Positions 1 through 64,000 of a stretch of 64,000 nucleotides of DNA are shown here, piece by piece. The notes under the pieces were generated by a model. It was not told the DNA's origin. It saw only the letters and a program-made list of their open reading frames with translations, and did not search any database. The stretch spans positions 43,299 through 107,298 of the forward strand of contig JBKAGE010000042.1 of the NCBI GenBank assembly GCA_046290225.1, given 5' to 3'. The position numbers and the translations under genes are program-made. The stretch's first letter is position 1. Each line of letters opens with the position of its first letter. This DNA is from Bradymonadia bacterium (GTDB taxonomy: Bacteria; Myxococcota_A; Bradymonadia; UBA7976; UBA1532).

Positions 1-11
1 GTAAGGCGCTC

Positions 12-929
12 TCAGTAAGGGCTAGGGGCAAAGCGCTGAGCGGGGAACGGTGAGGGCTGGCCGGAGTAGTGCGGGTAGACCTGGATCCCCCGGCTGGAGA
101 GGCCCTCGGCGTCATCATAGTAGATGCCGAGGATCTTGGCGGGGCGGCTCTTCCGGGCCCGCTTGAACTCCACCTCTACGACAGGGCTGTACTGGCTCTC
201 GCCGTAGCGGGTGCCGATGTTGTTCCGGCTGGCGCCACCGTAGCCGCTGGCGGCACCGCTCCGGCGACTCTTCCGACGGGGCGTAGCCGTGGCGACGTCA
301 CCCATGGTGGCGTCCATGGCAGGTGCAGGCGCAGCCTCGGCAGCAGGGGCATCGTTATCCGCGAGGCCACCGACAGGGGCCTTCTGCTCTTCGCCCCGGA
401 AGCCCCACCACGGGCGAGGAGAGGGCGGAGGCGCCACCTTGCCCAGGGGCATCCGGCGGGGACGCCTCTTCTTCTCGGGGAACACGGCGACGCCGATGAC
501 GCCCACGTGCTGAGGGGTGCCTCGCCGGCCGGAGTAGCTGTCGCCGGGGGAGGTGAACCGGAAGGCGGCCACATCGCTCAGGCTGCGCCGGAAGCCCTCG
601 ATGACGATGCTGTCGTGGGGATCGATGAGGTAGCCCCGCTGGCGCTTGAAGTCACCGAGGTCGCCGCTGATGGCGTCACGGCCATCGACGGTGACCACGG
701 CCTCGATCCGCCGACCCGTGTGGTTGGTCACCCGCACATTGTACCGATCACCGTGGGCGCCGAGCACATAGGTCGAGCCGTTGTGATAGTAGGTCGGCAG
801 CGCACCACCATAAGGCCGCTCCAAGGTCACGCTGTAACCGTTGGCAGAGGCAGGCAGGCTGTTGGCGGAAGCGGTGGAGGCCATCAAGGCCGCCGCGGCG
901 AACATCAGCAGAGCGAGGGTGGGACGCAT
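12..929 (-). CDS. Secreted hypothetical protein
   Basis: 305-aa ORF with N-terminal signal peptide and GC3-rich codons. Confidence 0.75.
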   Translation of the reverse strand: MRPTLALLMFAAAALMASTASANSLPASANGYSVTLERPYGGALPTYYHNGSTYVLGAHGDRYNVRVTNHTGRRIEAVVTVDGRDAISGDLGDFKRQRGYLIDPHDSIVIEGFRRSLSDVAAFRFTSPGDSYSGRRGTPQHVGVIGVAVFPEKKRRPRRMPLGKVAPPPSPRPWWGFRGEEQKAPVGGLADNDAPAAEAAPAPAMDATMGDVATATPRRKSRRSGAASGYGGASRNNIGTRYGESQYSPVVEVEFKRARKSRPAKILGIYYDDAEGLSSRGIQVYPHYSGQPSPFPAQRFAPSPY

Positions 930-1023
930 GGGGCTTCTCCGTGTGGGCGACAGAGCGTGTTACGACCCCTATTCACGATGGATCTAAAAAAAGTGGATTT
1001 CTGATCCAATCAACAGCCTGGCC

Positions 1024-2553
1024 TCAGCCCAGAGTGAATTTGATCCCCTGAGCCAGCGGCAGATCGGTGCTGTAGTTGATGGTGTTGGTCTGGCGCCGCA
1101 TGTACGCTTTCCAGGCGTCCGAGCCCGCCTCACGGCCTCCGCCTGTCTCTTTCTCACCACCAAAAGCGCCGCCGATCTCCGCCCCTGAGGTGCCGATGTT
1201 CACGTTGGCGATGCCGCAGTCGCTGCCCTGAGCAGAGAGGAACCGCTCTGCGCGACGGAGATCAGTGGTGAAGAGCGCCGACGACAAGCCCTGGGGCACG
1301 TTGTTCTGAATGGCGATGGCCTCTTCGGGGGTGTCGAAGGCCATGATGTAGAGGATCGGCGCAAAGGTCTCCTGCTGCACCACGTCCCACTGAGGCTCGG
1401 CTTTGATCAGGGTGGGCTGCACGAAATGCCCCGGCCCGTCGATGACATCGCCGCCATAAAGCACCTCTCCGCCGAGCGCCCTGGCACGGGCCACAGCATC
1501 GCTGAACCGCGCCACAGCGGCGTCGTCGATGAGCGGACCCATCAGCGTGCCCGCCTCCAGCGGATCACCAATGCGCACCTGAGCGTATGCCTTCACCAGC
1601 ACATCGCAGACCTCGTCGAGCCGGCTGCGATGTACGAGCAGGCGCCGAGTGGTGGTGCACCGCTGCCCCGCAGTACCCACAGCGCCAAAGACAGTGGCAG
1701 GGATGGCGAGCGACAGATCAGCGGTCTCGTCGATGATGAGGGCGTTGTTGCCCCCGAGCTCGAGCAGGCTGCGGCCGAGTCGGCCCGCCACCTGAGCGGC
1801 GACGGTCTTCCCCACGGCGGTGGATCCCGTGAACGACAGCAGCTTCACCCGCTCGTCGTGCACCAACCTCTGGCCCATGCTGGCGTCGCTGTCGGTGAGC
1901 AGGAAAAACGCCGGTGGAAATCCACCCTCGGCGAGGGCGTCCTCGACCAGCCGCTGCACGGCGATGGCGGTGAGCGGGGTCTTGGGCGAGGGCTTCCAGA
2001 TGGTCACGTTCCCGCAGATGGCGGCGATGCAGGCGTTCCATGCCCAGACGGCCACGGGGAAGTTGAAGGCGGTGATCACGCCCACGATGCCGAGGGGGTG
2101 CCACTGCTCGTACATGCGGTGCCCCGGGCGCTCGCTGTGCATGGTCTTGCCGTAGAGCATGCGGCTCTGACCCACGGCAAAGTCGGCGATGTCGATCATC
2201 TCCTGCACCTCGCCGAGGCCCTCCTGCTCGATCTTGCCGTTCTCGAGGGCCACGAGACGCCCGAGAGCCAGCTTGTTCTGTCGCAGTGCCTCTCCGATGA
2301 GCCGCACAGCCTCGCCACGCCGTGGGGCGGGCAACGCAGCCCAGGCGACGGCAGCCTCAGAGGCCCGGTCGATGACCTGGTCGTAGTGCCCTGCGGCGCT
2401 GGTCTGCACCTCGGCGATGACCTCACCGGTGGTGGGGCTGGTGCTGGCGAGGCAGGCGCCGCCCTCGGGCTCAGGGCTGCCGAGCCACTCGCCGCCGAGT
2501 GCGGTGCCGGGGTTGAGCGCAGAAAGGTTCAAAGCGGAGAGGACATTGTGCAT
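1024..2553 (-). CDS. Aldehyde dehydrogenase family 7 (piperideine-6-carboxylate/aminoadipate-semialdehyde dehydrogenase-like)
   Basis: [26 protein letters not shown] and ETFAPI motifs; start placed at ATG 2553 after a GGGAG RBS. Confidence 0.9.
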
Positions 2554-2641
2554 GGGTGGCTCCCAGTGGGGTGATGCATGGGTCTTACCCACTGAGCCCT
2601 CTTGCTGCCAAGGGCAGATCGCTGCAGAGCCCACGAGGGCA

Positions 2642-3289
2642 TCACTCGCCTGGGGGGAGCCCTTTGATGAAGCCGAGCATCTGCTCGACGGTCTCGCGCC
2701 AGTTCTGCGCCCCGGTGCGCCCAGAAGATTTGCGGGGGACCAGGCTGTGATCTCCGTCTGTGATCCAGGCGATTTTCACCCGCTCGGCGAGGCCATAGCC
2801 GGCGATCTCTTCGGGCTTGCCGAAGGGGTCTCGGGTGCCCTGGCAAATGAAGATGGGTGGGCCGCTGCCACGCTGCAGGCCAACGATGCGATCGCCTGGG
2901 GGCTTGCCTGGGGCGTGGAACGGGAAGCCCAGGGCCATGACCCCGGCGCAGTCCCAGCCGATGTCGGCGATGTGCTGCGCCACCCTCGATCCCATCGACT
3001 TACCCGCGAGCACGAGCCGATCTCTGGGCCCATCACCCACCACCTCGTCGATGACCGACTCGAAGTGCTTGACCAGCTTGGAAAAGCCGTTGGGCGGCCG
3101 CTTTTTGCCGTCGACGCGCCGCTGAGCCATGTACGGGAACTCGAAGCGCACCACCCGCACCCCACCGGCGGCGAGGCCTTCGGCCATGAACTGCATGAAG
3201 GGGGTGTCCATGGGGGCGCCGGCACCATGGGCCAGGATCACCGTCCACACATCAGGGCCTGCTGGTGGCCCATCGTAGATCAACGACAT
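2642..3289 (-). CDS. Alpha/beta hydrolase (KANSL3/Tex30-like)
   Basis: [14 protein letters not shown] nucleophile elbow, QGTRDPFG and GDHSL motifs; ATG overlaps the spoVR stop (TGATG). Confidence 0.85.
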
Positions 3290-6021
3290 CAGATCTTGTC
3301 GAAGGGGCGCTCCGAGGGCTTCTCGCCGTCGAAGCTGAGCAGCACGCCCTTGTCGTTGCGCTGGCTGGCGATGTGCACCGGGCGCTTCCAGACCTTGTAG
3401 ATGTTGGCCAGTGTGTCCCGGGCATAGTTCTCGTCGAGGTCGACCCCCTCGAACCGGTGACGCAGCAGCAGCTCCGATCGGTTCTCGAAGTTGGCGTCGT
3501 ACACCTCGATGAAGGGGTTGCCCATGTTGGTGAGCTGGGTGAGCAGCTTCTGCTTCACCTGCTGGAACTCCCGAGAGGCGATCTGCCACTCGTCGGCTTT
3601 GCGGTTGAAGGCGAAGGTGAACATCTTCTGCTCGGCGCAGAACTCCGGGGTGAGGAACTCGTCGAGGAAGGTGATGTCGTTGTGATGACGGCGCACCTCG
3701 AAGATCTTCTCGAGCCCCTTGCCGGTCTTGCGATCCCAGTTGGCCCGCTCGGCCATGTCATCGCAGTTGTCGTAGTCCCAGCCATACTGGCCCTTGTCCC
3801 ACCGCTCCTCGATGTGACGGAACAGCTCGATGCCCACCTTATAGGGGTTGATGCCCCCGGGCCGCATGGCCATGGTGCCGGCGTGACGATCGGCGAAGTC
3901 GATGACCTCGGAGTCGTCCATGATGTGCTGGGTCATCATCTTGGAGTGCCAGTACGAGTTGTGATTGATGAGGCCCCCAGCGGCATACCGGTGGGTGTCA
4001 GTGACCGAGATGTCATACACATCCTCGCGCCCCTCGGTGAGCGCCACCACCTCATCGAACCAGCGCTCAGCCTTGAACCACTTGCGATCGGAGACATAGG
4101 CCTCAAGGGCTGTCTGCTTGCGCTCCAGGCCGAATCCGATGCGCTCGGCGAAGGTCTTCGCTGAGGCCCCGGTCACGTGCACGTGCCAGCAACCATCTTT
4201 CTGACGGCGGCGGCGATTCAGGATGCCGTAGTTGAGCAGCAGCAGTTGCACCTGCTCGGCCATCTTGTCGCTGACCGTGCTCAAGATGACGCCCTGCTTG
4301 CCAGCGTAGCCGTCACAATCGAAGAGGGCCCGCAAGAACGCCCGCACCACTGGCTCAGGGGAGCGCAGCACGGCGTCGGGCACCTTCTTCTCGTGGGCGC
4401 TGGGGCCTTCGGTCATGCCCAGGCCCTGTGTGAGGAAGTCGGAGACCGTCTCTGCGTGCAACAGCACCCGCCACCGGTTGCCGTCGAGGCGCTGCGTGGG
4501 GGTCACCCCGAAGAGCGACTCGGCGAGTTCAAAGAAGCGCCGCGCTTGGGGCTCGTCCCCTGTCGTCAGGCCCAGGTGGCGCTTGCGGCGGCTGATGTGG
4601 CCGTCGCCGGCGAGGTAGCCCAAGAAGGCCCCGAGAGCCTCGTCGAGTACCCCAGGGATGTACACGCCCCCACGGCGGTTGAGGCTCTTCGCCGAGGCAA
4701 AGGTTTGGGCGGTGTCGTAGGCCTGCAGGGCCGCTTCGATGGAGTGTGCCTTGCGAGTGCTCTTGCCAGCGCGATGACGTAGGACAGTCCAGACCGAGAC
4801 CCCAGCCTCGTCTGCCACGTCGTGCAGTGTCACCGACTCTGGGGGCAGCCAGTCGATCTGCACCGGCTCGGTGGCCCACATATCACCACCACCAGAGATG
4901 GCAATGCGGTCGCCCACCTTCAGCTCGTCGAGGCGCTTCCACGTCTCGTTGTCGTCGAGCAACACACGGTGGTTGTTCGAGCCGCACAGCTCCAGGCCAC
5001 GGCGGGTGGTCACGGTGACCGTGTCGTGATCGGGGATGATGTTGCGATCGTAGACCTGCTGACGCTTCTCGCCGTCAAAGACCTCACCGGCACCGCGCTC
5101 GACGAGGTGGGCCATCTCCACCATGCCCTGATCAGTGAAGACATAGGTGCCCGCGCGCACGCAGGCCCAGCCTTCGTTCATGATCTTGGTCATGCCCTGA
5201 GGCGCGAAGTAGTAGGCCTCTTCCCGAATCATGCCCAGCACGTTGCGCTGCCAGCGGGTGAGGGGGGCGTGCTCCATGAGGAACATCATGATGTCCCGTT
5301 GGGGCTCTTTGGGGAACCGTGGGGGCTGCTCCGCCTCTTTCTTGGCCTTCTCGCGCTGGGCCTTCACATAGTCTTCGGGGTTGATGAAGTCATCCATGTA
5401 CTCCTTGGCTTTCAGCCGGGGCACATCGGGATCACCCACCAGCTCGTCGGGCAGATCAGTGGGGCGCTCCTCTTCGGTTCGGCTCGCCTTACGCTTGATG
5501 TAGGGGGCGTGCAGATCGATGAGGTTCTCGAGGGAGAGGGCCACGTCGATGAACTCTTCGACGTTGGTCTGGCCGAAGTGATCCTGATACCGCCGGATGC
5601 GGGTGGCGTGGTTGGCCATCACGTCGAGCATTTTGCGGTTCGTCTGGCTGAACCAGTAGTTGTTCTTGAAGAAGTCGCCGTGGCCGAAGACGTGGGCCAT
5701 GACCATCTTCTGATCGACGAGCTCGTTGCCTTCGAGCAGGTAGGCGTAGGTCGGATCAGTGTTGATGACCAGCTCGTAGATCTTCGACAGGCCGTACGCA
5801 TACGACTTCGACATGCGCTCGTATTCCATGCCGAAGCGCCAGTGGGGGTACCGCACAGGGAACCCGCCATAGGCAGCGATCTCGTTCATCTTGTCATAGG
5901 TGATCACCTCGAAGATGGTCTCGAAGAAGTCGAGGTTCATCTCTCGGGCGAGGGCTTCGATCTTGCGGTTCCAGACCCGCAGCTCGTCGTCGAGGGGTCG
6001 CACCTTCATGTACTGAATCAT
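3289..6021 (-). CDS. spoVR: SpoVR family protein (intein-containing)
   Basis: [28 protein letters not shown] and [12 protein letters not shown] motifs; lies downstream of prkA-yhbH. Confidence 0.92.
3958..5163 (-). mobile_element. Intein with LAGLIDADG homing endonuclease (402 aa) inside spoVR
   Basis: Starts with Cys (CVRAGT), ends with His-Asn followed by Ser (INHN|S); LAGLIDADG-like FLGYLAGDG and [10 protein letters not shown]; splits the conserved NEGWAS motif. Confidence 0.93.
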
Positions 6022-7136
6022 CGGCCCGCTCCCAGGAACTCTTTGATCGACCCCACGATGGCGTCTTTGTCTTTGATTTCAGAGACCACGACGTTCTCGT
6101 TGGCGTCGCTGCCCTTGAGGAAGTGCTCGCGGATGTCCTTGATGAACTGGCCCGACCCGTATGGGCTCTCGACCTGGCCATAACTGAACTGATTGGCCAC
6201 AGGGATGATCTCGTCTCGCAGCAGCCGGATGCACAGGCCGGTGTCATCCACGGACCAGTTGTCACCGTCGCTGAAGTGGAACGGGTAGATGTTCCAGTCG
6301 GCGGCGGGGTAGTCGTCTTTGATGATCTGCGCCGCGAGCTTGTAGGCGCTGCTGATCATGGTGCCGCCGGACTCGCGGGTGTGGAAGAACGTATGCTCGT
6401 CGACCTCGCGGGCGGTGGCGTCGTGGATGATGTACCGGGTCTCGAGGCCCTTGTACTGGCTCTGCAGCCACGCGTTGATCCAGAAAGACTCGATGCGCAC
6501 GATCTCTTTCTGCTCGTCGCCCATCGAGCCGGAAACATCCATCATGTAGATGATGACCGCGTTGGCCTCGGGGCTGCTCACCGTGCTCCACGAGCGGTAG
6601 CGCATGTCTTCCTTGATGGGGATGATCATGGGCCGTTTGGGGTCGTAGCGCCCCATGGCGATGGTGCGCTTGAGGGCCGCCTTGTAGGTACGCTTGAAAT
6701 GCCGCAGCGAGTCGGGCCCCACAGGGCGGATGCCGGTGTAGCGATCGCGCTCGGTGACCACCTGTTTGGCGCCCCGGGGCTCGATCTTCGGGAGCTGCAG
6801 CTCTTCACCGAGCAGCTCGGCGAGCTCGTCGAGGGTGACGTCGACCTCGAGGGCCTTGTCGCCTTCGCCCTCGCCGGCCTCGCCCTGCCCCGGCTGCTCC
6901 TCGCCGTCGCCAAGGCTCTGGCCCACTTCGCCATCGCCCTGGCCAACGCCGCCGCCGCCCTGACCCTTGCTCCCGAACTTGAAGCGGGGGGTGTCGATCT
7001 GAGGCACGGGGATCGACACCTTGTCTTTGCCCTGCTTCCCGATCAGCTCTCCCCGGGAGATGTACTTCTTCAGATTCGACCGGATCTTGCCCCGGACGAT
7101 CTGCCTGAACCGGCTGTGATCTGTCTTGATCGACAT
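6018..7136 (-). CDS. DUF444/YhbH (YeaH) family vWA-like protein
   Basis: [13 protein letters not shown] and FHFSDGDNW motifs; located between prkA and spoVR. Confidence 0.9.
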
Positions 7137-7207
7137 GAGAATTCCTCAGGTCAGGCCCAGGCGGGCGAGGGGCCCCCTGAGCGGTGGGGAGAGGTGATCG
7201 GGGCAGA

Positions 7208-9256
<2,049 letters not shown>

Positions 9257-9469
9257 CTTTGCTCCTAAGACTTGGGTTTTTCAGCGCCCGTCAAGGTGTT
9301 GACGACAGCCCATGAAGGCACCTTATCCACACGTTGAGACCAACACAATGTCTCGCCGCTTTCATTCTGCCTTCGGAAGGAGAGTCCGAAGGGCTTGACC
9401 TTATCTATGGATGCCGGCCCCCCCAGCTCAGGGCTCAACAGTCCACTTCGAAGGTCGTGATCTGACCTC

Positions 9470-9498
9470 TTGCACGGCCTGCGACGGTTCCCTATAGT
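9470..9498 (+). promoter_or_regulatory. Putative sigma70 promoter of the S1-domain gene
   Basis: TTGCAC-N17-TATAGT about 95 nt upstream of ATG 9592. Confidence 0.55.
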
Positions 9499-9591
9499 GC
9501 GCCGGCTTATTTCCCGGCCTGACGTGTGGTTCAGGCGCACTGGCTGACAGCATTTCTGACCAGCTCAGCCTCCTGACAAGCGGTAGCGATC

Positions 9592-11268
9592 ATGAGCGAG
9601 CGCCCTGAGTCGAACTCTGCCCCCGAAGACAACCAGACCCCCCAGACTGCCGAGCAGCCTGTAGACGGTCAGTCTTCTGATGTGAACCCCACCGTCGAGG
9701 TGTCCGAGGCTGCCCCCGCAGCGGAGGCGCCTGCTGCAGAAGCACCTGCAGCAGAAGCGCCCGCTGAGGAAGCACCTGCCGCCGCCGCACCCCAGGTGCG
9801 TGCAGCGACAGAGGCCGAAGCCCCCGCCGCTGAAGCAGCCCCCGCCCCGGCACACCACCGGGTCACCGAGGCCAGCCTCAACGCCCGCACCCCCAAGGTG
9901 GGCGATTCGGTCCAGGGCCGCATCGTCAAGATCACCGGGAACGTGGCCTTCGTGGACTACGGCGGCAAGAGCGAGGGCTACATCGAGCTCTCCGAGCTGC
10001 GCGACGAAGAGAACAACCTCACCCTGAACGAGGGCGACAACGTCGAGGCCGAGGTCGTCGACGTGCGCGGCGCCGTGCGGCTGAGCCGCAAGCGCATCAT
10101 GGCCAACGCCGGCCGTCACCTCGTGGAAGAGGCCTTCAAGAGCGGCAGCACCGTCACCGGCACCGTCACCGGCACCAACAAGGGCGGTTACGAGGTGCGC
10201 GTGCACGGCATGCGGGCTTTCTGCCCCGCCAGCCAGATCGCCGAGCACTTCGTCAAAGATCAGCTCTCGATGGTCAACAAGGACTTCGAGTTCCTGATCA
10301 CCGACTTCGGCAACGGCGGCCGCAACCTCGTGGTGTCGCGCCGCAAGCTGCTCGAGGCCAGCAAGGCCGCCCGCAAAGAGAAGATCAAGGCCGAGCTGGA
10401 GCACCGCATCAAGGTCGGTGATCACCTGCAGGGCCGCGTCACCGAGATCAAGGATTACGGCGCCTTCGTCGACCTCGGCGGTGGCATCGAGGGCATGATC
10501 CACGTCTCGGAGATCTCCCACGAGCGCGTGGGCCACCCCCGCGAGAAGCTCAACAAGGGCGACGCCGTCGAGGTGAAGGTCATCCGCGTCGAGCCCGCCA
10601 AGGGCCGCGTGGCCCTGAGCATCAAGGCGCTCCAGGGTGACCCTTGGACCACCTTCGCCAAGAGCCTCGAGCTCGGCCAGGCCCTCACCGGCGAGGTCGT
10701 GCGCATGCAGCCCTTCGGCGCTTTCGTGCGCCTCGCCCCCGGCGTCGACGGCCTGCTCCACGTGTCGGCCATCAAGGCCACCGAGCGCGTGGGCCACCCC
10801 AACGAGGTCCTCAAAGAGGGTACGAGCATCGACGTGCAGGTCGAGAAGATCGAGCTCGACAAGAAGCGCATCGGCCTGTGCACCCCCGAGGTGTACGCCG
10901 CCCGTCACACCCCCATCGAGGGGGTCGAGGTCGGCGCCAACATCAAGGGCAAGGTGGTCAAGATCGAGAAGTTCGGTGTGTTCCTCGAGATCAAAGAGGG
11001 CGTCACCGGCCTCATCCCCAACGTGGAGATGGGCACCGATCGCGGCACTGATCACAGCAAGCGCTTCCCCGTGGGCACCGAGATCGAGGTGAAGATCCTC
11101 GAGGTCGACAAATCCCGCAAGCGCATCCGCCTGTCTCGCAAGGCCCTCACCGACGACTCGGAGCGCGGCGCCTACGTCGAGTACAAGAAGGCCCAGAAGA
11201 ACGAGCCCCCCAAGAGCCTCGGCACCTTCGGCGACCTGCTCAAGGCCCACCTTGAGGGCCAGAAGTAA
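9592..11268 (+). CDS. Ribosomal protein S1-like protein (5 S1 domains, AAEAP-repeat N-terminus)
   Basis: Repeated S1 motifs (GAFVDLGGGIEGMIHVSE, GAFVRLAPGVDGLLHVS); C-terminal LGTFGDLL; strong codon bias. Confidence 0.88.
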   Translation: MSERPESNSAPEDNQTPQTAEQPVDGQSSDVNPTVEVSEAAPAAEAPAAEAPAAEAPAEEAPAAAAPQVRAATEAEAPAAEAAPAPAHHRVTEASLNARTPKVGDSVQGRIVKITGNVAFVDYGGKSEGYIELSELRDEENNLTLNEGDNVEAEVVDVRGAVRLSRKRIMANAGRHLVEEAFKSGSTVTGTVTGTNKGGYEVRVHGMRAFCPASQIAEHFVKDQLSMVNKDFEFLITDFGNGGRNLVVSRRKLLEASKAARKEKIKAELEHRIKVGDHLQGRVTEIKDYGAFVDLGGGIEGMIHVSEISHERVGHPREKLNKGDAVEVKVIRVEPAKGRVALSIKALQGDPWTTFAKSLELGQALTGEVVRMQPFGAFVRLAPGVDGLLHVSAIKATERVGHPNEVLKEGTSIDVQVEKIELDKKRIGLCTPEVYAARHTPIEGVEVGANIKGKVVKIEKFGVFLEIKEGVTGLIPNVEMGTDRGTDHSKRFPVGTEIEVKILEVDKSRKRIRLSRKALTDDSERGAYVEYKKAQKNEPPKSLGTFGDLLKAHLEGQK

Positions 11269-11347
11269 GGCGGCCAGTCAGGCTGGCCATCAGGCCACCC
11301 CCTCCCCCACTGGTACCCGGGCCCCGCGCCCGGTACCGTAGCTCTCC

Positions 11348-12355
11348 ATGTACGCTCACCTGCTCACGTTGTGTTGTCTGCTCCTCTGGGGCACCGCCTC
11401 GGGCGCCCCTTCTGATCACATTCAGCGGCGTGAGGCGGTCCTCATGGGCACCCCCTTCCGCATCTCGGTCTCGGGGGCATCCGCCGAGCAGGTCGACGCC
11501 GCGGCCCACGCCGCCTTCAGCGAGATCGCCCGCATCGAACTGTTGATGAGCGAGTGGCGCCCGGACTCGGAGCTCAGCGCCGTCAACGACAGCGCCGGTG
11601 ATCACCCCGTGAAGGTGAGCGCCGAGACCTTCGCCGTGGTGCACGAGGCCGTAAAGCTCGCCGAGATGAGCGGTGGCGCCTTCGATCCCACCTGGGCGGC
11701 GCTGCGCGGGCTCTGGGACTTCCAGACGAAGCCCCCGAAGCTGCCCACGGCCGAGGCCATCGCTGGCCGCTTGAAGCGGGTGGGCTGGCAGAAGGTGAAG
11801 CTCGACGCCAAGGCCTCGACGGTGTTCCTTGCCGAGCCGGGTATGGCCCTGGGCCTCGGTGGCATCGCCAAGGGGTACGCCATCGACCGCGCCGCTGACA
11901 TCATGAAGCGCCACGGGCTCGAGCGGTTCATCGTCGACGGTGGGGGCGATCTGTACGTCTCGGGGGTGAAGCTCTCCGGCCAGCCCTGGACGCTGGGTGT
12001 GCAGAGCCCACGTACTCCGGGCAAGCTCATCGCCACCCTGCCCCTCACCGACGCCGCCATGGTGACCAGCGGGGATTACGAGCGCTTCTTCGTGCTCGAC
12101 GGGGTGCGATATCACCACATCATCGATTTGCGTACGGGACACCCGGCGCAGCTGAGCCAGTCGGTCACGGTGCGGGCGAGCAAGGCCATGATGGCCGACG
12201 CCTTGTCCACGGCCATCTTCGTGCTCGGGCCCGAGGCAGGCATCGCCCTGGCAAAGAAGCTGCCTGGTGTCGAAGCGGCGGTGGTGGGCGCCAATGGTGC
12301 CATCTCCACCACGCCGGCCCTCGCCGAGGCGTTCGATCCGCGGAAACGCCGTTGA
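11348..12355 (+). CDS. apbE: FAD:protein FMN transferase (ApbE family)
   Basis: MGT, GAFDPT, LGGIAKGYA, TSGDYER and YHHIID motifs. Confidence 0.92.
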   Translation: MYAHLLTLCCLLLWGTASGAPSDHIQRREAVLMGTPFRISVSGASAEQVDAAAHAAFSEIARIELLMSEWRPDSELSAVNDSAGDHPVKVSAETFAVVHEAVKLAEMSGGAFDPTWAALRGLWDFQTKPPKLPTAEAIAGRLKRVGWQKVKLDAKASTVFLAEPGMALGLGGIAKGYAIDRAADIMKRHGLERFIVDGGGDLYVSGVKLSGQPWTLGVQSPRTPGKLIATLPLTDAAMVTSGDYERFFVLDGVRYHHIIDLRTGHPAQLSQSVTVRASKAMMADALSTAIFVLGPEAGIALAKKLPGVEAAVVGANGAISTTPALAEAFDPRKRR

Positions 12356-14265
12356 AGCGTTGGGGGCTGCTGGCCTTCGCCGCTCTGCTGATCGGCGCTC
12401 TGCCCTGGCTGCCCGTGGACGAGTCCACAGTCCGACATCACACCGTCAGTCGTGAGGTGAGAGGGGCCCTGGCCCAGATGTCTCTCCTCATGGAGGCGCA
12501 CACGCCACTCACGCTGAATGCCTCTCCCAAAGACGCCGAGTCTGCTCGTAAGGTGGTCGACGCCCGCAGAGTCGATGACACCGAGGTGGGTGATCCTGTG
12601 GAGATCACCATCACCGACGTCGGTGACGATCGGGTCAAGGTGAAGGTGTCCCGAGGCGACAAGACCCAGACCACCACCCCCCGACTCGGTGACTGGCGTG
12701 GTGTGATCCCTCCGCTGGTTGCGCTGCTCCTGGCGGTGATCTTCCGACGGGTGATCCCCGCGCTCTTCATCGCGATCTGGGCGGGGGTCTGGGCAGGCCG
12801 TGGGGGCGATCCGTTCACGGCGCTGTGGGCGGTCTTCAGCGAGACCATCGCCCCAGTGCTCCAGCAATCGTTCAGCCTCTACATTCTGGGCTTCACCCTG
12901 GCGTTGGTGGGCATGATCTCGGTGGTGAGCCGGATAGGCGGCACCCGGGGCCTCGTCGACGCGCTGTCTGGTCTCGCCAAGGGGCCCCGCAGCACCCAGG
13001 CGGTGACGGGCCTCATGGGGCTGACTCTGTTCTTCGACGATTACGCCAACACAGTGGTGGTGGGCACCACTGCCCGCGGCCTCACGGACAGCCGCCGCAT
13101 CAGCCGCGAGAAGCTGGCCTACATCGTCGACTCCACGAGCGCCCCGGTGGCCGGGGTGGCCATCGTGAGCACCTGGATCGGATACGAGGTGGGCCTCTTC
13201 GACAGCATGGGTCCGGAGCTGCTCGGGGTGCCGGGCCTGCCCCAGGGCGGATATGCCATCTTCTTCGAGATCCTGGCGATGCGGTTCTACTGCCTCTTCG
13301 CCCTGGCGCTGGTCTTTTGCACCGCCTTCACCGGGCGAGATCTCGGCGCGATGTACCACGCCGAGCGCCGGGCGCGTCGCGGTGATGGGGTCCGCCCGGC
13401 CACCCAGGAGCCCGTAGCGGAGATGCCCACAGAACTCAAGGCCGGGGTGAAGCCCAAGGCCCGCAACGCGGTGATCCCCCTGGGGGTGGTGCTGGTGCTC
13501 ATCGGCGTGGGGCTGGCCCAGGCCGGGGGCGGAGCCATCGAGGGTGACTTCGAGTTCGGCAGCCTGGATCACTGGCGGAAGCTGTTCTCCGCGGCGAGCT
13601 TCGAAATGCCCGGGGTGCTGCTGCGCTCAGCTCTGGTGGGCAGCGTCGTGGCCCTGGTGCTGGCCATGGGTCAACGCATTCTGGGCCCCCTCGAAGCCCT
13701 CAAAGCCTATGGTCAGGGGGTACGCACTCTGGCCCCTGCGGCGGCGGTGTTGATCCTGGCATGGTCCATCAAGGCGGTCTGCGATGATTTGAGCACGGGG
13801 CTAACCCTGGTGGCCCTCGTAGAGGCCTACCTGCCGGTGGTGATCCTGCCTCTGGCGGTGTTCCTGCTCTCGGGGCTGGTGGCCTTCGCCACCGGGACCT
13901 CGTGGGGTACCATGGCCCTGATGCTCCCCGTGGCGGTGCCATTGTCCATCGCCCTCTCTGGAGAAGGTCCCGTCGTGCTCGCCTGCCTCGCCGCAGTGCT
14001 CGATGGTGCCATCTGGGGAGATCACTGCTCTCCGATCTCCGACACCACCGTGCTCTCCTCCACAGCCTCTGGCTGCCCTCACCTCGCCCACGTGCGCACG
14101 CAGATCCCGTACGCCACCCTGGCGATGATGGTGGCCGGTGGCGTGGGCTATCTGGGGACCGGCGCTGGTCTACCTGTGTTGTGGGCGCTGCCCCTCGGGG
14201 TGATGTTGATGGTGGCCGGGCTCTACATCTTCGGACGCTCTGCAGATCAACCGGTGCGCGAATGA
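12352..14265 (+). CDS. Na+/H+ antiporter NhaC family membrane protein
   Basis: FFDDYAN, SREKLAYIVDST, FATGTSWGT and GDHCSPISDTT motifs. Confidence 0.88.
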   Translation: MKRWGLLAFAALLIGALPWLPVDESTVRHHTVSREVRGALAQMSLLMEAHTPLTLNASPKDAESARKVVDARRVDDTEVGDPVEITITDVGDDRVKVKVSRGDKTQTTTPRLGDWRGVIPPLVALLLAVIFRRVIPALFIAIWAGVWAGRGGDPFTALWAVFSETIAPVLQQSFSLYILGFTLALVGMISVVSRIGGTRGLVDALSGLAKGPRSTQAVTGLMGLTLFFDDYANTVVVGTTARGLTDSRRISREKLAYIVDSTSAPVAGVAIVSTWIGYEVGLFDSMGPELLGVPGLPQGGYAIFFEILAMRFYCLFALALVFCTAFTGRDLGAMYHAERRARRGDGVRPATQEPVAEMPTELKAGVKPKARNAVIPLGVVLVLIGVGLAQAGGGAIEGDFEFGSLDHWRKLFSAASFEMPGVLLRSALVGSVVALVLAMGQRILGPLEALKAYGQGVRTLAPAAAVLILAWSIKAVCDDLSTGLTLVALVEAYLPVVILPLAVFLLSGLVAFATGTSWGTMALMLPVAVPLSIALSGEGPVVLACLAAVLDGAIWGDHCSPISDTTVLSSTASGCPHLAHVRTQIPYATLAMMVAGGVGYLGTGAGLPVLWALPLGVMLMVAGLYIFGRSADQPVRE

Positions 14266-14345
14266 CCCTGCTGCTGGCCGGATTTTCAACTTCTCATGCG
14301 ACCAAGCCGTAAGGAGGGGTTGGATTCTCAGCAGGAGCATGCCGG

Positions 14346-16817
14346 TTGGCTTACGTGCCACCACAGAGTCAGGTACAGGGGAGAAGGGTCCCCTTCGCGA
14401 TGAGGCTCACCCTCTTCGCCACGTGCCTGATCGGCATCGCCGTGATTGTGCCCTCAGTGCTGCTGTATCAGCACAGCCAGACCGCCCTGAAAGACGAAAC
14501 AGCAGCCCGACTCAAGGCTGTGGTCACCTCAGCGGCCACCTTCTTCAATGACGCACACCATCACATCTCTCAAGCTGACGACGGCGAGCTTTCGGACGAA
14601 GAGGTCGCCGAAGCGCTGAGAAGCCTGTTGCAAGAGGTTCAAACCGAGAACCAGCTCGAAACCCCGCTCTATACGCTGAGGCCTGCCGAAGATTACGCCG
14701 AGCGCAGCACCCTGGAGTGGGTGCTGATGAGCGAGCCCGACGAGACCGGGCGCTACTACGTCGGGCATACAGCCCGCGCCCGGCCTCATCAGCGCGCCGC
14801 TCTCGACGGGCACCCCACCGTCAGCGAGATCTACACCTCGAATGATCGACAATGGCTCTCTGCAGCTGCTCCCATCTTCGACAGCGAGGGCCATGTGGTG
14901 GGCATTCTACAGGCCGACACCACCGCTGACGCGATACAGGCCCAAGGCCTCGCTCAGGCGGGCCGGATGGTCTCGGCGGGACTGATGGCGATCTTGCTGG
15001 CAGCGCTGCTCGCCTCGCTCCTGGCCCGTACCGTGGTTCGACCCATCGAGCGCCTCGTGGAAGCTACCCGCATGATCGGTAAGGGCCGGCTGGATCACCG
15101 GCTGCCCATCGAGCGCAACGACGAGCTCGGCGATCTCGCTGACGGCTTCAACACCATGGCCGCCAAGCTGCAGATCCGCGATCGACAGCTGGCCCGCGCC
15201 CGAGACGAGGCCCTCGCGGCGAGCCGCTCGAAAGAAGCGTTCCTGGCCAACATGAGCCATGAGATCAGAACGCCGATGAACGGCATCATCGGCATGGCCG
15301 AGCTTCTGGCCAGCGGCCCTCTACAGGCAGAGCAGAGAGATCAAGCGAACACCGTGATCAGGTGCGCAGAGTCCCTGCTGGCGATCCTCAACGACGTGCT
15401 CGATTTCTCCAAGCTCGAGGCGGGCAAGGTGGGGCTGACCCCTGAAGTCTTTGATCCGCTCCTGCTGGTGGAAGACGTCGCCGATCTGCTGGCGCCGGAG
15501 GCCTGGAAGCAGGGCCTGATGCTCTTCGTACACGTGGAGGCCGACGTGCCCCGATGGGTGCACGGGGATCCGACGCGTATTCGGCAGGTGTTGACCAACA
15601 TCGTGGCCAACGCGCTCAAGTTCACCTCTGAGGGGCATGTTCACCTTCGAGTGTCGCGCATCGACGACGAGTGGTTGCGCTTCGAGGTGCAAGACACCGG
15701 CATCGGGATCCCACCAGAGAAGATCGCCAGCATCTTCGAGCGCTTCGAGCAAGCTGATCAGGAGACGAGCCGCCGCTTTGGTGGCACAGGCCTCGGCCTG
15801 GCGATTTGCCGCCGCCTCATCTGGCTGATGCACGGTGAGATCTCGGTGAGCAGTCAGGAAGGAGAAGGCTCTCGCTTCTGGTTCGAGCTGCCCCTCCCAC
15901 CGGCGCCGACGCCTGATGAATTGACCCTCCCGACGACGGAGGAGCGCTGGATCATGGTGGTCCATCCTGATCCCAACCCCCGAGCTGCGCTGGCGGCTCA
16001 CTGCCAGCGCATCGGCTTCACACCGATTCAAGCAGAGAGCGCCGAGGTGGCGGCCCAGGTGCGCGCTCGAGGCACCCAATTGCACGGCCCACCCCACGCG
16101 ACCCTGATGTCCACGAGTCTGCTCTCCGACGCCCAGGACGACTGGCCAGAGCGCATCGTGGCGCTCTCTGACGAGGGCCCGAAATCTGGTGTACTCGGCG
16201 TCGAGGGGGGACTCTGGCTGCATTTCCCCATTCGACTGGAGCGCCTGCGTCGGGTTCTGGGCTCGAGCGAGGCCGGCCTGGTGGAGCAGCTCACGATGCC
16301 CGAGCAGTCCACCCTGCCCGTCGTGGAGGCGTTGTCGGCCATGCACGTGCCCGATGACAGCACCCCCCACATGCTCACGATGCTCGTGGTGGACGACAAC
16401 CCGGTAAACCGCCGGGTGGTGACCCGCATGCTGAATCGGATGGGCTGTGATGTGCTCGAGGCGTCCAACGGTCAAGAGGCCATCGATCGGGTGCTCGAAG
16501 ATCCAGAGGCCCTCGATCTGGTCTTGATGGATTGCCAGATGCCCGAAATGGACGGCTTCGAGGCCACCCGTCAGATCCGGGCAGCCCTCGCCCGCCTCAA
16601 CGTGCAGCTGCCCATCCTCGCCCTCACGGCGAACGCCATGGCCTCCGACCGCAGCCGCTGCCTCGAGGCAGGGATGGACGACCACCTGGCCAAGCCCGTG
16701 CGCAAGACGCAAATTGCCGACGCCATTCAACGCTGGTGCCTCTCGCCTGAAAACAGAGAGCCCCCCATGGCTGAGCCAGAGCCTCTCATGGGTCAAGCCA
16801 CACCCGGTCTCCACTGA
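14346..16817 (+). CDS. Hybrid sensor histidine kinase (TM sensor-HAMP-HisKA-HATPase-REC)
   Basis: FLANMSHEIRTPMNG, DTGIGI, GGTGLGL and LMDCQMPEMDG motifs; true start may be ATG 14400. Confidence 0.92.
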   Translation: MAYVPPQSQVQGRRVPFAMRLTLFATCLIGIAVIVPSVLLYQHSQTALKDETAARLKAVVTSAATFFNDAHHHISQADDGELSDEEVAEALRSLLQEVQTENQLETPLYTLRPAEDYAERSTLEWVLMSEPDETGRYYVGHTARARPHQRAALDGHPTVSEIYTSNDRQWLSAAAPIFDSEGHVVGILQADTTADAIQAQGLAQAGRMVSAGLMAILLAALLASLLARTVVRPIERLVEATRMIGKGRLDHRLPIERNDELGDLADGFNTMAAKLQIRDRQLARARDEALAASRSKEAFLANMSHEIRTPMNGIIGMAELLASGPLQAEQRDQANTVIRCAESLLAILNDVLDFSKLEAGKVGLTPEVFDPLLLVEDVADLLAPEAWKQGLMLFVHVEADVPRWVHGDPTRIRQVLTNIVANALKFTSEGHVHLRVSRIDDEWLRFEVQDTGIGIPPEKIASIFERFEQADQETSRRFGGTGLGLAICRRLIWLMHGEISVSSQEGEGSRFWFELPLPPAPTPDELTLPTTEERWIMVVHPDPNPRAALAAHCQRIGFTPIQAESAEVAAQVRARGTQLHGPPHATLMSTSLLSDAQDDWPERIVALSDEGPKSGVLGVEGGLWLHFPIRLERLRRVLGSSEAGLVEQLTMPEQSTLPVVEALSAMHVPDDSTPHMLTMLVVDDNPVNRRVVTRMLNRMGCDVLEASNGQEAIDRVLEDPEALDLVLMDCQMPEMDGFEATRQIRAALARLNVQLPILALTANAMASDRSRCLEAGMDDHLAKPVRKTQIADAIQRWCLSPENREPPMAEPEPLMGQATPGLH

Positions 16818-16910
16818 TCTCAGGCTCTGCTGAGCGCCGCTCGCAGTCCTCTTCGTCTCATCTACGATTTTCGGGCATCATGGCGTCGACGAACGACTCA
16901 CTGGCGCGCC

Positions 16911-18611
16911 ATGAAACCACCAGAACATTCGCTCAATGTCGCCCTCGAGGTGCCCCGGACAGAGGCTGAAGGTCCAGGGCTACGCTATGCCCTCTGGGTG
17001 CAGGGCTGCCCCATGCGCTGCCCTGGCTGCTGCAACCCCGAGATGCTCTCCTTCGAAGCCAGAACGCGGCGTCTGGTGCACGACATCGTCCGTGATGTGC
17101 GCGCCGCCGATGTCGAGGGCATCAGCGTGCTTGGTGGGGAGCCCTTCGCTCAGGCCGGGGCCCTCGCCGTGCTTGCCGAAGCCGTGCGTGCTCATGGCCT
17201 GACCGTCATGATCTACACCGGCTTCACCCTGGCAGAGCTGCACGCACAGGGTCGAACCGACCCTGCCGTCACACGGCTGCTCGACGCCACTGACTTGCTC
17301 GTGGACGGCCGCTATGAGGCCGCTCAACGTACACTCGATCGACGGTGGATCGGCTCGACCAACCAGCAAATGCACTTTTTGTCGGCAGCGTACGCCGAGG
17401 GCGATCCGCGCATGCGCCAGGGCAACACCCTGGAGCTTCGGCTGGTGAACGGCGAAGTGCAGCTCAATGGCTGGCCTGCCCTCGGCGCCCGCACACGTCT
17501 GGGCAGGGGCAGGGGCAAGGCCCCACAACACGTGGCAGCGCACCGCCTCGACGAAGCAGAGGGCCACGCCCTCGCCGTGGCCCGAGGCATGATGGGCGGC
17601 CGATGGCAACTGCCCGAGACCTCAGTCACCATCAAAACCCCACGGGTGGCGCTGGCCACCGCCGCCAGCGAGCTCATCGGGCGCAAGGCCCTGCAATACA
17701 TGACCGAGCAGGGGGGCCACCGCGAGCGGGCGGTACTTCGACGCGGCCGGCGTATGCGTGGGCGCATCTGGGATGCTGAGCTCAACGCTGACTTCAACCT
17801 GCGCTACACCATCGCCACCGAGCGCCTCTGGCGTCTGGGGGTGCGGGTGTTGCCCATGATCGTGGGCACTCAGAACGACAGCACCGGGTTCAAGCGCAGC
17901 ATCAAGGGCTGGCTCAGGGTGGACGGCACCGACTCGGGCGACTGGCTGGTGTATCTGATCGCCCTCGAGAACATTCGACGGCTCAATCTCAATCACTGGA
18001 GACAGATCGAGATCGAGAGCCGGCTCGCCCACGGCTCCCCCCTCGTGGCACTGGCCACGCTGAGGACCAGCAACCCGGAGCAGGTTCAGACCTTGATCCG
18101 CAGACCCTCGGTCCGGCTGGTGGAATGCCTCGAAGACCCCCTCGTCGAGCACTGGCTGCACACTCTGCAGCGCCAACCCGAGACCAACGCTCAGGCTCAA
18201 GTCTGGCAGTATCGGGCCCAGGTGCTCACTCAATGGCTCGACACCCTCTACGACGCCCAACGCCTCGACCTCGCTCGAGGTGTCATGCGATTGCTCCGAC
18301 GTTGGATCGACGCCTTGAGCACACGTGAGGTGGGTGATCCAGAGCGGGCGGGCTTGGCGGCGCAGCGCATACGGGCACAGCTGAGCGCCAGCACGGCGAG
18401 AGAGACCCAGCAACTGGGGCAGAGTGTGGGGCGCATCTTTGCCCTCGGCGATCGGCTCGACGCCTTGAGACGTGAGATGGCCGCAGCCCACTATGGCGAC
18501 GACCGGTACGAAGAGGCTCAGCTGTACCTTGCTGACTACGAATCCTGGTATGCCGACGACGCCCTCACCGCCCCCGAGGTGTCACGACAACTGAGCGGCG
18601 TGGTGCGATAG
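16911..18611 (+). CDS. NrdG-like radical SAM domain fused to a C-terminal domain resembling FtsH ternary system domain X6
   Basis: CPMRCPGCCN (CxxxCxxC), GGEPF and GSTNQ motifs; C-terminal GGHRER..GRIW and DDRYEEAQLYLADYE recalled as fvmX6-like. Confidence 0.7.
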   Translation: MKPPEHSLNVALEVPRTEAEGPGLRYALWVQGCPMRCPGCCNPEMLSFEARTRRLVHDIVRDVRAADVEGISVLGGEPFAQAGALAVLAEAVRAHGLTVMIYTGFTLAELHAQGRTDPAVTRLLDATDLLVDGRYEAAQRTLDRRWIGSTNQQMHFLSAAYAEGDPRMRQGNTLELRLVNGEVQLNGWPALGARTRLGRGRGKAPQHVAAHRLDEAEGHALAVARGMMGGRWQLPETSVTIKTPRVALATAASELIGRKALQYMTEQGGHRERAVLRRGRRMRGRIWDAELNADFNLRYTIATERLWRLGVRVLPMIVGTQNDSTGFKRSIKGWLRVDGTDSGDWLVYLIALENIRRLNLNHWRQIEIESRLAHGSPLVALATLRTSNPEQVQTLIRRPSVRLVECLEDPLVEHWLHTLQRQPETNAQAQVWQYRAQVLTQWLDTLYDAQRLDLARGVMRLLRRWIDALSTREVGDPERAGLAAQRIRAQLSASTARETQQLGQSVGRIFALGDRLDALRREMAAAHYGDDRYEEAQLYLADYESWYADDALTAPEVSRQLSGVVR

Positions 18612-18819
18612 CAAGAGCCCACTTCACAGGGTGCGACATGGGCTTACTGCAGGCTCTGCAGATCGGCCTGCAGGTTTCGCCGGCGAGATCTGCCCCCCCA
18701 CAGCCACCCCCCACCTAAAACACTGAAAACATTCACCTCCCCATCTGTATTCCCAAGCTGGCATGCGTCGTGCTCAAGGGATCATGCAGACGCAGCGCAC
18801 AGCTTTCACGGGAGAACTC

Positions 18820-20292
18820 ATGAACCGCTCTTCACTCTACTCATCTCTACTTCTGGCCCTGTTGGCCTTCGGGTGTGACAACACCGAGCTGACCGACACG
18901 GAGACGGCTGAAGACGAAATCAACGCCAACGTCTCCGAAGACGAAGCGGCCGCACGACCTCGCCGTGGCGCTCCGCCGCCCCCCCCTCCTCGCGGCGAGA
19001 ACCCTCCTCCTCCGGGTGGTGATGCTCCCCCACCGCCGCCTCCGGGCGACGATGTCCCCCCGGGGGAGGAGGATCCTATCGACGACGAGCCGCCCATGGA
19101 CGACCCCGTCGATGATGATCCGATCGACGATGAGCCCCCGGCAGACGATCCGATCGACGATGACCCCATCGATGATGACCCCATCGATGACGAGCCCCCG
19201 GCAGATGATGATCCTGTGGGTGAAGTGCTCGACTTGCCCGCGCAGCCGTTCAACTACGCCAACCCCAACTACCCCGCCCACTACCGTCAGGGGCCCGGCG
19301 GTGGGGCCCTGGCCACCGACAGCGCGCCACCGAACAACCCGGTGACCGACGCTGGGGCCACCTTGGGCCGTGTGTTGTTCTACGACACCAACCTGAGCCG
19401 CAACCGCACCACGTCGTGTGCCTCGTGCCACGTGCCGGAGATCGGCTTCTCAGACAACGCTGTATTCAGCGAGGGCTTCGACGGTGGCCTCACCGGTCGC
19501 CACTCCATGGGCTTGACCAACGCTCGGTTCAACCCCGGAGGCCGCTACTTCTGGGACGAGCGCGCCGCCACCCTGGAAGATCAGGTGCTCGGGCCGATTC
19601 AGGACGAGGTCGAGATGGGCATGACCCTCGACGAGATGGAGCAGCGCCTGCGGACCCTGGACTACTACCCGGCCCTCTTCGAGGCGGCCTTCGGCGACGA
19701 CGACATCGACTCGGAGCGGGTGAGCCTGGCCCTGGCCCAGTTCGTCCGCAGCATGGTGAGCTTCGAGAGCCGCTACGACGAAGGCCGGGCTCAGGTGAAC
19801 AACCCTGGCCAGCCCTTCCCGAACTTCACCGCCGAGGAGAACCGCGGAAAGCAAATCTACCTCGGCCCCGCCGGCAACGGCGGCGGTGGCTGCGCGGCGT
19901 GCCACGGTGTGGAGTCGTTCTCTGCGCCCCGGCCCACCAACAACGGCCTCGACATCGCAAGCGAGGACGACGGCATCGGCGGTGTCACCGGCAACGCCAA
20001 CCAGATCGCCGTGTTCCGCACGCCTTCGCTCCGGAACATTGGGGTCCGGCCGCCCTACATGCACGACGGTCGCTTCCGCAACCTGCAGCAGGTGGTGGCC
20101 TTCTACAACAACGGGGTGCAGCCCCACCGCAACCTGAGCCCCCCGCTCCGGGCCCCTGGCCCTGGTCCGGTCCGGGCGGTGCGCCTCGGCCTCTCTCCTG
20201 CTGACCAGGCTGCGCTGGTGGCCTTCATGCACACCCTCACCGACGAGGCCATGATAGAAGACGAGAAGTTCAGCGACCCCTTCATCGACTGA
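18820..20292 (+). CDS. Di-heme cytochrome c peroxidase/MauG family lipoprotein
   Basis: Lipobox LAFGC; CASCH and CAACH heme motifs; FWDERA, TPSLRN and PYMHDG motifs; Pro-rich and DDDPI-repeat linker. Confidence 0.9.
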   Translation: MNRSSLYSSLLLALLAFGCDNTELTDTETAEDEINANVSEDEAAARPRRGAPPPPPPRGENPPPPGGDAPPPPPPGDDVPPGEEDPIDDEPPMDDPVDDDPIDDEPPADDPIDDDPIDDDPIDDEPPADDDPVGEVLDLPAQPFNYANPNYPAHYRQGPGGGALATDSAPPNNPVTDAGATLGRVLFYDTNLSRNRTTSCASCHVPEIGFSDNAVFSEGFDGGLTGRHSMGLTNARFNPGGRYFWDERAATLEDQVLGPIQDEVEMGMTLDEMEQRLRTLDYYPALFEAAFGDDDIDSERVSLALAQFVRSMVSFESRYDEGRAQVNNPGQPFPNFTAEENRGKQIYLGPAGNGGGGCAACHGVESFSAPRPTNNGLDIASEDDGIGGVTGNANQIAVFRTPSLRNIGVRPPYMHDGRFRNLQQVVAFYNNGVQPHRNLSPPLRAPGPGPVRAVRLGLSPADQAALVAFMHTLTDEAMIEDEKFSDPFID

Positions 20293-20298
20293 GCTTTA

Positions 20299-20457
20299 GA
20301 GGCCCTAACAAAACGGCTCCCGTCGCCAGTGCTGCGATGCACTTCGCGAGGCGGCAAAAACCGTCCTCGACGATGCAACAGCATCGCCTGCGGGTATTTC
20401 TGACGCCTCACTCGCGCCTCACAACCCTGGCTCGGTCCGTCGTTGTGTTAGGACCTC
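20299..20457. mobile_element. MITE copy 1 (159 bp) flanked by a TTA direct repeat
   Basis: Ends GAGGCCCTAACAAAAC and GTTGTGTTAGGACCTC form imperfect inverted repeats; TTA on both flanks; homologous in inverted orientation to 58580-58868. Confidence 0.75.
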
Positions 20458-20492
20458 TTAGACTGGCCGCTGTGTCCGCAGAGTGAAGGATC

Positions 20493-20528
20493 AAAAAAGC
20501 CCGGGCTGCACAGCCCGGGCTTCTCTTT
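20493..20528. terminator. Bidirectional intrinsic terminator
   Basis: AAGCCCGGGCTG-CA-CAGCCCGGGCTT hairpin with A-rich and T-rich flanks, between convergent genes. Confidence 0.8.
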
Positions 20529-20593
20529 GTTTAGAACATGTATCTAAACATATATGACCAGTAAAAAATGAATCTGGTTTGAACTGAAAATAG

Positions 20594-20896
20594 TTAGCTA
20601 TCGAAGACGAATAGCTGCTCGAAGTTGGCGATGCGGAGCACCCTGACCGCCTCATCGTCAAGGTTGATGAGGGGTAAACGTGTGTACGTGTTCAAGCCCA
20701 GATGATCTCGGATCACCAGCAATGCCCCGAGCACTCGTGTGTCGAACAGATCGACGCCAGAAGCATCAACGACACATTCAGGATCAGGTCGATCAGTGGG
20801 GATCCGATTCACCTCTTCGAAGTAGCCTGAGCTCCAATGTCCCAGTAGATCCCGCAAGTTGATCGTGTGTGTGGCCTCTACGCTCTGAACCCTCAC
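20594..20896 (-). CDS. STAS domain protein (anti-sigma factor antagonist-like)
   Basis: VVDASGVDLFDTRVLGALL and VLRIANFEQLF resemble STAS motifs. Confidence 0.7.
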   Translation of the reverse strand: MRVQSVEATHTINLRDLLGHWSSGYFEEVNRIPTDRPDPECVVDASGVDLFDTRVLGALLVIRDHLGLNTYTRLPLINLDDEAVRVLRIANFEQLFVFDS

Positions 20897-21355
20897 ACAT
20901 CCTCCTTTGCAGCGCCTGTTTCCGGTTGAGCACCCTACATGAGGGGGCCCATCTTGTATAAATCCACGCGACCTTTTCTAGAGGTTTACACGAACACTCC
21001 TGAACTTTTCTTAAGAAAATCGTCCACTTGCTGTGATCAAAAACGGAAACCACCGGTTTAAACAAAGTGCCATAAGCACCTGAAAAACAAACAATTTAAT
21101 CGTCAAAAACCTGTGGATTATTGTTTCACAGATCACCCGATAGAGGCCCACTGATACCCGGTTTCAGAGCCCAACTTTCGTGTTCCTGTTTCCGGGAATT
21201 TACACGACTGCCCTCTCTCTCAACCTCACACAAGCTCACATAGACACACACCTCAGTTTTTGTGCTGATGTAAACCATCAGTCAAATCTGGGGGTCGCCG
21301 GGCACAGTCCTCCGCTGGTACGATGTCGCGCCGATGCGTTTGCGAGGGGAACACC

Positions 21356-21841
21356 ATGGACGTGACGACGCCCGATGTGGCGGAGGAGAAGGCCCAGGCG
21401 GCGCCTGATGATGTGCACGCGCAAATCGCCGCGGCCTATGCATGTGATGCCGCAGGACGCCAGCGGGCGGCCTTGGAATACTACCGGCGAGCGGCCCACC
21501 TGGGGATCCCAGAAGGCCTGGACCGACCGTTCATGATCCAGTTTGGCGCCGCTTTGACCCAGAACGGTCTATGGCCCGAGGCGATACATGTCCTGCAGGT
21601 GGCCCTGGCCAGATGGCCAGAGCACAGAGGGCTCAAATGCTACCTCGCCCTGGCGCTGCACCAGGGCGGTCACCACGATGCCGCCATCGGCGAGCTGCTC
21701 GGGGTCGCTCTGAGCGGGTGTGAGCACATGCCCGATCTCAAACCCCACGCCTGGGATCTCGCTGGCTGGGAAGCCGAACTGCTGATGAGCGCCGTCAACG
21801 ATCACGATGGCCACCTTGCCCTCGAGGAGATCTCTACATGA
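21356..21841 (+). CDS. Tetratricopeptide repeat protein
   Basis: TPR-like helices (ALEYYRRAA, YLALALHQGG); GAGGGG RBS before ATG 21356. Confidence 0.7.
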   Translation: MDVTTPDVAEEKAQAAPDDVHAQIAAAYACDAAGRQRAALEYYRRAAHLGIPEGLDRPFMIQFGAALTQNGLWPEAIHVLQVALARWPEHRGLKCYLALALHQGGHHDAAIGELLGVALSGCEHMPDLKPHAWDLAGWEAELLMSAVNDHDGHLALEEIST

Positions 21842-22371
21842 GCCGTGGTTACCGCCTGCGCCTGCCCACTCGGCCAGTGGTCCGGTCCGAGAAGGACGTG
21901 AACACCTCTGACGCCCTGTCGATGCAGGTTGATCTCCTGCCGATCTTGTCGCCCGAGGAGATGTCGACGCTGCTGCGGCAAGCCCTCATCGCACAAGGCT
22001 GGTCAGAAAAAGGGGATCGCGTGGTGCTCAATCAGGACGGGGTGCAGATCGCCCTCGAACCTGATGGGCGATCCATTGTCATCAAGGGCACACGCTCAGC
22101 ACGAGTGACAGGTACAGCCACCGACAAGGCCTCTGCACAGGCCGCGGCAAAACTTCAGGCTGAGCGGGCGAAGGCGTCGATGTCGCAGACATTGGCCAAA
22201 GATCTGCTGAAAACTGAAGCAGCGGTCCGCGAAGCCATCGAGAAGGCGCTTCAGGGGGTGTACGTCGAGGCGCTCAAGCGCAAGGCGGCCTCGATGGGAG
22301 AGATCGAGAGCGTGCACGAAGGCACGGGGGCCGATGGTCAGAGCGAGCTGACCATCAAGATCAAAGTGTAG
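21838..22371 (+). CDS. Protein resembling FtsH ternary system domain X5
   Basis: MSRGYR, LLPILSPEEMSTLL and ALKRKAASMGEIES..LTIKIKV recalled as fvmX5-like; ATGA overlap with the TPR gene. Confidence 0.6.
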   Translation: MSRGYRLRLPTRPVVRSEKDVNTSDALSMQVDLLPILSPEEMSTLLRQALIAQGWSEKGDRVVLNQDGVQIALEPDGRSIVIKGTRSARVTGTATDKASAQAAAKLQAERAKASMSQTLAKDLLKTEAAVREAIEKALQGVYVEALKRKAASMGEIESVHEGTGADGQSELTIKIKV

Positions 22372-22387
22372 CGCGTCACTGCTCTGC

Positions 22388-23140
22388 TCAGAGCGAGATC
22401 CCCGCACACTCGTCGAAGGCCTCGCCACAGTTCTCTTCCCGACATGACACGCAGGCCTCGCCGGCGGCGTCGATGATGCAATCACCCGCACAGTTGGCGA
22501 TTGTGCAGTCAAAAACCTCAGCGAAACAGATCGCACACTCGGCCGACAAGCCGGTCTCGTCTGTGACGCACCCGCTGAAGCAGCTTGAGTCCTGACCGAT
22601 ACAACCCAACGCACAGTTGGTGGTCACGTCATCGAAATTCTCCAGAGCAAGCGACTCGATGTCACCTGGGTTGTCGCAGGCACCGTCGCCGTCACCAATG
22701 CCTGCCCCGGCGCCGCCCATACCGACATCACCACCGGCACCCCCAGGCATCGGATCTCCGCCCACAGGCTCACCGCCAGCGCCACCGCTGCCACCGGGCA
22801 GTGGTTCTCCGCCGACGGGCTCTCCACCGATCGGCTCGCCGCCCACACCACCAGACCCTCCGGGTTGTGGCTCGCCGCCCTCGCCCCCAGCACCTCCAGG
22901 CAGAGGATCTCCACCCACAGGCTCTCCCCCGGAGCCGCCTGGGAGCGCGCCACCTCCGACGGGCTCTCCTCCAGAGCCACCCGGCAACGCACCGCCGCCC
23001 ACAGCCCCCGAGCCTGCTTCGCCACCAGCGCCTGCTGCCGCACCTCCGGAGCCCTCGCCGCCCGATTCACTGTCGTCGTCACAGGCCACGGGCCATACCG
23101 CCATCGATGCCACAAGCACCCAGGCAAACTGCCGCTTCAT
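22388..23140 (-). CDS. Lipoprotein with Gly-rich repeats and a Cys-rich C-terminal domain
   Basis: Lipobox-like PVAC; repeated PGGSGGEPVGG; Cys-rich tail. Confidence 0.75.
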   Translation of the reverse strand: MKRQFAWVLVASMAVWPVACDDDSESGGEGSGGAAAGAGGEAGSGAVGGGALPGGSGGEPVGGGALPGGSGGEPVGGDPLPGGAGGEGGEPQPGGSGGVGGEPIGGEPVGGEPLPGGSGGAGGEPVGGDPMPGGAGGDVGMGGAGAGIGDGDGACDNPGDIESLALENFDDVTTNCALGCIGQDSSCFSGCVTDETGLSAECAICFAEVFDCTIANCAGDCIIDAAGEACVSCREENCGEAFDECAGISL

Positions 23141-23293
23141 ATGCTCTCCTCAGGCGCTGCCTGCGCCCTTCGGGGTCGACCCTGTGATCAACCCCACCTC
23201 TTGATTGTCTCGTGTGACTGAACGATACGGCAGACGAGTGATCGATTCACGCACGGTCGCTTATGGCACACGATCTGCTAATAGATTTTTGGT

Positions 23294-24457
23294 ATGCGCC
23301 GACTGTTCACCATCATCCTGTTGTCGATCCTGCCGATGGCGTGCGGCGAGGGTGATGTGGACGTCGATCCTGGCGCAGACGCTTCGAGGGGCTTCAGCTC
23401 TGCTGATGCTCAACCTGTGCCTGATCCCGCTGACGTGGGCCCTGATGATCCGCCCATGATCGATCCGCTCGATGTGCATTTCGAGTCGATCACCCCCGAG
23501 GGCGAGCTGCCCGACGCCCGCTGGGGCTTCATGGTGGCCGATCGAGGTGACGGCACGGCCCTGCTCTTCGGGGGCACTGACTTCAGCCCTGATGATCACG
23601 ACAGCGAGGCTTTTGCCGACGTCTGGCACGTCGACACCCGCATCATGCCCCCACTCTTCATCCCGATCCCCACCGATGCCGGGCCTCGGCCTCGCTATAT
23701 GGGCTGCGCAGCGTGGGATCCGATCGCTCAGAAAGCCCTCGTCGTCGGCGGCCGTGGGCTGCGATGGGGAGAAGAATTCGCCGAGACCTGGCAGCTCGAC
23801 CCTGTAGAAGGTACCTGGCGTCTCCTGACGCTCCCCGAGCACCCGACGCACACCAAGGGGTGCACGCTCTCGTGGTCTGATCACCGCAATGCCTTCTACC
23901 TGTTCGGTGGGGCTCACGATCTCGACCTGAGCAACGAGACCTGGCTCTTCGATCCGGAGAACCCTGGCTGGCAACACCTCGACACGCCGAAGTCGCCCTC
24001 TGCCCGACGGGACGCGGTGTTGATGCCTCATGGCGATCATCACCTGCTCCTCATGGGCGGCGAGGCGTATGGCGTGCGGCACAGGTACGGGGTCGAGGTG
24101 GTCTGGCCTGACGACATGTGGCTGTTCGATGTGCGTACTGAGCGCTGGGCGCCGGTGGCGATCGAGGGTGAGCGGCCCCCTGGCCGCCGCGCCCCCTGGG
24201 TGAGCACCACTGAGCACGGGCTCTACATGGGCTTCGGCCTCAGTGGGGCATACGCCGACGAGGTGCACGGTGATTTGTGGTGGTTCGACTTCGAACACAG
24301 CACCTGGACGCAGCTCGAGCTCGAGGATGGTCCTGAGGCCCGTGGGCTGACGGCGTGTCTGCCCGGCGGCCCCGGTGCTCTGGGGCTGATGTTCGGCGGG
24401 TTCGATCTCGAGGCGCCCAACGACGAGGTCTGGCAGCTCAAGCTGCGCATGCCCTGA
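23294..24457 (+). CDS. Kelch-repeat lipoprotein
   Basis: Lipobox-like PMAC; repeated LFGG...W motifs. Confidence 0.8.
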   Translation: MRRLFTIILLSILPMACGEGDVDVDPGADASRGFSSADAQPVPDPADVGPDDPPMIDPLDVHFESITPEGELPDARWGFMVADRGDGTALLFGGTDFSPDDHDSEAFADVWHVDTRIMPPLFIPIPTDAGPRPRYMGCAAWDPIAQKALVVGGRGLRWGEEFAETWQLDPVEGTWRLLTLPEHPTHTKGCTLSWSDHRNAFYLFGGAHDLDLSNETWLFDPENPGWQHLDTPKSPSARRDAVLMPHGDHHLLLMGGEAYGVRHRYGVEVVWPDDMWLFDVRTERWAPVAIEGERPPGRRAPWVSTTEHGLYMGFGLSGAYADEVHGDLWWFDFEHSTWTQLELEDGPEARGLTACLPGGPGALGLMFGGFDLEAPNDEVWQLKLRMP

Positions 24458-24489
24458 TCATGCTGCCGCGCCTCAGGGGGTGAAGTCGA

Positions 24490-24750
24490 TCAGGGTTTGA
24501 TCGGCGCACCGGGCCGGTCTCGACGCGTTTTCCCTTTCAAAATCTGCGTACCCGGCGCGCTGAGTGTGTTCCCCTTCTGCCCCTTCAACACCTGAGTGCC
24601 CGGGGTGCCGAGGCGCCCGGTCTTCTGACCTTTCTTGGCCTGAACGGCCTGGGGTGCTTTCTCGGCCCGCTTCTGAGGCGGCGCGGCGAAGGCGGGGGCG
24701 CATAGACCAGCGACAGCAAGGGCGGTGAGGGCAATTCGAATCGTCGACAT
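24490..24750 (-). CDS. Small basic secreted protein
   Basis: GAGGAG RBS; signal peptide ending AFA; duplicated PGTQ(V/I)LKG motif. Confidence 0.6.
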   Translation of the reverse strand: MSTIRIALTALAVAGLCAPAFAAPPQKRAEKAPQAVQAKKGQKTGRLGTPGTQVLKGQKGNTLSAPGTQILKGKTRRDRPGAPIKP

Positions 24751-24880
24751 GTACGTCTCCTCGGTCAATGGGGGTATCGAGGCCGCTCTGGCCCCATGAG
24801 AGACGTATCGGTGTTCGGCTTGAGCGTGCCCACTGCTGGGTGGGTCGCCGGGGGGTCAGCCGCCATGGGCGGCAAGCGGG

Positions 24881-27697
24881 TCAGTCTGAGGACTGACCCA
24901 CAGAATCCAGATCGATCACCACCCGAAACCCGATGCTGGACAGTCGCGTGGTGGGGTACTGGCCGAAGCGCCCCGCGGGATGACACAAGAACGCGTACAG
25001 ATTCCACGATCCGCCTCGGATCGCCCTCTGGTGCTCGTCGAACCACGACGAGGTCCATTCTCTGACACCGCCCGCCATGTCGTGCACCCCATAGGGCGAG
25101 ATGTCGGAGGCGAACTTGCCCACCGGCTGAGGGGTGGGCGGGCCCTCTGCAGAGCCGCGAATGCAGCAGAAGGTCGGATCGAAATGATCGCCCCACGGAA
25201 ACACCCGGCCATCAGTGCCACGGGCGGCCTTCTCCCATTCGGACTCGGTGGGCAGGCGATGGGTCCAGCCGGTGCGGGCGGTGCGCCACGCGCAGTAGGC
25301 CTCGGCGTCGACGACGTTGACGTTGAGCACGGGCCAGTCGGGCAGCCACCGATCGCCCTCTTCGTCTTCTTCAGGCAACAGCCACCGGCCGTGCTCATCT
25401 TGTCGCCAGAGCGGCTCTTGCTCTTGCGGTACGTGCTGGCGGGCGAGTTCGGGGCTCAAATCATCGAGGAAGGCCTGATATTCGGCGCACGTCACCGGCA
25501 ATTTGCTGATGGCGAAGGCGCCGACGGGGATCAGCCCCGAGGGCAATGGCATGACCGCCTGAGGATCGTGCCCTCGCAAGAAGCTGCCCCCTGAGATCAT
25601 GACAAAGCCGGCCTCTTCGAGGGTCTTGGGGGCCATGTTGATCTCGAAGCTCAACTCGTCACCCTGCCACGCGGTGACGGGCAACCGCGCGGGGGCATGC
25701 CCTGGCGCGGTGATCTCGAGCAATACGCGGCCCACGGGGAGCGGATAGCCCTTGAGCGGGGTCTGGCCAAGCACTCGAGGCTGCATGGCCACGAGCTGTC
25801 GATCGCGATCGACGTACCGGTAGAGCGTAACCTTGGCGCCTGGGGGATTGGTCTCCAAGGAGAGCGGCACCACCTGCGCGAGTCGATCCTGGTAATCGCC
25901 GTCGTCGTATCGCGCCACGGCGTTGATGTGTCGTCGGGCGCCAAGGGCGTCGAATCGGTCCCGAGCACGCCGGTACTGGTCCCAGTGCATGCGGGCAAGG
26001 TGCCCGCGGGCTTCGCTGTGATCGACCACGTGCTCCAGCGCCTGAGTGAACTTGCGCTCAGCCCAGGTGTGGGCTTCGGCGAGCTCTTTCTCGAGCCAGG
26101 CCTGTCGATCTTCTTTCTCCCACCGCGCGCGTTTCTCTTCTTGGGGAGCATGGGCCCCTGGCGGTGGTGTGGTGGCGAGCAGCTCGGTGAGCCCCGCGAG
26201 CTCGTCGGCGATCATGCCGGTGTACCAGAGCGTCTCTTCGCCTTCTTGCACCAGCCGCTGGGCCTCTTCGGTGCGGCGGGCGTTCTCCCGTGCACCGTTC
26301 AAGTACCTCTCGATGTCGTCGTAGAGGGCACGGGCGGTGGGGTACCGCGCCTCTCGCTCTCGCTGAAGCGCCCGGAGACAAATCTCTTCGAGATCGGGCG
26401 GCACCTCTCGCTCTGGGGCGCGCTGCCTCGGGGGCACCACGGGCTGACGCACTGTGGCCATCAAGATGGCGAGGGGGGTGGCCCCGGCGTGGGGTGAGCT
26501 GCCGGTCAGGATCTCGTAGAGCACCGCCCCGAGGGCCCACACATCGGTCCGCCGATCGACGAGGGAGACGTCGCCGGTGGCCTGCTCCGGGGCCATATAC
26601 CCTGGGGTGCCGAAGATGGCCCCCGCCTGGGTCTGAGCGCTGTCGCCGGTGAGGGAGATGGGGGTGGCTGGCGTGAGCGTCGGTGAAAACGGCTCTGCCT
26701 CCCCATGGACCAGAGGCAGATTGCCTTCGTCGAGGATCTTGGCGATGCCCCAATCCATGACCAGGGCCTCACCAAAGTCTCCGATCATGATGTTGTCGGG
26801 CTTGAGATCTCGATGGATCACGCCCTTGGCGTGGGCATAGTCGACGCCCAGGCACACCTGGCTGAACAGCTGCAGCATACGGAACCGGGTGAACTCGGCC
26901 TGGAGCGCAGCGTCGCCGCCGTTGAGGGCCTCGAGCAGCTCTTTGAGTGATCGCCCCCTCACCCGCTCCATGGCGAAGTAGGGCCGGCCGTCGTCACAGG
27001 TGCCGATCTCGTACACGGGCACCACGCTGGGGTGCTCGAGCTGAGCGGTGGTCTGAGCTTCGGCGAAGAACCGGGCCTTCATCCGCGTGGGGGCCTCGGC
27101 GGCGCTGAGGATCTTCACCGCCACCTGCCGACCCATCAGCCGATCGTCGGCGGCCATGACCACACCCGCGCCGCCACGGCCGAGCTCTTCGGTGACGGTA
27201 TATCGTCGGTTGAAGGCCCGGCCATCGGGGGCAAGGGCCAGCAGCTGATCGGAGGAGACGCTCAATCCCAGATCGGGCGCAGGTTTCTCCGGAGGCCCTA
27301 CAGTGTCGGATCCGCCGAGATCGAGCACCACCGGATCTTCTGCGGCGAGTGTGGCCTCTCCCGAGGGGTCGTCGAAGTCTTCCGGGGCCATGGTGCTGGC
27401 CATCGAAAGATCGGGCTGCACCGTGTCGTGCTCGCCATGACCCAGATCGCCATAGGCAAGGGTAGAGGGCCTCACCTGCCGGCCGAGGGCGGCGAGGGTG
27501 ACCTCGTCCACGAGGCCCCATCGGCTCATGAGGGCGCGGGGGTCTTCGCCGGTGGTGCCTGCCGTGTGGGCCACCTCCACCATCTGCTGATCGGTGAGCA
27601 GGCCTTGAGCCTTGGCGGCGAGGAGAAGTTGAAGTTCTTCCGCTGGGATCATGTCCGGGTGTTTGCGGCGTTGATGCGCATCGCCGTAGGGTACCAA
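24881..27697 (-). CDS. Ser/Thr protein kinase fused to PEGA-like and FGE-sulfatase (SUMF1) domains
   Basis: LGRGGAG, HRDLKPDN, DWGIAK and GTPGYMAPE kinase motifs; RLPTESEWEKAARG and GVREW; start may be ATG 27652. Confidence 0.9.
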   Translation of the reverse strand: MVPYGDAHQRRKHPDMIPAEELQLLLAAKAQGLLTDQQMVEVAHTAGTTGEDPRALMSRWGLVDEVTLAALGRQVRPSTLAYGDLGHGEHDTVQPDLSMASTMAPEDFDDPSGEATLAAEDPVVLDLGGSDTVGPPEKPAPDLGLSVSSDQLLALAPDGRAFNRRYTVTEELGRGGAGVVMAADDRLMGRQVAVKILSAAEAPTRMKARFFAEAQTTAQLEHPSVVPVYEIGTCDDGRPYFAMERVRGRSLKELLEALNGGDAALQAEFTRFRMLQLFSQVCLGVDYAHAKGVIHRDLKPDNIMIGDFGEALVMDWGIAKILDEGNLPLVHGEAEPFSPTLTPATPISLTGDSAQTQAGAIFGTPGYMAPEQATGDVSLVDRRTDVWALGAVLYEILTGSSPHAGATPLAILMATVRQPVVPPRQRAPEREVPPDLEEICLRALQREREARYPTARALYDDIERYLNGARENARRTEEAQRLVQEGEETLWYTGMIADELAGLTELLATTPPPGAHAPQEEKRARWEKEDRQAWLEKELAEAHTWAERKFTQALEHVVDHSEARGHLARMHWDQYRRARDRFDALGARRHINAVARYDDGDYQDRLAQVVPLSLETNPPGAKVTLYRYVDRDRQLVAMQPRVLGQTPLKGYPLPVGRVLLEITAPGHAPARLPVTAWQGDELSFEINMAPKTLEEAGFVMISGGSFLRGHDPQAVMPLPSGLIPVGAFAISKLPVTCAEYQAFLDDLSPELARQHVPQEQEPLWRQDEHGRWLLPEEDEEGDRWLPDWPVLNVNVVDAEAYCAWRTARTGWTHRLPTESEWEKAARGTDGRVFPWGDHFDPTFCCIRGSAEGPPTPQPVGKFASDISPYGVHDMAGGVREWTSSWFDEHQRAIRGGSWNLYAFLCHPAGRFGQYPTTRLSSIGFRVVIDLDSVGQSSD

Positions 27698-27729
27698 CTC
27701 GAAAAGAGATTCGCCACGAAGGGGGCACC

Positions 27730-28287
27730 ATGATCACGCAGACGAGGTTCTTCTGGCCACTGGCCTTGATCGCAGCCCTCGCGCTCAACACCGGCTGCGC
27801 CGTCAAATCAGACACGATCCTCGCTGATCAAGACAGCGGCACCTCCTTTCAAGAGGGCAGCAACCGCGGCGTGCCCACTGCGGACACGATCACGGCGTAC
27901 GACGGCTGCGACGTCGATCTCACCTGCTCTGCAGACTGCGCTGAAGATCTCGACTGCGCCCCCGGCGTCGCAGAGGCAGACGCAGGCGTGGAGACCCTCG
28001 CACCTGAAGGCCCAGACCCACTCGTAGACGAGCAGATGGTCACGGTAGCCCCCAACGAGAGCCACTGGTGGTCGGGCACCCTGAGCGGCACGGTGGTGGT
28101 GGGGGCCCAGGACGCCGACGGGGTGATCACCCTGGCGGCATATGACGACGCTGGGGCTCTCCTCGCCCGCAGCACTGATCAGGCAGCGATGGTCCTCGAT
28201 CTCGAAGCCGAAACGCAGGTGCTGGTCCGTGCGGCCTCGCCGGGGGGCGAAGTGGCCTTCGTGCTCCGGGTGATCCCCGCCGAATGA
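27730..28287 (+). CDS. Hypothetical lipoprotein
   Basis: Signal peptide ending NTGC; short Cys motif CDVDLTCSADCAEDLDC. Confidence 0.6.
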   Translation: MITQTRFFWPLALIAALALNTGCAVKSDTILADQDSGTSFQEGSNRGVPTADTITAYDGCDVDLTCSADCAEDLDCAPGVAEADAGVETLAPEGPDPLVDEQMVTVAPNESHWWSGTLSGTVVVGAQDADGVITLAAYDDAGALLARSTDQAAMVLDLEAETQVLVRAASPGGEVAFVLRVIPAE

Positions 28288-28453
28288 GACCCTGCGGCAA
28301 CCTGACAGACACCTGACCTGGGCGCTTGCACGACTTCTGCACATTTTCGCCTCGACCTCGCCCCACCCTCGCCCGGGTTTGAGCACACCACCCCTCTAAG
28401 CTCACTGACAGTCGACCCCACCGATGGGTGCTCGCAGTTGATGCTGACAGGAG

Positions 28454-29161
28454 GTGTTTATGACCACGGCCACGCTCGACCCATCTTCGGAGGCTCCCTC
28501 GTCGGAATCTCCATCACCTGAGGCCCCGTCACCCACAGCGCAGGCATCTGAGCCTGCCCAGGGCACAGCAGCGCCGGCGTCAGAGGCGCGTAGACACGCA
28601 CCGCCCCCGCCTGAGCGCCCGAAGCTGCCAGCATCGGCCTATGACATCGAGGCCAGCGGTCAGCGCATCGCTGCAGGTGTATGTGGCGCCGCCCTCGTGG
28701 GCGCCACCCTGGGCATGGGCGGCGGGCCCATGTCGAGCCTGGCCCTCGCCGCAGCCCTGCCAGCCATCTGGCTCGGTGTGGCAGCCCTCACTGCCCCGGC
28801 GCTCTACATCGGCTCGGCCTTCGTCGGGGTGGCTCCGGCGCCCAGTCGGATCTTCGGCGCCCTCAAGCGCGGCCTCGCTGACACCGGCCTAGTGCTCCTG
28901 GGGCTTGCCCCGGCGCTGTTGCTGATGTCCGCCACGAGCGGCGAGCGCATGGCGCGAGAGCTCTTGAGCCTGGCCACCATCGTCTTTGGCGCAGTCTTGG
29001 GGCTCTGGATGGTCTACCCCCGTCTCTTCGGGCCCATGGAGACCTCTCCAGAGGCCGACGACATCATCCGTTGGCGCTCCCGCGGGTTGTGGGTGGGCTG
29101 GTCGGTGATCTGCCTCGGCATTGGCGCCCACATGCTCTTTCGTGTCGCCACGGCGCTCTGA
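28454..29161 (+). CDS. Multi-pass membrane protein (paralog of the next gene)
   Basis: About 5 hydrophobic segments; GATLGM motif shared with 29209-30021; GGAGG RBS suggests ATG 28460. Confidence 0.7.
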   Translation: MFMTTATLDPSSEAPSSESPSPEAPSPTAQASEPAQGTAAPASEARRHAPPPPERPKLPASAYDIEASGQRIAAGVCGAALVGATLGMGGGPMSSLALAAALPAIWLGVAALTAPALYIGSAFVGVAPAPSRIFGALKRGLADTGLVLLGLAPALLLMSATSGERMARELLSLATIVFGAVLGLWMVYPRLFGPMETSPEADDIIRWRSRGLWVGWSVICLGIGAHMLFRVATAL

Positions 29162-29208
29162 TTCACACCGCCCCGATACCGCCCCAATTCATGCAGTGAG
29201 GAAAGACG

Positions 29209-30021
29209 ATGCACGCAACGGCAACGCCCGATCTCGACACGACGCCGACACAGGCGCCACCCTCTGATGGTGCATGGAGCGCCCTAGGTCTCATCGACGA
29301 CCTGCTGCGCAACCGCACCGCGGCCCTGAACACGCTCGAAGATCCTGCAACGACGGCCCAGAGCGCCCGCACCCTGGTCACCACCATCATCCTGGGCACG
29401 GGGGTGCTCGGCGCCACCCTGGGCATGTACCGCGGCGGCTGGCAGGTGCTCTACGCCGCGGTGAAGTTGCCCCTGGTGGTCCTGCTCACAGCAGGCTTCT
29501 GCACCCCCGCCTTCTCGGCGATGCAGGCGGCCCTTCACGGTCGTACCCGCATCCGCCGTGATCTGCTGGTGGTCCTGGGCACCCTGGCGCTGTCGAGCAT
29601 GCTCGGCGCCGCCTGCGCCCCCCTGCTCATGCTGGCCATGAGCGTGCAGGTGAACTACCACACGCTGACTCTGCTCACGGTGATGTGCTGTGCCGTGGCC
29701 GGGGCCGGCGGGCTGACGTTCTTCTTCGGCGCTCTGAAACGCTGGGTGGGCAGCCGCCAGAAGCTCATGGCGCTGACCTTGTTCCTGGTTTTCTCTTCTG
29801 TGGGCAGCCAGATGACGTGGACCCTGCGGCCCTTCCTGGTGCGACCCCGTACAGTGGAGGTGCCCTTCGTCCGCGGGATCGAAGGTGGCTTCGTCGACGC
29901 GGTGCTGCAGTCGCTCGACTCTGCTCAAGGGCGCTACCGCAGGGGCGCTGCCCCTCTGCCCGACGCCGAGTACGACCGCTCCGAGCAATGGCGCCAGGAG
30001 CGCCGTGAGGATGCACGATGA
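29209..30021 (+). CDS. Multi-pass membrane protein
   Basis: About 5 TM segments; AVKLPLV and VGSQMTWTLRPF motifs. Confidence 0.75.
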   Translation: MHATATPDLDTTPTQAPPSDGAWSALGLIDDLLRNRTAALNTLEDPATTAQSARTLVTTIILGTGVLGATLGMYRGGWQVLYAAVKLPLVVLLTAGFCTPAFSAMQAALHGRTRIRRDLLVVLGTLALSSMLGAACAPLLMLAMSVQVNYHTLTLLTVMCCAVAGAGGLTFFFGALKRWVGSRQKLMALTLFLVFSSVGSQMTWTLRPFLVRPRTVEVPFVRGIEGGFVDAVLQSLDSAQGRYRRGAAPLPDAEYDRSEQWRQERREDAR

Positions 30022-30701
30022 TCTTCGAAGCCCTGGCTGTACTCTATCTGGGCGTGGGCCTGGGCTGGGCAGCAGCGGTGATCTGTCTGAAACGCCCCAC
30101 TGCCGCCGAGGGCTTTGTGGAGGTGGCGCTTCTGGTGCCCTTCTGGCCGGTGTACGGGCCCTTCATGGCGCCGCTGAGCGAGGCGGCCATCCCCGTGCCG
30201 GCGTCTGCGCAGACGCCCTCTGAAGATGCCCCTCTCCTGCACACTTTGAGGCTGGCTCAGGGGGCGCCTCTCGCAGCGCTGCTGCCCGACGAGGGTCAGG
30301 CCCGCCGCCTCGTGGCTCAGATCGAAGCGGCGGTGCGCCGTGTAGAAGAGATTGACCATCTGCTCGCTGATCCCGACTTCTGCGCAGAGTCGGTGCAGGG
30401 GCGCATCGTGACCCTCGAGTCAGCAGGGCGCGCAGGTGCAGCCCGGGCGGCCCGGGGCAACCTCAAGAACATCGAGCGCCTCGAGCGCCTGAGATCACGC
30501 ACCCTCGAGGAGCTGGACGAAGTGGCCGAGCTGATGCGGCAACTGCGATTGCAAGCTGAGGTGTTGAGGCTGTCAGGGGAGCGGGCGGGTCAGCAACGCG
30601 GCGATCTGGCCCGGGCGCTGATGGCCCGAGTCGAAGGTCTGGAGGGGGTACTGGAAGACGACGTGCTCGGCCTCAACGGGGCCAGCGCGATTGCCCCTTG
30701 A
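30018..30701 (+). CDS. Membrane-anchored coiled-coil hypothetical protein
   Basis: N-terminal TM segments and helical C-terminus; ATGA overlap with the upstream gene. Confidence 0.7.
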   Translation: MIFEALAVLYLGVGLGWAAAVICLKRPTAAEGFVEVALLVPFWPVYGPFMAPLSEAAIPVPASAQTPSEDAPLLHTLRLAQGAPLAALLPDEGQARRLVAQIEAAVRRVEEIDHLLADPDFCAESVQGRIVTLESAGRAGAARAARGNLKNIERLERLRSRTLEELDEVAELMRQLRLQAEVLRLSGERAGQQRGDLARALMARVEGLEGVLEDDVLGLNGASAIAP

Positions 30702-30707
30702 GGCGCA

Positions 30708-32451
30708 TCAGCGCCAGATGCTCTGGGCGCGTCGCACGAGCTGGATGAACTCGATGCGATCGCCCAGGGGCTCGTCTTCTCGGGTGGCCAGCCCGATGAC
30801 CTCGTCGAACAGATCACCCTCGCTGTGCTGGCTCCGGCGCAAAATCTCGGCAAACTCCGCTACGGCGAGCACGAACCGGAAGTCCTCGCTGAGATCGTCG
30901 ACGGCAGCCTGCAACGCCCCGAGCTGCATGAAGGTGCTGAACTCGATGCCGGGTCGATCAGGATCCCCCTCGGGGGTCTTGTACCGGAACCGCACCTCGG
31001 CGAGGGTCTCGTTCGGGCCGGGCTCCGGCTCACCCTCTTCGGTCTCGGCGAGCTCGATCTCGTAGAGCGCGGTCACAAAGTGGCCTGAGCCGATCTCACC
31101 GGCGTCCACGGTGTCGTCGCGGAAGTCCTGGTGGTCGAGCACCCGGTTCTCGTACCCCACGAGGCGGAACCGCTCCACCCGCAGCGGGTTGAACTCCACC
31201 TGAATCTTCACATCCTTGGCGATGACCTGCAGCGTGCTCACGAGCCGCTCACCCAAGACCCGCAGGGCCTCGTTCCGGCTGTCGACGAAGGCGTAGTTGC
31301 CATCGGCGCGGTTGGTCAGATCTTCGAGGAAGCTGTCGTTGAACTGGTAGCCGTAGCCGAGCACGGTCATGTAGACCCCGCGATCACGCCACGACTCCAC
31401 CTCTCGAATGAGAGGCTCGCCGGTGAGCCCCACGTTGAAGTCACCATCAGTGCACAGCACGACCCGATTGATGCCCCCTTCGACATAGGCCTGCTCGGCG
31501 AGGGCGTACGCCTCGCGCAGGCCGCCGGCGCCATTGGTACCACCCCCAGAGGTGAGGCCGTCGATGGCCTCAAAGATGATCCCCCGATCTTCGACGCGGG
31601 TGGGCTCAAGCAAGACAGTGTTCCGACCTGCATAGGTGACGATGGACAACGTGTCGTCGTGCTGCAGGCTGTTGGTGAGCAGCTTGAGCGAGTGCTGCAC
31701 GAGGCCGAGCTTGTTGGGCGTGCTCATCGAGCCGGAGACGTCGATCAGGAACACCAGGTTGGCGGGATCTCGGTCTTCCGGTGCGATCTCCATGCCCTTG
31801 ATGCCGATCTTCATCATCTGCTTGCCCTCGCCGAAGGGCGAAGGGCCGGCCTCCATGTGCACGGAGAACGGGTGGGCATCGTCGGGCCTCGGAGAGGGGT
31901 AGTCGTAACGGAAGAAGTTGATGAACTCTTCGATGCGCACCGACGTGGGGATCGGCAATGCCTCGCGCCTCAGCTGGGCACGGGTGGCGGTGTAGCTCGC
32001 AGTGTCGACGTCGACGGAGAAAGTCGACAAGGCGTCTTCTTCGGCGTCGACGAAGTCATTCTCGACGAGATCGCCGGGCTGCGGCTGGTCGGGATCGTCC
32101 ACCTCATCCATGGGCGGTGGGGCACCGGCATCGGGCCCTGCTTGTGGCCCTCCGCCCATGCCTCCACCGCCCCCTGCGCCCCCGCCCCCACCGGCGCCCC
32201 CGCGTAACCCCGGCGCCAGCGTATCCTCCACCTGCTTCCCCGCCTCCACCGCCATAGTTGTCTTCATCGTAATAGCCGCCCCCGGCACCACCCCCAGCAC
32301 CAGCGGCACCGCCCCCGGCACCGCCTGCATACTGACCGCCGCCGTCAGACGAGCCAGAGCTGCTGTCCGACTCGTTGTCGTCGCAGCCGGTGGTGAGACC
32401 CACGACCGCGGCGAGCAATCCCAAAGCAAAGATGTGATTTCGTGAATTCAT
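30708..32451 (-). CDS. vWA/YfbK-like lipoprotein, apparently frameshifted near 32200-32211
   Basis: STFSVDVDTASY, RIEEFINFF, DVSGSM (MIDAS) and TDGDFNVG motifs; the lipoprotein signal (LTTGC, ATG 32451) is in another frame. Confidence 0.8.
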
Positions 32452-32523
32452 GTGCGCTCTCCTGCAATGCCTGAGAGCACCAGAGGTACCTGTTCGAATT
32501 CCTTACAGGATTTTTTGAGCGCT

Positions 32524-33666
32524 CTAGATTTCGAGGCCCCAGCGGCAGATGATCTCGTTCATCACCTCTGTGGTCCCACCCCCGATGGCCAACAACCGGG
32601 CGTCACGGCTGAGGCGCTCCACCCGTGACTCTCGCATGTAGCCCAGGCCTCCGAGCACCTGCACCGCGCCGTAAGTCACCTGCTCCGCCACCTCCGCAGC
32701 GAAATTCTTCGCCATGCTCACCTCTGCAGGTGACGCCTCTCCAGCGAGGGCTTGTTGAGCCAGCACGTAGTTGAAGCGCTTGCACGCCGCCACTTGAGTG
32801 GCCATGCGGGCCAGGCGGTGTCGGATGGCCTGCATCTTCGCCAGGGGTTTACCGAAGGCCGTGCGCTCTTTGGCGTAGGCCACCGCGTCTTCCAGGGCCA
32901 CCTCCGCCGTGGCGTGACCGTAGAAGGCCAGCGCCAGCCGCTCGCTCTGGAAGTTCTGCATCAGGGCCACGAAGCCTGACCCCTCGGGGCCTACGCGGTT
33001 GGCCACCGGCACCCGCACCCCGTCGAAGCTCAGCTCAGCCGTATCGCTCGCCCGCCAGCCCGTCTTCTTGAGCGCACGAGAAGCCGTGAAGCCCGGCATC
33101 CCCTTCTCCACCACGAAGAACGTCAGCCCACCGTGGGGATCAGGCCCGGTGCGGGCGAGGGTCATCACGATGTCGGCCCGCATGCCGCTGGTGATGTAGA
33201 GCTTCGCCCCATCGAGCACATAATGATCGCCATCGCGCACCGCCCGGGTCTGCACCCCGGACACGTCGCTCCCAGCGCCGGGCTCCGTGATGGCCAGAGC
33301 CGCGATGTGCTCCCCCCTCAGCACCGGAGGGATGAAGCGCTGCTTCTGCGACTCGTCGCCGAGGATGTAGAGGGGCGGCAGGGCGATGTTGAGCGAGCCC
33401 AGGCCTGCCACGAGGCCCCCAGAGCCGGCCCGCATCATCTCCTCGATGAAGACCAGCTGCATGAGCTGATCCCCCCCAGACCCCCCATAGGCTTCGTCAT
33501 GGCCAGCGCCGAGGATCCCGAGGGCCCCCGCCCTGTCGTACAACGCCCGGGGGAAAATCTCCGCCTCTTCCCATTCGACGATGTGCGGGGTGACCTCATC
33601 AGCAGTGAAACGGCGGATCATGGCCCGGAAGATCTCGTGGGCCTCGCTCAGGGGGATGTGGGGCAT
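32524..33666 (-). CDS. Acyl-CoA dehydrogenase
   Basis: AITEPGAGSDV, GAKLYITSG, QVLGGLGYM and IGGGTTE motifs. Confidence 0.92.
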   Translation of the reverse strand: MPHIPLSEAHEIFRAMIRRFTADEVTPHIVEWEEAEIFPRALYDRAGALGILGAGHDEAYGGSGGDQLMQLVFIEEMMRAGSGGLVAGLGSLNIALPPLYILGDESQKQRFIPPVLRGEHIAALAITEPGAGSDVSGVQTRAVRDGDHYVLDGAKLYITSGMRADIVMTLARTGPDPHGGLTFFVVEKGMPGFTASRALKKTGWRASDTAELSFDGVRVPVANRVGPEGSGFVALMQNFQSERLALAFYGHATAEVALEDAVAYAKERTAFGKPLAKMQAIRHRLARMATQVAACKRFNYVLAQQALAGEASPAEVSMAKNFAAEVAEQVTYGAVQVLGGLGYMRESRVERLSRDARLLAIGGGTTEVMNEIICRWGLEI

Positions 33667-33696
33667 GACAGGCTCTCGGGGTCGGTGGCAGACCCC

Positions 33697-33954
33697 TCAA
33701 GCGTAGTACGGATTGTCCCCCGAGGTGTGATCGGTGACGTCGATGATCTGTTTGACCCTGGGAAACGCTGCGAAGATCTCCCGCTCGACGCCCTCGCGCA
33801 ACGTGGCCGCCGCAGAGGAGCAGCCCTGACAGCCGCCGCTCATGGCCACATAGGCGATGCCGTTGGCGTAATCGACCAGCTCGATGTGACCACCGTGGGC
33901 CGCCACGGCTGGGTTCACTTTTTCGTCGAGCAGCTTTTGTATCCTGCGCCTCAT
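33697..33954 (-). CDS. NifU/NfuA C-terminal domain Fe-S carrier protein
   Basis: VNPAVAAHGG, GGCQGC and DVTDHTSGDNPYY motifs; start uncertain. Confidence 0.8.
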   Translation of the reverse strand: MRRRIQKLLDEKVNPAVAAHGGHIELVDYANGIAYVAMSGGCQGCSSAAATLREGVEREIFAAFPRVKQIIDVTDHTSGDNPYYA

Positions 33955-34016
33955 GGGATTGGTTCCTCGGATTCGGGCTGTGATGTGGTTAAGAAGCCCG
34001 AGGGTTTGAGAGGGTT

Positions 34017-34898
34017 TCAGTTGATGACGGGAAGAGCCAGATCGGGGTTCCGTGGTGCAGGGGCACCACCACACCCTTCGTCGGCAGCTTCGGCAGGGGT
34101 CTCGCCCTCGGCAAACGCCGCCCAGGCCTCGGCCACCTTGGTGTCGAGCAGGTGGCTGGGGCGCACATTCTGCAGCGCCGCGAGCATCACCGTACGCACA
34201 TCGGGGATCTCACCCTCGAGGCGGGTGAGCAGGGCCTCGATGGACTGTCGCTTGAGGCCCGACTGGCTGCCGCACAGGTTGCAGGGCAGGATCGGGTAGC
34301 CCACGTTCAGAGCATGCTGGGCGATGTCGCGCTCGGCGCACTCGATGAGCGGACGGATCACGTCGAAGCGCCCATCATCGGTGGTGTAGCTCGCGGGCAT
34401 GGCCTGCAGCTTGCCGCTGTAGAACAAGTTCATCAGGAACGTCTGCAAGCTGTCGTCCCGGTGATGGCCCAGGGCGATCTTGTTGCACCCGAGGCGCTCT
34501 GCGGCCTCGTAGAGGATGCCCCGACGAAACCGCGAGCAGGGCGCGCAGTAGGTGCCACCTTCGGGGGTCACCGACTTCACCACCGAGTACGTGTCCTTGC
34601 GCAACAGTTCATAGGGCGCGCCGTAGGCCTCGAGCCACTCGGCGAGCGGGCGGCCGTCGTATCCGGGCTGTACCTGATCGAGATGAACCGCTACGAGATC
34701 GAAGGGCACGGGAGAGCGCTGCTTCGCCTGCCAGAGCAAGTCGAGCAGTGTGTAGCTGTCTTTGCCGCCAGAGACAGCCACCATGATCTTGTCGCCGGGG
34801 TTGATCAGCCCATAACCGGTGACGGTCCGCAGCATTTTCCGAGACAGCTTGCGACGGAGCTTCTCGGCAGCGACAGCTTCGGGGTTGGCGGTGGTCAT
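34017..34898 (-). CDS. ttcA: tRNA 2-thiocytidine(32) synthetase
   Basis: SGGKDS PP-loop, CAPCSRFRRG, LGHHRDD and PCNLCGSQ motifs. Confidence 0.93.
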   Translation of the reverse strand: MTTANPEAVAAEKLRRKLSRKMLRTVTGYGLINPGDKIMVAVSGGKDSYTLLDLLWQAKQRSPVPFDLVAVHLDQVQPGYDGRPLAEWLEAYGAPYELLRKDTYSVVKSVTPEGGTYCAPCSRFRRGILYEAAERLGCNKIALGHHRDDSLQTFLMNLFYSGKLQAMPASYTTDDGRFDVIRPLIECAERDIAQHALNVGYPILPCNLCGSQSGLKRQSIEALLTRLEGEIPDVRTVMLAALQNVRPSHLLDTKVAEAWAAFAEGETPAEAADEGCGGAPAPRNPDLALPVIN

Positions 34899-34968
34899 GG
34901 CACGTCTCCCGTCGATCAGGGCGCGACAGGGTAGCAGAATTTCACACCATGTTCAGCGCAGTGAGCGC

Positions 34969-35775
34969 TCACGGCCCGTGCCAGCGCATGCGATGTTGTT
35001 GCACCGGGTGGCGTTCGAAGCCTGCGGCGTCGAAGAAACCCGCCCACGCCGAGATGATCTTCGGCACCACCATCCAGCGTCGGTTGGGCCACCGGGCCCA
35101 CGCCGCCCGCAAGATGCGATGACCGTGACCCTGTCGCCGGGCGTCCGGGGGCACCGAGAGCCCTCTGATGCGCACCTCCTCCGCTGACGGATCGGCGAGC
35201 ACCAGGGTCGCAGGCCCCAGAGCCACAGCCATTGCAGGTGCCGACAGCGCCCCCATGTTCGCGGTGCTCAGCAGCCAAGTGGGATCCGGATCCCCATCTC
35301 GAACGAGACGCGCAGCGGCTTCATCGAGGCTGATCTTGGTCAGCTCCGCCGCGCAGCCTTCAGGGTTGGAGATGATGTGGCCCGACAACTGGTCGACCAC
35401 AGTGAACCCCGCCTTCTCGTACACCGCGATGGCTGGGGTGTTGGTGCTGATCACCTCCAGCTCGAGGGTGCCGCCCCCCTGCTTCAGGTGCTCGACGATG
35501 GCGGTGCAGATGCCCTGTCGACGCCACGGCGGAGCCACCCCCATACTGGCGATCCGCCTGAAGTCGCCCTTTCGGGCCACCATGGCCAGCGCAGCGTCAG
35601 CGTCGCCCTTGCGCACGACGACGCACTCAGATCGTTCGATGCCGTCGACCTGTATCCACATTTCGACCTGAGCCTCGGTGAGCGACAGCGGTACGACATA
35701 TTGCTCGAAGCCCCGATTGAACATCCGGGTCAGCTCCACCACCGTGCGCCCCTCGGCGGTCTCGAGCTGCATCAT
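34969..35775 (-). CDS. GNAT family acetyltransferase (tandem GNAT)
   Basis: Two RRQG acetyl-CoA motifs; N..AIAVYEKAGF. Confidence 0.8.
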   Translation of the reverse strand: MMQLETAEGRTVVELTRMFNRGFEQYVVPLSLTEAQVEMWIQVDGIERSECVVVRKGDADAALAMVARKGDFRRIASMGVAPPWRRQGICTAIVEHLKQGGGTLELEVISTNTPAIAVYEKAGFTVVDQLSGHIISNPEGCAAELTKISLDEAAARLVRDGDPDPTWLLSTANMGALSAPAMAVALGPATLVLADPSAEEVRIRGLSVPPDARRQGHGHRILRAAWARWPNRRWMVVPKIISAWAGFFDAAGFERHPVQQHRMRWHGP

Positions 35776-36452
35776 TTACCCGCTTTGGCTGCTCGCCGGG
35801 CCACCATGCGCTCGATATAGGGGATCGCCTCAGGGGTCTGACAACCTGTCTCTCCGTGATCGACCACCACAGGGCCGATCTGCTCGGCGGCGTCGATGGC
35901 AGCCTGTTGCAGTTCGGGCAACGTACCGCCGATGGCGATGAGGGTGTTGTTCATCGAGTAGCGTGTGCGGTTGCCGCTCTGATGAATCCCCGCGACGATG
36001 CGCTCGAGCAGGCCTCGGGCCTCGTCGACCTCGACCTTGCCCTTCGTCACCAGGGCCGAGTACACCGTCCAGCCCGCCGCGGCGCCGAAGTCGGCCTCTC
36101 GCTCGATCCACGACCGGGCGAAGGTCAAGGCTTCGGGTGACTTCGCCGCGAGGGCACACACCGCGTCATTGATGGGGTAGCTGTCACAGGCCGCCGACCA
36201 CGCCTCGATCACCTCTGGCGAGAAGCGACGGGGCTCGACGATCTGAGTGGCGAGCACTCGGGCATCGTGATTGCCTGTTTCCCACAGCTGCATCGCCAGG
36301 GCGTCGTCGCGCCGATGCAGCTTCGTCAACGTCTTCAACGCAGCGACGCTCACCCCGAAGGTCTCGCCCTGCACACCATGTCGTCGGTAGATGGCCACAG
36401 TGCCCGGTTTCCCCGCGGCTTCCAGGGCCTGCATGACCTCGCTCAATGCCAT
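35772..36452 (-). CDS. DNA alkylation repair (AlkD-like HEAT repeat) protein
   Basis: LWETGNHDARVLA, RYSMNNTLIAIG and VDHGETGC motifs; start uncertain. Confidence 0.8.
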   Translation of the reverse strand: MALSEVMQALEAAGKPGTVAIYRRHGVQGETFGVSVAALKTLTKLHRRDDALAMQLWETGNHDARVLATQIVEPRRFSPEVIEAWSAACDSYPINDAVCALAAKSPEALTFARSWIEREADFGAAAGWTVYSALVTKGKVEVDEARGLLERIVAGIHQSGNRTRYSMNNTLIAIGGTLPELQQAAIDAAEQIGPVVVDHGETGCQTPEAIPYIERMVARRAAKAGK

Positions 36453-36560
36453 CAGAAGTCTCCAACCGTTCAGTATTTGTGTTCAGTAGGCAGAGGATGA
36501 CACAATTACGGTCTGATCCGCTGCATTCCGCTCTGGATTCTCGACCTGGATCTCACCACA

Positions 36561-38204
36561 ATGCCGCGCATGCCCAGACACCGCCAGAGCGCTCTGCTCG
36601 ACGCCATCGCTGCCGAACTGGGGGGCACACCCAGCGCAGCGCAGGTCGACGCGCCCCAACAAGAGCACCCGCAGCCACAGTCAGCGCCCCAACAACCGGA
36701 CGCTCTCCGTGGAGATGCGCCGTTCAGCACGCCTCAGGCCGGACCCCACAGCGACCCGTACGACGATCCCTCCGAAGCCACCGTGCCCGACGATCCGCCG
36801 CGGTCGGTGGGCAACGACGCCTTCTCGGTCTCCGAGCTGACCCGGCTCATCAAAGATCGCCTCGAAGGTGAGTTCGCCCAGGTCTGGCTCGAAGCCGAGG
36901 TGAGTCAATTCACCGAGGCCCGCTCGGGGCACATCTATCTGACCTTCAAGGACGCTCACGCCCGCATCGACGCCGTGGTCTGGCGCAACCTCGCCCGCAC
37001 CCTCGACTTCGACATGCGGGTGGGCCTCAAGGTGCTCGCCCTGGGCAAGGTCTCGGTCTATGCCCCCCGCGGGGACTACCAGTTCATCGTCGAGAAGATC
37101 TCCGACGCCGGGGCCGGGGCCCTCGAAGCGGCGTTTCGGGCGCTGCGGGCCAAGCTGCTCGCTGAGGGTCTCTTCGACCGCGAGCGCAAACAAAGATTGC
37201 CGTTCCTGCCTCGAAAGGTGGGAGCCATCACCTCGGGCACCGGCGCCGCCCGCCGGGACATCGAGGCGGTCCTGCATCGACGCAGCCCGCAGATCCCGCT
37301 GGTGCTCTACCCGGCCAGAGTGCAGGGCGAAGGGGCCGCCGCAGACGTAGCCCGAGGCCTCGCCCGCTTGGCGAAAGAGCCCGAGGTCGACGTCATCATC
37401 GTGGGCCGGGGTGGGGGCAGCATCGAAGATCTCTGGGCCTTCAACGAAGAGGTGGTGGTCCGGGCCATTGCCGCGTGCCCGAAGCCGGTCATCAGCGCCG
37501 TGGGCCACGAGACCGACACCACCCTCTCCGATCTCGTGGCCGATCACCGGGCTGCGACTCCTTCTGCTGCGGCCGAAGCGGCGGTGCCCGTGCGCAACGA
37601 CATGCTCTTCGAACTCGACGAGCTGAGCCACCGCATGACCGCAGCCCTGGAGCGCCGCATCGAACGCCGCCGGGAGCACCTGAACTTCCTGCAACAGCGT
37701 TTGTCCCGGGCCCTCAAGGTCGACGCCCGACGCCTGGCCCTCAAGAAGCTCGAGCGCCGCCTCGAGTGGGTGATGCAGCAACGCCTCGTCACCCGAGAGC
37801 AGGCTCTGAGCCGCCTGCAACAACGCCTCGCCCGCCAACACCCGAAGGCCCGCCTCGCCCGAGCGCGGCAGACCCTCGACGTGGCCCGGGCCCGTCTGTC
37901 GGAGCTGGGCTTCGACCACGTACAGGCCGCCCGGGCAGACTTCCGGGTCTTGTTGGGCAAGCTACACACGTTGTCGCCTCTGGCCAGCCTCGGCCGGGGC
38001 TACAGCATCACCCGGCGACCCGAGGGCCCGCCGGTGGCGAGCTACGACGATGTGCAACCTGGAGAGTCGATCCAGATCTTGTTGCGCAACGGCTGGATCG
38101 AGGCCGAGGTCACCGGCGCCGGCAAGGGCCTGCCCTCAGGGCTCGATCCAGAGTCGTCCATCCCCGACGACCTGCTTCCAGATGACGCATCTACAGACGA
38201 GTGA
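36561..38204 (+). CDS. xseA: Exodeoxyribonuclease VII large subunit
   Basis: SGHIY, RGGGSIEDLWAFNEE, SAVGHETD and ATPSAAAE motifs; low-complexity N-terminal extension. Confidence 0.93.
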   Translation: MPRMPRHRQSALLDAIAAELGGTPSAAQVDAPQQEHPQPQSAPQQPDALRGDAPFSTPQAGPHSDPYDDPSEATVPDDPPRSVGNDAFSVSELTRLIKDRLEGEFAQVWLEAEVSQFTEARSGHIYLTFKDAHARIDAVVWRNLARTLDFDMRVGLKVLALGKVSVYAPRGDYQFIVEKISDAGAGALEAAFRALRAKLLAEGLFDRERKQRLPFLPRKVGAITSGTGAARRDIEAVLHRRSPQIPLVLYPARVQGEGAAADVARGLARLAKEPEVDVIIVGRGGGSIEDLWAFNEEVVVRAIAACPKPVISAVGHETDTTLSDLVADHRAATPSAAAEAAVPVRNDMLFELDELSHRMTAALERRIERRREHLNFLQQRLSRALKVDARRLALKKLERRLEWVMQQRLVTREQALSRLQQRLARQHPKARLARARQTLDVARARLSELGFDHVQAARADFRVLLGKLHTLSPLASLGRGYSITRRPEGPPVASYDDVQPGESIQILLRNGWIEAEVTGAGKGLPSGLDPESSIPDDLLPDDASTDE

Positions 38205-38265
38205 GGGCTCACCCGTGAGCCGAAAGTGAGGGCTCATACATGAGCCGAAAGCAAAGGACGAACCC

Positions 38266-38508
38266 ATGAGCGACCAAACCACCCTGCCGATCCGGGGCCT
38301 CAACGAAGAGCCGCCGCCCTTCGAGCACGTGATCCGAGAGCTGCAGGGGCTGGTCGATCGCCTCGAGAGCGGCAACCTGCCCCTCGACGAGGCCCTGGCC
38401 CTCTACGAGCGGGGCGTGCACCTCGCCAACCAGGGCAACACCCTGCTCGAGGGCGCCGAGCGCCGCGTCGAGGAGCTGCAGAAAGATCTCATGGGAGACG
38501 ATCTGTGA
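38266..38508 (+). CDS. xseB: Exodeoxyribonuclease VII small subunit
   Basis: FE..LE.GNLPLDEALALYERG motif; follows xseA. Confidence 0.9.
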   Translation: MSDQTTLPIRGLNEEPPPFEHVIRELQGLVDRLESGNLPLDEALALYERGVHLANQGNTLLEGAERRVEELQKDLMGDDL

Positions 38509-39350
38509 AGCCCGAGCTGAAAGACCACTGGGGCCGTCTCAAGGGCCTCTTCGAGAGCGCCGTCGAGGCCCACATGGCCACCGCCTGGGCCCACTGGCCC
38601 GAGCAGCTCGCCGAGGCGAGCACCTACGCCCTCACCAGCGGCGGCAAGCGGGTGCGCCCAGTGCTCTCGCTCATGGTGGCCGAGGCCTGCGGGGCCCCCA
38701 CCGATCAGGTCATGCCCTGGGCCCTCGCTGTAGAGATGATCCACAACTACAGCCTAGTCCACGACGATTTGCCCTGTATGGACGACGATGATCTCCGCCG
38801 GGGCCGTCCCACCACCCACATCAAATATGGTGAGGGCATGGCGGTCCTCGTGGGCGACGTGTTGCTCACCGAGGCCTTCGGCGTTGCCGGGCAGCTCGAC
38901 ACCCCACAGGTGGGGCAGCTGATCCGGTTCCTGAGCCAATGCGCTGGCGGCCCGGGCATGGTGGGCGGCCAGGTCCTCGACATCGGCGGCCACTTCCCCG
39001 ATCTGCCCGCCCTCGAAAAGGTGCACCGCCTCAAGACCGGGGCCCTCTTCGAGGCGTCGACCCGAGGCGCCGCCATCGCCGTGGGCGCCTCACCCGAGAT
39101 CGTCGAGGCCATGACCGAGTACGGCCGAGCCATCGGCCTGCTGTTCCAAATCACCGACGACATCCTCGACGCCGAGCAAGACGCCGAGGAGCCCGGCCGC
39201 AGCTACCTGCACCACCTGAGCCCCGACGAGGTGAAGGCCCACCGCGACGCCACCGCCGCCCGCACCGTGGAGATCGCCCAGCAGGCCTTCGGGGCCCGGA
39301 GCGAGGTGCTGCAGTGGGTGGTGGAGTACATCGCCCATCGCGATCTCTGA
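38505..39350 (+). CDS. ispA: Polyprenyl (farnesyl/geranyl) diphosphate synthase
   Basis: GGKRVRP, HDDLPCMDDDDLRRG and FQITDDILD motifs. Confidence 0.9.
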   Translation: MKPELKDHWGRLKGLFESAVEAHMATAWAHWPEQLAEASTYALTSGGKRVRPVLSLMVAEACGAPTDQVMPWALAVEMIHNYSLVHDDLPCMDDDDLRRGRPTTHIKYGEGMAVLVGDVLLTEAFGVAGQLDTPQVGQLIRFLSQCAGGPGMVGGQVLDIGGHFPDLPALEKVHRLKTGALFEASTRGAAIAVGASPEIVEAMTEYGRAIGLLFQITDDILDAEQDAEEPGRSYLHHLSPDEVKAHRDATAARTVEIAQQAFGARSEVLQWVVEYIAHRDL

Positions 39351-39355
39351 TCACC

Positions 39356-40105
39356 GTGCCGCCCAAGATCCCAAAAGCTCGCCTCGACGATTTGCTCGTG
39401 CAAGTGGGCCTCGCCCCTGATCTGCGCAAGGCCCGGGCCTACATCATGGCGGGGCAGGTGGTGGCCGGGGAGCGACGGGTAGATCGCGCCCACGAGAAGT
39501 TCCCTGTCGACACACCGGTGCGCCTCAAAGGGGTCAAGACTCACGGCTTCGTGGGCCGAGGGGGCCTCAAGCTCGCCGGCGCCCTCGATCACTTCCAGCT
39601 CGACCCCACCGGTCGGGTGGGCCTCGATCTGGGCGCGAGCACTGGAGGCTTCACTGATGTGCTGCTGCAACGCGGCGCCACCAGGGTGTACGCCGTCGAT
39701 GTAGGCCACAATCAGCTGCACAACAAGCTGCGGCAAGACGAGCGGGTCATCTCCCTCGAGAAGACCGACGCTCGTAATCTGAGCACTGCGCTGATCCCTG
39801 ATCCGGTGGGCGCGCTGGTGGCCGACATCTCCTTCAACAGCCTCGCCCGCATCATCGAACCGGCGGTGCAGCTGCTGGCGCCAGGGGCGTGGGCGGCGTT
39901 GTTGATCAAGCCCCAGTTCGAAGCCCGGGCCGACGAGGTGGGCGACGGCGGCATCGTGGCCGACGAGGCCCTGCACACCCGTGTCTGCGATGAGGTGAGC
40001 GAGGCGGTTCGAACGCTGGGGCTGACAGTGCTCGGGGTGGTGCCAGCAGCAATCCGTGGCGGGTACGGTAACCAGGAGTACATGCTCGGCGCAGTGAAAG
40101 CGTGA
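39356..40105 (+). CDS. tlyA: TlyA family rRNA methyltransferase
   Basis: S4 domain RLDDLLV; GRGGLKL, DLGASTGGFTD and LIKPQFE motifs; GTG start inferred. Confidence 0.9.
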   Translation: MPPKIPKARLDDLLVQVGLAPDLRKARAYIMAGQVVAGERRVDRAHEKFPVDTPVRLKGVKTHGFVGRGGLKLAGALDHFQLDPTGRVGLDLGASTGGFTDVLLQRGATRVYAVDVGHNQLHNKLRQDERVISLEKTDARNLSTALIPDPVGALVADISFNSLARIIEPAVQLLAPGAWAALLIKPQFEARADEVGDGGIVADEALHTRVCDEVSEAVRTLGLTVLGVVPAAIRGGYGNQEYMLGAVKA

Positions 40106-40108
40106 TGC

Positions 40109-40516
40109 ATGGCAAGCGCCGACTCCATCCATGACTTCAGTGACGAGATCCTCGTTCGATGCCCACGCTGCAAAGCCAGAGCGGTGGTCCGTGATGGCCG
40201 ATTGACGTGCAGTGCCTGCGGCCTCACCCGAACCTTTGAAGGCATCACTTACAACGAGCACCCATATGGCTCAGAGGTCGAGCTCTGGCTGAAGACGCCA
40301 TGTTGCGGCCACACACTCTGGGCCTACAACACGAGACACCTCACCTTCATCGAAGCGTTCATCGGCGCCGAAAATCGCCGCAGGCAGCTCGGTCGACATG
40401 AGGAAGGGTGTTCGAACACAGCGCTTGAGAGCCGCCTACCTCAGTGGATGAAGGATCGACGCAACCGCGAGAATGTGATGCGGGGGCTCCGGCAGCTCTG
40501 GCGCAGAATGCAGTGA
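40109..40516 (+). CDS. Zinc-ribbon hypothetical protein
   Basis: CPRC, CSAC, LWL..CCGHTLWAYN..HL and SRLPQWM motifs. Confidence 0.7.
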   Translation: MASADSIHDFSDEILVRCPRCKARAVVRDGRLTCSACGLTRTFEGITYNEHPYGSEVELWLKTPCCGHTLWAYNTRHLTFIEAFIGAENRRRQLGRHEEGCSNTALESRLPQWMKDRRNRENVMRGLRQLWRRMQ

Positions 40517-40595
40517 GCACCACCACTTTCATTGGACGTCTGGATTTGCCCAACTCCACCCCCTACCGTCATACCTGGAGTGAGGGAGTCATCAC

Positions 40596-40802
40596 ATGTC
40601 TACTCATGATATCAGCTCACAGACCGGGGCAGCGTTGATCGAGCTGCTTCAAGACAGTCCGCTCGACGATGTAGAGATGGATCATCCTCCATTCATCGGC
40701 CCCATCAGAGCCCCTGTCGACTTTGAGTCACCAGATCAATCGCCTGAGGCGCTCACACGTATGGATGATGACGCTGTTTCTGGTAATGAGGCCTGCAAAT
40801 GA
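40596..40802 (+). CDS. Small hypothetical protein, possibly antitoxin-like
   Basis: GGGAG RBS; short acidic ORF containing TGAALIELLQDSP. Confidence 0.35.
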   Translation: MSTHDISSQTGAALIELLQDSPLDDVEMDHPPFIGPIRAPVDFESPDQSPEALTRMDDDAVSGNEACK

Positions 40803-40809
40803 AACCGCC

Positions 40810-41319
40810 ATGAACCTCCACCTCGTCGACATCCAACCGGGTATGGTCGAGGCATGGCGTGAAACCTTCGCCCCTTACCCAGAAGTCTCGATTCAGTGCG
40901 CCGACATCCTCGATGTAGCCCATGGCACGCTCGTATCCCCGGCCAACAGCCATGGCTTCATGGACGGTGGCATCGATCGGCACTACCGAGACTTCTTCGG
41001 CCACGACATCGAACGAAAGGTGCAACGCGCCATCCAGCATAGGCCAGAGGGCCTGCTCCCCGTAGGCGCCAGCCTCGTGGTGGAGACCGGGCACGCGCGC
41101 ATCACTCATCTCGTCATCGCCCCGACCATGGAGATGCCAGAGCCAGTGCCAGCGAGCCATGCCTATCGAGCTTTGCGGGCAGTGCTGCGCATCGTTGGCT
41201 CAGACCCCATTTTGGGCGCTGACACCTATTGCCCAGGGCTGTGCACGCTCACCGGCCGTGTGCCCTATGCCGAAGCAGCACGAGAGATGGCTGAGGCGTA
41301 TAGAGATTGGAGCACCTAG
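40810..41319 (+). CDS. Macro domain (ADP-ribose processing) protein
   Basis: VSPANSHGFMDGGID, APTM and CPGLCT motifs. Confidence 0.88.
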   Translation: MNLHLVDIQPGMVEAWRETFAPYPEVSIQCADILDVAHGTLVSPANSHGFMDGGIDRHYRDFFGHDIERKVQRAIQHRPEGLLPVGASLVVETGHARITHLVIAPTMEMPEPVPASHAYRALRAVLRIVGSDPILGADTYCPGLCTLTGRVPYAEAAREMAEAYRDWST

Positions 41320-41321
41320 TT

Positions 41322-41624
41322 ATGGGTTGGGCCACCGCGTACATCGCCAAACTCAAAGCGGGAGAGACTGTACGCTTTCGCCCCCGTGGCGACTCGATGC
41401 AGCCCAAGATCTATTCCGGCCAGCTGTGCACCGTAGAGCCTGTCGATCCCGATGGCTTGAAGGTGGGTGACATCGTGCTCTGCAAAGTCAGAGGCAGTCA
41501 GTACCTGCACCTGGTCAAGGCGAGGCAAGGCCAACGGTTTCAGATTGGCAACAACCGAGGGCACATCAATGGCTGGGTGGGCCCCAACGCCATTTTCGGC
41601 CGCCTGATCTCCGTCGAAGATTGA
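41322..41624 (+). CDS. S24/S26 peptidase-fold small protein
   Basis: RGDSMQP, LKVGDIVLCKV and IGNNRG motifs. Confidence 0.7.
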   Translation: MGWATAYIAKLKAGETVRFRPRGDSMQPKIYSGQLCTVEPVDPDGLKVGDIVLCKVRGSQYLHLVKARQGQRFQIGNNRGHINGWVGPNAIFGRLISVED

Positions 41625-41811
41625 TCTACCTGTTGTGATCGTACTGTGAGGTCCGTCACCCATAATGGCCTATGGGGTCTCCACCCTGGACAGTCGAGTA
41701 GCCATTTAGGCGCCCATCACACCCCAGCGATCAGCGATATTCCGCCGATCTGATATCGCCTCCACATGGCATCACAATTGCTGTACCCTCCCACATCGTG
41801 CTCAGGAGTGT

Positions 41812-43251
41812 GTGATGAAGCGTCAATTCTGGATGTCGGCAGTGATGTGTGGGGCCCTTCTCACCGGTTGTGGTGGTGAAGAGAGCGAAACCGTTGCCCC
41901 CGACAGCGAGAACCCCGGCAGCGAGACGCCGGCACCCGGCGTCACAGGTGGCAAGGCCGATAGCCTGTTCGCCAACGGCCCCCTTTATGTCACTGGGGGC
42001 TTCGACGGCAGCAAGAGCTTCCGTATGTGGCAGGACACGATGCGCTATGCCCGCGACTTCCAGGAGAAGTACGGCAAGCGGCTCTCGTTCACCTACTTCA
42101 TCAACACCTGCTACTACGACAGCAGCGTACGCGGCTCGTGGATCGGCACCGCCAAGAGCCAGCCGGAGATCATCGCTCGCACTGGGTTGAGCCAGCAGGC
42201 CATCAACGAGGGCCACGAGATCGCCAACCACGCTGTCCGCCATCAGGACGGCTCTGGCTGGTCCGTTGATGAGTGGCGCAAAGAGATCCAGGAGTTCCAC
42301 GACTTCACCGACAACAACCTCTTCGAGCCCATCTTCGACGAGGCCGGTAAAGCCGTGTTCCCCAAGTACGAGCCCGTGGCCAGTGGTACCGCCACTGGGG
42401 CTGCCTGTGGCACCGACAGCGACTGTGACTCGGGCATCTGCCTCTCGGTCAACCCCGACCTGAGCCTGTGCTCCGCCCGCTGCAACAAGCACAACCCCTG
42501 CCCTGACGGCATGGCTTGTGGCGCCCCGGACTGGAACCGCAGCACTGATCGGTGCATGCCCCTGCCCAAGTTCCCGGTGGAGCACAACGGTCAGGAGCTG
42601 TTCAGCGCCGAGGGCAAGCCCAACCTGGATCACCCCGATCTCAAGCCGTACAAGGTTGTGGGTTTCCGGGCCCCTCAGCTCGGCCACAACAAGGCCCTCT
42701 TCGAGATCCTCGAAGAGTTCGACTACATGTACGACACCAGCAAGATCCTGCGCCCCGGCCCGCCTCAGCGCACCAACCACGGTGGCACCGTCTTCGAGAG
42801 CATCTACCAGTACGCTCTCATGAAGAACCCCGGCTCGCGCACGGTGCCCATGGACTACAACTACAAGTTCAACGACGTGCCCGGCAGCCGCATGCTCTCC
42901 GATTACAAGCGGAGCATTGTCGACGCCTACAACGCTCGCCAGCGCCAGCCCTGGAACATCGGTCACCACTTCGCCCTGTGGCGCAACGGCGAGTACTGGG
43001 CTGCGATGAAGGGTGCTCTGGAGTTTGCCGCTGAGGGCTGCCCCAAGGACGACGGCACCCTGCAGTGTGAAGACGTGCTGTTCCCCAGCTTCCTCGAGCT
43101 GTCCCTGCTGCTCGACGGCAAGATCGAAGAAGAGGCGCTGCGCATCGGCGAGGCCGATGGCACCTTCGAAGATCCCTTCCTGCCTGCTGAGTCCCGCGAA
43201 GAAGAGAACGATGTCGCTCTCGAGTGCATCTGCGGCGACGACTCCCACTGA
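41812..43251 (+). CDS. Polysaccharide deacetylase-like lipoprotein with a Cys-rich insertion
   Basis: Lipobox LTGC; GGKAD; FDG, TYFIN, EGHEIANH..H, GFRAPQL, YDTS, MDYN and IGHHF motifs. Confidence 0.75.
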   Translation: MMKRQFWMSAVMCGALLTGCGGEESETVAPDSENPGSETPAPGVTGGKADSLFANGPLYVTGGFDGSKSFRMWQDTMRYARDFQEKYGKRLSFTYFINTCYYDSSVRGSWIGTAKSQPEIIARTGLSQQAINEGHEIANHAVRHQDGSGWSVDEWRKEIQEFHDFTDNNLFEPIFDEAGKAVFPKYEPVASGTATGAACGTDSDCDSGICLSVNPDLSLCSARCNKHNPCPDGMACGAPDWNRSTDRCMPLPKFPVEHNGQELFSAEGKPNLDHPDLKPYKVVGFRAPQLGHNKALFEILEEFDYMYDTSKILRPGPPQRTNHGGTVFESIYQYALMKNPGSRTVPMDYNYKFNDVPGSRMLSDYKRSIVDAYNARQRQPWNIGHHFALWRNGEYWAAMKGALEFAAEGCPKDDGTLQCEDVLFPSFLELSLLLDGKIEEEALRIGEADGTFEDPFLPAESREEENDVALECICGDDSH

Positions 43252-43318
43252 GAGCGGACGACCGTGCCTTTGGCACCGCCGTCCGTACAGACGGTGCCAA
43301 AGGCACGGTCGTCCGCTC
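43252..43318. repeat. Perfect 27-bp inverted repeat with 13-nt loop between convergent genes
   Basis: GAGCGGACGACCGTGCCTTTGGCACCG / CGGTGCCAAAGGCACGGTCGTCCGCTC. Confidence 0.9.
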
Positions 43319-45251
43319 AAGTCGTCACCGGCTTGTTGAACACCGGTGTCGCCTTCAGCGAAGCCTTCCCATTCTTCACGTACACCTTGAAGCGTACGTC
43401 CTCGCACTCGAAGCGCTCGAAGAGCTGGTTGCGGGTCGCCATCAGCTTTCGGCGGAACTTCTCGTAGGTCAGGCTCGTGCCCTCACCGCATGCGCGGCGG
43501 GTCTCGATGAACTCATCGTATGTTGCGCGGAAGTGGCGCTCGTTCGGGCGACCCTCGGGCATCTCGGGCGGCGGGCCGATGGCCGTCTTCTCGGTCACCC
43601 TCGGGAGATCCGGCAGCGGGCCCGAAATCAGGGGCTGGCCAGGGCTCTCCGAGTGCGCCGTGCGCTCTGCCTCGTCTTCAGGGATCTCCTGAACGTCAGG
43701 ATCTGCCTGAGGCGGCAACGGAGGAGGCGGCTCGGGCATACGCGCCGCGTTCCTCACATTGGCAGACAAGAGTTCTGGGGGCAGCGGCGCGCCGGGGATG
43801 CTCGCCTCACGCAGCTCGGGGCCCACCTCTTTGTCAGCGGTGGACTCTGCCTCGTCGGGGGCGTCATCCTCGAGGCCGGGCATGGGATCTTCGTCTGCAG
43901 CAGGGAGCACGATGTCGCGCTTGAGGGGCTCGGGCGCACGCTCGGAGATCGGCGTGCCGCGGCTGGGGATGGGCCCGATCTTCATCGCTGGCAAGCTGTG
44001 CTGGGTCTCGAGAGAGACATCCATACCCATCGAGCCTTCAGGGGCATGATCGTCAGAGGCGAGGGCCGGGCTCAACGCCTTGGCCGCCGTCTTGCGGGCT
44101 GCTTCGAGCTCCGACTTGAGAGTAGCGATCTCACCCTCCAGGGCCTCGATCTTCTCTGCTGACTGAGTGTCGGGCACCGGGGCTGAGGCCTCTGTAGCAG
44201 GCTGGCCCTTTTTGACCGCCTCGAGAGCATCTTGTGCCGCAGCACCCGCGGAGCGCAGCCACCCTGGCAGGCGTGGCGCATCGACGTCGATGACCACGGG
44301 AGACTCTGCGATCTCGTCGAGTGAGGTCTTCAGCCGACCCACACCCTTTCGAACCGACAGCAGCCCGATCACGAGCCCGATCAACCACAAGCTCAGGGCG
44401 ATGCCCACCGCCATCATCGTGCCGGGATGACTCACCTTGATGCGATCGACGAGATCGCCGAGGCCTACAGTCACGCTCTGAGGCTGCACTCCGCCCAGAG
44501 CAAAAGAGATCCCACCGACGGTGAAGCGACGCACCGCGTAACGCGTGCCATTGACCATGGCACTTTCGGGCTTTTGGTCAGCTGTGGGCGATATGGCCGC
44601 CTTGAGCAGGCCCTTCCGGTCGGACTCGGGACCCGCACCACCCACCAGCTCCCCTTTGTCGAGCAGCAGCAACACTGACTCGAAGCGGCCTTTCTGATGC
44701 GCGTCGATGATCAGATTGCCAGGACCACCGGCAGCGAGGGCCACAGCAGCCATGGTGGAACCCTCTGGATCCCGCAGCGGCGCCGACACCACCCAGGTGC
44801 CATCGGAGAGGCCCATGGTCGACACCGAGCCGGCGAGGGCGCCTTTGACTGCTGAGCCTTCGGCGATTTGCTTTTGAAGATCCTGCCCCTGCAGGGTGCT
44901 GGCGAGCACCTGCCCGGTGGTGGCCACCACCAGCAGACGGAACCTCGGCTGATCGCCTGCCACCTCTTTGAGCGCCCTCGCCATGAATGACTGTCGCGCC
45001 TCAAAAGGCAGCTCACCCATGGCAAACACCTTCGCCAGTCGGGCGTCGTGGGCCACCGTCTCTGCAGCGCGGCGATGATCTTGAAGTTGAGCGCCGACGG
45101 CGGCCGTCAGATAGCGTCCTTCTCGGTCCACGGCAGTGGCCGTCGACGACCCGATGACAGGATCAGCCAGCTCGGGCACTGTCAACGCAGCCCCGAGAAG
45201 CAGCCCGAGGGTGACGAGAGACAGCAGGGACCAGATACGCGCGAGACCCAT
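43317..45251 (-). CDS. MXAN_5187-like membrane protein (Cache-like periplasmic region, conserved C-terminal domain)
   Basis: C-terminal F...R..CGE..LTYEKF..KL and VRFKVYVKNGKASLKATP; two TM segments. Confidence 0.75.
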   Translation of the reverse strand: MGLARIWSLLSLVTLGLLLGAALTVPELADPVIGSSTATAVDREGRYLTAAVGAQLQDHRRAAETVAHDARLAKVFAMGELPFEARQSFMARALKEVAGDQPRFRLLVVATTGQVLASTLQGQDLQKQIAEGSAVKGALAGSVSTMGLSDGTWVVSAPLRDPEGSTMAAVALAAGGPGNLIIDAHQKGRFESVLLLLDKGELVGGAGPESDRKGLLKAAISPTADQKPESAMVNGTRYAVRRFTVGGISFALGGVQPQSVTVGLGDLVDRIKVSHPGTMMAVGIALSLWLIGLVIGLLSVRKGVGRLKTSLDEIAESPVVIDVDAPRLPGWLRSAGAAAQDALEAVKKGQPATEASAPVPDTQSAEKIEALEGEIATLKSELEAARKTAAKALSPALASDDHAPEGSMGMDVSLETQHSLPAMKIGPIPSRGTPISERAPEPLKRDIVLPAADEDPMPGLEDDAPDEAESTADKEVGPELREASIPGAPLPPELLSANVRNAARMPEPPPPLPPQADPDVQEIPEDEAERTAHSESPGQPLISGPLPDLPRVTEKTAIGPPPEMPEGRPNERHFRATYDEFIETRRACGEGTSLTYEKFRRKLMATRNQLFERFECEDVRFKVYVKNGKASLKATPVFNKPVTT

Positions 45252-45356
45252 TACGGTAAAACCTCGGACAATTCGAGACAGGAAGACCAGTGGGGCAAAG
45301 CGGTGTTTTACCCCGAGAAGGGGCACACCGAACAGGGTGAAATCATGGCCATGATT

Positions 45357-46808
45357 TCATGTGGCACGCCGGCGGCCTCCCCGAGCGATCACACCACTCG
45401 CGGCGAGGCCGATCAGGATGCCCCAGGGCGGTAGATACTCGGCCCATGAAATCCAGGAAGCCACCGCCCACTCACCTGTTTCCAGGTATGCGGGGCGAGG
45501 CACGTAAGCCAGCCACACGGTGAGCCCCCAGACCACGACCGCCCAGGGCCAGCGCCGGCCTTGAGCGATGCCCACGATGGCCAGGGGCATGATCCACAAC
45601 AGATACCAGGGGTGCACCACCGGCGAGAGGAGCATGACCGCTGTCAATACGGGCCCCGCAAAGGACTCGATGGTGCGGGCCCGCCACAGCCGCTCCAGGC
45701 CGATCAAGCCCACAACGCCGGCCACGAAGGCCTTCACTGTGGCAAAGGCCAGCTCGTCGGGCCAGATGTGCGTGGGCGGGCCATCATGCTCACCCCCCAC
45801 CAGGGCCCGAGCCACCTTGACCACTTCGAGGGGCAAGTCGAGGGGCTTGCCCTCGGGCACCAACGACGCCAGCCAGTCGTGCAGAGGCGCCATCATCGCC
45901 GCAAAAGCGCCGTCATTGCCCCGCCAGTGATGGCCATACGCGGTCAGGCCCTGCAGCAAGTGATCACCAGCGAGGAAGTACGGCACGGAGATCGCCACCA
46001 TGCTCACCACCGCCACCGCCGAAGCCAGCCAGTGACGTCGCAGCAACATCCAGGGCAACAGCACCACAGGCAGCAGCTTGGTGCCGATGCCCACCATCAG
46101 CCCGATCCCTGCCTGCACCCGCCGAGTGGGCAGACAACCACACGCCACCACCAGCCCTGCAGCGCCGAGGGCGTCTACGTGACCACCGACGGCCCCTTCA
46201 AGCACCGCCACCGGAGCGAAGGCCAGCCAGGCAGCTCGGCGTGGATCGAGATCGAGGCGGTGGAGCCACTGCCAGAGCACACCGATGGCCACCAGATCAG
46301 CCACCACCATCAAGAAACGGACGACTCCCTGGTGGGGCCACCATCCTGCAGTGGCCGCGAAGGCCACCTGAGCCGCAGGGGGATAAATCGTAGGAATATG
46401 GCTGTGGCCGATGGCGGCTCTGACCTCAGCGAGGGCCGGCCGCTCTGCCACGATCCAGTCGAGGGCTGAATCCACCGGAGCGTACACGTACGGGTTCTGC
46501 CCGGCCCACTGTACCGCGCCGTCCCAGACATAGCGCCAGACATCCTCGGAGAGGAGCGGCGGCAGCATCAACAAGAGCACACGGACCAGAGCGGCAGTGC
46601 CGATGAGCCACCAGAAGCCCCGCCGACCCTCAGGCAGACGCCGCCAGGTCAACAACACACCGATGAAAGGAAGAGTCGAGAGCCCGTATCCCCAGATCAG
46701 ACGGCTCAACCGCTCGGGCTCGTCTCCAGGCACCAACCCGAAGATCAACGGCACGAGGCCTGCGGCGAGCCCCAACGCAAGGGGCAGCCCGGAAGACCGT
46801 GATGTCAC
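45357..46808 (-). CDS. GT-C fold membrane glycosyltransferase (GT87/DUF2029-like)
   Basis: LSEDVWRYVWDG, NPY, TIYPP and SPVVHPWY motifs; many TM segments. Confidence 0.82.
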   Translation of the reverse strand: MTSRSSGLPLALGLAAGLVPLIFGLVPGDEPERLSRLIWGYGLSTLPFIGVLLTWRRLPEGRRGFWWLIGTAALVRVLLLMLPPLLSEDVWRYVWDGAVQWAGQNPYVYAPVDSALDWIVAERPALAEVRAAIGHSHIPTIYPPAAQVAFAATAGWWPHQGVVRFLMVVADLVAIGVLWQWLHRLDLDPRRAAWLAFAPVAVLEGAVGGHVDALGAAGLVVACGCLPTRRVQAGIGLMVGIGTKLLPVVLLPWMLLRRHWLASAVAVVSMVAISVPYFLAGDHLLQGLTAYGHHWRGNDGAFAAMMAPLHDWLASLVPEGKPLDLPLEVVKVARALVGGEHDGPPTHIWPDELAFATVKAFVAGVVGLIGLERLWRARTIESFAGPVLTAVMLLSPVVHPWYLLWIMPLAIVGIAQGRRWPWAVVVWGLTVWLAYVPRPAYLETGEWAVASWISWAEYLPPWGILIGLAASGVIARGGRRRAT

Positions 46809-46809
46809 C

Positions 46810-48297
46810 TCAGGCCGCCGAGGCAGCCCGCCGAGCCACGAGGAAGCTCTGCAGCAGACTCATCAAGCCCACGTACATGAAGCCCACCTGGAACAACATC
46901 AGGAACGGGATCGAGAAGTAGACCTCGTGGTGTACGCACACAGCGAGGGTCCAGGTGTAGAGCAAGCCGAGGCCGAGCTCGATGAAGGGCATCAACCCCT
47001 TACGACTGCTGTACTTCGCCAGCCGCTGACCCCAGGACTGGCCCCGACGCTCGATGGCCATCTTGGGGGTGCGCACGAAGGGGCTCTCGTGGCCAAAGGC
47101 GGCTTCGAGCGTAGCCTTGGCATTGTTGATGGCGAGGCCGATGCCCACGGACAGCACAAAGGGCAGGAACAAGGCCCGGCGCCAGAAGTTGCCCCCGACC
47201 TCTCGCTGACTGAGCAGATAGAACGCACAGACCGAGACCGTCGCCCCCAAGAAGAAGGGCAAATCGAGCAGCAGCGTCTCCCGCCACCCGTGGCCAATGC
47301 GAATTTGCAGCGCAAAGGGCATCATGATCGACAGCACCACCATGAGCACGTAGGCCACGTTGTTGGTGAGGTGCACGAAGGCCTCGAGCTTCACCTTCCG
47401 GGGCAGATCGCTCTTCATGATGCGGGGCAGCAGCTTGAGCGCCACCTGGATCGAACCCTTGGCCCACCGATGTTGCTGCACCTTGAAGGCGTTCATGTCG
47501 ACAGGGATCTCTGCCGGCGACAGCAGATCGTTCAAGAACACGAACCGCCAGCCCTTCATCTGGGCCCGATACGACAAGTCGAGATCTTCGGTGAGCGTGT
47601 CGTGCTCCCAACCCCCAGCGTCTTCGATGCAGGTGCGGCGCCAGATGCCCGCGGTGCCATTGAAGTTGAAGAAACGCCCAGAGCGGTTCCGAGCGGTGTG
47701 CTCGATCATGAAGTGGCCGTCGAGCAAGATGCTTTGGGCCTGGGTCAGGGCCGAATAATCACGGTTGATGTGGTCCCAACGTGCCTGGACCATGCCGATG
47801 CCGTCGTCGGCAAAGAAGGGCACGGTCCGCTCGAGGAAGTCTTCAGGGGGCAAGAAGTCGGCGTCGAAGACCGCGATGAACTCACCGTGGGCCACCTGCA
47901 TACCCTCTTGGAGGGCGCCGGCCTTGAAGCCGGTGCGATCGGTGCGGTGGATGTGCACGATGTTGACGCCCTTGGCCCGCCAACGCTCCACAGCCCGCCG
48001 GGCGATCTCCACGGTATCGTCGATGGAGTCGTCCAGGACCTGAATCTCGAGCAGCTCTGCGGGGTAACGCATCTTGCACACTTGCTCGACAAGGCGCTCG
48101 ACGACAAAGCTCTCGTTGAAGATGGGCAGCTGGACGGTGACCTTGGGCAGCTGCCCGGACCACTCGGGCGGTACAGGGGGGTTCTGCTTGTGCTTATGGT
48201 ACAGCCAGGCCATGTGATAGCGGTGGCTGCCATAAACGGCCAGAATCAGCAGTACGGCGAAGTAGACCGCCAGGAAGATGATTTCCAGGGTACCCAT
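46810..48297 (-). CDS. GT2 cellulose-synthase-like glycosyltransferase
   Basis: QLPIFNE, GFKAGAL, FDADF, TEDLD and QQHRW motifs. Confidence 0.92.
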   Translation of the reverse strand: MGTLEIIFLAVYFAVLLILAVYGSHRYHMAWLYHKHKQNPPVPPEWSGQLPKVTVQLPIFNESFVVERLVEQVCKMRYPAELLEIQVLDDSIDDTVEIARRAVERWRAKGVNIVHIHRTDRTGFKAGALQEGMQVAHGEFIAVFDADFLPPEDFLERTVPFFADDGIGMVQARWDHINRDYSALTQAQSILLDGHFMIEHTARNRSGRFFNFNGTAGIWRRTCIEDAGGWEHDTLTEDLDLSYRAQMKGWRFVFLNDLLSPAEIPVDMNAFKVQQHRWAKGSIQVALKLLPRIMKSDLPRKVKLEAFVHLTNNVAYVLMVVLSIMMPFALQIRIGHGWRETLLLDLPFFLGATVSVCAFYLLSQREVGGNFWRRALFLPFVLSVGIGLAINNAKATLEAAFGHESPFVRTPKMAIERRGQSWGQRLAKYSSRKGLMPFIELGLGLLYTWTLAVCVHHEVYFSIPFLMLFQVGFMYVGLMSLLQSFLVARRAASAA

Positions 48298-48670
48298 GGG
48301 CGCGCGACCATCTGCCTCGTTGCCACACTCTCACTTGTGGCCCGATATGGGCCAACTTTGTGGCGAAGACCTTTAAAAATCGCGGCATTGTGAAGGTAGA
48401 GCGGGCCAATGTCAACGACCTCGGCCACATGTAGGGGCGCCGCACGCCTTGAGAAACGCGGCAGGTGTGGAGTTGTTACCTGAATCTGGCCATCGAGGAT
48501 GAGGGCCAGGTTGTAGAAAGGGCGGGAGCGGCCCGACATAGGGATTTCGTTACCTTAGGACCGTTATATTTACAGTTGCTCTTACTGAGGCCAATCTCAG
48601 CAGTGGGCGCGAAGGGCCTTCGAGACCCATCTCACTCCTCCCTCGCCCACATGGCCGCTCCCGAAAGATA

Positions 48671-48711
48671 TGGGTGCCCCTGGAGGGAATCGAACCCTCG
48701 TCTCCACAGTG
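48671..48711 (-). pseudogene. 3' half of a tRNA-Glu-like gene
   Basis: CACTGTGGAGAC-GAGGG TTCGATT CCCTC-CAGGGGCA; matches the 3' halves of both tRNA-Glu genes; 5' half not found. Confidence 0.75.
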
Positions 48712-48916
48712 TTTTTCAGAGCCTGCCCTTCGGGCGCTTCTTCGCTCCTACGCCCTGTCGGGCTCCGTCGACTCCGAAGCGTCTGGCCACAGGCCAGACA
48801 GGCTCGCTCGCAGCATTTTTTCAGAGCCTGCCCTTCGGGCGCTTCTTCGCTCCTACGCCCTGTCGGGCTCCGTCGACTCCGAAGCGTCTGGCCACAGGCC
48901 AGACAGGCTCGCTCGC
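48712..48916. repeat. Two identical 100-bp tandem structured repeats (period 105)
   Basis: 48712-48811 equals 48817-48916; GAGCCTG...CAGGCTC closing stem with internal hairpins; degenerate copy at about 48950-49010. Confidence 0.9.
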
Positions 48917-49067
48917 TTACGCTCGCTGTTCTCTCTCAGCGTTGTTTGAGAGCCCACTCTTCACAGCCTCCGTCGTCTCTGAGGCATCTGGTTTCAGAGC
49001 AAACAAGCTTTCTCGTTTGTACTCGCTGCTCTCTCAGCATTTCTGGCTGGATCACTCCAGACCTCAA

Positions 49068-49143
49068 TGGATCCCCCGGCTGGATTCGAACCAGCATCTT
49101 CGCGTTCAGAGCGCGACATCCCCAACCGTTGAACGACAGGGGA
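49068..49143 (-). tRNA. tRNA-Gln(CTG), CCA encoded
   Basis: Cloverleaf; anticodon arm TCGCG-CTCTGAA-CGCGA; T arm GCTGG TTCGAAT CCAGC. Confidence 0.9.
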
Positions 49144-49155
49144 TCAGATGTAATT

Positions 49156-49233
49156 TGGCGTCCCTGGCGGGATTTGAACCCGCGCTTCCACAGTGAAAAT
49201 GTGGCGTCCTGAGCCTGACTAAACGACAGGGAC
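49156..49233 (-). tRNA. tRNA-Glu(TTC), CCA encoded
   Basis: Acceptor GTCCCTG/CAGGGAC; anticodon arm CCACA-TTTTCAC-TGTGG. Confidence 0.9.
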
Positions 49234-49271
49234 ACGAGCCGCTCTGTGAGCGGCGAATTTCTTTATTTTTG

Positions 49272-49343
49272 CGGCCCATACCGGAATCGAACCGGTCCAC
49301 AACCGATAGACAGTCGGTCAGCACCCCTTGCGCTCGATGAGCC
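49272..49343 (-). tRNA. tRNA-Asp(GTC), atypical, copy 2
   Basis: Acceptor GGCTCAT/ATGGGCC; anticodon arm ACCGA-CTGTCTA-TCGGT; C8 and U37 are non-canonical. Confidence 0.8.
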
Positions 49344-49353
49344 ATCATCTAAG

Positions 49354-49425
49354 ATCCCCCGGTAGGACTCGAACCTACATCACCGTGGTCAAAGCACGGG
49401 GTCCTGACCATTGAACGACAGGGGA
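49354..49425 (-). tRNA. tRNA-Gln(TTG)
   Basis: Anticodon arm CCGTG-CTTTGAC-CACGG; T arm GTAGG TTCGAGT CCTAC. Confidence 0.9.
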
Positions 49426-49499
49426 TCAACCACCCCAACCAGAGCCCACCTGCGACACGGCGCCGGGGAGCTCCGGAGGTTTCGGGAGTGGACCAAAAG

Positions 49500-49572
49500 T
49501 GCTCGGGGACGGACTCGAACCGCCGACGCGCTGATCTTCAATCAACCGCTCTACCAACTGAGCTACCCGAGC
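49500..49572 (-). tRNA. tRNA-Phe(GAA)
   Basis: 5' end GCTCGGGTAGCTCAGTTGGTAGAGC; anticodon arm GTTGA-TTGAAGA-TCAGC. Confidence 0.92.
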
Positions 49573-49647
49573 AAAGTCACCATCAACACTCGACCTCAAA
49601 ACGAGAGTGGCGCCCCCATCATGGGGTCGAGTGTCGATGTCTATATG

Positions 49648-49721
49648 CGTCCCTGGCGGGATTTGAACCCGCGTCTCCACACTGAGAACGTGGCATCCTT
49701 GGCCAGCTAGACGACAGGGAC
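49648..49721 (-). tRNA. tRNA-Glu(CTC)
   Basis: Acceptor GTCCCTG/CAGGGAC; anticodon arm CCACG-TTCTCAG-TGTGG. Confidence 0.9.
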
Positions 49722-49733
49722 AGTGTTTTTAGG

Positions 49734-49950
49734 GAGCCTGCCCTTCGGGCGCTTCTCCGCTCCTCCGGTTGGCATTCGCCACCCTCCGTCGGCTCCGAAG
49801 CGTCCGGCCACAGGCCGGACAGGCTCGCGGGCTGACGCCCGCTATTTTCTCTCGGGGTTTCTAGGAAAACCTGCCTTTAGGGTGCTCCTACACCCCTACA
49901 GCTTCGCCTTTGTCGACTCCGAAACATCTGGCTACAGGCCAAAAAGGCTC
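49734..49950. repeat. Two further diverged copies of the ~100-bp structured repeat
   Basis: 49734-49826 reads GAGCCTGCCCTTCGGGCGCTTC...CAGGCTC; more degenerate copy at about 49866-49950. Confidence 0.8.
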
Positions 49951-50131
49951 GCCCGCAGATCTCTCTCAACCTTTCTCAAAAACGCCCCCTTCAAGTACCT
50001 CTCCATCCGTATCCGCAAACCCCAGCCAGCAACCACGAAAGGCCGGGGGCCGCGGAGCTCCGGAGGTTTTGGGAGTGGGTGGCTGGCCGGCGAGGCGCCC
50101 GCTCCCAAAGCCGGAGGAGCGGAGCAAAAAG

Positions 50132-50203
50132 CGGCCCATACCGGAATCGAACCGGTCCGCAACCGATAGACAGTCGGTCAGCACCCCTTGCGCTCGATGA
50201 GCC
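50132..50203 (-). tRNA. tRNA-Asp(GTC), atypical, copy 1
   Basis: Differs from 49272-49343 by one base in the variable loop. Confidence 0.8.
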
Positions 50204-50374
50204 ATACAGCATTGCACATTAGATACACCCCGAGTGTATCGACACACGCCTTGGGTGAGTCGGCCTCATATCAAACCACTCATACCGGAGCGGCATCAGA
50301 TACACATCGGGTGTATACACACCTGTCGCACGTCAGGCATGGTCATACGCCAAAACTGGAAACGGAGAGTGCAG

Positions 50375-50417
50375 AAAGCAAAAACGCCCACCGCTCCAGG
50401 TTGTGGAGGGGTGGGCG
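50375..50417 (-). terminator. Intrinsic terminator (putative attenuator) upstream of the tRNA array
   Basis: CGCCCACCCCTCCA-CAACC-TGGAGCGGTGGGCG followed by TTTTTGCTTTC. Confidence 0.8.
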
Positions 50418-50444
50418 CCGGGCCTAACCGTAAAGAATCAACGG

Positions 50445-50543
50445 TTACGCGAGGTTCCCCCCCTCGATATCCTGCTCAAAGCGCTCTTGTTCCTGCTGGA
50501 ACAGGGCGCATTCGAGCACATCGGTATCGAAAAAGCAGAACAT
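50445..50543 (-). CDS. Putative leader peptide MFCFFDTDVLECALFQQEQERFEQDIEGGNLA
   Basis: GAGG RBS 5 nt before ATG; 17 of 32 codons are Phe/Asp/Glu/Gln; stop lies 27 nt before the terminator stem. Confidence 0.75.
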   Translation of the reverse strand: MFCFFDTDVLECALFQQEQERFEQDIEGGNLA

Positions 50544-50609
50544 GGTGGCCTCAAATCAATCGGGTGTTGGAAGGCGCTCAAGAAGTGATGAGCGCCGTTG
50601 ACGTGACAA

Positions 50610-50638
50610 TCAATACTGGTGACTGTTCAGCGTGTCAA
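50610..50638 (-). promoter_or_regulatory. Putative sigma70 promoter of the leader/tRNA operon
   Basis: Perfect -35 TTGACA, 17-nt spacer, weak -10 TATTGA; A-tract upstream. Confidence 0.55.
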
Positions 50639-51016
50639 CGCGAACAGCGTTTTTTTCTCAAAAAACACTCATCCCCCAGAAATTACGGCACTTTTAAGGG
50701 CACAGAACCTTGCTCTTGATCGAACACATGCCTCTCTCGGCCTGACCATGAGTCCTGCTCTCGAACACGCGCACGCCTCAAAGCGCTCTCTTTGCCACCA
50801 ATTGAAAACAACATTCATTTTCTTCTTGAGGTTCGCCCAGGGCTGGCGTTAGGGTTGTCCGCAGATGAGCTCACCACACTTCGGGCCATCCAGGGCATGG
50901 CGCTCATCCGCCGTGCTCGCACTGCTCCTTGCTTCTCGACGCGCTGGACAGGCGGGTTGGGGGTTGCCGTTCTCCCGTGGCGCCCCAACCCGCCTGCCCC
51001 TTTACCTCCTCAAGTT

Positions 51017-51035
51017 GATATTGACATTCATAATC
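51017..51035. promoter_or_regulatory. Fur-box-like operator
   Basis: GATATTGACATTCATAATC matches 15 of 19 positions of GATAATGATAATCATTATC, directly upstream of the imelysin operon. Confidence 0.75.
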
Positions 51036-51073
51036 CAAACACCTTCTTCAAACTCAAAAAGGGGTCCAACCTC

Positions 51074-52264
<1,191 letters not shown>

Positions 52265-52285
52265 TCCTCCCAGGAGCCTCTCTCC

Positions 52286-53710
52286 ATGCTGCCCCGCCCT
52301 ACCTGCCTGTTCGCCTACCCCCTCGTCGTATTGGCCCTGTCTGCCTGTGGAGACGACACCAAGACACTCTCACCCGAGCCCGGTGAGGAACTCTCAGGTG
52401 GAGACACGACTGTCTTTGACGTCACCCGCGATGCATACGCGCGCGGCGCCCGGAACTTCGACTCCGAGCGTCGCGGCGAGTTCTTCGTGGGGAGCTCTGC
52501 CTTCAACCAGCCCTGGGTCACAGCGCCAGCGTCAACGACCGGCCGTGACGGGCTCGGGCCGGTGTTCAACGCCCGATCCTGTGACGCGTGTCACTTCAAA
52601 GATGGCCGCGGCCGGCCTCCAGAGCCCGGTGAGCCCATGGACTCGATGTTGATCCGGCTGAGTCTGCCTGGGGTCGCGGAGAATGGTGGTGTGGTGCCGG
52701 TGCCGGGGTACGGTGGACAGCTCAACCCCTTCGGCATCCTCGGGGTGCCCGGCGAAGGGCAGGTGGACATCGAGTGGACTGAGGAGACGGGTGAGTACGC
52801 TGATGGCACGCCCTACTCGTTACGACGCCCCACTTATGTGTTCTCGGAGATGGCCTTTGGCGATCTGCCCCCCGAGACGTTGATCTCCGGGCGCACAGCG
52901 CCTGCGGTCTTCGGGCTTGGCCTGCTCGAGGCCATCACCGAGGCTGATTTGATGGCTCACGCAGATCCGGACGATGCAGATGGTGACGGCGTGAGCGGCC
53001 GCCCGAACCGCGTCTGGGATGTTGTCGCCAAGGCGCACCGAATCGGCCGCTTCGGCTGGAAGTCGAACAACCCCTCGCTGATTCAGCAAAACGCTGGCGC
53101 CTTTCTCGGTGACATCGGCATCACCACGCCGCTGTTTCCCGAAGAAAACTGCGCTGAGGGCCAGACCGAGTGCGTTGAGGCACCCACAGGGGCGCTCTTT
53201 GACGAAGATGGGCAGATGATGGAGGCCGAGGTCAACGCCCGGAAGCTCGATCGTGTCACGCTCTATACGCAAACTCTGGCGGTGCCCGCTCGACGCAACT
53301 GGGATGATCCAGAGGTACTGGCAGGGAAGGCGCTCTTCAACGAGATGGGGTGCGCCACCTGTCATGTGCCCTCCTTCGAGACGGGTGAGTTCGAAGGTGT
53401 GCCCGAGGTCTCGAATCAGAAGATCTGGCCTTACACCGACTTGCTCTTGCACGACATGGGCGAGGGCCTCGCCGACGGCCGCCCCGACTTCGAAGCCACG
53501 GGGCGCGAATGGCGCACGGCGCCGCTCTGGGGCATCGGTCTTCTGGAGACGGTGAACCGCCACACCCTCTTGTTGCACGACGGCCGTGCTCGAGGTTTTG
53601 CCGAGGCCATCCTCTGGCACGGTGGTGAAGCCGAAGCGGCTCGTGAACGGTTCCGTCACCTCGAAGCTGCTGATCGTGATCGGGTGGTGAAGTTCCTGGA
53701 GTCTCTCTGA
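52286..53710 (+). CDS. Di-heme oxidoreductase family lipoprotein (thiol oxidoreductase-like)
   Basis: DGLGP.FNA.SCDACH, GRFGWK, CATCH, YTDLLLHDMG and LLHDGRAR motifs. Confidence 0.9.
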   Translation: MLPRPTCLFAYPLVVLALSACGDDTKTLSPEPGEELSGGDTTVFDVTRDAYARGARNFDSERRGEFFVGSSAFNQPWVTAPASTTGRDGLGPVFNARSCDACHFKDGRGRPPEPGEPMDSMLIRLSLPGVAENGGVVPVPGYGGQLNPFGILGVPGEGQVDIEWTEETGEYADGTPYSLRRPTYVFSEMAFGDLPPETLISGRTAPAVFGLGLLEAITEADLMAHADPDDADGDGVSGRPNRVWDVVAKAHRIGRFGWKSNNPSLIQQNAGAFLGDIGITTPLFPEENCAEGQTECVEAPTGALFDEDGQMMEAEVNARKLDRVTLYTQTLAVPARRNWDDPEVLAGKALFNEMGCATCHVPSFETGEFEGVPEVSNQKIWPYTDLLLHDMGEGLADGRPDFEATGREWRTAPLWGIGLLETVNRHTLLLHDGRARGFAEAILWHGGEAEAARERFRHLEAADRDRVVKFLESL

Positions 53711-54807
53711 TGCAGCATCGCTCGAAGTTCTCGGCTCTCAGTGTCTTGCTGTGCAGCGCTCTGGGGCTCACGAGTTGTCTGAGCAGCGCGGATGACGACG
53801 GCTCAGCCTCAGGGGACAAAGCTGTGGTGGCCCACATCGCCGAGGCGGTGGGCATCCCCGTCCACGCAGCCCTCTCCACTGAGGTCACGGCGTTGAGGCA
53901 GGCGCTGGACTCGGTGTGCGCTGCCCCCTCCGCGGCAGGCGCATCTCAGGCGCGAGAGGCTTGGCGCACAGCACAGCGTGCCTGGTTTCACGCTGACGCT
54001 TTCGGCATCGGCCCTGTGACCATGAACCGCCTGGGCTCGTCCATCGCCTGGCCGCCAGACCACGAGGCCATCGCCGAGACTCTCGCCGAGGTCGAGTCGA
54101 GCACCGAGGCCATCGATCAAGGCTTCGTGGCCAACCTGGGCTCGAGCCGCAAAGGCCTCGGCGCCATCGAGATGCTGCTCTTCGAGCCCGCCGATGACGC
54201 CGAGTTGGTGACAGCCCTCGTAGGTCGACGTTGTGATTTGCTCGTGGCCCTCGTCGCCGATGTCGATCGAGCGGCCGTGGCGCTCTCTGAAGCCTGGCGT
54301 GGTGATTATGGCCCTGCCATGGCCGCAGCGAACGGTGATCCCTTCCCGAGGCAACAGGCGGTCATCGACGCCCTGGTGAACCGTCATGTAGAGATCACCG
54401 AGAGCCTTCTGGTGACTCAAATTGGCACCCCTCTCGGCGAGAAGACCGGGGGTGTCCCACAGCCCGACAAGGTGCTGTCGACCCGAAGTGAGTTCGCCCG
54501 GGCCGAGATCGCCGCAACCATAGAAGGGATCGCCGCGATCTATGCTGGCGTCGGCGAAGGCCCGGGTCTGATCGACTCGATCCAGCGTCGCCAGTCGGGC
54601 CTCGCGGCAGATCTCACTGCAGGGCTCACCGAAGCCATCTCTGCGGTGAACGCCATCGAGCAGCCTCTGCACATCGCCGTGGCTGAGAGTCCGGAGCAAG
54701 TGCGTACGGCTCTCGAGGCTGTTCGAGTGGTCAAGCGCTTGCTCGCTGCCGACGTCGCCAACGTGCTCGGCGTCACCCGCACCTTCAGCGAAAACGATGG
54801 CGACTGA
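53710..54807 (+). CDS. Second imelysin family lipoprotein
   Basis: Lipobox LTSC; KGLGAIEMLLF; C-terminal FSENDGD. Confidence 0.85.
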   Translation: MQHRSKFSALSVLLCSALGLTSCLSSADDDGSASGDKAVVAHIAEAVGIPVHAALSTEVTALRQALDSVCAAPSAAGASQAREAWRTAQRAWFHADAFGIGPVTMNRLGSSIAWPPDHEAIAETLAEVESSTEAIDQGFVANLGSSRKGLGAIEMLLFEPADDAELVTALVGRRCDLLVALVADVDRAAVALSEAWRGDYGPAMAAANGDPFPRQQAVIDALVNRHVEITESLLVTQIGTPLGEKTGGVPQPDKVLSTRSEFARAEIAATIEGIAAIYAGVGEGPGLIDSIQRRQSGLAADLTAGLTEAISAVNAIEQPLHIAVAESPEQVRTALEAVRVVKRLLAADVANVLGVTRTFSENDGD

Positions 54808-54810
54808 GCC

Positions 54811-56100
54811 ATGTCACTGACACGCGCCCTCAATCACCCAGTCGATGGCGCCTCGCTGGCCATGTTCCGCGTGGCCTTTGGCGTACTCATGTGCGCCAGC
54901 GCCCTGCGGTTTTTGTTTTATGACTGGGTGACCCAGTTCTACGTCACCCCCACCTTCAACTTCAGCTGGCTCCCAGGCCTGAGGCCTCTCCCGGGGTGGG
55001 GCATGTACGGGGTGTTCTGGGCGCTGGCAGGGCTCGCGGTGCTCATCGCCGTGGGGCTCTATACGCGACTGGCCGCGGCCGCCTTCTTTTGCCTGTTCAC
55101 CTATGTGCAGCTGCTGGAGAAGGCCAACTACCTCAACCACTACTACCTGATCGTGCTCGTCTCGGCCCTGATGATCTGGCTGCCCACCGAGCGCGCCTTC
55201 TCCCTCGACGCCCGCTGGCGCAACACGGGTGGCCAGGTGCCAGCAGGCACGGTGTGGGCGGTCCGAGGTCAGCTCACAGTGGTGTATTTCTTCGCGGGCC
55301 TGGCCAAGGTGCAGAGCGACTGGCTCTTCGAAGCCCAGCCTCTCCGTATCTGGCTCGCAGGGCACCAGGATTTCCCCATCCTCGGACCTTTGATGACCGA
55401 GCCTGTCACCGCATATGTGTTCAGCTGGGCAGGGATGATCTTCGATTTGACGATCCCCTTCTGGCTGATGTGGCGCCGAAGCCGGCCCTTCGCCTACCTG
55501 GTTGTGCTGGCCTTCCATCTCATGACCTGGGGTCTCTTTCAGATCGGGCTGTTCCCCTGGATGATGATGGCCTTCACGCCGATCTTCTTCGGCTACAGCT
55601 GGCCTCGCCGGTGGTGTGGGGGTCAGCCCTCGACCAGGGCTCCGCAGCCCATTCGACCGCTGGCCACCTGGGCCCTCGTGCTCTATGGAATGGCGCAGGT
55701 GATCATGCCCCTGCGCCATCACCTGTATCCTGGAAACCATCTGTGGACAGAGGAAGGCTTCAGGCTGTCATGGCACGTGATGGTGATGGAGAAGAGTGGC
55801 GCCATCGACTTCTGGGCTGAGCGAGAAGGTAAACGCAGCCAGATCGATCTGCGCGAACACCTCACGCCGGTTCAGATCAGGATGATGTCGACTCAGCCTG
55901 ACATGATCTTGGACTTCGCCCACCACCTCGCTGAGCAGTTGCCTCCAGGTACACGCCTGACAGTCGATGGTTATGTGTCGCTCAATGGCCGCCGCAGCCA
56001 GCGTTTGCTCGATCCCGAGGTCGACATCGCGCCCATCGAGGATGTCACCAAGCTACGGCCATGGCTGCAACCGCTCGAAGACGATCGCGTCAGTCGGTGA
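54811..56100 (+). CDS. HTTM domain protein (vitamin K-dependent gamma-carboxylase-like)
   Basis: SLAMFRVAFG, YLNHYYL, VYFFAGLAK, FQIGLFP, WTEEGFRLSW.VM and QPDMI motifs. Confidence 0.88.
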   Translation: MSLTRALNHPVDGASLAMFRVAFGVLMCASALRFLFYDWVTQFYVTPTFNFSWLPGLRPLPGWGMYGVFWALAGLAVLIAVGLYTRLAAAAFFCLFTYVQLLEKANYLNHYYLIVLVSALMIWLPTERAFSLDARWRNTGGQVPAGTVWAVRGQLTVVYFFAGLAKVQSDWLFEAQPLRIWLAGHQDFPILGPLMTEPVTAYVFSWAGMIFDLTIPFWLMWRRSRPFAYLVVLAFHLMTWGLFQIGLFPWMMMAFTPIFFGYSWPRRWCGGQPSTRAPQPIRPLATWALVLYGMAQVIMPLRHHLYPGNHLWTEEGFRLSWHVMVMEKSGAIDFWAEREGKRSQIDLREHLTPVQIRMMSTQPDMILDFAHHLAEQLPPGTRLTVDGYVSLNGRRSQRLLDPEVDIAPIEDVTKLRPWLQPLEDDRVSR

Positions 56101-57403
56101 CAGTGAAGTTGAAGCGGCCCACGAGCTGGCCATCTCCAGTCTCGATGTCGAGGGACCATTGCCCAGGCCGCTCTTCCGGTAGCTGAGTGCCACGTAAGTG
56201 ACTGCGCAGCCGTACTCGGCTTTTCTCTACAGGCTTCGCATCGAGAATCTCGATGCGCCGCACCTCTTCGCCTTCTCGCCGCCAGACATGGGTGAAGGTC
56301 TCGCCGGCTCCGGAGAGGGACATGACGTCGGTGACGGCCACCATCTCCTTCATCAGAGAGTGATGCAGCTCGGTCACCTTGAGGGCCAACCGCCCATCCT
56401 CGAGGGTTTGTGGCCCCACAGCAGCATCCATCACCGTGAGAGGTACCGGCGGCACGAGGGGTCGGCCGACATAGGCCACAGCCACCGCCACAGCCACCGA
56501 GCAGGCGAGTCCACCGAGCACGCGAGGCTGATGCAGCAGCCGTGGGGAGACGTGGAGCGTCCAGTAGCTCGCCGTAGCCACCGCAGCGGCGAGCAACAGG
56601 CTCCACAGCGCCGGCATGGGGTAGATGGCAGGGATTGCGAGGTTCATCACCGCGAACAGGGTGATGACGAAGTAGACCGAGGCCACGGATCGCCACCGCA
56701 TGAGCACACGATCGAAGACCAGATCGAGGGTGGCCACCAGCGTGCATACGCCAAGGAACACCACGAACCACCGATTGGGAGCGCTGAACGTGGCGGTCTT
56801 CCAGTAGAAGGGCAGCAGAAAAAAGAGCATGCCCTGGTACAGGTTCTTGAGCACATAGGTGATGACCAGGAACCGGAGCTTCTCTTTCGACGACTCGAGC
56901 TTCTGGTCGGCGCCGCTGCCCACCACCCGGAACAAGATGACGGTGATGAGCCACACCGCCACCAAGGACAAGGTGAGCCACCGGGCGTGGCGAAAACCCT
57001 TCTGAGCAAAGGTGACGATGAAGGCCCCGAGCATCATGGCGTAGGCCGAATGCAGCCACCACAGCTTGCGGCCATGACGATGGAGGAACGCTCTGACGCG
57101 CCTCACCCCGGGAATGTGAGAGAGCGTATCTCTCGACGGGGCCTCGTCTTCTTCGGGTATCTCGAGCTCGGTGGTCCGTCGAGGCTCCAGGGCTTTGGGG
57201 GTGGAGCGCTTGCTCGGCGAGGCCCTCTGCGCATCGGGCAGGGTCTCACCGGTGAGCGGATCGAGCAGGGCGTCATCGATGATGATCGAGGGCTCATCGA
57301 CACTGCGATCAGAGCTGTCGGGCACGGTGTCGGGACTCACCGGGCGGGCCATGGGCAGCTCGACCCCGCTCCGCTTTGATCCGATTTTGCTCGATATCGC
57401 CAC
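56090..57403 (-). CDS. Membrane protein with a C-terminal DUF2914-like domain
   Basis: LFFLLPFYWK, several TM segments, HVW...GQWSLDIETGDGQLVGRFNF; start may be ATG 57352. Confidence 0.7.
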   Translation of the reverse strand: MAISSKIGSKRSGVELPMARPVSPDTVPDSSDRSVDEPSIIIDDALLDPLTGETLPDAQRASPSKRSTPKALEPRRTTELEIPEEDEAPSRDTLSHIPGVRRVRAFLHRHGRKLWWLHSAYAMMLGAFIVTFAQKGFRHARWLTLSLVAVWLITVILFRVVGSGADQKLESSKEKLRFLVITYVLKNLYQGMLFFLLPFYWKTATFSAPNRWFVVFLGVCTLVATLDLVFDRVLMRWRSVASVYFVITLFAVMNLAIPAIYPMPALWSLLLAAAVATASYWTLHVSPRLLHQPRVLGGLACSVAVAVAVAYVGRPLVPPVPLTVMDAAVGPQTLEDGRLALKVTELHHSLMKEMVAVTDVMSLSGAGETFTHVWRREGEEVRRIEILDAKPVEKSRVRLRSHLRGTQLPEERPGQWSLDIETGDGQLVGRFNFTVTD

Positions 57404-57433
57404 CGGCTCACGCTCCTCGAAACACGCACAGCC

Positions 57434-57778
57434 TCAATACCACAAGAGGTCTCGCAAGGTACGCTGCACATCAGGAGGCAGACGCGCCACACGAGGGGCC
57501 AATTCTGGATCTCGGCGAGCCACTTGTCGGGCCTGAAGGCTCAGGGCCTCAATCTCCGCTTTCGCCTGATCTCCATCATCCCCGAACCACCAGAGCACAT
57601 CGAGACGTTCCACCAATGAAACGCCTGGCCAGAAGTGCGAGATCAAGGTGGGGATGATGCTCGCCGGTGCGTGTCGCAACACATCACCGAGCAACGAGCG
57701 CCCGAGCTCCCGATGATAGCGCGTGCACAACATGGTGAGATCATCGGTGGGATCAATGTGATCGTTCTGAGCCTGCAT
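57434..57778 (-). CDS. Hypothetical protein
   Basis: AGGAG RBS before MQAQNDH; co-oriented with its neighbours. Confidence 0.5.
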   Translation of the reverse strand: MQAQNDHIDPTDDLTMLCTRYHRELGRSLLGDVLRHAPASIIPTLISHFWPGVSLVERLDVLWWFGDDGDQAKAEIEALSLQARQVARRDPELAPRVARLPPDVQRTLRDLLWY

Positions 57779-57934
57779 GAGCCACTCCTGCTTTGGGGTT
57801 CGGCAACTCATACATTCGAGGGGTTCGAGAGATTCCGTGAAATCTCTGGAGACTGAGCGGCGGAGATCTCTCGCTGAAGGTGGCCATGCAGGTACGCAGC
57901 TCTCGGAGCTTGCACACAAGGACGACGAAGCTGC

Positions 57935-58492
57935 CTACTTTTTAGCGGCGGCTACAGGCACTTCGTCGAACTTCAAAGCGGCGGAGTTGATGCAGTACCG
58001 CAGGCCGGTGGGCTGGGGGCCATCATTGAAGACGTGACCCAAATGGCCATCGCAACGATCACAGCGCACCTCGACTCGAACCATGCCGTAGGTGTTGTCC
58101 TTGTGCTCGGCGATCCGACCCTTCTGAATCGGCTGGTAGAAGCTGGGCCACCCGGTCCCTGACTTGAATTTGGTGTTCGAAGCGAAGAGCGGGGCGTCAC
58201 AGGCGACGCAGCGATAGACCCCGTGGCCCTTATGGTTCCAGAGTTCACCTGTAAAGGCCCGCTCGGTCCCGTGCTCTCTGAGGATGCGATACTGCTCTGG
58301 CGTCAGCCTCTTCTTCCACTCTTTGGGGCTGAGGTTCAGCTTCGAGCCCACGGCAGGCTCACCCTCGCCGAGCTTCACCGGAGCCTTGCTCATGCCAGTC
58401 TTCGGGGCATCTTTTGCCAGCGGTTGAGTGCAGGCAACGGCGACGAGGGCGGCGGAAGAGCTGAGGATGAAACGGCGGCGGCTGACGGTCAT
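57935..58492 (-). CDS. msrB: Peptide-methionine (R)-S-oxide reductase with a Tat lipoprotein signal
   Basis: [24 protein letters not shown] and RYCINS motifs; SRRRFI twin-arginine motif plus AVAC. Confidence 0.93.
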
Positions 58493-58579
58493 GGCAATTC
58501 TCCCGAGTGTCATTGAGCTGTGTGTTCGTGAAGTCACTCCACCTTACGCAGCCTCTGAGAGGATGTTTCTTCGGACCTA

Positions 58580-58868
58580 GAGGTCCCAACAAAACAGCGG
58601 ACCGAGCCAGGGTCGTGAGGTGCAAGTGAGACATCCAGAACACCCACAGGCGATGCCGGCTAGCGCCTTTAAAGCATCGTCGAGGACGGTTTTGGATGTC
58701 TCGCGAAGTGCTGAGTGCAGACAGACGATGGTATCTGGCTTTGCCAGACAACTCGAAGTCGACAAAGGCGAAGCCGACGGAGCGAAGAGTTGCCCGTGGG
58801 GTACTTTCGTCTGGCTGCACTCAACAGCGCTGTGGCTCTGGCTCGGTCCGCTGTTTTGTTGGGACCTC
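58580..58868. mobile_element. MITE copy 2 (289 bp, perfect 31-bp TIRs)
   Basis: GAGGTCCCAACAAAACAGCGGACCGAGCCAG at both ends, inverted; flanks CTA and TTA; no transposase. Confidence 0.82.
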
Positions 58869-58879
58869 TTATCCGCCGC

Positions 58880-60043
58880 TCAACTCTCCAGCCAGCGCAG
58901 GATCGCCTCGCGATCTCCATCGAGGGTGGGCACAGCCCCTCTCTGAGCAGGATCAGGGCAGGCTGACCACTTGATGGGATTGCCGGCCATCTGGACCGGC
59001 GCGCCATGCTCACCTATGGCCGTCACCACCATGTTCCGAGCCTGTACTTGCGGATCGGAAAGCACACGCTCGATGGTGTTGATGGGCCCACAGGGCACCC
59101 CTGCGGCTTCGAGCACCTGCAGCCAGTGATCGACGGTGTGACCCCCGAGGGCAGACTCGATGGCCTGCTGAAGCGCTTCGGCATGGGTGGTCCGGTCGGG
59201 GTTGGTGACGAAGCGTGGATCCTGAGCGAGGCCGGGCCAGCCGATGGCCTGACACAGCCCTTGGAATAGGCTGTCGTTCCCCGCGGCGATGACCAGGTGA
59301 CCATCACTGGCTCTGAAGGCGCCAAAGGGAGTAATGCTCGGATGACGGGCGCCGATGGGCCCTGGAGATCGACCTGTAGCGAAGTACCGCGCCAGAGCGT
59401 TCTCCAAGATCGCCAGCTGGCAATCGAGCATGGCCACGTCGATGCGAGAGCCTTCGCCGGTCTGCGCCCGATGATAGAGCGCTCCATTGATGGCGACGGC
59501 GGTGAAGAGGCCTGCGGTGATGTCGCCCACCGAGGTGCCCACCCGAGTGGGCGGCCCCCCGGGGTGACCGGTGACGCTCATGATGCCCCCCATGGCCTGC
59601 ACCACCATGTCGTACGCCGCCTGGTTGGCTCGGGGCCCGGTCTGGCCAAAGCCAGAGGTCGACGCACAAATCAGCTGCGGCCACCGATCGTGGAGCAACG
59701 ACCAGTCATAGCCGAGGCGGTCGAGGGTACCAGGGCGAAAGTTCTCCACCAACACATCGGCCCGGTCGAGCAAGGCTTCGAAGGTCTCTCGATCAGCTTC
59801 GGCCTTGAGATCGAGGGCGATGGACCGTTTCCCGCGGTTCACCGAGGCGAAGTACGCTGAGTGGCCTTCGACAAAGGGCCCGATGCTCCGGGCATCGTCG
59901 CCCACCTCCGGGCGCTCCACCTTGATGACGGTGGCGCCGAGATCAGCCAGCAGCAATGTGCAGAAAGGCCCTGCGAGCACGCGGGTGAGATCGATGATCA
60001 CCACCCCTTCGAGAGGTGCGCCTTGCAGATGGGATGCGAGCAC
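58880..60043 (-). CDS. CaiB/BaiF family III CoA-transferase
   Basis: LAGPFC..LLADLGA.VIKVE, NRGKRS, ENFRPG and SGFGQTGP motifs. Confidence 0.92.
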   Translation of the reverse strand: MLASHLQGAPLEGVVIIDLTRVLAGPFCTLLLADLGATVIKVERPEVGDDARSIGPFVEGHSAYFASVNRGKRSIALDLKAEADRETFEALLDRADVLVENFRPGTLDRLGYDWSLLHDRWPQLICASTSGFGQTGPRANQAAYDMVVQAMGGIMSVTGHPGGPPTRVGTSVGDITAGLFTAVAINGALYHRAQTGEGSRIDVAMLDCQLAILENALARYFATGRSPGPIGARHPSITPFGAFRASDGHLVIAAGNDSLFQGLCQAIGWPGLAQDPRFVTNPDRTTHAEALQQAIESALGGHTVDHWLQVLEAAGVPCGPINTIERVLSDPQVQARNMVVTAIGEHGAPVQMAGNPIKWSACPDPAQRGAVPTLDGDREAILRWLES

Positions 60044-60051
60044 TGAGGGAA

Positions 60052-60843
60052 TCAGGCGGGGCGCACGACGCGGAAGCCCATGGTGGAGTCTTTCTCACCG
60101 GGATCGCGGCCGCTGCGATGGGCGCAGCGCAGGGTGAGGGCGCCGTTGAGGTACGAGCCGCCACGGATCACTCGGGCCTTGCCCCACTCTGCGCCGGTGG
60201 GATCCTTGCGCACGATGGTGGGCTCGCTGGTGTTGTAGTCGCCGTAGAAGCGATCGCCGACCCACTCGTAGACGTTGCCGAGCATGTCATAGAGCCCATA
60301 GGCGTTGGCCTTGAGCTGGGCCACCTTCCGCGGACGATCCCCAGCGTTCACCTGGAACCAGCCCTCGGTGGCGAGGTCGAGAACGGTGTCGCCCTGATGG
60401 AACCGGGTCGTGGTGCCGGCCCGAGCGGCATACTCCCACTGCGCCTCGGTGGGCAGACGGTAGCCATCGGCCCCCTCGACATAGGCGAGACGCCGGGTGT
60501 CGATCTCATAGTAGGGCGTGAGCCCCTCGAGCTCGGACAAGGCGTTGCAGTAGTGCAGCGCGCCAAACCAGTTCACCGTCTCCACGGGGCACTGAGCGGC
60601 CTCGGGACCCTCGCTGTGGAACGAAGGGTTGGTGCCCACCACAGCCGCGTACTGGCTCTGGGTGATGGGGGTCTGAGCCATGAGAAAGTCGGCCGTGATC
60701 TCGACCTGGATCTGACTCTCTCGCTCGTAACGCCCTTCTTCGCCGGCGGGGCTGCCCATGACGAACGGACCTGCGGGGATGCGGACGAGTGCGGGGCGGT
60801 TGTCGGTGGCGCCGGCCACCTGGCCTTTGAGCGTTTCGTTCAC
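60052..60843 (-). CDS. Formylglycine-generating enzyme (SUMF1/FGE-sulfatase) family protein
   Basis: F.MGSP, YRLPTEAQWEYAARAG, NAYGLYDMLGNVYEW and RGGS motifs; GTG start inferred. Confidence 0.88.
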   Translation of the reverse strand: MNETLKGQVAGATDNRPALVRIPAGPFVMGSPAGEEGRYERESQIQVEITADFLMAQTPITQSQYAAVVGTNPSFHSEGPEAAQCPVETVNWFGALHYCNALSELEGLTPYYEIDTRRLAYVEGADGYRLPTEAQWEYAARAGTTTRFHQGDTVLDLATEGWFQVNAGDRPRKVAQLKANAYGLYDMLGNVYEWVGDRFYGDYNTSEPTIVRKDPTGAEWGKARVIRGGSYLNGALTLRCAHRSGRDPGEKDSTMGFRVVRPA

Positions 60844-61091
60844 TTCGGCACCTCGAAGATACGGAGTTGTGGCCCTTATAGAGCGCTCGAACAAAAGAAT
60901 CGACCCAATTCCAATGGGTCGCACCCCCAAGGCAATTCGAACGCGGAAGAAATGAACAGATCGAAATCATAGGGGTTTCGCTTAAACTGCCTTGGAGACA
61001 CGCGTTCGAAGAGATCTCGAAAAGATTCTGCCAGCCCTCGGCGTAGTGCTCTCCATGACGCGTCCACGTCATGTGCAAAAGGGGAGAGATC

Positions 61092-63821
61092 ATGCGCAAC
61101 CATCGCGCCCTCTGTGGTGCTTTCATTGCCACGCTGGCCCTGAGCGCCTCTGCCGAAGCCGCTGATCACACCTGTGTGATCCAGGGCGAAGGGCAGGTGC
61201 GTTGTTTCGGCGCCAATGACTCCGGCCAGCTCGGCCTCGGCGACACGGAGAGCCGCGGTACTCAGAACACACCGGTGGATGGAGGCCTCGAACCGGTGGC
61301 CTTGCCAGGTGGTGCTCTGGCCACGGCGGTCACCCTCGGCGCAGAGCACACCTGTGCCCTCACCGGTGACGGCGCGGTCTACTGCTGGGGCGAAAACGCC
61401 CACGGTCAGCTCGGCCTCGGTGACACTGAGGCTCGAGGTGATGGCCCCAACGAGATGGGTGATGATCTGTCGGCGCTGAGGCTCGGCGGCGCAGCCACTC
61501 AAATTTCGGCAGGCCGCACGCACACCTGCGCATTGCTGAGTACCGGAGCGGTGAAGTGCTGGGGTGGCAACAGCAGCGGGCAACTCGGTCTCGGCGATAC
61601 AGCAGATCGAGGCGACGACGGCGACGAGGCAGAGAACCTACCCACTGTCGATCTCGGCCCAGGTGTCACGGTCACGCACGTTCACGCCGGCGCTGAGCAC
61701 ACCTGCGCGCTGCTGAGCACGGGTGGGGTGAAGTGCTGGGGCGCCAACACATACGGACAGCTCGGCCTGGGTGACGTGGCCGATCGTGGTGATGACGCCA
61801 ACGAGATGGGCACCAGTCTGCCCACCATCGACGTGGGCGGCGCGGTCGTGGGCCTCGCCACGGGCGGGCAACACACCTGCGCACTGCTCAACGACGGCAC
61901 AGCCCGCTGCTGGGGCCGCAACACCTTCGGCCAGCTCGGGCTCAACGATCACGCCCACAGAGGGAATGCTCCGGGCGAGATGGGGCCAGACCTCTCCTCG
62001 GTGGCCATCGAAGGCACCATCGTCGCCCTCACGGCGGGCCATCATCACACCTGTGCCCAACTCGAAGACGCCAGCATCGTGTGCTTCGGCGAGAACGGCT
62101 TTGGTCAGCTCGGCCTCGGCGATACAGAGGCTCGGGGTGGCACAGGGCAGCCCATCGAGCCTGGTGAGACGGTGAGCCTCGGTGAGCAGGGGCAGGTGAT
62201 CAGCGCTCTGGGCCTGCACACCTGTGCGCTCCTGGAGTCGGACCAGCTCAAATGCTGGGGCAGAAACGATGCTGGGCAGCTCGGCCTCAACGACGACAAT
62301 GATCGCGGCGACGAAGATGCGGAGATGGGCAACGATCTCCCTGCGGTGTCTCTGCCCGACGCCCCACTGTTGTCACTGCCTGATCAACCGCTGATGAGCT
62401 GCCTCGACGCCGATGCTGACGATCTCTGTGACGAGGTGGACCCCTGCCCCATCGACCCGACGAACGACGCCGACGACGACGGTGTCTGTCAGGATGTCGA
62501 CAACTGCCCGAACCTGCCCAACCCGGATCAGGTGGACAACAACGGCGACGGCATCGGCGATGCGTGCCTCAGCCCCGAGGCTCAGGTCGATCCCACGGCA
62601 ACCCTCAGCGACGGTGTGATCCTCGGCGACGAGGCGGTGATCGGCGCCTACGCTCAAGTCGGCGCCAATGCTGTCATCCACGGCACACTGGGTGAGAGTG
62701 CGGCGGTGGGCGCTGGTGTGGTCGTAGGCACTGGTGCGGTGGTGGAAGACGGCGCTCGTCTCGGAGACAACGTAGGCGTCGGCGTGAACGCCACGGTGGG
62801 GGTACTGGCCACCGTGGGCTCGGGGGTGATCCTCGGTGACGACAGCGCGGTGGGCGCTCAAGCTCGAGTCAACGCCAACACTCAACTGGGCCCCGGCAGC
62901 TCTGTAGGCACCCTGGCGTCGGTGGGCGCCGACAGCACGTTGGGCACGAACGCTCACATACACGACAACAGCCGCGTGGGCCCTCGAGCTTCGCTGGCTG
63001 ACAACAGCGCAATCGAAGGCAACAACCGCGTGGGCGCAGATCTCACCCTTGGTGCTGGCGCTTCGATCGGGCCCAACAGCATCGTCGGCGATGGGGTGAC
63101 CATCGGCGCGGGCAGCATCCTACGAGACTACGTCACGGTGGCCGATGGCCTCACGATGGGCGTGGGCTCGGAGCTGGCCAGCGGCGCGTCGACGGGTGTG
63201 GACGTGTCCATCGGTGACGACTGCGAGATCAGAGGCGCGCTGGGTGATCGGGCCCGCCTGGCCCATCGCGTCTTCGTCGGCAACCAGAGCGTCGTGGGCG
63301 AGGACTGTACGCTCGACGACGATGTGTCGGTGTCCCTCTTCGCTCAACTGGGCCCACGCTGTGTCCTCGCAACGGCTGCAGCGGTGTACGACGGGGCCAC
63401 CCTCGGCGCGGACAGCCGCCTGGGCACCCAGAGCCTCGTCCTGTTCCGCTCGGCGCTGGGTCAAGGCGCGCGGGTGGGTGACGACGTGATCATCGACGAG
63501 CAGGTGGTCATCGGCGATGGCTTCCAGATGGGCAACTTGAGCCGCATCTGGCCTTTTGTGGAGGTGGGCCACGAGGTCACCCTCGGCGAAGGGGTCCTGG
63601 TCCGTGACTCCTCGAGCCTCGGCGATGGGGTGGTCCTGGAGGACGGTGTGGTGCTGTACCCCAACACCGACGTGGGCACGCTGGCCATCGTCCGCGCAGA
63701 TGTGAGCGTGGGCGCGGAGGAGTGCGAGCGCCGCCGCTGCGGTGAGGTGGTCATCGGCGCCTGCCAAGATGTGGAGGAGCCTCTCCCCCCTGCCGCCGAG
63801 CTCCCCGACGTGTGTGACTAG
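61092..63821 (+). CDS. Secreted protein with RCC1 repeats, TSP3-like Ca-binding repeats and a long left-handed beta-helix
   Basis: Repeated HTCALL..G.VKCWG.N..GQLGLGD; DNCP..PNPDQ.D; hexapeptide (V/I/L)G repeats. Confidence 0.85.
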   Translation: MRNHRALCGAFIATLALSASAEAADHTCVIQGEGQVRCFGANDSGQLGLGDTESRGTQNTPVDGGLEPVALPGGALATAVTLGAEHTCALTGDGAVYCWGENAHGQLGLGDTEARGDGPNEMGDDLSALRLGGAATQISAGRTHTCALLSTGAVKCWGGNSSGQLGLGDTADRGDDGDEAENLPTVDLGPGVTVTHVHAGAEHTCALLSTGGVKCWGANTYGQLGLGDVADRGDDANEMGTSLPTIDVGGAVVGLATGGQHTCALLNDGTARCWGRNTFGQLGLNDHAHRGNAPGEMGPDLSSVAIEGTIVALTAGHHHTCAQLEDASIVCFGENGFGQLGLGDTEARGGTGQPIEPGETVSLGEQGQVISALGLHTCALLESDQLKCWGRNDAGQLGLNDDNDRGDEDAEMGNDLPAVSLPDAPLLSLPDQPLMSCLDADADDLCDEVDPCPIDPTNDADDDGVCQDVDNCPNLPNPDQVDNNGDGIGDACLSPEAQVDPTATLSDGVILGDEAVIGAYAQVGANAVIHGTLGESAAVGAGVVVGTGAVVEDGARLGDNVGVGVNATVGVLATVGSGVILGDDSAVGAQARVNANTQLGPGSSVGTLASVGADSTLGTNAHIHDNSRVGPRASLADNSAIEGNNRVGADLTLGAGASIGPNSIVGDGVTIGAGSILRDYVTVADGLTMGVGSELASGASTGVDVSIGDDCEIRGALGDRARLAHRVFVGNQSVVGEDCTLDDDVSVSLFAQLGPRCVLATAAAVYDGATLGADSRLGTQSLVLFRSALGQGARVGDDVIIDEQVVIGDGFQMGNLSRIWPFVEVGHEVTLGEGVLVRDSSSLGDGVVLEDGVVLYPNTDVGTLAIVRADVSVGAEECERRRCGEVVIGACQDVEEPLPPAAELPDVCD

Positions 63822-64000
63822 CTCCGGCGCTTTTGCTCCGCCGCTACGGCGGCGTCAGCCGGCGTGAGGCCCACGATTTCACGCACGGGCGTCACGAAAA
63901 ACCACTCGCCGTAGCCTCCGGCTCTGATCGTCCTACACATTTTGGTTGGTATCGTTGAGCCTAATTGGCGAATGCGAGTACTGGTGCCAAAGAGGTGTAG

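What the first reader, a model, noticed from the sequence alone, without database searches (positions are those of the whole stretch)
49068..50640. tRNA operon controlled by a leader-peptide attenuator whose codons match the tRNAs it regulates
Seen in the sequence (minus strand, in order): promoter TTGACA-N17-TATTGA; GAGG RBS; a 32-aa ORF missing from the ORF track (50543-50445, MFCFFDTDVLECALFQQEQERFEQDIEGGNLA); an intrinsic terminator (50417-50375); then tRNAs Asp, Glu(CTC), Phe, Gln(TTG), Asp, Glu(TTC), Gln(CTG). The leader has 5 Phe, 3 Asp, 5 Glu and 4 Gln codons (17 of 32), exactly the four amino acids served by the array. It uses both GAA/GAG and CAA/CAG, mirroring both isoacceptors. Established: trp/his/pheA-type attenuators sense charged tRNA through leader-peptide stalling, but they control protein-coding operons. 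Inference: loss of functional Phe/Asp/Glu/Gln tRNA (starvation, anticodon nuclease or toxin attack) stalls the ribosome and switches on a backup tRNA array. I do not know of a described case of this direct feedback on tRNA genes.
Basis: partly seen in the sequence, partly recalled or inferred. Interest (0 to 1): 0.93.

Follow-up and report, generated by a model that had tools for sequence, protein, structure and literature searches.

The report
Codon-matched attenuators gating spare tRNA operons
This bacterium keeps blocks of spare tRNA genes, sorted by amino acid, each behind a tiny 'test' gene rich in the codons those tRNAs read and wired to a switchable transcription stop, so each block is probably made only when ribosomes read those codons slowly, a control I could not find described for tRNA genes.

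Summary
Confirmed. A 32-codon ORF (17 of 31 post-start codons Asp/Glu/Phe/Gln, 0.20 expected, p=2e-5), an antiterminator-competent G block and a terminator precede seven supernumerary Asp/Glu/Phe/Gln tRNA genes. The same genome has three more 7-10-gene arrays (Arg/Lys/Val/Ile; Leu/Ser/Tyr; Ala/Gly/Thr) and a looser Cys/Met/Pro one, each with its own matched leader; 1 of 120 leader-array permutations fits as well. The one homolog found has two Arg tRNAs in its array and seven Arg codons instead of one. Another genome's 17-tRNA array has 39 of 42 cognate codons. Folding predicts antitermination unless the ribosome gets within about 8-10 codons of the stop (10 of 10 leaders), as for the whiB7 uORF. 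Best reading: ribosome-stalling attenuation giving codon-specific feedback on spare tRNA supply (0.77). Nothing is shown experimentally; some leaders match weakly; only 6 of 137 phage clusters had such a cassette. Ten literature searches found no such control of tRNA genes. The scan noted similar systems before on other DNA (phages, Ruminococcus, Gemmata).

The parts
50610..50638 (-). sigma-70-type promoter candidate (-35 TTGACA, 17 nt, -10 TATTGA), followed by a GC-poor discriminator
   Evidence: -35 and spacing kept in G023; same pattern before 7 of 10 leaders; not listed by consensus scan
50573..50596 (-). small 8-bp hairpin in the 5' untranslated leader; not conserved
   Evidence: gap in the G023 alignment
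50549..50552 (-). ribosome-binding site GAGG, 5 nt before ATG
   Evidence: GAGG also before the G023 start
50445..50543 (-). 32-aa leader ORF (P0001), 17 of 31 codons Asp/Glu/Phe/Gln; its RNA also folds into one long hairpin that can hide the G block
   Evidence: same length, start and stop, no indel in G023
50457..50465 (-). G-rich block (codons 27-29): 5' strand of the predicted antiterminator
   Evidence: pairs with the C-rich 5' arm of the terminator in both G000 and G023
50425..50447 (-). 7-bp hairpin starting at the stop codon (possible polymerase pause site; inference)
   Evidence: stem kept, loop changed in G023
50375..50418 (-). intrinsic terminator candidate (hairpin 50418-50384, then T tract)
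   Evidence: -25.9 kcal/mol; two stem pairs change on both sides in G023 (read)
50223..50316 (.). spacer with two ATACAC-N5-GTGTAT palindromes; not conserved in G023, unique in the genome
50131..50203 (-). tRNA-Asp(GTC), atypical (C8, G9, odd D arm, U37)
   Evidence: below Rfam cut-off; 94% identical in G023 with two-sided changes in acceptor and T stems
49721..49983 (.). REP-like interspersed repeats
   Evidence: related copies on 10 contigs
49647..49721 (-). tRNA-Glu(CTC)
49499..49572 (-). tRNA-Phe(GAA)
49353..49425 (-). tRNA-Gln(TTG)
49271..49343 (-). tRNA-Asp(GTC), second copy, 99% identical to the first
49156..49233 (-). tRNA-Glu(TTC)
49068..49143 (-). tRNA-Gln(CTG)
48712..49043 (.). REP-like repeats (two exact 100-nt copies) after the array
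48669..48711 (-). 3' half of a further tRNA-Glu-like gene, cut off by the repeat
   Evidence: 79% like the 3' part of Glu(CTC)

Best explanation
A ribosome-mediated transcription attenuator controls an operon of spare tRNA genes. RNA polymerase starts near 50603 and a ribosome starts on the leader. If Asp, Glu, Phe and Gln codons are read quickly, the ribosome reaches codon 25 or beyond, covers the G block (codons 27-29), the terminator forms and transcription stops near 50380. If the ribosome is held at or before about codon 24 because one of these aminoacyl-tRNAs is scarce, cut or poorly modified, the G block pairs with the C-rich 5' arm of the terminator and polymerase reads through into seven tRNA genes for those amino acids: negative feedback on tRNA supply. 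The genome repeats this design in at least four modules, each sensing its own amino-acid group. Shown by computation: anatomy, codon enrichment, leader-array covariation, predicted alternative folds, redundancy of the tRNAs. Inferred: transcription start, translation of the leader, termination, induction, function of the tRNAs and the natural trigger.
For: Enrichment 17/31. Paralogous modules in G000: Arg/Lys/Val/Ile 20/34, Leu/Ser/Tyr 20/34, Ala/Gly/Thr 24/58, Cys/Met/Pro 14/36; diagonal is best of 120 permutations; 11 pairs from 4 genomes 0 of 200,000 permutations (pairs not fully independent). Homolog G023: indel-free 32-codon ORF, array has Arg(GCG) and Arg(CCG) genes, 6 of 12 amino-acid changes go to Arg, and its 7 Arg codons are only CGC/CGT/CGG. 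G416: 39/42. Arrays covering nearly all amino acids have long mixed leaders (108 and 70 aa). Equilibrium fold: terminator 0.99 on naked RNA and with the ribosome at the stop, 0.27-0.74 with it at codons 7-16. Truncated-transcript fold: terminator arm sequestered (about 0.6-0.8) until the ribosome is 8-10 codons from the stop, 10 of 10 leaders. Cognate codons 66/96 in the 12 codons before that point, 20/62 after. Fixed rule: cassette with ribosome-binding site before 4 of 4 large accessory arrays and 0 of 8 other testable clusters of G000. Discriminators have 4-5 G/C of 8 at 7 array promoters and 6-7 at 11 housekeeping ones. All six anticodons also have stand-alone or housekeeping-cluster copies, whose loops differ at position 32, 37 or 38.
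Against: No expression data: one 269-nt RNA-library contig, 94% identical, depth 2, covering 50088-50356 only. Only one true homolog in 30 other genomes of the order. Leaders were first picked by eye and the rule's thresholds set afterwards; it missed 3 by-eye leaders, among them the G023 homolog (weak T tract), and gave 4 calls without ribosome-binding site at ordinary clusters; 78 switch-like sites exist genome-wide. Weak matches: Leu 8/45 (p 0.07), Pro 4/28 (p 0.08), Glu/Asp 4/12 (p 0.06). The Cys/Met/Pro leader has 6 His codons but no His tRNA was found behind it, and it and both G317 leaders lack a clear U-tailed terminator. G000 vs G023: 12 non-synonymous to 1 synonymous change, so no sign of selection on a peptide. 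Antiterminator strength beats codon-order shuffles only modestly (17 of 300), and the truncated naked RNA is also antiterminated (0.69). At equilibrium the two long leaders stay terminated. Only 6 of 137 phage clusters had a cassette, none clearly matched.
Confidence: 0.77

Rival explanations
1. Same switch, but in life it is mainly a general sensor of stalled or uncoupled ribosomes (antibiotics, hibernation, damage), like the whiB7 uORF; codon bias only tunes it, and all arrays open together.
For: Truncated naked RNA favours the antiterminator by 9 kcal/mol; long mixed leaders precede all-purpose arrays, one next to an rtcB-like gene end (recognised from memory) and one upstream of a second EF-Tu gene; the Anabaena L-array is induced by translation inhibitors (PMC8421152, abstract and passages).
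Against: A general sensor needs neither five differently biased leaders nor an Arg gain that follows Arg tRNAs. Before the terminator arm exists the G block is 0.94 paired inside the ORF hairpin, which could trap untranslated RNA in the terminating state.
Confidence: 0.12
2. The arrays are horizontally acquired, decaying remnants; the attenuators worked in a donor (perhaps a phage) and are silent here.
For: Patchy presence (4 of 113 genomes of the class carry the Asp-U37 marker); different flanks in G023; repeat insertions, a cut Glu half-gene and a Glu gene split by an insert in G023; lower GC (0.58 vs 0.63-0.64).
Against: Four to five intact modules at separate chromosomal places, this one between glycosyltransferase and imelysin/di-haem genes; promoters match the host's own pattern; two-sided stem changes in the terminator and in tRNA-Asp.
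Confidence: 0.05
3. The leader is a structured non-coding RNA; the ORF and its Phe versus Glu/Gln content are a by-product of a self-complementary hairpin, and the tRNAs come from leaky read-through or a downstream promoter.
For: The ORF is one long hairpin (z -3.7 against codon-order shuffles); UUC pairs with GAA; 12:1 non-synonymous excess; palindromes in the spacer could be operator sites.
Against: In G023, 8 of 37 hairpin pairs break and none changes on both sides, while frame, start, stop and GAGG persist; other frames give 1 and 2 cognate codons; matched leaders without a strong hairpin exist (z -0.4 and -1.2); the spacer palindromes are not conserved.
Confidence: 0.04
4. The small peptide itself is the functional product and the terminator simply ends its gene.
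For: 19 of 32 residues identical between G000 and G023.
Against: No Pfam match; paralogous leaders share no peptide sequence, only position, G block and terminator.
Confidence: 0.02

Closest known systems
Leader-peptide transcription attenuators of amino-acid and aminoacyl-tRNA synthetase operons (trp, his, pheA, multivalent thr and ilv; pheST, Streptomyces trpS and leuS)
   Same: Short ORF with regulatory codons, alternative antiterminator and terminator, read-through when the codons are slow (PMC1183508, abstract; PMC1262725, passages; thr and ilv recalled).
   Different: Output is tRNA genes, the sensed molecule itself; four amino acids and both isoacceptors per leader; several paralogous modules dividing the code; codons dispersed rather than one run.
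whiB7/wblC uORF attenuator of Actinobacteria
   Same: Terminator forms only if the uORF is translated well; uORF composition sets which starvation is sensed; loss of the start codon raises read-through (10.1101/2023.06.02.543512, passages). The WblC regulon includes six tRNA genes (PMC7157823, passages).
   Different: There the attenuator controls a transcription factor and tRNA genes only indirectly; here it lies directly on the tRNA transcript, and its codons match the cargo.
L-arrays, e.g. the Anabaena trn operon repressed by TrcR
   Same: Supernumerary, patchily distributed tRNA genes thought to form an inducible second set (PMC8421152, abstract, section 18 and passages; PMC10272220, search listing).
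   Different: Control there is by promoter repeats and a repressor; the paper's main text has 0 hits for 'attenuat' and 'leader'. Here the set is split into short amino-acid-sorted operons.
T-box riboswitches
   Same: Transcription antitermination that reports tRNA charging (passage in PMC1262725; mechanism recalled).
   Different: No T-box match in Rfam; sensing here needs a translated ORF.

Membership tests
Ribosome-mediated (leader-peptide) transcription attenuator | short ORF with ribosome-binding site between promoter and controlled genes | tested here: met
Ribosome-mediated (leader-peptide) transcription attenuator | regulatory codons cognate to the operon's function | tested here: met
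   17/31, p 1.8e-5; covariation across modules and genomes
Ribosome-mediated (leader-peptide) transcription attenuator | intrinsic terminator overlapping a mutually exclusive antiterminator set by ribosome position | tested here: met
   predicted folds only; shuffle control modest (17 of 300)
Ribosome-mediated (leader-peptide) transcription attenuator | protector helix giving termination when the leader is not translated (trp/his type) | tested here: inconclusive
   G block 0.94 pre-paired and full RNA terminated at equilibrium, but antiterminator 9.3 kcal/mol better on the truncated RNA
Ribosome-mediated (leader-peptide) transcription attenuator | leader translated, transcript ends at terminator, read-through rises on stalling | not testable with these tools
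   only one low-depth contig from a relative
Classical amino-acid operon attenuators | controls biosynthetic or synthetase protein genes | tested here: not met
   downstream are tRNA genes only
L-array (long supernumerary tRNA array) | supernumerary, redundant anticodons, patchy distribution | tested here: met
   96 tRNA calls in the genome, all six anticodons present elsewhere; marker in 4 of 113 and 4 of 401 genomes
L-array (long supernumerary tRNA array) | one long array with broad anticodon coverage | tested here: not met
   7 genes, 4 amino acids; the set is split over separate loci
L-array (long supernumerary tRNA array) | repressor-bound direct repeats over the promoter (TrcR type) | tested here: inconclusive
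   repeat finder lists none over the promoter (seed 9); no repressor search done
T-box riboswitch | Rfam T-box fold with specifier loop | tested here: not met

The most novel reading that the evidence does not exclude
A cellular bacterium has partitioned nearly the whole genetic code (17 amino acids so far) into separate standby tRNA operons, each self-regulated by a leader written in its own codons, stocked with tRNAs whose anticodon loops differ from the housekeeping copies: a codon-resolved surveillance and replacement system against tRNA-cleaving toxins, phage or host nucleases and modification failure, in which the leader re-evolves when tRNA genes move between operons.
Probability: 0.5. 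Interest if true: 0.92.

Novelty: new variant of a known kind. Interest (0 to 1): 0.83.

Why it matters
Bacterial tRNA genes are thought to be controlled in bulk (growth rate, ppGpp, or a repressor for stress arrays). Direct, codon-specific feedback on tRNA transcription would be a new layer: the cell measures decoding speed for a group of codons and restocks just those tRNAs. It offers a testable purpose for supernumerary tRNA arrays, a long-standing puzzle, gives a way to predict from sequence which tRNAs an organism expects to lose, and supplies natural multi-codon sensors for reporters of tRNA damage.

Tried and rejected
Homolog hunts: DNA search of 60 relatives and of the 30 other genomes of the order gave one true homolog, G023, plus one chance hit in G026; the genome collection pattern scan gave a single locus, L057, not analysed further; the metagenome scan gave 3 loci without accessory arrays (2 in rRNA operon spacers); one badly designed pattern found 0 of 6; the Arg(GCG) pattern hit 4 other genomes of 400, which looked like housekeeping genes. 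G416's Asp/Glu array and 3 other clusters lie at contig edges and could not be tested. Phage loci: 80 listed of at least 115, many near-identical; 6 of 137 clusters had a cassette, none with a clear narrow match. RNA: one run at 0.05 word share; 4 contigs laid, three being other organisms' tRNA-Phe pieces; no evidence on start, end or level. A MAFFT alignment of nine 3' cassettes was too loose (53% column identity) to count pair covariation or build a model. Rejected: prophage context (flanks are glycosyltransferase and imelysin/di-haem genes); known RNA family; overlapping 27-aa ORF in another frame as the leader (no ribosome-binding site, 0/26 cognate); spacer palindromes as essential operators (not conserved). 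Literature searches found no paper on attenuation of tRNA genes; the library lacks most subscription papers, and no supplements were read (the L-array datasets of PMC8421152 could bear on distribution).
Full report
Observation. Five of the seven pass the Rfam tRNA cut-off; the two Asp genes do not. They are atypical (C8, G9, U37) but 94% identical in a second genome, with two-sided changes in the acceptor and T stems, so they are probably under selection. The consensus scanner listed neither promoter nor terminator; the -10 lacks the usual last T, as do most of the 11 housekeeping tRNA promoter-like sites found in this genome. The flanks are ordinary chromosomal genes (glycosyltransferases; imelysin and di-haem oxidoreductase). 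The host is an 8.6-Mb, GC-rich bacterium; I did not determine its lineage.

Is the codon match chance? Of 31 codons after the start, 17 are Asp/Glu/Phe/Gln against 0.20 expected from long ORFs of the genome (p 1.8e-5). The other frames give 1 and 2, none of 5000 dinucleotide shuffles reaches 17, and a share of 0.00004 of 28,455 short ORFs does. Both Glu and both Gln codons are used.

The genome holds a system. ARAGORN tRNA genes. Besides housekeeping clusters there are arrays sorted by amino acid: Arg/Lys/Val/Ile (9 genes, running to a contig end), Leu/Ser/Tyr (10), Ala/Gly/Thr (7), this one (7), and a looser Cys-hydrolase-Met-Pro unit. Each has a short ORF upstream with 20/34, 20/34, 24/58, 17/31 and 14/36 cognate codons; the true pairing is the best of 120 permutations. 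I first picked these ORFs by eye. A fixed rule written afterwards (short ORF, U-tailed hairpin 8-60 nt after its stop, switchable 5' arm) was run on all 13 clusters, 12 testable: it called the four large arrays, each with a ribosome-binding site, made one call without such a site at a Ser pair, and none at the other seven. The rule is not specific alone: a genome-wide version gives 78 sites among 1733 hairpins, 5 of them within 800 nt before a tRNA gene. All six anticodons of this array also occur elsewhere in the genome, and in 6 of 6 the housekeeping loop differs at position 32, 37 or 38.

Other genomes. One homolog was found among the 30 other genomes of the order. In G023 the ORF has the same length, start, stop and GAGG, with no indel, while the flanks have gaps. 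Its array reads Asp, a Glu gene split by an insert, Arg(GCG), Arg(CCG), Phe, Gln, Glu. Its leader has 7 Arg codons instead of 1, all CGC, CGT or CGG, and 2 Gln instead of 4; 6 of 12 amino-acid changes go to Arg, against 1 synonymous change. In G000 those two Arg tRNAs sit in the array with the Arg-rich leader. G023 also has a Leu-only array behind a leader with a Leu run (8/45, p 0.07) and a Pro-only array (4/28, p 0.08). G416 has a 17-gene, 10-amino-acid array whose leader is 39/42 cognate (p 7e-8). G317 has Ser (9/37) and Glu/Asp (4/12) pairs without a clear terminator. Arrays of 36 and 20 genes have mixed leaders of 108 and 70 codons plus terminator. Over 11 narrow pairs from 4 genomes, 0 of 200,000 permutations fit as well (two pairs are homologs, so this overstates). 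On 24 testable clusters from other genomes the fixed rule called 5 accessory arrays, made 3 calls without ribosome-binding site at ordinary clusters, and missed 3 by-eye leaders including the G023 homolog. The design is not universal: 6 of 137 phage clusters had a cassette and none was clearly matched. The Asp-U37 marker was in 4 of 113 genomes of the class and 4 of 401 of the phylum sample.

The switch. Leader plus terminator fold far better than shuffles (z -7.1). At equilibrium the terminator forms on naked RNA (0.99) and with the ribosome at the stop (0.99), and falls to 0.27-0.74 with the ribosome at codons 7-16; it also dips in 5 of 7 other narrow leaders where a terminator was found and hardly at all in the two long ones. 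On a transcript cut just after the terminator's 5' arm, a G-rich block near the end of the ORF captures that arm until the ribosome is about 8-10 codons from the stop, in 10 of 10 leaders tested. Cognate codons crowd just before this point (66/96 versus 20/62 after, Fisher p 9e-6; partly forced, since the G block dictates its own codons). The codon-order control is modest (17 of 300 shuffles sequester as well). Between G000 and G023 two terminator pairs change on both sides and the G block stays complementary to the arm (read). What happens without translation is open: the G block is 0.94 paired inside the ORF hairpin before the arm is made, yet the antiterminator is 9.3 kcal/mol better once it is. 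The array promoters have 4-5 G/C in the 8 nt after the -10 (7 sites), housekeeping ones 6-7 (11 sites); by recalled knowledge of stringent control, the arrays would escape ppGpp shut-off.

The hairpin rival. The ORF RNA is one long hairpin (z -3.7), and UUC can pair with GAA, so part of the composition might be structural. But in G023 8 of 37 pairs break and none changes on both sides, and equally matched leaders have no such hairpin (z -0.4, -1.2). Codon content, not the hairpin, follows the cargo.

Mechanism. Most likely a ribosome-mediated attenuator gives negative feedback on spare tRNA supply (0.77). Inference: amino-acid starvation would open it, but extra tRNA mends only a shortage of functional tRNA, so cleavage, modification failure or a surge in demand are the likelier purposes; the altered anticodon loops fit nuclease evasion (idea recalled from work on phage tRNAs, not read here). 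Against a perfect match: the Cys/Met/Pro leader has six His codons with no His gene found behind it. Expression is unshown: a single 269-nt contig from an RNA library, 94% identical and depth 2, covers 50088-50356 and could be DNA.

Comparison with what is known. It works like the trp/his/pheST attenuators (PMC1183508 abstract; PMC1262725 passages) and, in its predicted default-open geometry, like the whiB7 uORF (10.1101/2023.06.02.543512 passages), which reaches tRNA genes only through a transcription factor (PMC7157823 passages). The cargo resembles the inducible L-arrays (PMC8421152 abstract, section 18, passages), controlled by promoter repeats and TrcR (PMC10272220 listing). Ten searches found no account of leader-peptide attenuation acting on tRNA genes; the library is incomplete. 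Earlier unchecked notes of this scan describe similar arrangements in phages, Ruminococcus and Gemmata; none matched this sequence or genome. I read them after forming my reading and did not test them.

Verdict. A real feature, a new variant of ribosome-mediated attenuation aimed at tRNA genes, here as a multi-module system on a cellular chromosome with an evolutionary gain of codons tracking a gain of tRNA genes. Interest 0.83.

Noticed in passing
L036:3633-4659 (G000:C34), before the ORF at L036:4959-6767: Three tRNA-like RNAs with a 30-45-nt insert and two Pro tRNAs, behind a sigma-54-like TGGCAC motif and ahead of a TROVE-domain gene; likely Y RNA/Rsr-type RNA-repair operon (family recalled). 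Similar units in L077 and L211.
   Followed up: partly
L035:3500-3999 (G000:C44): Asn and His tRNA pair behind the same sigma-54-like motif, with a 12-codon ORF holding two His and one Asn codon upstream of the motif; may supply the His and Asn tRNAs missing from the attenuated set.
   Followed up: no
L032:3833-3918 (G000:C37): An 86-nt long-arm tRNA called Thr(TGT) inside the Leu/Ser/Tyr array appears to have a 9-nt anticodon loop and may be a Tyr-like or non-canonical tRNA.
   Followed up: no
L031:480-555; L002:889-964; L073; L058: Accessory arrays carry tRNA-Arg(GCG), which would not need inosine editing, beside housekeeping Arg(ACG); in L204 and L206 Arg(GCG) sits in an ordinary Ser cluster.
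   Followed up: partly
window 48712-49043 and 49721-49983: About 100-nt palindromic REP-like repeat inserted next to tRNA 3' ends; 20 BLAST rows on 10 contigs; one copy abuts a cut tRNA-Glu half at 48669-48711.
   Followed up: partly
L002:1027-1317: In G023 the Glu(CTC) gene of the homologous array is split in the D arm by an insert of about 210 nt flanked by a short duplication.
   Followed up: no
L034:4539-5798 (G000:C42, upstream of the window): A nucleoside hydrolase gene lies inside the Cys-Met-Pro tRNA unit.
   Followed up: no
L058:2596-9476; L059:1208-4200: Large all-purpose arrays with long leaders; one is followed by a second EF-Tu gene, the other preceded by what looks like the end of rtcB (recognised from memory).
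   Followed up: partly
G000 arrays: The grouping logic (D/E/F/Q; R/K/V/I; L/S/Y, the long-arm tRNAs; A/G/T; C/M/P) is unexplained and differs in G023 (D/E/R/F/Q; L; P).
   Followed up: no
L052:1600-1860: Tandem 12-nt repeats fill the spacer between terminator and Pro tRNAs in G023; spacers of these arrays are generally repeat-rich and unconserved.
   Followed up: no

Follow-up and report, generated by a model that had tools for sequence, protein, structure and literature searches.

A codon-rich leader likely to act as a ribosome-read attenuator ahead of accessory tRNA genes in a Bradymonadia genome

The window, by which we mean the whole 64,000-nt stretch of Bradymonadia DNA that was analyzed, carries on its (-) strand a short open reading frame (ORF) followed by two hairpins and a group of tRNA genes. 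Flanking genes encode an imelysin, a di-haem oxidoreductase and a glycosyltransferase. The features upstream of the tRNA genes are as follows, in the order of transcription (positions are those of the window; G023 is another genome of the class).

50610..50638, (-): sigma-70-like promoter, inferred by sequence (TTGACA, 17 nt, TATTGA)
50549..50552, (-): Shine-Dalgarno-like GAGG, 5 nt 5' of the ATG and kept in G023
50445..50543, (-): leader ORF of 32 amino acids, MFCFFDTDVLECALFQQEQERFEQDIEGGNLA, with Asp, Glu, Phe or Gln codons at 17 of the 31 positions after the start
50525..50540, (-): predicted protector segment, codons 2-7, which in untranslated RNA would pair with 50469-50455, a stretch that contains the G-run
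50457..50465, (-): G-run, the 5' strand of the antiterminator, codons 27-29 (GAG GGG GGG), 18 nt before the stop and Shine-Dalgarno-like
50425..50447, (-): stop-codon hairpin of 7 bp, with the TAA stop at its 50447 end; 7/7 pairs kept in G023
50375..50419, (-): intrinsic terminator, in which the 5' arm segment 50415-50406 (CCC-A-CCCCTC) is the partner of the antiterminator

The genes downstream of the terminator are seven tRNA genes on the same (-) strand rather than biosynthetic genes; a partial tRNA and a possible further RNA lie behind them.

50131..50203, (-): tRNA-Asp(GTC), divergent, with an odd D arm and U37; below the Rfam gathering score
49647..49721, (-): tRNA-Glu(CTC)
49499..49572, (-): tRNA-Phe(GAA)
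49353..49425, (-): tRNA-Gln(TTG)
49271..49343, (-): tRNA-Asp(GTC), second copy, 99% identical to the first
49156..49233, (-): tRNA-Glu(TTC)
49068..49143, (-): tRNA-Gln(CTG)
48669..48710, (-): 3' half of a Glu-like tRNA (family D3; 74-79% to Glu tRNAs), after copies of a ~100-nt repeat
48524..48662, (-): an RNA that may also belong to the operon, with 42 nt of 23S-like sequence inside a closing helix

All six focal anticodons have a housekeeping gene elsewhere in the genome, and the focal cluster is therefore a spare one. Its anticodon loops differ from those of the housekeeping copies in six of six cases (24 of 37 genome-wide), a difference that could reflect foreign origin alone. U37 is present in accessory Asp tRNAs of the focal genome (G000), G023, G077 and G067, and G37 in the accessory Phe tRNA of G000 and G023. 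The first tRNA-Asp(GTC) is about 94% identical in G023, where the changes in its stems are paired. The ~100-nt repeat lies at 48706-48943 and 49721-49983 and also on contigs C34, C41 and C70 (21 BLAST hits in the genome); several copies abut tRNA ends, and the repeat may have split a Glu tRNA. Right behind the tRNA 3' half, within a fold at 48662-48524, the 42 nt at 48573-48532 (-) are 90% identical to E. coli 23S rRNA 1910-1950 (E 9e-12), in the helix 69-71 region. The assembly is without a real 23S gene, and the 231-nt fold around the 23S-like stretch is unremarkable (z -0.94). No counterpart of the stretch was found in G023, G077, G067 or G015, and the match in G013 is a true 23S gene. The stretch is possibly an rRNA mimic.

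Codons cognate to the downstream tRNAs are strongly enriched in the leader (17/31 vs 6.1 expected, p 1.6e-5), to a degree equalled in 0 of 5000 base-shuffled open frames. The control codons of the leader match the tRNA genes that would be regulated, as expected of an attenuator; two Cys codons count against the match, the gated cluster being without a Cys tRNA. Also in keeping with an attenuator, the short ORF has a ribosome-binding site and lies behind a promoter, which we infer from its consensus. A TTGAC hexamer is found upstream of eight of the nine leaders compared, the ninth having TTGCAT. A simple consensus scanner flagged neither the focal terminator nor the promoter-like site, and only tRNAs reached the gathering score in an Rfam search.

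The terminator hairpin (50419-50383) has a predicted energy of -27 kcal/mol (z -4.98) and is followed by the U tract UUUUUGCUUU, which places an intrinsic terminator ahead of the regulated genes. An initial annotation of this DNA had noted that leader codons 27-29 are complementary to CCC-A-CCCCTC in the terminator 5' arm and that a separate hairpin contains the stop codon. Both pairings were recovered, the former between 50465-50457 and 50415-50406 and the latter at 50447-50425 as a 7-bp helix (z -3.43; matched by 1/200 shuffles). When the RNA is cut before the terminator 3' arm the predicted fold consists of the antiterminator and the stop hairpin (-35.1, z -4.1), and when the whole leader stretch is folded the terminator wins (-45.5). 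The antiterminator pairing is real and above chance: the duplex between the ORF tail and the terminator 5' arm (-21.0) is equalled by 2 of 500 dinucleotide-shuffled ORFs and by 33 of 2000 random genome 36-mers. The annotation had made its proposal depend on the antiterminator being competitive when ribosome footprints are masked. In the foldings the antiterminator forms before the terminator 3' arm exists; once the RNA is complete, the balance tips to the terminator by 6.6 kcal/mol, with a barrier of 11.2. At equilibrium the terminator is also preferred for most stall sites (P about 0.9). The E. coli leaders thrL, trpL, hisL, pheL and pheM, folded alike, have terminator preferences of 3.9-24.8 and barriers of 6.6-17.2. 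The focal energies lie inside this range, so an equilibrium preference for the terminator is usual, and switching would depend on the order of folding. One could also suppose, given that the terminator is the equilibrium fold and that about 170 nt separate it from the first tRNA, that it is constitutive and closes a small-peptide gene, the tRNAs using a downstream promoter of their own. We consider this extremely unlikely: no TTGAC hexamer is present between the terminator and the first tRNA, and the paralogous peptides described below share composition rules, not sequence; no Pfam family was found.

In modelling translation, the RNA 5' of the ribosome's leading edge was removed, with the edge placed 9-15 nt past the A-site start; the masks assume that a ribosome at the stop covers the G-run. 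The antiterminator forms for A-site stalls up to codon 22-24, a range that takes in 13-15 of the 17 cognate codons; with the ribosome at codon 24-26 or further it no longer forms. The earlier suggestion that a ribosome stalled in or before the FQQEQE run leaves the G-run free for the antiterminator holds in these foldings, and the open window even extends past FQQEQE. Computationally, then, the leader has a mutually exclusive antiterminator that is free while the ribosome is on the control codons, comparable to the E. coli controls, and eight other units that were scanned have the same ribosome-position step. A conserved protector helix that joins the first codons to the G-run, not mentioned in the initial annotation, is both predicted and covarying, two of its pairs being improved in G023. 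In ribosome-free RNA the G-run is at first paired with codons 2-7 (P 0.90), and the antiterminator is later briefly favoured across a barrier of 8.6; the modelled outcome for untranslated RNA is uncertain. The G-rich strand begins 15-19 nt before the stop in eight of nine units and resembles a Shine-Dalgarno site.

We propose that a ribosome held up to about codon 23 would block the protector and free the G-run, allowing the antiterminator to form before the terminator 3' arm has been transcribed. Once beyond about codon 25, the ribosome would remove the G-run, and the terminator would form. In untranslated RNA the G-run would first be buried in the protector, and pairing of the G-run with 16S rRNA while the ribosome is at the stop could hold it shut. 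Slow decoding of the cognate codons would in this way let RNA polymerase enter the tRNA genes.

The focal genome contains a second set of tRNAs of this kind: 42 of 96 ARAGORN calls belong to clusters in which divergent tRNAs are grouped according to amino acid, with boundaries that we set (a relaxed run gave 650 calls, mostly false, and served as a lead only). A full unit of leader, G-run, hairpin and terminator is found at five clusters, and a sixth has the leader only. Besides the focal leader, cognate codons make up 20/34 in the Arg/Lys/Val/Ile leader, 20/34 in Leu/Ser/Tyr, 24/58 in Ala/Gly/Thr, 2/25 in Trp and 14/36 in Cys/Met/Pro, and the six leaders each fit their own cluster best (1/720 permutations). 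The Cys/Met/Pro unit has no convincing terminator, and its Met tRNA was identified by eye. At L037 1239-2498, a Cys/Met/Pro/His-rich ORF with a poor terminator is followed by a Cys tRNA and a nucleoside-hydrolase gene, and then by a Met-like tRNA, which ARAGORN did not call, and a Pro tRNA. A search of the 112 other class genomes for the Ala/Gly/Thr cluster gave no match, and the focal genome's own Arg pair on C24 is cut at the contig end. The Asn/His and Pro(TGG, CGG) clusters are without leaders and have sigma-54-like sites. In L036/L266 (G000:C34 about 374600-375660) a sigma-54-like site precedes tRNA-like RNAs with a conserved anticodon-loop insert, followed by Pro tRNAs and a TROVE-domain gene; this looks like an RNA-repair module, and the arrangement at L087 of G077 is similar. 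RtcB has three matches in the genome (G000 C51, C8 and C54), none on a contig that carries a leader unit. A tRNA with the amber-reading anticodon CUA lies behind a small ORF at L039 1196-1268 (-) (G000:C14:27995-28067). The design is also found ahead of trpE (L265, G000:C79 about 226900-227200, -), where WWWW, four Trp codons, is followed by a G-run and a terminator as in the focal unit. Given this like build, the lineage also employs the design in its classical role.

A detector blind to composition, whose thresholds were chosen once these units were known, matched 5/48 clusters in the focal genome, 2/26 in G023, 0/21 in G077 and 0/20 in G067, four clusters being skipped for short upstream sequence. 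All seven matches are non-housekeeping clusters, and two known units, the G023 orthologue and the G077 unit, were missed. Out of sample, in G095 and G099, the unchanged detector reported 2 of 41 clusters, one matched (L303) and one unmatched (L288); relaxed settings brought in two further matched clusters (L276, L283) along with two that were unmatched. The leaders were partly chosen after seeing their composition, and those for Trp, Pro and Leu are weak by count (p 0.04-0.08). Ahead of housekeeping tRNAs, the best of many ORFs gave p 7e-7 for Pro/Arg, with no terminator. A genome-wide scan is no basis for counting attenuators: it yielded 28 rows from 354 terminator-like sites, and two known units were not among them.

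Such units are carried by four other genomes in three families (G023, G077, G095 and G099). Among the 112 other class genomes the focal leader has a match in G023 only. The orthologous cluster in G023 comprises Asp, Arg(GCG), Arg(CCG), Phe, Gln(TTG) and Glu(TTC) tRNAs, with no Gln(CTG), and its leader has seven Arg codons (CGC, CGT, CGG) vs one in the focal leader, three of them arising via CAG to CGT/CGG. By count alone this difference (1/31 vs 7/31) has p 0.053. One G-to-C change in the G023 G-run is matched in the antiterminator, where a G.A mismatch becomes C-G, and in the protector; the terminator has two double-sided changes (A-U to G-C and C-G to U-A), and the U tail is weak. G023 also holds Pro and Leu units. 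In G077, of another family, a leader ahead of a 16-tRNA array takes 39 of its 42 residues from the array's 10 amino acids, with 10/10 represented; the Glu/Asp cluster of this genome is cut at the contig end. G095 and G099, of a third family, were located through a divergent Ser tRNA and have Leu/Ser/Tyr and Asn/Cys/Gly/Phe/Ala/Thr units. One further Leu/Ser/Tyr leader was found there by composition, and 13 of 14 further loci had no convincing leader. At L283 (G095:C658) a tandem pair of leader-terminator units lies ahead of one nine-tRNA cluster. Altogether, when 15 leaders are compared with 11 tRNA sets, 14 have their best fit with their own, several leaders being homologous, so that there are fewer than 15 independent cases. 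In G067 a 13-codon Arg/Glu/Asp ORF with a Shine-Dalgarno sequence and four Glu/Asp codons (L241 1405-1363, -) precedes a Glu/Asp tRNA cluster. This unit, a possible variant, was left out of the count, as the hairpin after the ORF is without a U-tract terminator.

The fit of leaders to clusters bears on the idea that the same RNA switch is mainly a general sensor of translation stress, such as antibiotics or slow ribosomes, in which codon identity matters less. The antiterminator is predicted for a ribosome stalled anywhere in codons 2-23, and in the available text of the respective papers ribosome-targeting antibiotics induce the tRNA array of Anabaena (PMC8421152) and an E. coli uORF responds to several antibiotic classes (PMC12121999). 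A sensor of this type would have no need for a leader composition that tracks, and shifts with, each cluster, and we regard it as unlikely.

The spread of the units is patchy. The focal leader or Asp tRNA has a match in 2 of the 112 other class genomes, and G015, of the same genus as G023, has 45 tRNA hits vs 57 and none of these clusters. The odd Asp tRNA pattern had one match in genome contigs (the G023 locus) and 0 in metagenomes. Phages gave no match, and plasmids matched the Phe tRNA only, among the matches listed (25 of 93 records). The Arg(GCG) pattern was found in 6 of 401 phylum genomes and 119 metagenome stretches; none of the 124 loci drawn by it had a convincing leader, that at L119 being weak. 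Two arrays, with 17 and 26 tRNAs, have no leader, and an array of 30 is cut upstream; the leaderless arrays indicate that tRNA arrays do not share the design as a rule. The patchiness, together with the repeat copies, the tRNA half and the odd tRNAs inside the cluster, would fit remnants of a tRNA array that was captured from a phage or mobile element and whose expression and selection have been lost. This is very unlikely, in that frame, length and helices are conserved across genera with compensatory changes, the flanks are ordinary metabolic genes, no phage family appears among 36 proteins scanned or the four long proteins of the window, and viral sequences had no match to three patterns.

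Overall, the codon-rich leader, G-run, stop hairpin and terminator before the seven Asp/Glu/Gln/Phe tRNA genes probably form a ribosome-read transcription attenuator that is on when these codons are decoded slowly, as judged from sequence comparison and modelled folding. The initial annotation had called it a starvation-ON attenuator. The polarity and geometry of that model hold computationally, but the gated genes are tRNAs, which would make tRNA shortage a likelier signal than amino-acid starvation. The ribosome cannot distinguish why a codon is slow; because more tRNA helps little against amino-acid starvation, the selected signal would be the loss of usable tRNA. The best reading of the predicted switch is a trp/thr-style attenuator serving as tRNA-supply feedback. 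Such negative feedback would act on the supply of usable tRNA, whether cleaved, unmodified, uncharged or outrun, with one amino-acid group per operon and accessory tRNAs topping up the housekeeping set. It would represent a known mechanism with a new target, tRNA genes, and a layout that partitions the code, a reading well supported by comparison. In the openly accessible literature surveyed, we found no report of leader-peptide control of tRNA genes. More tentatively, the set may be a back-up decoding kit split into operons with re-edited codon test strips, triggered when anticodon nucleases, whether from rivals or from phage defences of the cell itself, destroy housekeeping tRNAs, while the altered loops of the spare tRNAs escape these nucleases; we see this as possible, though doubtful.

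If true, the attenuator would provide codon-specific feedback on tRNA gene transcription, a new target of attenuation, and the purpose and switch-on of spare tRNA sets would become testable. Each leader would name the decoding failure that its operon answers, the G000/G023 pair would constitute a natural swap experiment, and the leaders could serve as reporters of tRNA damage.

Among known systems, the trn operon or L-array of Anabaena PCC 7120 resembles the focal set in consisting of supernumerary, patchy, anticodon-redundant tRNA genes. According to the available text of the papers describing it, it is one 26-gene array under a DNA-binding repressor, TrcR (PMC8421152; PMC10272220), and is induced when translation suffers (PMC8421152). 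In contrast to this one long contiguous, repressor-controlled array, the 42 accessory calls here are spread over several clusters of at most 10, in several operons each with a codon-matched leader; G077 has one array of 16. The available text of PMC8421152 has 0 mentions of attenuation, leader, T-box or riboswitch. Phage tRNAs with altered anticodon loops have been proposed to evade nucleases (PMC10264068); the focal loops are altered likewise, but that idea concerns phage genes and is a hypothesis, with no regulation described in the available text. Closest in mechanism (available text of PMC3082878) are E. coli thrL and pheL, which like the focal unit have a short cognate-codon leader and an antiterminator competing with a terminator that is favoured at equilibrium. 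ThrL also shares the position of the antiterminator strand in the last codons and the sensing of more than one amino acid. Both gate biosynthetic enzymes, whereas the genes here are tRNAs, and the units here have longer leaders (26 to about 70 codons), would sense as many as 10 amino acids and form a set dividing the code. More generally, classical attenuators (trp, thr, his, phe, pheST) gate genes for the synthesis, import or charging of the amino acid, and the focal unit does not. In pheM-pheST the leader gates the synthetase for its own codons, of one amino acid; decoding machinery is gated in both cases, a synthetase there and tRNAs here. T-box riboswitches bind tRNA directly, with no translated leader, and tRNA status sets the choice between terminator and antiterminator, a choice that would likewise be tied to tRNA status in the focal unit. 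A T-box assignment for the focal unit was rejected, with no T-box match in Rfam at the gathering score or at E up to 5. In sequence and predicted folding, the focal unit has the leader ORF, control codons, terminator and antiterminator of an attenuator, together with a putative protector, and departs from the known ones in the kind of gene regulated.
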